Source: Octopus vulgaris
Lineage: Eukaryota
DNA: 64,000 nt
NCBI GenBank assembly: GCA_951406725.2
Contig: OX597829.1
Location: 26,288,001-26,352,000 of the forward strand
Direction of reading: 5' to 3'
Of the stretch, positions 1 to 64,000 are shown piece by piece. Below the pieces are notes generated by a model that was not told the DNA's origin, made no database searches, and saw only the letters and a program-made list of their open reading frames with translations. Numbering within the stretch: position 1 is the first letter of the stretch; every line of letters starts with the position of its first letter. Position numbers and translations under genes: made by a program.

Positions 1-13445: not shown

Positions 13446-14666
13446 CAGTGTGTGTTGTAAAGAATACTTAATTATTTAAATAAGTTTATTTTATTACATT
13501 TAGTTTGAAATTGCACAAAAATAATTAAAATGTGCTGCTCAACATTCAATTGTTCATGTACACACAATTGTTTGTTTATATTCAGCGAGTAAAATGTTTC
13601 AACATGGCAGCTAACAGGTAAAGTGAGATTGTAGCTCTGAAAAAAAGCAGGACATAGCATCAAAGATGTGGCTTCAAGGATTGGTGCTGATCCCAAAACA
13701 GTCTATAATGTTATGAAACACCACTGAGAGACAGGTTCAATCAATAGCAAGCCCATTCTTGGTCACAAATAATCTGTAAGGATGAAACTATTGGTGGATG
13801 TTGTCCAAAAGAAAGTGTCGTGAAACCCACAGTAGAACAGAAGACATGGTTAAAAGTCTTGATATCTCCCAGACAATCATATGACAAGTCATGCATGACG
13901 ACTTAAATTGTAAGTCATTAAAACTGCAATGTCGACACCTAATTTTGGCCGTTTCCAAAGCAACCGGACAGGTGCAAGAAAATGGCAGAGGAGATTTAGA
14001 GCACTGGTGACAATGTCTTCATCTAGTCAGACAAAACGATGTTAACTGTGGAGGCTGTAGTGAACACCCAGAATAACAGGATTTGGGCCATGAGGTTGGA
14101 TGTTGTCCCTGAAGGTGCCTGCAAGGTGTGTCACCGAATGAAGCCTGTTCGAGTGATGGTTTGGCTGGCAGTGTCATCCAACGGTGGAAAATTTCCTCTG
14201 ATATTCATTAGAGGGAACAAAGGTCAATTTGGCAATAATTATGTGTTTATGCAAGACAGCGCTCCTTCTCATATGCCTTATGTGACACAGCAGTGGAGCA
14301 AGAGCCATTTCACAAGGTTCTGGGACAAGAATGTGTGCTCCCTGCCCCAGCCCAGATGTCAACCCTATGAACTATTCTAGAAAGTGACATTTCAAGAGTT
14401 TCCTACAAAAATATCACTGCTCTGAAGAAAGCCTTAGTCATGTCATGAGATCATTTAATCGAAGAAGTCATCTGGTGTTCCTGTGATTCTGTTCTTGGCT
14501 GTCTTCGGGTGATTATGAAGGTTAAAGACAAACATATTGAATGAAATGTATCTTAATACATTACCCGGCCATATGTAATTAAATTCTATAGAACTCGTGT
14601 GTTTTTATGCTCTTTACTAAAAATTATAACTAAATCTCAATCAGTAATTCTTTACAGCACACCCTG
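13446..14666 (+). mobile_element. Tc1/mariner transposon (maT/DD37D-like), full length, inactivated
   Basis: TIRs CAGTGTGTGTTGTAAAGAATACT and AGTAATTCTTTACAGCACACCCTG followed by TA; remnants LTVEAVVNTQNNRIWA, VMVWLAVS, VFMQDSAPSH. Confidence 0.85.
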
Positions 14667-15559
14667 TATATTAACCAACTTTAAGTTTTACTCTCTCTCT
14701 CATATATCAAAGTACGTGTATGTCCTTGTGTATACATATAATAGTATAATAAAAGAAGCTGTTTATTAATTAATTGAAATTATGTAAGTTTTACTAAAAG
14801 AAAGCAATTATCAAAATTTAAATTTATTTTTATTCTCAAGTATCGTATTCAATTGTTTTTATTAAAATATTTTTATTCACTGCAACATGCATCTCTCTCT
14901 CTCTTCCACTATTTAATTATTTCCATTAAAAATGTGACTACACAGATTTTCTTTGAGATACTTTGACAATATTTATGTCGATTCAATTCTTTTCACTAAA
15001 AATGAATATAGTTTTTCTTTTTAGATACTTCAAGAATATTTGTGAGAATTTTTACTCTATGTCAATCCTTTCAAAATTACTTTGAATTTTATTTAGTGAC
15101 AAGAAAACAAAGTGTGTTAATTATGGTCTGTTGAATAATGAACGATTTAGATTATTTACTACTTCAATTTGCTCCTTACTGATATTTTTTCAATGTCTTC
15201 TTTTGTCTTTGCCTTTTCTTTCACCCCAAAACTTCATTCATAACCCTTGGTCAGCCATTTCATTTAATATTTTTGTCTGTCCACATCCCAGTACATTGTC
15301 TTTTTCACTTTGTTTCCTTGCAATACTTTGTCTTTCTTTCTCTATCTTGCTCTCTACTCCCTCTATTCAACTGTTTTCACTAAAAATAAGTAACTACAAG
15401 GTTTTTCTTTGAGATACCTTCAAATATTTGGGAAAATTTTTTATGTTATATCTATCATAGTGAAACAATTTATCAGATATCAGACGATATTTGAAAAAAA
15501 AAAAACCAACATTTGCACAGATATATAATGCAAAAAATATAATATGAAAACAATGTAAA

Positions 15560-17035
15560 AAAAATACTAAGTGTGGTGGGTTGATGGAAACTGGAGGGGT
15601 AAAAAAAAAAAAAGGTAACATCTACTTTCTGAGTATACACTCTTCTTCTGAAGAATAGATGAGGAGGGAAAAAAAACAGAGGAATAGAGACTTAAGTGTA
15701 TACAATTGTTGTGGCATGCTGAAATGGTCGAATGTGGTAAAGTGGTTACTTTTGGCAACTATGAACCTGGTGTATGTGTGCTTGCTTACACTTTGTATGT
15801 ATGTATGAGGCTGTTGTGTGTGTCATACTAGATGTGTCTAGGTGGAGTAGAAGTGCCAGAAGTATGTGTGTTTATATACTGATGTTAGTAAGTATGCATA
15901 TGAGTAGCATGTGAGATTGTAATTGAAGTGTGAGTGCTAGTGTGTGTGAAATAGATAAGTGTGCATGTAGTAGCAAGTGCATGAGTGTATTGTTTAATCA
16001 TGTTAGTATGTATAGTGTACAGTATTTTGTTAAATGGTGCACTGTAGGTGTCTTATGGGGTTTAAGGGACTGTGGGAATGTAAGAGATAGCTGGCAGGTG
16101 TGGGTGTGAAGGGGAAAAGAAGAAGGGATAAATGAAAAAGTGCTGGGAATTTAGACAGTTGGGGACCAAAGTCTATGCCAGCCAAGTGAAAGTGGCACAA
16201 AACTGAGGTATCATTACCAAGTCTTATGGTAAAACAGTCGTCCAGGCATTAACAAATTTCTCCTATGTAAGAGTGCAGAGGATGCAGTAACTAAGATTAC
16301 TAGATCTACATGAGGAGTCAGTGTTATGAAAAGAGTGATGGTGTGTACCAGTGAAGACAGTAGTGTTGGAGATGGAACATGTGTAACAGCATGGGCAACA
16401 GCAAGGGAAGGAGCAATGTTCTGTTGCTGGGAGCGAGGAAAGAGCCAAGGACTAGTAAGTCGTGTAGGTTGGGGAAAATGTGAGATGTGGCCGGGTCAGA
16501 TTGAAAGTATGCAGAAAGAACATAAAATAGTGTTGGCAGGGTACTGTGGGGGGGGGATAAGTAAGGGGGGAAAGGAGAGGCAGGTAAGGATGGGATGAGC
16601 ATGGGGAGAGAGGACAATCAACAGACCAAGCATGGATGAGGATAGCTTGGATTATAATGGAAGGATATCCTTATTGGTTGAAGTGGCAGGCTATGAGTTG
16701 GGATTGCATCCCAAAATCATGGTCACCATTACAGAGCCAATGGAGGCAGAGGAAGTGAGAGCAGGAGATGGACAGTTTCGTGTAGGTATCTATAGGACTG
16801 TAGGGGATAGAAGTAGAGAGGGAGGAGTGGTTAAAGGAAATGAAAACACCAAGGAAGTTAACAAAGGTGTCAGAGACAGAACAGGAGAATTCAAGGGTGG
16901 AGTGAAAGGACTGGATAAATGAGAGGAAGGAGTTAAGTTGATTGCAGGAGGATAAAGTCACACTAATACAACAGTAGATGTAATGACCATATAGCTCAGG
17001 AGTGAGGCTGGTGAACTGTGAGAATATTCAGGCCT
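15560..17035 (-). mobile_element. Penelope-like element (Neptune-like) 3' portion, decayed
   Basis: LNSFLSFIQSFHSTLEFS...VNFLGV...LSTSI; SSNLSYCILCTL at the GIY-YIG start; degenerate HHR (CAGAAGA-A-GAGT..ACTC-AGAAA) at ~15619-15655. Confidence 0.65.
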
Positions 17036-17411
17036 AAACGCAATCAATAATATTCCCATAAAAGAATAAATGTATATACACACATGCTTATGTATATATA
17101 CATTGGCAGAAATGTGGTCAAAAACCATTCGGAGGGCAGTGTTTCTGCTAGTATATATAAATTTACATAACTGCTCCTCCTGCTAAGTTGTAAAAACTAG
17201 AAATACTGTGATATTCCAGTTGCTAAGCTGCATTACTTTTGAGAGCTTGCCTGAAAAATGCATGTAGTTTACATAAAAAAATATGTCCTATCATATGAAT
17301 TAATTTATAATCATGAAATGTATTTCCCATGCTCTGTAGAAATGACTATAATTAAAGATAAAAACCATAAATTCCAGTCTTTGATTATATATATATATAT
17401 ACACATACATA

Positions 17412-17629
17412 CAAGGGGGTGCTGAAAAGTTCTTGGCTTCAAGAGTATCACAAAAGGTCTGGTTGGGGGCCCAAAATTCTGAGTTCTTTTACAGGGCTTA
17501 GAAAAACTAAAGGACTGCTGCAATAAGTGAGTAAATCTGAGAGGGGAATATGTTAAATAAAATCATAATTAATAGATCCACCTGTATTTTCTTTTATCCA
17601 AAGATAGGAACTTTTCAGAACACCCTCTG
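17412..17629 (+). mobile_element. Internally deleted mariner (MITE-like)
   Basis: TIRs CAAGGGGGTGCTGAAAAGTTCTT and AGGAACTTTTCAGAACACCCTC; residual transposase C-terminus EKLKDCCNK*VNLRGEYVK*. Confidence 0.75.
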
Positions 17630-18074
17630 TGTGTGTGTGTGTGTGTGTATAGGTTTGTGGACACAAAAGAAAATAGAACTCAAAAAACACGAGTACATAA
17701 GATTTTTTTTATTTATTATGAATTGGTTAAAAGTTACACAGTGACTAAAAGGCCAAGTTCTGTACAACTGAAACCAGTTTGATAAAAGCCAATGCATGAA
17801 ACTTACATCTTGAGTCACTCAAACTTCTGCTGATATATATATTATATAAGGCTATTTGAACTATCCTATTTGAACAGCCAGCCTTCAGCTAAACAACTGC
17901 TACATTTGATGATGTAGTCCTCCAAACACATAACCACGAATGAAAAAGTATATCCGGAGTGGATTGTCATGGTCGGAAAGTATTGTCACCTATGGTTTCT
18001 TTCATCGGGTAAAAAAAAAAAGCCTCAAGACTAGGGTAATTACTCTGCTATAATAAAAACTAATTACAAATATT

Positions 18075-19695
18075 TGGTAGTGTTAAGCATGGATGGACTC
18101 CTTCATGATTTTACTTTCTCTTTGACATACCTGGAGTTCGAACACCGATAACGAGACAAAAACTGCATATATATGGAAGCAAGTCGACCGTGAGGCAGAA
18201 ACGAGAAGGGAGGTGTGTTGAAAATGCCATTTAAAAAGATACAAGAAAAAAAGAAGAAATAGATCGTGTTAGATGTGGATGAACTCCTTTGGAGATCCTA
18301 CTTTCTCACAGAAACCTTGGGGCTTGAATTCCTACAAGACAAAAACTGTTTATATATGTAAACAGGACGTCTTAAATTTGTATCTTAAGATATAAACACA
18401 ACTTGACATGGGACGTGTTAGGTATGGATGAACTCCTTACAGATCCGACATTCTCACTGAGGGGTAACCTGGGGTTTGAACTCCGACATTGAGAAAAAAA
18501 CTGCCTATATTTGTAGCCAGGTCGACATGGCGAAGCAAAACTGTGGAGGGAATTGTGTTAATTCTACCCCCTTAAAAAGATATAAAAATATAATAAAACA
18601 GGACGTGTTAGGCATGGATGGACTCCTCAGAAATCCTACTTTCTCATAGACGATAAACCAGCGGATTGAACACGCACAATGAGAAAAATCTGCTTTTATA
18701 TGTAGGCAAGTCGACCTTCGGACGAGGAAATAAATTACCAAAAATAAGAAATGAGGTTTATTATATCCGCCCCCTAAAAAAAAGTATAAACACAGCATGA
18801 AGCAGGATGTGTTGGACATGGATGGATTTCTAAGAGATTCTACTTTCTCATTGAGAGTAGACCAGGGGTTTAAACTCCATCAAGAAGAGATAGGAGTTCA
18901 TATGTCCAGTCGACGACCTTCGGGCGAATTAAAAACGAGAGGGAGTAGTGTAAAAAGTGATCCAAGAAGATATAAACAGGAAACAAAATAGGTGGTGTTT
19001 GGCAGAGATGGACTCCTCAAATCAGCTACTTTCTCCATAACTCAAAAACCGGCGTTAAAACTCCATCAAAAAGAAGAAACCTGCATTCATTTGCAGGCTG
19101 GCCGACCTTCGGACGAAGGAAAAAAAAATGAAAAGGTGTATTAAAAGTAACCCTTAAAAAGATATATACACAAGATGAAATACATCGTGTTAGGTATGAA
19201 TGGACTCCTTAAGGCCTCTACATCCTCACTGACCTCAAATCCGGAGTTAAACACACCATAAAAATAGAGAAAACTGCATTTATTTACACGCACGTCGACC
19301 TCATTAAGGCAAAATTAAAAGGGGTGTGTGTTAAAAGTGGCACCTAAAAATATACAAAAACTGGACAAAATACGTTGTATTAAGTACTGAGGGACTCTTT
19401 AGGGTCCTTACTTTCTTTCTTACCTCAAGACGGGGTGAAAATCCCCATCAAAATCCAGAAGACTGCATTCTTTTACAGGCACGTCAACTTTCGGACGATG
19501 AAAAAAAAGAGAGTGAGGTGTGCAAAAAGTGACCTCTAAAATATACAAAAGCAAAACGAAATACATCGTCTTGGACATGAATGGACACTTTAGGGTTTCT
19601 ACTTTCTCGCTGACCTTATGCCAGGTTCGAAGTCTCTAGTAAAACCTCGCAAACTGCATTCATTTACACACACGTCGACCCCATTACGGGACGAA
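18075..19695. repeat. Diverged tandem array, 9 units of ~191 bp
   Basis: GGACTCCT-like anchor at ~18095, 18281, 18430, 18620, 18823, 19011, 19202, 19392, 19583; GTCGAC-like anchor at 18183, 18521, 18710, 18909, 19101, 19294, 19483, 19674. Confidence 0.92.
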
Positions 19696-19815
19696 TCTAG
19701 CACAAAATACGCTTAAAGTGGTTGAAAAAAGGGCAAAAAACAAAATTAAGACACAAAAAAAGAGGCAAATGCATCAAAATATATAAAATATGGAAGCCCT
19801 AAATAGTTTACTTAC

Positions 19816-19902
19816 CGAATCTGTGGTTAATTTGGGATCCAGTGAAGCAGAAAGACGGGTTTTCGTAGCTAACTTCTTCCCCAAACGGGATGAAGCCGCC
19901 AT
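19816..19902 (-). CDS. Putative first coding exon of an unidentified host gene (MAASSRLGKKLATKTRLSASLDPKLTTDS)
   Basis: AAAATGGCGG start context, 29 open codons, consensus donor G|GTAAGT (phase 0), non-repetitive and CpG-retaining context. Downstream exons not identified. Confidence 0.7.
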
Positions 19903-19940
19903 TTTCCTGCTACGCAATTGACATCGGTTGTCACGTGATT
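19895..19940 (-). promoter_or_regulatory. Housekeeping-type promoter: YY1-like motif over the ATG plus an extended E-box
   Basis: GCCGCCATTTT at 19895-19905; GTCACGTGA at 19930-19938. Confidence 0.55.
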
Positions 19941-20017
19941 AGATGAGTATAAGTGTGAGTAGAAGGTTGTCGCTCAGTGCCATATATTAAAATAGAGAGG
20001 GACGGGGGGGAAAGTGG

Positions 20018-20663
<646 letters not shown>

Positions 20664-20664
20664 T

Positions 20665-23032
20665 TGTACCATAACGGCAGCGGAAGTGCGGGACGCGATA
20701 GCAGAATGCTCGAGGGACAAATCGCCGGGTTTGGATGGTCTACCCTACGAGCTTTACAGTTGTATGCCAGCCTTGTTTGAAGACGTCTTGGCAGCAAAGT
20801 GGGAGCATCCCCGGTTTTGTGAGTCGAGGAGCCGTAACGCTGCTGAAGAAAGATCCAAACAAGGGGGCGGGGCGTAATAGATAACTTTAGGCCCATCACT
20901 CTGCTCAATGCAGACTTGAAAATTTTGGCCAAGAGATTGGCGCTTGTCATCAAGAAACTGGTCGACAAGGCGCAAACGTGCGCCGTGCCGGGCCGGAGCA
21001 TCCATGACAACCTCCATCTGATGCGCAACATCATAGACTGGGTAGTTAAGGAACCTGGCATGGATGGGGTTCTGATCAATTTGGATCAATCGAAAGCTTT
21101 CGATAGGGTAGACCATCGATACTTGGAGGCTGTCCTCATAGTGGCCGGTTTCGGTCCCGTCTTCCGCGGCTGGATAGCTGCTTCGTACAGAGGCATCCGT
21201 TCGGTAATTCGCGTAAATGGACATCTATCGAGACTTTTAGACATTGCATGTTCGGTCCGTCAGGGATGCTCACTCTCGTCGCTTCTGTACGTATTGACTC
21301 TCGAGCCACTACTGCGGAAGCTGACGACTTTCAGGGGCATCCCGCAAGAATTGGGTTGCGGGACGAGCGTGTCTGCATACACGGACGACGTCACCGTCGT
21401 AGTATCTAACCAAACGTACATCAAGCTGGTCGGCGAGACACTGAAAGACTACGAAACAGTAACAGGAGCAAAAATCAACCGGGAAAAGTCAGTAGGCTTG
21501 CGGCTCAGCACCTGGAGAAGCAAGCCCATGCCGTCCACCGGTGCCTCCGTCGTGGGACGCTGGACCGACAGTCCGGTCGAGTTGCTCGGGGTCTGGTTTG
21601 GTCCGGACCTCCAAATGGAGAAGAACTGGGACGAGATAACGAGTAGGGTGGTCACTCTCGTCCGGCAATGGGCCGAGAGGAAGCTGTCCCTAAAAGGTCG
21701 AGCAAAGGTTGCGAACACGTACATCGCGTCCGTCATTTACTACCACCTGACCGCCCTACCATCACCAAACTAGAACGCATTCTCTTCCGCTTCTTGTGGA
21801 AAGGATGCGTTCCAATGGTCAGGTGATCCATTTGCTGTCAATACCCGTTAAAAGGAGGGCTGGGCATGCCGTAGTTGATGATGCGCAGACACGCGCTGAG
21901 ACTGCGACATCTCCAACTCTACGTAGACGACGGTGAACAGGTATGGTCGCCGTTTGTGAGGCACACTTTCCCGCAGCTCGTCGCCATGACCGAACTGCAG
22001 TCGTGGATCAAAAAGAGGCCGAGGAAGGGCGAATGGCACCGCGAGTATCGCGTTGCTCTCAAGCAACTATGCCGTCCCGGGTCGACCTTAAGCGACTTCA
22101 ACACAACCAAAGCATTCTATAGGAGATTATTGGAGGGGAGGTACGTTGACGATCTCCGGGCGAACCTGGACGTCGATGAGGAATACCTGACCCGCTTGTT
22201 CAAGACAACTTTCGGGCCGGGACCTATGGACAACTTCCAGAGATCCCTGGCCTGTCAGTGCTATCGAGAAGCGCTACCCATTCGGGATAAGCTCTACATA
22301 TATGGCTCGAGAAACACGGGGCCGACCTGTCCGAGATGCGGTCAGAGCGACGAAACCGTCCTGCACGCACACGTACAGTGTCCAACCATTTCCGACCTGT
22401 AGGCCTATGTCGAACGACTGCTATCGCGTGTGGGACAAGTCAGTTTATCAACCGAGTCTTTCGTGAATTTTGTCGCGCCTCCTTCCTTGAAAGAGCTTTT
22501 TCATCGTACTTGTGGCTATGACGAAAGAATGTATATGATGGACGCGTCTGAAAGGCCTAGAGACAAACACTTTTCTCTCTGGTCAATCTCTCATCAACTT
22601 CTTCAAGTATCAATTGAAGAGGAAGGTGAGAGTAGAGAGGGAAGTTTTGTCTAGTGAATGCTTCAAAAAAGATGGGTGAATGTAGCAAGAATGGTACGTG
22701 TGAATGACGGAGCCAGTTTGAGCATAATCCTATGGACCAAAAGAAAAAAACAAAACGAAAGGAAAAAAGAGAGCCACTTACTGTAATCTGTTTTCTTTTT
22801 GCATGATACTATTGCCCAAGGTTCCCGTAGTCTTTTCCGTAGGCTTTTCTATCAACGGACAAACCTAATCTGTTTTCCCTTTTTGCATTGACTTTCTATG
22901 ATACACGATCCCTATTGATCGGCCCCACTTTTATTTTTCACGATCCCTTTTGATCGGAATTCGCCCCCCCCCCTTAAGCTCTAGTTTGTATTTTATCCCT
23001 TCTAAGTTCAGCCCTGCGTGGCCAATAAAGAA

Positions 23033-23033
<1 letters not shown>
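20665..23033 (+). mobile_element. Tx1/L1-clade LINE ORF2 3' part (RT plus CCHC), 5'-truncated
   Basis: KSPGLDGLPYELY, NFRPITLLNADLKILAK, LDQSKAFDRVDH, SVRQGCSLS, AYTDDV, KGGLGMP, CPRCGQSDETVLHAHVQC; AATAAA at 23024 followed by (TCTA)n. Confidence 0.92.
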
Positions 23034-23097
<64 letters not shown>

Positions 23098-23209
23098 CCT
23101 ATCAATTTATTTATTTATTTAGCTGTGTCAGAGTGTCTATCTATATTTAGCCATCTATTTATCACTCCCTCTATCTATTTATTTATCAAACTATCTATCC
23201 ATCTATCTA

Positions 23210-24775
23210 TCCGCTCAGTCGAAGTCGACTCTCGGTTATTAGATGGATCAGTGTTCTCCAGCCAGTTCCATCCTGGGCCTATTCTTTCAGATTGGCTATG
23301 ACCATTCCCGTGTCACTCTTGATGGTGTCAAGCCAGCGGGTTCTTGGTCGGCCTCTTCCTCTCTTGCCACTGACCATTCCGAGCATGATGTCCTTCTCCA
23401 GGGATTTTCTCCACATAATATAACCAAAATATGCCAATCTATGCTTGGTGATCCTAGCTTCCAGCGACAGATTCGGCTTGATCTGGTTAAGAACTTCTCC
23501 ATTGGTGAGCCTCGCTGTCCATGGAATCCGTAGAAGTATTCTCCAACACCAAAACTCGAATGCATTAATTCTCTTCTGGTCAGCTTTCTTTAGTGTCCAG
23601 GTCTCGCATCCATATGTTGCTATTGGGAAGACGATTGCATTCACCAATCTGCATTTGGTAGCGAGGCGGATGTCTCTACTCTTCCAGACCTTGCTCATGC
23701 TGACCATTGCCTCTCCGCCTTGTACTATCCGCCGCCTTATTTCTGGAGTGCAGTTACCATCACGATTTATTTTGGAGCCAAGGAAGATGAAATCAGCAAC
23801 CACTTCGATCTCTTCATTATCGATCTTGATACTGATGTTTGTTGTGGCTGCTGTTGACATGATCGTTTTCTTAACATTGAGGTACAGCCCAAATTCTCAC
23901 ACTCTTTCTTGACTAGTAGGATAAGATTCTCTAGATCCTTATTTTCTGCCAGCAGCGTTGTATCATCTGCATAGCGAAGGTTATTAATATTTCTTTCTCT
24001 AATCCTCATTCCAATGCTGCTATCCTCCAGGCCTGCATTCCTCATGACCTTTTCAGCGTACATGTTGAAGGCTGCTGGTGACAGGATGCAACCTTGCCGA
24101 GTGCCTTTTCCAATCTCAAACCAATCAGTGTCGCCATATGGTGTCCGTACTGTAGTCACTTGATTTCGATAGAGTGATCTAATAAGCTGGACAAGGTGTA
24201 AAGGTGTTCCCATTTTCTTCAGACATTTCCATACCTTGTCATGATCAATGCTGTCAAAGGCTTTGGAGTAATCGATAAAACACATGTACAGCTTCTGTTG
24301 GTATTCTCTTGCCTTTTCCATAATCCACCGTAGGTTGGCGATGTGATCGCGGGTGCCTCTTCCATTTCTGAAACCAGCTTGCACTTCTGGCAATTCTCTC
24401 TCAATAGTTGTGTTCAGGCGCTTCTGGATGATTTTAAAGAGAATTTTGCTTACATGGGGGATCAGGGTGATGGTACGGGTCTTCTTTACATGTTGGTAAA
24501 GTTCTCTCATGTTCCCTTTCCTATATGCCACCTCTGCCCTTGCACATTCCTCATTCCAGTATTTCTCTTTGTCCTTCCTGGCCGCCTGTTGGAACATTGC
24601 ATTCAGGCGCCGCATTTCATCCCTGCTTCTGGTCACCTTTGCTCTCCTTCTTTCTTCTGCTATTGCAATAGTCTCCTCCAAAATCCACTTTGCTGATCGT
24701 GTGGGTTTCTTGTACAGAACATGTTTCTCTGCTGTTTCAACGACAATTTCCTTCACATTCTCCCATATTTCTTCT
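23210..24775 (-). mobile_element. RTE (BovB-like) LINE RT and 3' end
   Basis: QAGFRNGRGTRDHIANLRWI, FIDYSKAFDS, RQGCILSP, NLRYADDTTL, TYGCETWT, RGRPRTRWLD. Confidence 0.93.
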
Positions 24776-24948
24776 ATCAAACTATCAAACTATTTATCTA
24801 TCCATCTATGTATCTCCCTTTCACACACGCACTCTCTCACTCTCTCTCTCTCTACATCCTTCTCTATCCATCTTCTATCAATCTGACACTCGGTCTGTCT
24901 CTTGGTCTTGCTGTCCATCTGTATGCTGTCTACTTCATTTTTTGTCTG

Positions 24949-25014
<66 letters not shown>

Positions 25015-25061
25015 CATTTATCCGTCTATCTGTCTGTCTGCCTGCCTGCCTGTCTGTCTGT

Positions 25062-25198
25062 CACCCCAATTTTTTTCCACGATCCCTTTTGATCGGAATT
25101 CGACCCTTTTTTTCTTTCCTCCTCTTCTTCCCCAAAAGAAAAGCTCTACTTTGTATTTTGTCTCGTCTGTCTTCAGCCCTGCGTGGCCAATAAAGAAA
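25062..25198 (+). mobile_element. Second 3'-terminal fragment of the Tx1-like LINE
   Basis: CACGATCCCTTTTGATCGGAATTCG...TTCAGCCCTGCGTGGCCAATAAAGAAATC matches 22939-23035. Confidence 0.85.
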
Positions 25199-25352
25199 TC
25201 TTTCTATCTGTCTGTTTGTCTGTCCACCCGTCTATCCATCCTTCTTCCGTCTAGGTTAAGGAAAATAACTCTGGGAATATATTATGAGTAGCTTCCCTTG
25301 ACAACCAGGGCGAGGTTCTTTTAGTTGTTTTAAAGTGTCTTTTCGTTTTTGT

Positions 25353-25456
25353 ATGAACAACAATATGATATTGAGGGCACTTGGCAGTCGCTTTTACGAA
25401 ATACTTCTCAAAGTGCCCTTCATCTTATATGAAAATTCAAATTTGTGGTCGCTTAG
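25353..25456 (+). CDS. Possible first exon of a divergent plus-strand gene (MNNNMILRALGSRFYEILLKVPF...)
   Basis: Open frame from ATG to AG|GTATTA in apparently unique sequence; no downstream exon found. Confidence 0.2.
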
Positions 25457-25902
25457 GTATTATCTGTAACAGTATGTGAAACCTCCAAAAGTACAATTTT
25501 TAATGCTTCATAAAATTTTGTTAAATTTTGTAGAGAATATTCAATTATTTCTATTATGAAGGGTACTTTAAAAACATTTACATAGAAAAATTGTCCGATA
25601 GGTGGTTTCACAACATGCTAGAAAAAACAGGTAGATGCTCTCAAATTTACGTTTATATATATAATGATATGTAATTGTATGATCCAAGAATCTAGGTGTA
25701 GGAGGTCTGTAGCAGGTATAATTCTTTTATAGTTCACATTAGCAACTTGGGTTGCTATGAATGTGAATAAAAATCCAAAGTCCCTCAATTTGGATTTAAA
25801 TGTATATATGTGTATGTTTATATATATATATATATATTGATAGAAATGGTAAGACAACAAAAGAATGAAAGAGACCTCAATATTATGTAAATAGAGGAAT
25901 TT

Positions 25903-39733: not shown

Positions 39734-39841
39734 ATCCAAACAAGAAAACACAGAAAAAAAGAGAAAAAAAAAGAGAAAAAAAGAGAAAAAAACACAGCAA
39801 CGCAGGACGTGGAACAATTAAAGTATTATTGACGCTCAGGA

Positions 39842-40140
39842 GGAGGCGCAATGGTTAGGGCAGCGGACTCGCGGTCGTAGGATCGCGGTTTCGATTCCCA
39901 TACCGGGCGTTGTGAGTGTTTATTGAGCGAAAACACCTTAAAGCTCCACGAGGCCCCGACAGGGGGTGGTGATCCCTGCTGTACTCTTTCACCACTCTTT
40001 CACCACTCTTTCACTCGCTCTTTCTTCTATTGGCCTGCTCGCTTAGCCAGCGGGGTGGCGTCATTCGAAGGCTAAAACAATGCGAACGTATTGTGACCAG
40101 CGATGTGTAACAACATCTGATGGCCTGGTCGGTCACGTAG
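39842..40140 (+). mobile_element. tRNA-derived SINE (third family)
   Basis: Head GGAGGCGCAATGGTTAGGGCAGCGGACTCGCGG...GGTTTCGATTCC with A/B boxes. Confidence 0.75.
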
Positions 40141-40256
40141 TGTCGTAGATATATATATATATATAAAATATTATTAGAGACAAAACCACTATTTTGCAAA
40201 ACAAACAAGGAAAGACTTAATCAATACATAAAATTTTATAAATATCAAAAAAATTT

Positions 40257-40303
<47 letters not shown>

Positions 40304-40304
40304 G

Positions 40305-40590
40305 TAGATGTAATCGCATAGCAAGTGATTTGATCTGAGATCGTGTGCTGAAACGAAAACAATTGCAGCGTGGAAGGTGTTTGTAAGCCATTTAAGAAAC
40401 ACACAAAAGCCGTTCGATTCACTTCAATATTTAAGTTTAATCTTAGATGCAGCACGGATTTTTGTCAGTGAACAGGTCGCGGATTTTAGCGACGAAAATA
40501 TTTTGACAAATTAAACTTAAATGTTGAAGTGAATCGAACGGCTTTTGTGTGTTTCTTAAATGGCTTACAAACACCTTCCACGCTTTAATT
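40305..40590. repeat. Fold-back of a PLE 3' end (same family as 46540-46870)
   Basis: AGCGTGGAAGGTGTTTGTAAGCC...TTTAAGTTTAAT pairs with ATTAAACTTAAA...CAAACACCTTCCACGCT; (TA)n on both sides. Confidence 0.9.
40461..40510 (+). ncRNA. Minimal type I hammerhead, G3:C8 core variant
   Basis: TTTGTCA-GTGAACA-G-GTCGC(GGATTTTA)GCGAC-GAAA-ATAT-TT-TGACAAA. Confidence 0.78.
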
Positions 40591-40591
40591 G

Positions 40592-40645
<54 letters not shown>

Positions 40646-40906
40646 CATAAATGCGCCCTTTTAAAGCCTACCCAGGCTCATGGGCCCGGATTTCCCGGTT
40701 TCAATGGCGTATGTGCTCCCCAGCTGGATGAGACGCCAGTCCATCGCAGCGTTACTCATTTTTGCCAGATGAGTGGACTGGAGCAACGTGAAATGAAGTG
40801 TTTTGCTCAAGAACACAACGCGTCCAAGAATCGAAACCACAACTTTACGATCATGATGCTGACACCCTAACCACTAAGCCATGCGCCTCCACACATACAC
40901 ACACAC

Positions 40907-40937
<31 letters not shown>

Positions 40938-41084
40938 GATAGGTAGGTAGGTAGGTAGGTAGGTAGATAGGTAGGTCGGTAGGTAGGTAGGTAGATAGTT
41001 AGGTAGGTAGGTAGGCAGGTGGGTAGTTAGGTAGGTAGGCTGGTAGGTAGGTAAATAGATAGATAGATAGATACCAGAAAATTT

Positions 41085-42200
41085 TATCGTTACAAGATTC
41101 AGGAGACCAGCAAAGTGTTCCCTCCACTTCCCAAGGATGCTCATCTCTGCAGAGAAAAGAATCCCCCACCGAATTCTTAATGGGAAGTGTAGAAGAGGGC
41201 TTCTTGTTACGAAGTCGGCGGATGATCTGCCCGAATACTTTATTGGCCAATCTCAAGTCAGAGTCCAGCTTGACTCCAAAGTCCTCCCATAACATATTTT
41301 AGATGTTTTTAGTTTCTGCTACAAGATTTCGCGCTTCAGTGTACCGACTGCGCAAAAGGGTAAACTTGTTTCTAAGTCAAACCTTGTAAGCTTCTTTGCT
41401 CAGATGGCGTTTTAAACTTTCTGGTTAAAGTAGGGGGTTCTTTTACCACTTGACTCCACACCAAACGGCTTTCATCCATAGCATTTTACAGCCGAAGAAT
41501 AAACTGCCAAACTAAACAATCTCCACTCAATTTCGATATAATCAGTTTGTTCAGGAAAGTCTCCGAATTTGGATGCAATAGTGTTTGCATATTTTTTCCG
41601 GAAACCACTATTCGCCACGTTATCCTGTAAGCCGACTTATCAGTTTTGTGAGCTCTCCTGGTTGTAGTCTCATCTACGTAGTGTCAGTTGATAGTTTCCC
41701 ACCCCACCCTCTCTTTACCGGAACATCAAATACAAAATCAAAGAGACGATAGGAAAATCGATCAGTGACCTCTTATGGATATCTGTGCTCGAAAAATGTG
41801 CTCAAAAATGGAGTACCCATTTTCCGCCCAGAAGTCTATTAAGGCCTCTCCATTTGCAACGAGTCTGGTCATCCATCGGTGCCAACATGATTGAAGTCTC
41901 CTTGTAGGACAAATGGCTCAGTCTTATCAACATCTAAAGCTGCAGTCACATTTTCAAAGAAGTGTTTATATTGGCCTCGCTTTAGGTGCATATACTTGCA
42001 ACTGCTACAGCGGGCCTTTAAGCCTAAGCTTCAGGAGACAAACCCTCTCGACTAGTGGGATCCACTCCATAACACAATCCGATAGTTGAGGTCTTGTGAA
42101 TATCCCCACTCCCACCTGTGCAAACATAGTTGGCACCACACCTGAATAGTGAAGCTTCCACCCTCCGTCGAATTTGCAGTACCAGAACCTCGGATCCTTT
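41085..42200 (-). mobile_element. RTE-clade (Expander/Rex3-like) LINE endonuclease-linker fragment
   Basis: LWEDFGVKLDSDLRLANKVFGQIIRRLR, ILGKWREHFAGLLN. Confidence 0.65.
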
Positions 42201-42209
42201 TAGAGAAAA

Positions 42210-42584
42210 GTAGCAGTATCGCCCGGCGTTGCTCGGGTTTGTAAGGGAAATAACTATAAAGCATTTTTAGAGAGTTATAGCCAAAAAAGGGAAAAAAAAT
42301 TATGGTAAATTTTTTTTTTAGTTAAAAAGGTCGAGTTGCGTCCCCTAGACAGTCTGTGGTTTGTGTTTCTGATTGTTGACCCCATGTCGAATTTATCGAT
42401 TTTTTTCAGAACTGGGGGAACTTTTCAAAATTTTCGCTGCGTTAGTTTTGAATTATGACATTGGGCTATGTGTGTCAAGTTTCATCAGAATCGGTTGAAA
42501 GCCGTGGTCAGGGTGAGGGTACAACCTAACAGACACACAGAAACACACACAGACAAACTGCCGTTTATATATAGAGAGAAGAGA
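42210..42584 (-). mobile_element. Non-autonomous Helitron, ~375 bp
   Basis: The minus strand begins TC.. and ends with hairpin CCCGAGCAACGCCGGG plus CTAC (CTAG variant), between A and T. Confidence 0.72.
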
Positions 42585-42789
42585 TACCGACTATATCTAG
42601 CCAGTAGTGTTTGGCTTCCTCCACTAGTTTCTGTTCTTTACTCGTAAGAGTTGTGACATCCCAGTTCCCAAACACTAATATTGCTACTGTTTACATCTCG
42701 CTCAGAGATTTGATATAGCCTATACACACACACACACACACACATATATATGTATACAAACGCGCGCGCACACATTACATACACACATA

Positions 42790-42793
42790 TATG

Positions 42794-42825
<32 letters not shown>

Positions 42826-43250
42826 TGTATGTATGTATGTATGTATGTATACATGCATGTATGTATGTATGTATGTATGTATGTATGTATGTATGTATGT
42901 ATGCATACATGCATGTATGTATGTATGTATGTATGTATGTATGTATGTATGTATACATGCATGTATGTATGTATGTATGTATGTATGTATGTATGTATGT
43001 ATGTATACATGCATGTATGTATGTATGTATGTATGTATGTATGTATGTATACATGCATGCATGCATGTATGTATGTATGTATGTATGTATGTATGTATGT
43101 ATGTATGTATGTATACATGCATGCATGTATGTATGTATGTATGTATGTATGTATGTATGTATGTATACATGCATGTATGTATACGTACGCACGTATGCAT
43201 GCATACATACATACATACATGCATACATTCATACATACATACATGTGTAT
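42790..43250. repeat. (TATG)n microsatellite with periodic ACATGC interruptions
   Basis: Seen directly. Confidence 0.95.
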
Positions 43251-43743
43251 GCGCATATTATATGTAAACCTGCGTAGTAACATATAAACATGTCAAATTG
43301 ACCTATTTCTCCGTAGATTGAAAAGTTACGAACCACCTTTATCAATTTAAAAATCTATTTTTGGAGTCGCATCAAAAGTGTCTTTGTCATTCAGCCAATC
43401 CCCGGAATGAATAAGCAGTCAATCTGTTTCTATATATGTGAAAGCTAATAAGCCCCATAGAACTGGAGCTATACTAATTCGCTGCTAATACGTGTTTAAC
43501 ACGTAAAGGCTGTCTGTGAGCTGGCAGAATCGTTAAGCGCGCCGGGCAAAACGCTTGACATGTCGTCCGCCTTCCGTTCTGCGTTCAAATTCTGCTGAGG
43601 TCGATACTGACTTTCATCCTCATAAAATAATGTAATGGACATACTCCTCCCGCAAAAATTGCTGGCCTTCTGCCAAAATGCGAAACCAATGTTTTTAACA
43701 CAGTATTAAGCATCAAAGGAATGCATACATACTACCACGGCTT

Positions 43744-44070
<327 letters not shown>

Positions 44071-44217
44071 GAAATAGAAAGATGAATAATCTTGTTGCAG
44101 ATTAATCAAAAGTTTAACCGATACCTTGGTAGCAAAAATCACAGCAGAAGACGGCACGGTTGGAGGTACAACCATATGATGTTGCAACCGTGCGTTGGTG
44201 CGGATAATTGAATTTTA

Positions 44218-44270
44218 ATATTATTAGTGAATTGAAGAAATGGAGTTCAACTCCATTTCTTCAATTCACT

Positions 44271-44278
<8 letters not shown>
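44218..44278. repeat. Perfect 30-bp hairpin with a 1-nt loop
   Basis: ATATTATTAGTGAATTGAAGAAATGGAGTT-C-AACTCCATTTCTTCAATTCACTAATAATAT. Confidence 0.95.
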
Positions 44279-44331
<53 letters not shown>

Positions 44332-44448
44332 CACAGCTCATTAGCTGAAACTGGAAAAATCAAAATCAAAATCAAATCATATATATATATAACCAAGTCT
44401 CTCTCTCTCATATATATATATATTCACAGTCGAGAGAGAGAGACTTGG

Positions 44449-44512
<64 letters not shown>

Positions 44513-44694
44513 CCAGTCTCTCTCTCCGACTGTGAATATATATATATATATATATATATTCACAGTCGAGAGAGAGAGACTTGGTTATATGGTAAGGTGT
44601 TTGCTTCTCAACCACTTGCTTTCGGGTTCAATCTACGAGTACGACCAAAGTCTTGGTTGTAGATTTGGTAGACGGAAACTGAAAGAAGTGTCAT

Positions 44695-44755
<61 letters not shown>

Positions 44756-44756
44756 C

Positions 44757-44861
<105 letters not shown>

Positions 44862-44877
44862 ATGTATATGTATATGT

Positions 44878-45310
44878 AGGTGCAAGAGTGGCTGTGTGGT
44901 AAGAAGCTTGCTTCTCAACCACATGGTTCCGGGTAGTCCCACTGCGTGTTTTCTTGGGCGTCTTCTAATATAACCTCGGGTTGACCAAAGCCTTGTGAGT
45001 GAATTTGGTAGAGGGAAACTGAAAGAAGCCCGTTGGTGTTGCGCCACAAGGCAAGGCTGGAGGCCCTCCTTATGTTGTTACTGGTTACCTTTGTCTGTGT
45101 TTGTCCCCCTCCCCCAGCATCGCTTGACAACCGATGCTGGTGTGTATACGTCCCCGTATCTTAGCGGTTCGGCAAAATAGGCCGATAGAATTAATACTAG
45201 GCTCATAAAGAATAAGTCCTGGGGTCGATTTGCTCAACTAAAGGCGGTGCTCAAGCATGGCCGCAGTCAAGTGACTTAAACAGGTAAAAGAGTAAAAGAG
45301 ATAAAAGAGT
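44878..45310 (+). mobile_element. Main tRNA-derived SINE
   Basis: Matches 63483-63938. Confidence 0.85.
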
Positions 45311-45422
45311 ATATATGTATATACGTAGGTAAGCAGAGTTAGCGGTTGTAATAACCATCTAAGGGACCCCCTTCCCTTCGTTTATTTTATTTTATTTTAT
45401 TTTATGTTATGTATTTGCACTC

Positions 45423-45533
45423 ACTCTGATGAAATTCCATGTGCTAGATTGAATGTGCTGTGAAGATGAATATTATTTTCGGAATTTCTTTCGTACGCAC
45501 CGACTAACATTGGAGGCGGAAACGGCCGTAAGA
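45423..45533 (+). ncRNA. Type I hammerhead motif with long stem II (PLE 3' end)
   Basis: CTGATGA at 45426-45432, GAAA at 45519-45522, palindromic CGGCCG, TA site; stem I is weak. Confidence 0.62.
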
Positions 45534-45635
45534 AATGTTGTCATGTTTTGTATTTAAAAATAATCAACCGATGTTGGTCAATTTATTTGCTTGCTAATCA
45601 TAGGTTTTATCCATTTTCTGATTATATAAATCATT

Positions 45636-45703
<68 letters not shown>

Positions 45704-45709
45704 TATATA

Positions 45710-46274
45710 TATTTCGTTTTGGGATTTGGTTTGCAAGATTCTTTATATGAGTTCGTGTGTTGAAGCATATTCTGTTGTGCCTGGAAAGAGTAATTTTCTT
45801 TTTGTGCCTTATAATGTAACACACTCACCGGTAAAAAGCATATGGATATGAAAATAAACAGATCAACATACAGACGGATAGGTACATAGGTTATAAAAAC
45901 AGACAAGCACACAGACGCAAATGGAGACTGACACACATGACCATATACACACGCACACACTTTACTCCACATAAGGACACATATGGAGACACGGACCCAC
46001 ACATATAGAGATGTACATCCATACACACAAACGAACATGGTACATAGTTGCATAACACACACACACACACATGCACACACAAGGAGACAGAGGTGCATAC
46101 ATATACAAAAACACACGCTCAAACACATACATACATAGAAAATACACAAACATGGACATGCAAGCACATGAATATACAGGATACATACATACAGATGCAC
46201 ACACAAACATATATACATACATACACATCCATACATACATACACACATATACACGTATATGCATGCATGCATAG

Positions 46275-46314
<40 letters not shown>

Positions 46315-46491
46315 ACACTGACCCACACACATGCTCACAAACAAACAAAAAGTAACTCAGTGTAAATAGCGGACAGAGTCAAGACGCAACGAAAATTTTA
46401 GGAAAATAAAAATAAGAAATAAGTGGAAATTTTACCGGTGAGTGTGTTACATTATAAGGCACAAAAAGAAAATGAATCTCCCCAGACACAA
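45710..46491. repeat. Inverted PLE 3'-end arms around a CA-rich spacer
   Basis: TTTTCTTTTTGTGCCTTATAATGTAACACACTCACCGGTAAAA (~45795-45837) is inverted at ~46430-46472. Confidence 0.82.
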
Positions 46492-46492
46492 A

Positions 46493-46537
<45 letters not shown>

Positions 46538-46613
46538 ACAATTGCAGCGTGCGAAGGTGTTTATAAGCCATTTAAGACAAAACCGTTAGATTTACTTCAA
46601 CATTTAAATTCAA

Positions 46614-46664
46614 TTTGTCAAAATATTTTCGTCGCTTTGAGACCGCGACCTGTTCACTGACAAA
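46614..46664 (-). ncRNA. Minimal hammerhead, G3:C8 variant (left arm)
   Basis: Exact reverse complement of 46683-46733. Confidence 0.78.
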
Positions 46665-46682
46665 GCTGATGCAGTACGAAGC

Positions 46683-46733
46683 TTTGTCAGTGAACAGGTC
46701 GCGGTCTCAAAGCGACGAAAATATTTTGACAAA
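46683..46733 (+). ncRNA. Minimal hammerhead, G3:C8 variant (right arm)
   Basis: TTTGTCA-GTGAACA-G-GTCGC(GGTCTCAAA)GCGAC-GAAA-ATAT-TT-TGACAAA. Confidence 0.78.
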
Positions 46734-46993
46734 TTGAATTTAAATGTTGAAGTGAATCTAACGGTTTTGTGTGTTTCTTAAATGGCTTATAAACACCTTC
46801 CATGCTGCAATTGTTTTCGTTCCAGCACACAATCTCAGATCAAGTCACTTGCTATGCAAGTACATCTCCGTAATATATATATATATTACGAGACAGAGAA
46901 AAGCAGAATGCCACTTATATTTGAACACTATACAAATATTCCTTTAAAAAAACTTTTCTTTTAATTTTTCTAAATTTAATTATTTAATCGTTA

Positions 46994-47031
46994 CAGTTGA
47001 AAAGGTCTCAAAATGACCGAAACCGGTACTG
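46994..47031 (+). ncRNA. Minimal hammerhead, U3:A8 variant
   Basis: CAG-TTGAAAA-GGTC(TCAAAAT)GACC-GAAA-CCGG-TA-CTG. Confidence 0.72.
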
Positions 47032-47079
47032 AAATATTCTTTATAAAATTATTTTAGCATTTTCTACTTAGACTTGTTT

Positions 47080-47126
<47 letters not shown>

Positions 47127-47132
<6 letters not shown>

Positions 47133-47830
47133 GGTTCCGGTATGAAGGAATCCACTGGCAGCTAGGTCCCCGTTATAGTACGGGGCCGTTGCGTCGAAAA
47201 CCTCTTGGTTGAATGAAAGGATCGTGATATTTTTACTAACACCCTTCACCAGATTTTTGAAAATGATGGGTGGGTGGTAGGAGACTGTGGTGATGTATGT
47301 TAACCACTCGTTCGGTTTGCGGTAGGGCCTGTACCAAAGCCCAAGTCGAGCGTAACATCGAAGTCCGCGGTTGTGAGGTTGGTTTCTGTGATTTTTGATC
47401 CCATGGAGGCAAGCGTGCTGATTAAGTCTTTTCTAAGCCTGTCTAGTGTATGCCCGTTTTCCCCCTAGAGATGGCCAGGGCGTTATCTCTGTAGAGGCTA
47501 AAGAAAACAGAGAGGAACTTTTCTTAAGGATATCGAGGATATATAACCCGATGAGGTCGCATACGTCAGCTCTGTCGAAGGCTCCCAACGCTACGTCAAA
47601 GGAGCCTGTGGGGTCGGATTGCTTGACCCATGCCGAACCTTTGTTGAACAGCACTGTCTTTCTGGCATACATAATGACTTCTATATCTCTGTCGCTAATG
47701 TTAGTGAAGCCCCTAGCGAAAGCAAACACCTTTATCGGTCCTTTTGATATAGATGAGTAAAAGTCGACTATATCAATTTGAGTGAACCTTGTGCTGCCGC
47801 TTCCCTTGTTGGTGCTGAACCATGAGGCCC
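47127..47830 (-). mobile_element. Naiad-type PLE RT fragment (inverted arm)
   Basis: DIVDFYSSI, MYARKTVLFN, FDVALGAFDRADVCDLIGLYIL, LYRDN. Confidence 0.85.
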
Positions 47831-47907
47831 TCCTTATGTCGTTACACCTTTGAGTAGTGAGGCATTTCCTCCATATTTTTAAGAGGTCTTGGGTCCACAG
47901 GTTTTTG

Positions 47908-47966
47908 GGATCTGACGATACACCATAAAGCTAAACTCTTTATGGACAGGAAACCTAAGGTAATCT
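47908..47966 (+). ncRNA. Hammerhead motif with canonical core (truncated sister copy at ~50066)
   Basis: GGAT-CTGACGA-..CCATAAAG/CTTTATGG..-GAAA-CCTAAGG-TA-ATCT; the base of stem II is mismatched. Confidence 0.68.
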
Positions 47967-48785
47967 CATAAACCGGTCTTCTTCAATATCACGATCCTTT
48001 CATTCAACCAAGAGGTTTTCGACGCAACGGCCCCGTACTATAACGGGGACCTAGCTGCCAGTGGATTCCTTCATACCGGAACCCAATAATCGCAGAAGAA
48101 AGCGCTGCAGAAATATCATTTGGTTCAACCCCTTCTCTCTTAATAAAAAACACACGTGGGTAGAATATTCCTTAAATTATTAGATAAGCATTTCGTCCGG
48201 CGTGCTAACGTTTCTGCCAGCTCGCCGCCTTCAACAGGCACAACGTTCGTGTCTCGTTTAGCTGTGCCCTCAATATTAAGGGCATCCTAGTTAGCGCCCC
48301 TAAACCACAGGAAGAGGCAGGATGTTCATGCAGAGACCGCAACAGCTGCCCGGTGGGAGGCCACTGCGAAACCAAAAGGGTCATCTATGAAGCCGAAGCC
48401 AGCAAACCCTGGCAATACCACCGGTAGAAGCAGTAGCAGCCGAAGACAGGAGAACAGAACTAGCAACACCGCCATCATCGCCACGGTTAACAACATTAGC
48501 AACAATAACAATAAAGTACCAGCGACAGCCATTGGCAATTCTCTCGACAGCATCGACAGCAGTAACAACAGCAACATCACTATTATCAGCAGCAGCCGTC
48601 TAAGAATTTGGACCTGGAGATCTCCATTTGCAGCGACTTCGAGGGCCACCTCCTAGTGGTGTCGGGCGTCAACGAAGAGCCCTCGACTACAACAAGACGA
48701 CGAAAGTTTTTTTTTCCAAGGTCTGGGGTTTCCCGCCCCTAAACCCTAGGCCATCACCTAATCACCCTTACCCGTCTTGTTGCTT

Positions 48786-48786
<1 letters not shown>

Positions 48787-48822
<36 letters not shown>

Positions 48823-48877
48823 GCAGCAGCAGCAGCAGCAACAACAACAACAGCAACAACAACAGCAGCAACAACAG

Positions 48878-48921
<44 letters not shown>

Positions 48922-49100
48922 GCAACAACAACAGTAGCAACAACAACAACAACAACAACAAGCAGCAGCATTACCAACAGCTGCCCTAACGTCCGCAGCA
49001 GCAAACCTGACAACCTCTATAGCAGCAGCAACAGGTCCAGTGCCACTGCCAGCAATAACGGCAATAATGGCAGCAATGGCAACAGCAGCAGCAGCAGTGC
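48787..49100. repeat. (CAA)n/(CAG)n compound microsatellite
   Basis: Seen directly. Confidence 0.92.
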
Positions 49101-49239
49101 CAGTGGCCCCTAGCAGAAACACCAGCGGAACCACAGCTAATGACACCTCTAGCAGCAATGCCAACTTTCACACCAGTGACGAGGAGCACAATAACAACAA
49201 CAGCGCTTTCTCCATAACTGGCAGTGGTGATACCATTAC

Positions 49240-49472
49240 CTATTTCTTTATTGCCCACAACGGGCTAAACACAGTGGGGACAAACAAGGACAGACATAGG
49301 TATTAAGTCGATTACATCGACTCCAGTGCGTAACTGGTACTTAATTTATCGACCCCGAAAGGATGAAAGGCAAAGTCGACCTCGGCGGAATTTGAACTCA
49401 CAACGTAACGGCAGACGAAATACCACTAAGCATTTCGCCCGGCGTGCTAACGTTTCTGCCAGCACGCCGCCT
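49240..49472 (-). mobile_element. tRNA-derived SINE, fourth family (also 50895-51118 minus, 43515-43690 plus, ~9250-9420 minus)
   Basis: The reverse complement has B box GAGTTCAAATTCC followed by GCCGAGGTCGACTTTGCCTTTCATCCTTTCGGGGTCGATAAA. Confidence 0.82.
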
Positions 49473-50231
49473 GGTGATACCATTACCGACACCACCATCA
49501 CATCCAGCAGTCCCAGCTCCAACAACCATGTCTGAGGCAGCAGCAGCAACAACAACAATAACAACTACTACTACACCAGCAGATACAGCACCGACAACAC
49601 ACGCTCACGGAGATACATTGGATGTTCCGGGAACTCTTTCAACCAACGCCTCTCCAACAGCAGGTCCTCCCTCAGAGTTCCGGAAAGGTGATACGTAATA
49701 TCACTGGGCAGCCACGTCTGGCAGCTAAGAGACAATGGGATTCCATACTCGATCTCATAGAAAATCCTCGAGACCCCAGGCCCCTACACCAACGGGACGA
49801 AGCGTTGCATATTATGCATAGCTGAATGCGCGAGAATCTTAAAGATCTCACTCGAACCAAGGGACACCCTTAATTTCAGAACGGAGATTTTCGGGCCATG
49901 TTTAAATTTCAGGAGGTTCCTACTAGCTTTCTGGGGTCCACAAGATGGCGGCACAGTCGGAAGTCGATAGCCAGTAGCGAAGGGAGATAATCCCCAATTG
50001 TTACCTTTGAGTAATGAGGCAGTTCCTACATATTTTAAAGATCTCTTGGGTCAACAAGTTTTAGAGATCTGACGATACGCCATAAAGCTCATCTCTTTAA
50101 CCGGCTTTCCCCATTTCTAATATATACTGTTCTATATCTTACAATGCGCTTCTTCTTTCAGATTTAAATGTAACCACATCTGAATCGTTGGCGATTATCT
50201 TCTTCCGTCTTCCATTCTTGGACTTTTCTCT

Positions 50232-50267
50232 GTTTCCGAAGAAGAGCGTCGGCTCGAAACGTTAAAC
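50232..50267 (+). ncRNA. Minimal hammerhead-like motif in a PLE 3' end (U4>C)
   Basis: GTTT-CCGAAGA-A-GAGC(GTCG)GCTC-GAAA-CG-TT-AAAC. Confidence 0.6.
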
Positions 50268-50359
50268 CGTCTTTCTTTCCTTCCCTGAACGTCTGCTAAT
50301 ACTTTACATGTACCACGTCCACGCGTTGTTGTTTTTTTGTGTTTGTTCTTCTTTTTGGG

Positions 50360-50496
<137 letters not shown>

Positions 50497-52102
50497 GTAT
50501 GTCTGTGTTTGTCCCCACCATCGCTTGACAACCGATGTTGGTGTGTTTACGTCCCTGTAACTCAGTGATTCAGCAAAAGAGGCTGATAGAAAAAGTACTA
50601 GGCTTACAAAGAATAAGTCCTGGGATCGATTTGTTCGACTAAAGGTAGTATTCCAGCATGGCCGCAGACAAATGACTGAAAAGAATAAAAGAATATATGT
50701 GTGTGTGGGGGTGGTGGTGCAAATATACCAACAGTGGTTGTGAAGCATTTCTGATCGTGTTATGACAAACACGATCATAGTAACATACACGCACAAGCAC
50801 ACAATCGCGCGCGCACGCACACACACACATATACGGCAGTAACTGAGGACACCAGTATCGCGCCCAACAATAACAGTAACAATGGCAGCAATACCTATTT
50901 CTTTACTACCCACAAGGGGCTAAACACAGAGAGGACAAACAAACGGATTAAGTCGATTATATCGAACCCAGTGCGTAACTGGTACTTATTTAATCGACCC
51001 CGAAAGGATGAAAGGCGAAGTCGACCTCGGCGGAATTTGAACTCAGAACGTAACGGCAGACGAAATACGGCTACGCATTTCGCCCTGTGTGCTAACGTTG
51101 CTGCCAGCTCACCGCCTTATGGCAGCAATACCCAGCTCACCCAATGGCAGCAATACCAGTAGCACCACTACCAGCAACGAATCCGGAAGTAACAACAACA
51201 ACCGCAGCAATGATGACTTTAACAGCCGTAACATTAATTACTAGGACAAGGGCGCAGACACAGAAATATATGGGATCTACAGAGAGTCCATTCAAGCGTT
51301 CTCCGAACAATTACAGGTCATATTTTAGGATACCAAAGTGACCAGCTACGTATGGCGTTTAAAAGAAGTGGGTACACCATGCATAAATAAATGGAGGCTC
51401 CTAGAACAACCGGGACCGTATCAAGGGGAACAAATGACGTAAGCTTTGCTTAGTTGACAGAGCAAGAAACATGAAAAACTCACTAGATTCGGAGACCTTC
51501 ATATACTCCAAAAAAGTGATGTTTTGTCGGTGTTCTCTCCAGAAGAAATTCATGTTGTAGACAGCATTCCTCGTTTGCCATCTAGGAAAAGCAATAAACT
51601 CATTTTGGACTTAACCAGAGCCAATCTAAGGGGGATAACTCCACCTCGCTTATATTTGCTGCCAGTAAGAATTTCGTTCCGGAATTGTTTGTTTAGAAAC
51701 TTAACTAACCACGACGTGTTCTTCCCTCGAGTTGTAGAGAGGTTTGTACCTCTAGCTAACGAGTCGCATATACAGCTAAGAGCTTTATAGGTGCGGAGCC
51801 GATGTTCACTCTCTGACCGGCCACGACAAACAACTTTACAAAAGTGTAAGGCTCAGATATGAATTTGATTTGATTTTCGAAATAGGCACTCCAAAAAGAA
51901 GGTTTTCAGTAAATCATAATAAAAAAACATAACTTGACACGAGGAATAACTCAACTTTTAGATCGCTAAATCTTTTTTCTATGTCATATCTATCTACCTG
52001 TCTTTCTCTGTCTTTTACGTTCTCCCCTCCTCTTTATAGATATTTACCACACACTCTCACTCTTTCTCTGTATATGTGTATCTTTCATGCATGCTGCTGT
52101 CC

Positions 52103-52143
<41 letters not shown>

Positions 52144-52418
52144 TTCTTGATATTGTATATGCTTTCTTTTTGTTTAAAATTTACTTTCATTTTGTGATAG
52201 ACAGCTATCACGAAGAACATGCTAGCTCCCAAATCCTGCTTTGTGATTGGGTAAAAAAAAAATGATCAAACATCTGCGACATTTTTCTAAAATTTTTCTG
52301 GAATAAATGAATCACAAAATCGAATTTAGCGTGAAAGTTACATCAATATACTGAATCTGAAAATTCTCACTGAATTTTAAAGCTTCAAAAGATCCCCCTC
52401 TCTCTATCTGTCTCTCTC

Positions 52419-52696
52419 TCTCTCTGAGCATAGGATGCATCGATTAGATGATAAGCGCACGGATTCAGGAGACGAAGTCCCACTTCAGTTCGAACGAGAT
52501 AAATTTCTAGTGAGTCTTGGTTTTGCCATGACTATCAACTAATCGCAAGGGCAAACATCTCTCTGAGCATAGGATGCATCGATTAGATGATAAGCGCACG
52601 GATTCAGGAGACGAAGTCCCACTTCAGTTCGAACGAGATAAATTTCTAGTGAGTCTTGGTTTTGCCATGACTATCAACTAATCGCAAGGGCAAACA
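52419..52696. repeat. Perfect 139-bp tandem duplication
   Basis: 52419-52557 equals 52558-52696. Confidence 0.93.
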
Positions 52697-52934
52697 TTTT
52701 CGGTTGCCGGTTTTCACCTTGAAGAGCCTAATGGTTAGCTTTACGTAGAATATTCAAGAGTAGGCAATAAGAAAATATCTACATCTATGCAGCAAGCGTA
52801 AAAACAAATAATGCAGAAATGCCCCAAATAATGCAGAAATCCGTTCTGATCAAGAGGATTAGCTGTCAGAGATCGGGGAAAATATGGTCTGATATGGAAT
52901 AAAAAAAATTGAAATAAAAGCCCCCTATTGTGAA

Positions 52935-52967
52935 AACCGCCCGGCAACGAAGGGCTACTAAGCTAGT
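52935..52967 (+). mobile_element. Helitron 3' terminus (5' end not determined)
   Basis: Hairpin GCCCGGCAACGAAGGGC followed by CTAG|T at 52963-52967. Confidence 0.6.
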
Positions 52968-53062
52968 ATATATATAGTTGAAATTTATAGAAAAACAAAA
53001 GACGAAGACAGGTGTGTGAACAAGTAAGTGCATTAGTTTGACAATCGGGAAAATGAAAGAGT

Positions 53063-53099
53063 CTTTTAACGTTTCGAGCCTACGCTCTTCAACAGAAAG
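53063..53099 (-). ncRNA. Minimal hammerhead-like motif in a PLE 3' end (A6>U)
   Basis: CTTT-CTGTTGA-A-GAGC(GTAG)GCTC-GAAA-CGT-TA-AAAG. Confidence 0.58.
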
Positions 53100-53349
53100 G
53101 AATACGATAAAAGTTCAGAAAGTTAAAGAACTCCAAGAAGTTCAAAAGTCGTGGTAGATCGGAGCGATTTACATCAACGAAAATATCCTACTAAAATCCG
53201 TGAAGGTAAAGTCAGAAGATCCAGTGGTAATCCGGGTGGAGTGCTGGTATGTAGATGAGAAGTTATGATAGTTCGGAAAGTGGTTCAGGTATGCAAGCTC
53301 AAAGAGTAGGAAGTTCAGTCAGGATCAAACTGGTGTGTGTGTGTGTGTG

Positions 53350-53695
53350 CAGGCGTGGCTGTGTGGTAAGATTTTTGCTTCCCAATCACATGGCTCCTAG
53401 TTCAGTCCTACTATGTGGCACCTTGGGCAAGTGTCTTCAATAGCCTCGGGCCAACCAAAGCCTTATGAGTGGATTTGGTAGACGGAACTGAAAGAAGTCT
53501 GCATGTGTGTGTGTGCGCGCGCACGTGCGTGCGTGCGTCTGTGTGTGTGTGTGTGTGTTTGTCGCCCACCGCCGCTTGATAACCAGTGTTGGTGCGTTTG
53601 CATCCCCGTAACTTAGCGGTTCGGCAAAAGAGACCGATAAAATAAGTATCAAGCTTAAAAAATATGTACCAGGGTCGATTCACTCGACTAAAAAA
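53350..53695 (+). mobile_element. Main tRNA-derived SINE, 3'-truncated
   Basis: Matches 63483-63938. Confidence 0.82.
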
Positions 53696-53995
53696 TAGTT
53701 CAGCGTAAGTATTTTCTTTTTCGCTGATCTTTATCTTTATGTTAACAACCGCTGGGCAGTTGATTGCCACAACTGTACACAGTTTCTCTTCTCTATCCTA
53801 AATCATTGTATCAGGTCTATTGTGTTCACATTTTGAGGTCTTTACTAGGACATTCCACGAGTACTCCCTTTTATTATGAGTGGTGATGATTCGACCATAC
53901 TGTGGGTTCTTATTTCTTTGTCCTCGGGGTTATCCTTCCGACAGATTTCATTATAGAGTGTCCTAGCTCCAACATCATGTCTCATCGGTCTCATC
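53696..53995 (-). mobile_element. R4/NeSL-like RLE retrotransposon fragment
   Basis: MRHDVGARTLYNEIC; SWNVLVKTSKCEHNRPDTMI...AINCP...KISEKENTYAEL. Confidence 0.65.
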
Positions 53996-54026
<31 letters not shown>

Positions 54027-54234
54027 TGTATGTATGTATGTATGTATGTATGTATGTATGTATGTATGTATGTATGTATGTATGTATGTACGTATGCATG
54101 TATGTTTATATATGTAAATATACATACATACATATATACATATATATACATGTGTATATGTATGTATATATGTGTCTATGCAAACATACATAAATATATA
54201 CATACACACACATACACACACATACATAATACAT

Positions 54235-55095
54235 TATTATGGCTGCCCCCTCGTTATCGAGTATGGCCATTGCACGAAGCTTAACTGTTACTGGTGCTGT
54301 GATCGAATGTGACTTTTTAACCCAGCTAAAGATCTACAATGTCTTGTACAAAATTGGCAACAAAAACCTTTACTAGTAATATCCGACTGTAGTTGTAACT
54401 GGTACATGAAGTACCTTTACATGTCGTTTAAGTCCTCCTGCCGAATTACATTATCTTCTACATGCCCGACAGATATGATTAGTATGGTGTGTAACACCAC
54501 CACCAGTGGCCAGGTTGTCACTCATTTGTCTCGTTTTATGACTACGAAGATGACTCATGAGTCCAGCTTTATTGAGGCAGGGTCTTGCACAGACATTGCA
54601 TATCAGAATCAAAGGAAGACCCTTCCCTTCTGGAAGTGTAACAGCGATGCCCTTCCTGACATCCCTCCTTACTTTCTCATGTGCAACTCGAGATTTCTCA
54701 AAAGTGGCTGTCCCCTCATGCACAATCCTTCTCTACCAGCTACGATCAATAGCTATGCCTTCCCATGTGTCAGGAGAGATGCAAGCATCTCTTAAGGAAG
54801 CCTTCAGCAAGTCCTTATACCTCTTTTTTGGTTTATGTGGAGGTCGTTCTCCTTTACCTAACTCTCCATAAAAGAGTTGTTTTGGCATCCTTGAATCCTC
54901 CATCTGAGCCACTCCATCTGAGCCTTTGCTTTAACACAAGAGCTTCTATACTTTCACACCGAGAGCCTTCCAATATTTCAAGATCACTGATGCGGTCCTT
55001 CCACTTAATGCCATTGATCCGTCTGAGGCACATCTGATGGAAACGTTCCAGTTGTTTAAGGTGGTATCGATATATGACCCACGTCTCGCAGGCAT
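54235..55095 (-). mobile_element. RTE-clade LINE 3' end (short tail copy also at 12141-12243, plus)
   Basis: YACETW, LERFHQMCLRRI, RLRWSG, C-terminal CNVC...LMSHLRSH. Confidence 0.85.
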
Positions 55096-55318
55096 ATATA
55101 CATACACACATACATACATACATACATACATACATACATACATACATACATACATACATACATACATTCATACGTACGTACATACATACATACATACATG
55201 CATACATACATACATACATACATACATACATACATACATACATACATGCATGCATGCATGCATACATACATATATACATACATACATACATGCATGCATA
55301 CATACATACATACATACA

Positions 55319-55418
<100 letters not shown>

Positions 55419-55719
55419 TAAGGTGAGTTATGAGAATTTATAGAACAATTATCCCATAGAAAATCAGGAAACTGTTAAAGGTGTAGAAAAGAAGATGTTA
55501 AAAATTTTAAAAGAATTTTAATCCATGCATACGATCGTTTAGAACACCAATAGTAACATGTAAATAACATGGTAGAAAAATTAGAAATTAATTAAATTTA
55601 AAATAAATTACATATTACTGTTTTCCTCAGTGTGAAAAAAATACATAAAAATAATATTATTATTTATGTTATATATATATATATATTTATGTTATATATA
55701 TATATATATATACACACAT

Positions 55720-55779
<60 letters not shown>

Positions 55780-55789
55780 TAATAATAAT

Positions 55790-57810
55790 TTAATAAAAAT
55801 AAAGTAAAATGTACGGTTACTCACCAATAATGAATGATATTGATTTAAGGTAATGATAAAGAAAATAATGAAGATAATGACTGCAAAGCAAAGATTAAAG
55901 CTCTTCGGGTGACGCCTCTTCATTAAGTATTTTAGATGTCGTATCTTCCTTCGTTACTTTCTTGGTGGGTTTGAGGAAGTGATGAGAAGTTACTGTCACT
56001 GTTTCTCCATGGTGGAGAGGAAAGTTTTATATGTCTGCATGGACGCATCGATGTAATTTTTAAATTGGAGAGGCTGAACGTCTTCCCTTGCAATTCCTTT
56101 GCTGACCTTAAAAGGTTGGACAGACGTTCGATTGTCAGGCCCACCTCATTCTCTGGATCTGGCGCTTCCTCCTCTTCCCTAGCAGATTTAGTTAACTCCA
56201 ACAAATATTCGTTTGTCAGGGTTTCAGAGTGGGTATCGATAAGAATGTTGACCTCATCTTGCATGACGTCATCAAAACCTTTGCCTCCAGGTACCTTTGC
56301 CAGTTTCACCGCATTGTTGACAGCCTCGTGCTGAATATCTTCAGGTGTGAAGACCCCGTAGTCCTGGACACATTCTGGCCTCACCTTCTTTCAGCAAGCG
56401 ATGAGGGCTTCCTTTTTTCATGTCTTTAAGAGTAGCATCGATGACTGACAGGCATGTTGCGATCGTGAAGTTACGCCAGTACTCCTTTAACTTGAAATTC
56501 TCGTTCGAATCCATTGTGTCCACAAGGTGTTGGAAAGAGATCCGATTGTAAAGTGTCTTGAAAGCACGAATCACGCCTGGATGAGGGAGATGGTGTTAGC
56601 AGAGAGGAACTCGACTTGGACCCCCTCATGATTCAAATACAAAGAGTGACCACCAGCATTATCCATAACCAGCAACACCTTGAATTCCATGCATACGTTT
56701 TGGAGGTACTCCTTGGCTTGAGAGATGAAGCATTGGTGGAACCAATTCAAAGTAAGACTTTTGATTATCCAGGCCTTGCAGTTGTGCATCCAGTAGACAG
56801 GCAGAAGGTTTTTATTCTTATTTTTGGAGGCCCTCGGGTTCGCGGACTTGTAGATAAGTCCTGGTTTCATCATGAAGCCAGCAGCATTGCCACACATAAT
56901 TAGCGTCGCCTCTGTGCCTTAAATCCCGGGGCTCTGACTTCGTCCTTCATGATGTAGGTTCTGGAAGGTATCTTCTTCCAGAACAAGCCAGTCTCGTCCA
57001 TATTGAAAACCTGTCCCGGCTTGTATCTCTTGTCCTCGATGATCTTCCTGAAGGTCTCAAGGTACTTCTCGGCGGCTTTTTTATCGGCTGATGCTGTCTC
57101 TCCATACAGGGAAACACACTTTATTTTAAACCGTTTCTGGAAACGGCCAAACCATCCCTTGCTGGCTTGAAAATCTTTGGGCTCCAGTGCTATCAATGGT
57201 TTTGGTTGTAGTTCTTCGATGCCTTCTGCTCCCTCTCTTCTGTCGAATTTCCGCACTTTCTCGCGGATGATGTTATTATTTAAGAGAATGTTTTTCTTCT
57301 TGCAGTTACTAGTCCACATTGCCAAGGTAGATTCCATCCTGTAGATTCTCACTGTTGTTATCTTTTTGGCACTTTCACAGAAACTTACTGCTACGGTAGA
57401 CCTGATCGCTACCTCGTTCTTCTCTATGTAGTGTATAGTGCTTTCGTTGACATCATAACAGCGACCTACTGCAGGATAACTTTTACTTTCCTGGAACATA
57501 ACCAGCAGTTGTACCTTCTCATGGGGCATCACACCCTTTTTCTGGCGCTTAGGTTCACTGTCAGAAGCCTTAGAAAGTGTAAGCTGTTTGGACGGTATCT
57601 TAGGGCGTTAATAACACGGTGCGAAAAATACAGCCCTTGACAAAATACTCGAGATAGCTACTGGACACAGTTTTGCAAAAAAAAAAAAAAATCCTACAAC
57701 ATCTTCCTTTTGTCTAATATGCGCATACCACCAATGGGAGATTGGACAGAGCTTAAAAATAATCATAGTTTTGAATAATTTAGTTTGTATTATCACTAGA
57801 TACAGTAATC

Positions 57811-57888
<78 letters not shown>

Positions 57889-57904
57889 GCAAAAGTCAAA
57901 CATA

Positions 57905-57976
<72 letters not shown>

Positions 57977-58141
57977 GCGAGAGAGAGAGAAGTTTCCACG
58001 AAAGAAGTCATAAAAAATTGTGGACGCTATTTACGATTCTGCGAATATGCAGTGGTTACTGCGAACAATTATTCGTTCCGCGAATAACTGGGACCGCGAA
58101 TGCCGAACTGCGAATAAGTGGGGGGAGAGGGGATGACAGTG
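55790..58141 (-). mobile_element. Tigger/pogo DNA transposon, frameshifted transposase (55932-57610)
   Basis: VNESTI, FQASKGWFGRFQKRF, VFNMDETGLFWKK, LLVMDNAGGH; TIR-like end with ATTCGC subrepeats at ~58030-58141. Confidence 0.9.
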
Positions 58142-58273
58142 TACACACACACACACACACACAAATACGGGACACTTGTATTTGCTGCAACATTTGCAGC
58201 TTTAAATAAATCTGTTCTTCGTATGAAACAATTGTACTGAACAACTAATCCATTCTTGTTGCTTTTTTCTTGT

Positions 58274-58346
<73 letters not shown>

Positions 58347-59499
58347 CATGTATGTATGTTTGTATGAATGTATGTATGTATGTATGGTAACTGGAAGACA
58401 GAAGATGAAAGGTACGAGAATTTGTATTAATGACGACAATTATTTCGACACATCTAAACTCGATCCCTCGCGCGGGGCGTGGGGGGGGGATGGTTATTAA
58501 CATCTGGTTCGGGAGTTTCCGACGGTGCTAATGTATCTCTTCGGGTGATAAATAGATGTTAAAATAACAGTTCCGTAATGTATCTTCTCATTTTATGTAA
58601 AGAAAAACAAACAAATTAAAGGATCATTTATATGGAAGATGAAAAAATAAAATAACATAAGCTAAAAATAAACGAACAAGTAATACAGTGAGAAATGTAT
58701 TACAAATAACCGTTGACGGATATAGATGTATAAGCGCTGCATGTCGCATATACACTCGCTCATACAAGCATCCACGAAGATGTAAACATACGCACATATG
58801 TGGCTTGGTGCACATAAGTTCACATAGTGAGTTTAATAGCTACTTGGGAAGTTAAAACCAAACTTAATTCATACCTTAAAGTAAATTATGTTAACAGTCA
58901 CTCAAATTCATTCCCACTACTTTGCGCGAAAGTATATTTATATGCATGTAGGCATCTTGAGAGTCTTTCAGAAATTCTAATAATGATCTTCTCATTTGCC
59001 CACAGAATAGACAGGGATTCCTCGGAGTAGAGTTGGCATCTCCTGGAAATTATATTATATGGCTTTGCGTTAGTTAGTATGGACCAAGTTATGCAATGCA
59101 TACATGCATACATACTTCCAAAGGTAGTGCCCCAGCATGACCGCAGCTTTAAAAGTGAAACAAATTAAAGAGTTTAATTATCAAATTTATCATTTGGAAT
59201 ATCATTGTTCGTCTCCATTTTGGGTTAAAAACACGAAAACTCACGTAAAATCAACGAAAACTTTAGTAAACGAAAAGAAAAAAAAAGACATTAGGGGGAA
59301 TAACTCTTAGATTATCTCCCTTGGATTTGACAGTTTATTAGAAATTGAAATTCATTCAAATTGCTATAGATGTATACACATACATGCAATAATGTCTAAC
59401 CTGCATAACATTTTACAATTTTAAAATTCGTTCATATTTACATATATGTGTACCTGCTTGCTAAATGTTTATCACATGTTATGGCATCAAAATTCTATA

Positions 59500-62776
<3,277 letters not shown>

Positions 62777-63109
62777 TAACACACTGCCTGAATACCAATC
62801 TTGAGTAATTAGGCTTCTCAAAACGGAGAAAGCTGATTCGAAGATTACAGATCCAAACCATCACTGGAACCGTAAAAATCAATAACATTTTCCAGAAGTT
62901 TATCATCTAAATATCTATGAGCATGTCTAGGAATGCAAGTATATGCATGAGAATACATACATAAAATAAAACATAGAAATCTTTACGTATACATACATAC
63001 AAAAATACTCTGTTAATGTTGTTGAGATTCCACTGAAGGAACCTTGAATTTAAGTTAGAAATCTTGAAATAAGACTGAATAAAGACATGCATACGTACGT
63101 ACGTACACA

Positions 63110-63151
<42 letters not shown>

Positions 63152-63158
63152 CACACAC

Positions 63159-63211
<53 letters not shown>

Positions 63212-63318
63212 ACAAAAATCGGTCTTGCCAGCTATCAGAGGCGCCAACATGAATGAGGAAGTACAAAGATAAAGAATTACTCGGAAACGACGAGGAGGCG
63301 ACGACGATTTTTTTGCGT

Positions 63319-63362
<44 letters not shown>

Positions 63363-63482
63363 GTGTGTGTGTGTGTGTCTGTGTCTGTACGTGCGCGTAC
63401 GTGTGTGTACACAACAGCAACAATAATAATAATGTAGCTCTGCTTAATAATAATAATAATAATAATAATAATTATATATATA

Positions 63483-63639
63483 TGAGTGGCTGCGTGGTAA
63501 GTAGCTTGCTTACCAACCACATGGCTCCGGGTTCAGTTCCACGCTATGGCACCTTGGGCAAGTGTCTTCTACTGTAGCCTTGGGTCGACCAAAGCCTTGT
63601 GAGTGGATTTGGTTGACGGAAACTGAAAGAAGCCCGTCG

Positions 63640-63703
<64 letters not shown>

Positions 63704-63938
63704 GTGCGCGCGCGTATGTGTGTGCGCGCGCGTATGTGCGTGTGTGTGTGTCTATGTTTGTCCCCCATCATCGCTTGACAACCGATGTTGGTGAGTTTAC
63801 GTCCCCGTAAATTAGCGGTTCGGCAAAAAAGACCGATAAACAAAGTACTAGGCTTACAAAGAATAAATCCTGGGGTCGATTTGCTCGGCTAAAGGCGCTG
63901 CTGCGGCAGTCATATGACTGAAACAAATTAAAGAATAA
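63483..63938 (+). mobile_element. Main tRNA-derived SINE, complete, with internal microsatellite
   Basis: A box TGGCTGCGTGG, B box GGTTCAGTTCC, CORE-like CCTTGGGCAAGT, (TA)(TG) tract, tail ATGACTGAAACAA. Confidence 0.88.
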
Positions 63939-64000
63939 ATACATACATATATATCATTTATTTATTTAAAGGTCACAGTACATGCATTTAAGGAAAATAT

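Follow-up and report, generated by a model that had tools for sequence, protein, structure and literature searches.

A diverged nine-unit tandem array within the predicted first intron of an Octopus vulgaris gene

Unequal crossing-over drives the evolution of single-locus tandem repeats and of short satellite-like arrays whose units are 150-200 bp long. SSUsat is reportedly a mollusc example of such satellite-like arrays. A nucleosome-sized period is common in tandem repeats and is in itself no evidence of selection. Internal tandem repeats are also carried by Helitron/MITE-like mollusc elements of the pearl/CvA and DTC84 type, and in Drosophila, H/ACA snoRNAs are found in intronic tandem clusters. 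As for the 5' ends of cephalopod genes, methylation in Octopus bimaculoides is directed to the bodies of certain genes only, one class of which is unmethylated at the transcription start site (TSS) (PMC9476566). Promoters and first exons of Nautilus are generally unmethylated (PMC12532940). Here we describe a locus of O. vulgaris that shares features with each of these systems.

The window analyzed is a single stretch of 64,000 nucleotides. Positions 18060-19740 were found to consist of nine head-to-tail units of ~190 bp each (Table 1). The pairwise identity among the nine units was 0.59 on average (range 0.48-0.69), and a profile HMM built from them recovered 9/9 units with E-values from 3e-27 to 5e-46, a match by construction. 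The diverged nine-unit array proposed in the first-pass annotation is confirmed. The anchor-to-anchor distances (GT.TT) were 186, 149, 190, 204, 186, 192, 190, and 191 bp; the spacings given previously (186, 149, 190, 203, 188, 191, 190, and 191 bp) were borne out within 2 bp. With the nine-unit profile, no tenth copy was detected elsewhere in the 64-kb window at E<=10. TRF reported no row for the array because the units are too diverged.

The five motifs that had been described as ordered do keep their order. However, they are looser than stated: exact matches occur in only 1/9, 5/9, 2/9, 4/9, and 1/9 units, and the fifth motif was found in only 4/9 units at <=2 mismatches. The array had also been described as free of microsatellites and transposable elements. 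TRF detected no microsatellite inside it, but 10 of the 69 intervals that separate merged TRF arrays reach 1620 bp or more, and the absence of microsatellites across the array is not unusual. The absence of transposable elements rests on low read depth. Elsewhere in the window, a perfect two-copy tandem duplication of 139 bp (100% match) is present at 52419-52697; it is either very recent or an assembly duplication.

Table 1. Positions of the array units, the predicted parts of the host gene and the CpG-retaining domain in the window
Feature	Position	Strand	Remarks
CpG-retaining domain	17930..20010	no strand	best change-point 17930, support interval 17850-18130
Candidate exon 2	17807..18047	-	pyrimidine-rich TAG acceptor, GTAAGT donor; sequence prediction only
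Intron 1, predicted	18048..19815	-	1768 bp; array occupies ~93%
Unit 1	18060..18245	no strand	
Unit 2	18246..18394		149 bp; ~41-bp deletion
Unit 3	18395..18584		
Unit 4	18585..18788		204 bp
Unit 5	18789..18974		
Unit 6	18975..19166		
Unit 7	19167..19356		
Unit 8	19357..19547		
Unit 9	19548..19740		unit closest to exon 1
Host exon 1, predicted	19816..19902	-	29-codon reading frame, then GTAAGT donor at 19815
Promoter-like motifs	19895..19938	-	GCCGCCATTTT at 19895-19905, presumably YY1-like; TCACGTGA at 19931-19938, which we take to be E-box-like

The array had been placed in the first intron of a putative host gene, starting ~120 bp after exon 1. Both statements were supported: the array lies within intron 1 as predicted for a gene on the minus strand, and it stops ~115-120 bp within this intron, counted from the GTAAGT donor. 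The peptide of the predicted exon 1 shares 29/29 residues with an O. bimaculoides UniRef model of 30 aa (A0A0L8G4R5, a single-member cluster). Therefore, an annotated first exon is indicated. The O. bimaculoides model terminates in Arg after exon 1. An exon start with Arg followed by a stop codon was found within the window only at 12092, with a weak acceptor, and it was not adopted. Joining exon 1 to candidate exon 2 would yield a 55-aa frame. Just past the candidate exon-2 donor, AATAAA is present at 17712-17717 (minus strand), and a U/GU-rich tract follows ~20 nt later. The segment 17690-17717 is a possible proximal (intronic) poly(A) site, which would give a short two-exon transcript. No relatives of the exon-1 peptide were found among proteins of 75-2000 aa (0/8 candidates). 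The host gene may therefore be non-coding, carry a uORF, or have been mis-split. An Atlas search with the peptide also gave no match.

Nine runs were guessed as RNA, of which eight contain 0.25-0.29 of the words and one 0.84; two of the nine were compared. Run X7 (type guessed) gave a single unspliced contig across 18012-19648 at depth 2, and run X11 gave short pieces at depth 2-4; neither is taken as evidence for or against expression or splicing. None of the 15 joints listed, out of 620, fell inside the array or the intron, and this too is not taken as evidence on splicing. Just upstream of the promoter, a 5'-truncated and frameshifted LINE reverse-transcriptase-like fragment, which we take to be Tx1/L1-like, was recognized by eye at 20664-22800 (plus strand). 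Its CpG o/e is 1.06, GATA microsatellites lie on its flanks, and two copies of its 3' end are present near 22900-23030 and 25070-25200.

The similarity between units depends on their distance. In order of increasing unit distance, identity was 0.633, 0.622, 0.589, 0.570, 0.551, 0.526, 0.524, and 0.522, and the correlation (Spearman -0.73) was as strong in 0/5000 permutations. In the ML tree, the units form a ladder from u1 to u9 in physical order, with tips of 0.20-0.53 and internal branches of 0.03-0.11. The support was 96 for u6-u9, 83 for u7-u9, and 46-55 elsewhere, and the core-only tree gave nearly the same ladder. Thus, the distance-graded identity and the ladder tree point to stepwise duplication between neighbors that stopped long ago. 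Since the tree is unrooted, the growth direction of the array is not fixed. Homologous units in head-to-tail order with neighbor-biased similarity, as observed here, are what a relic array presents.

The units may have arisen by unequal crossing-over or slippage between neighbors, and homogenization would then have halted long ago. The appearance of conserved motifs with indel-prone linkers would be a remnant of the ancestral unit, given that A-runs would slip faster than mixed sequence, and the remaining motifs would be under weak constraint at most. On balance, we lean toward the reading that the array is an ancient single-locus tandem amplification, which is frozen and decays largely neutrally in an unmethylated gene 5' end.

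In run X8, the array was covered by single long contigs at a depth of 5.8-9.3, vs 1e4-1e5 in SINE bins, a comparison made at >=80% likeness and blind to copies below 80%, in which read depth is not equal to copy number. No high-copy family of the array unit was found at >=80% likeness in runs X8 and X9. The depth in X9 was like that in X8 except at 18211-18724, where it was 14.7 and 25.7 vs about 1-7 in the other array bins; units 2-4 may have a short paralogous match there. An abundant satellite family was not supported, as an array with 59% identity is not homogenized and the X8 depth (at >=80% likeness) gives no sign of high copy number. No terminal inverted repeats flank the array. A scan with the unit pattern gave 0 matches in metagenome contigs and 0 in viral contigs. 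A looser pattern gave 12 loci; outside the motif, none of them fitted the unit profile (best E=0.005, across 31 bases), and blastn against phages gave no match to the array. Literature on this locus was not found within open-access papers.

The evidence for constraint on the array is mixed. Invariant columns make up 16.9% of 183 columns, vs ~10% in the uniform and in the uniform plus CpG neutral simulations (0/70 each). In the core, 24% of the columns are invariant vs 14% in the simulations (1/150), and with gap-free columns, 28/172 are invariant vs 13-16 simulated. The simulations were uniform or CpG-hypermutable, with indels and realignment, and without A-run slippage or patchy gene conversion. 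Divergence was slightly higher in them than in the data (0.42 vs 0.41; 0.38 vs 0.36), and therefore the excess of invariant columns is inflated. Conservation was autocorrelated along the unit (0-3 of 70 simulations), and the invariant columns were clustered in its first half. Rate variation was mild, with an alpha of 2.6 for the whole unit and 2.0 for the core. Unclustered gamma rates matched the invariant count (15/70) but not the autocorrelation (0/70). When the A-rich linker was left out, the regional clustering within the core was not significant, as 33, 12, and 17 of 150 simulations reached the observed values.

Contigs of X8 and X9 were also compared with the window. There were 18/3270 differences in the array plus exon 1 (0.55%) and 35/5946 in the flanks (0.59%; Fisher p=0.89), a comparison of low power that covers near-identical samples only. 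This count was made on 13/32 pieces; three X8/X9 pieces resembling paralogous repeats and all pieces of the two guessed-RNA runs were excluded. Since X8 and X9 carry other organism labels yet are only ~0.5% different, they provide no test of orthology. Thus, conservation in the array is somewhat less even than under a uniform neutral model, but unclustered gamma rates reproduce the number of invariant columns, the clustering is not significant without the linker, and the differences between samples are not reduced.

CpG-containing motifs had been reported to persist in the array, and they do: the array has a CpG o/e of 0.80, as compared with 1.01 at exon 1/promoter and 0.21 over 3241-17800. 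The TpG/CpA o/e is 1.30 over 3241-17800 vs 0.99 in the array. However, this persistence does not serve as a sign of selection on the units, as the entire 5' domain to 20010 is CpG-rich and the gene body is depleted. Judging from CpG o/e, the gene body to the left of ~17900 would be methylated in the germ line, and exon 1 and intron 1 would be unmethylated. CpG motifs would then survive without selection because the array is within the inferred unmethylated 5' domain of a body-methylated gene. This pattern fits the methylated bodies and unmethylated TSSs of octopus and the unmethylated promoters and first exons of Nautilus (PMC9476566, PMC12532940).

The CpG change-point is within ~130 bp of the array end (18060), and the boundary of the domain also coincides with the candidate exon-2 acceptor (18047). 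In human cells, H2Bub1 chromatin is reported to change past the first internal exon (PMC4199367). Because the boundary is shared by the array end and the exon-2 acceptor, and in view of this precedent, the array is not singled out as its cause. By the CpG o/e proxy only, the array is CpG-rich and coextensive with a putative unmethylated domain, whose boundary candidate exon 2 also explains.

Two further regions of the window concern base composition. At 14847-15430, where the gene body is depleted in CpG, a diverged AT-rich unit of ~65 bp is present in three or four copies; two or three of them are adjacent and one is ~380 bp away. Upstream of the host promoter, the region 22800-35000 has a CpG o/e of 0.42 with a TpG excess, vs 0.84 over 35000-64000. 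This suggests either old methylated repeats or the body of a second gene that is methylated in part.

The first-pass annotation had proposed that the array is under selection, for nucleosome phasing or for factor binding. In this case, the array would be retained as a cis-regulatory element, with its CpG-bearing cores acting as a CpG-island-like promoter extension and/or in the phasing of nucleosomes +2 to +10. Recruitment of CXXC/H3K4me3 machinery would hold off gene-body methylation to ~17900, and the A-tract linkers would phase the nucleosomes. We regard this as unlikely, although several observations are in its favor. The CpG domain ends next to the array end, invariant columns are in excess and concentrate in the first half of each unit, and the period is ~190 bp. 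The anatomy of the unit is also suitable: a ~130-bp core has 34-49% GC, and A-tracts cover 17-31% of the linker vs 1-7% of the first core half. However, a second A-tract lies within the core (25% at +70), and the spacing is uneven, ranging from 149 to 204 bp. For the 10-bp AA/TT/TA periodicity, 5/39 windows score as high, one of them overlapping the array. Nucleosome-sized units are generally found in many satellites that have no such function. The differences between samples are not reduced relative to the flanks, and the CpG boundary coincides also with the candidate exon-2 acceptor, for which the H2Bub1 study cited above offers a precedent (PMC4199367).

A more far-reaching form of the proposal is that selection retained an ancient tandem amplification of nucleosome-sized units carrying CpGs and thereby built a ~1.9-kb CpG-island-like domain in intron 1, in which nine phased modules set the start of methylation in a cephalopod gene of the housekeeping type. 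This appears quite unlikely. If true, it would represent a repeat-built invertebrate CpG island and a nucleosome ruler.

We also considered that each unit could be a duplicated exon-intron cassette on the minus strand, with an exon of ~120 nt and a mini-intron of ~68 nt (GT ... CTAAC-like branch ... T-tract ... AG), together forming an alternatively spliced non-coding or uORF leader. The A-rich left end of unit 1 contains a candidate branch-like site, a pyrimidine tract, and the AG acceptor of intron 1 at 18048-18049 (minus strand), and the elements of the other cassettes are in register with this predicted acceptor. On the minus strand, GT is invariant in 9/9 units, the branch-like AA is invariant in 9/9, and AG follows the T-tract in 7/9. 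However, about two invariant dinucleotides would be expected by chance, where four were observed, and most of the donors are weak (AAA|GTAGGA type), with a distance of only ~30 nt to the branch-like site. The density of acceptor-like AGs does not exceed that of other regions (7.9 vs 6.1 per kb). Two acceptors, at 19535 and 19711, begin with an Arg codon, like the residue in which the O. bimaculoides model ends, but neither is followed by a stop codon. Furthermore, CpG depletion sets in only beyond the array. Thus, the cassettes are very unlikely.

A decayed protein-coding repeat of ~62-64 aa per unit, on the plus strand or as an antisense shadow frame, is hardly credible. Some of the signals are of the kind expected from a coding relic. 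In the first 70 columns, a block that was picked after looking, there is a third-position excess (0.45 vs 0.29 and 0.31, p=0.012). The plus frame contains 10/397 stops, where the null gives 26.6 (p=0.027, a value for this frame alone). In the six-frame BLOSUM test, p was 0.003 for a minus frame within the first block, and 0.023 for a plus frame over the whole unit. Several core indels are of 3 nt. However, there is no significant rise in the synonymous fraction (0.163 vs 0.142, six-frame p=0.82), there is no periodicity across the whole unit (p=0.32), and neighboring units have stops at homologous codons on both strands. Pfam returned 0 families for 4/4 plus-frame pieces. No homologues were found in 1.84 billion representatives, among 6249 word-sharing candidates (0/6249), or in the PDB, and the top score in the Atlas was 0.80. 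A continuous ORF across the units is already largely refuted.

That the units form a tandem series of small structured RNAs, be they snoRNAs, snRNA-like RNAs, miRNAs, or ribozymes, we consider extremely improbable, since there was no Rfam match to the array at the gathering score (best E=0.35), no shared fold, no covariation, and single-unit folding z-scores were near zero (-2.2 to +2.0 in 16 folds of 8/9 units). The array does lie in an intron, individual units allow local hairpins, such as one at 19390-19409, and a UUCG loop is present in four units. However, RNAalifold with 8/9 units gave 3 pairs on the plus strand and 0 on the minus strand, with no compensatory changes. Sliding windows over all nine units were without a fold in 14/14 cases (consensus z -1.5 at best), G-U pairs in the stems were not consistently above A-C, and neither conserved C/D boxes nor H/ACA spacing was found in the array units. 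The cluster of small RNA units put forward in the first-pass annotation is accordingly rejected on sequence grounds. Main-text passages of an octopus miRNA paper describe no such cluster, and six array motifs were not found in the searched part of its supplements, which does not effectively cover its miRNA sequence lists (PMC9699675). Likenesses to tRNA, vault, U1, Y RNA, hammerhead, HDV, and pistol, noted by eye, had no Rfam support and no conserved cores. At another site, 30528-30588 on the minus strand, a sequence resembles a tRNA that is truncated and has the anticodon TTG (Gln) (Rfam tRNA 48.8 bits, model positions 6-65). It is not called by ARAGORN, sits between SINE pieces, and is probably a retrocopy or fragment.

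If the array is, as we favor, a neutrally decaying amplification, it is a clean frozen tandem array in which the ladder of divergence records growth. It would also be a caution that CpG retention and a 'motif plus linker' appearance near a TSS require no selection. If the array is regulatory, the question of how the 5' edge of gene-body methylation is set in invertebrates could be addressed at a single locus that can be deleted.

In comparison with the known systems, the array resembles the intronic tandem H/ACA snoRNA clusters of Drosophila in having several diverged head-to-tail units in one intron, but the units possess neither the two-hairpin fold nor a properly spaced H box-ACA, nor covariation. 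With the repeats of Helitron/MITE-like mollusc elements it shares a short array of ~150-200-bp units; it differs from them in that no terminal inverted repeats flank it, no other copies were found in X8 at >=80%, and its units are far more diverged. Like the unmethylated promoter/first-exon domains of body-methylated cephalopod genes (MP2 in PMC9476566; PMC12532940), the locus keeps CpG at the 5' end of a gene whose body is depleted. Here, however, the domain, with its methylation state inferred from CpG o/e, extends for ~1.9 kb and is almost wholly one repeat array. Finally, the array is similar to single-locus tandem repeats and short satellite-like arrays in its nucleosome-sized unit, its head-to-tail copies, and a similarity that falls with distance. 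In contrast to satellite-like arrays, it comprises nine copies that are 59% identical, shows no high-copy sign, and lies in the CpG-rich 5' end of a gene instead of heterochromatin.
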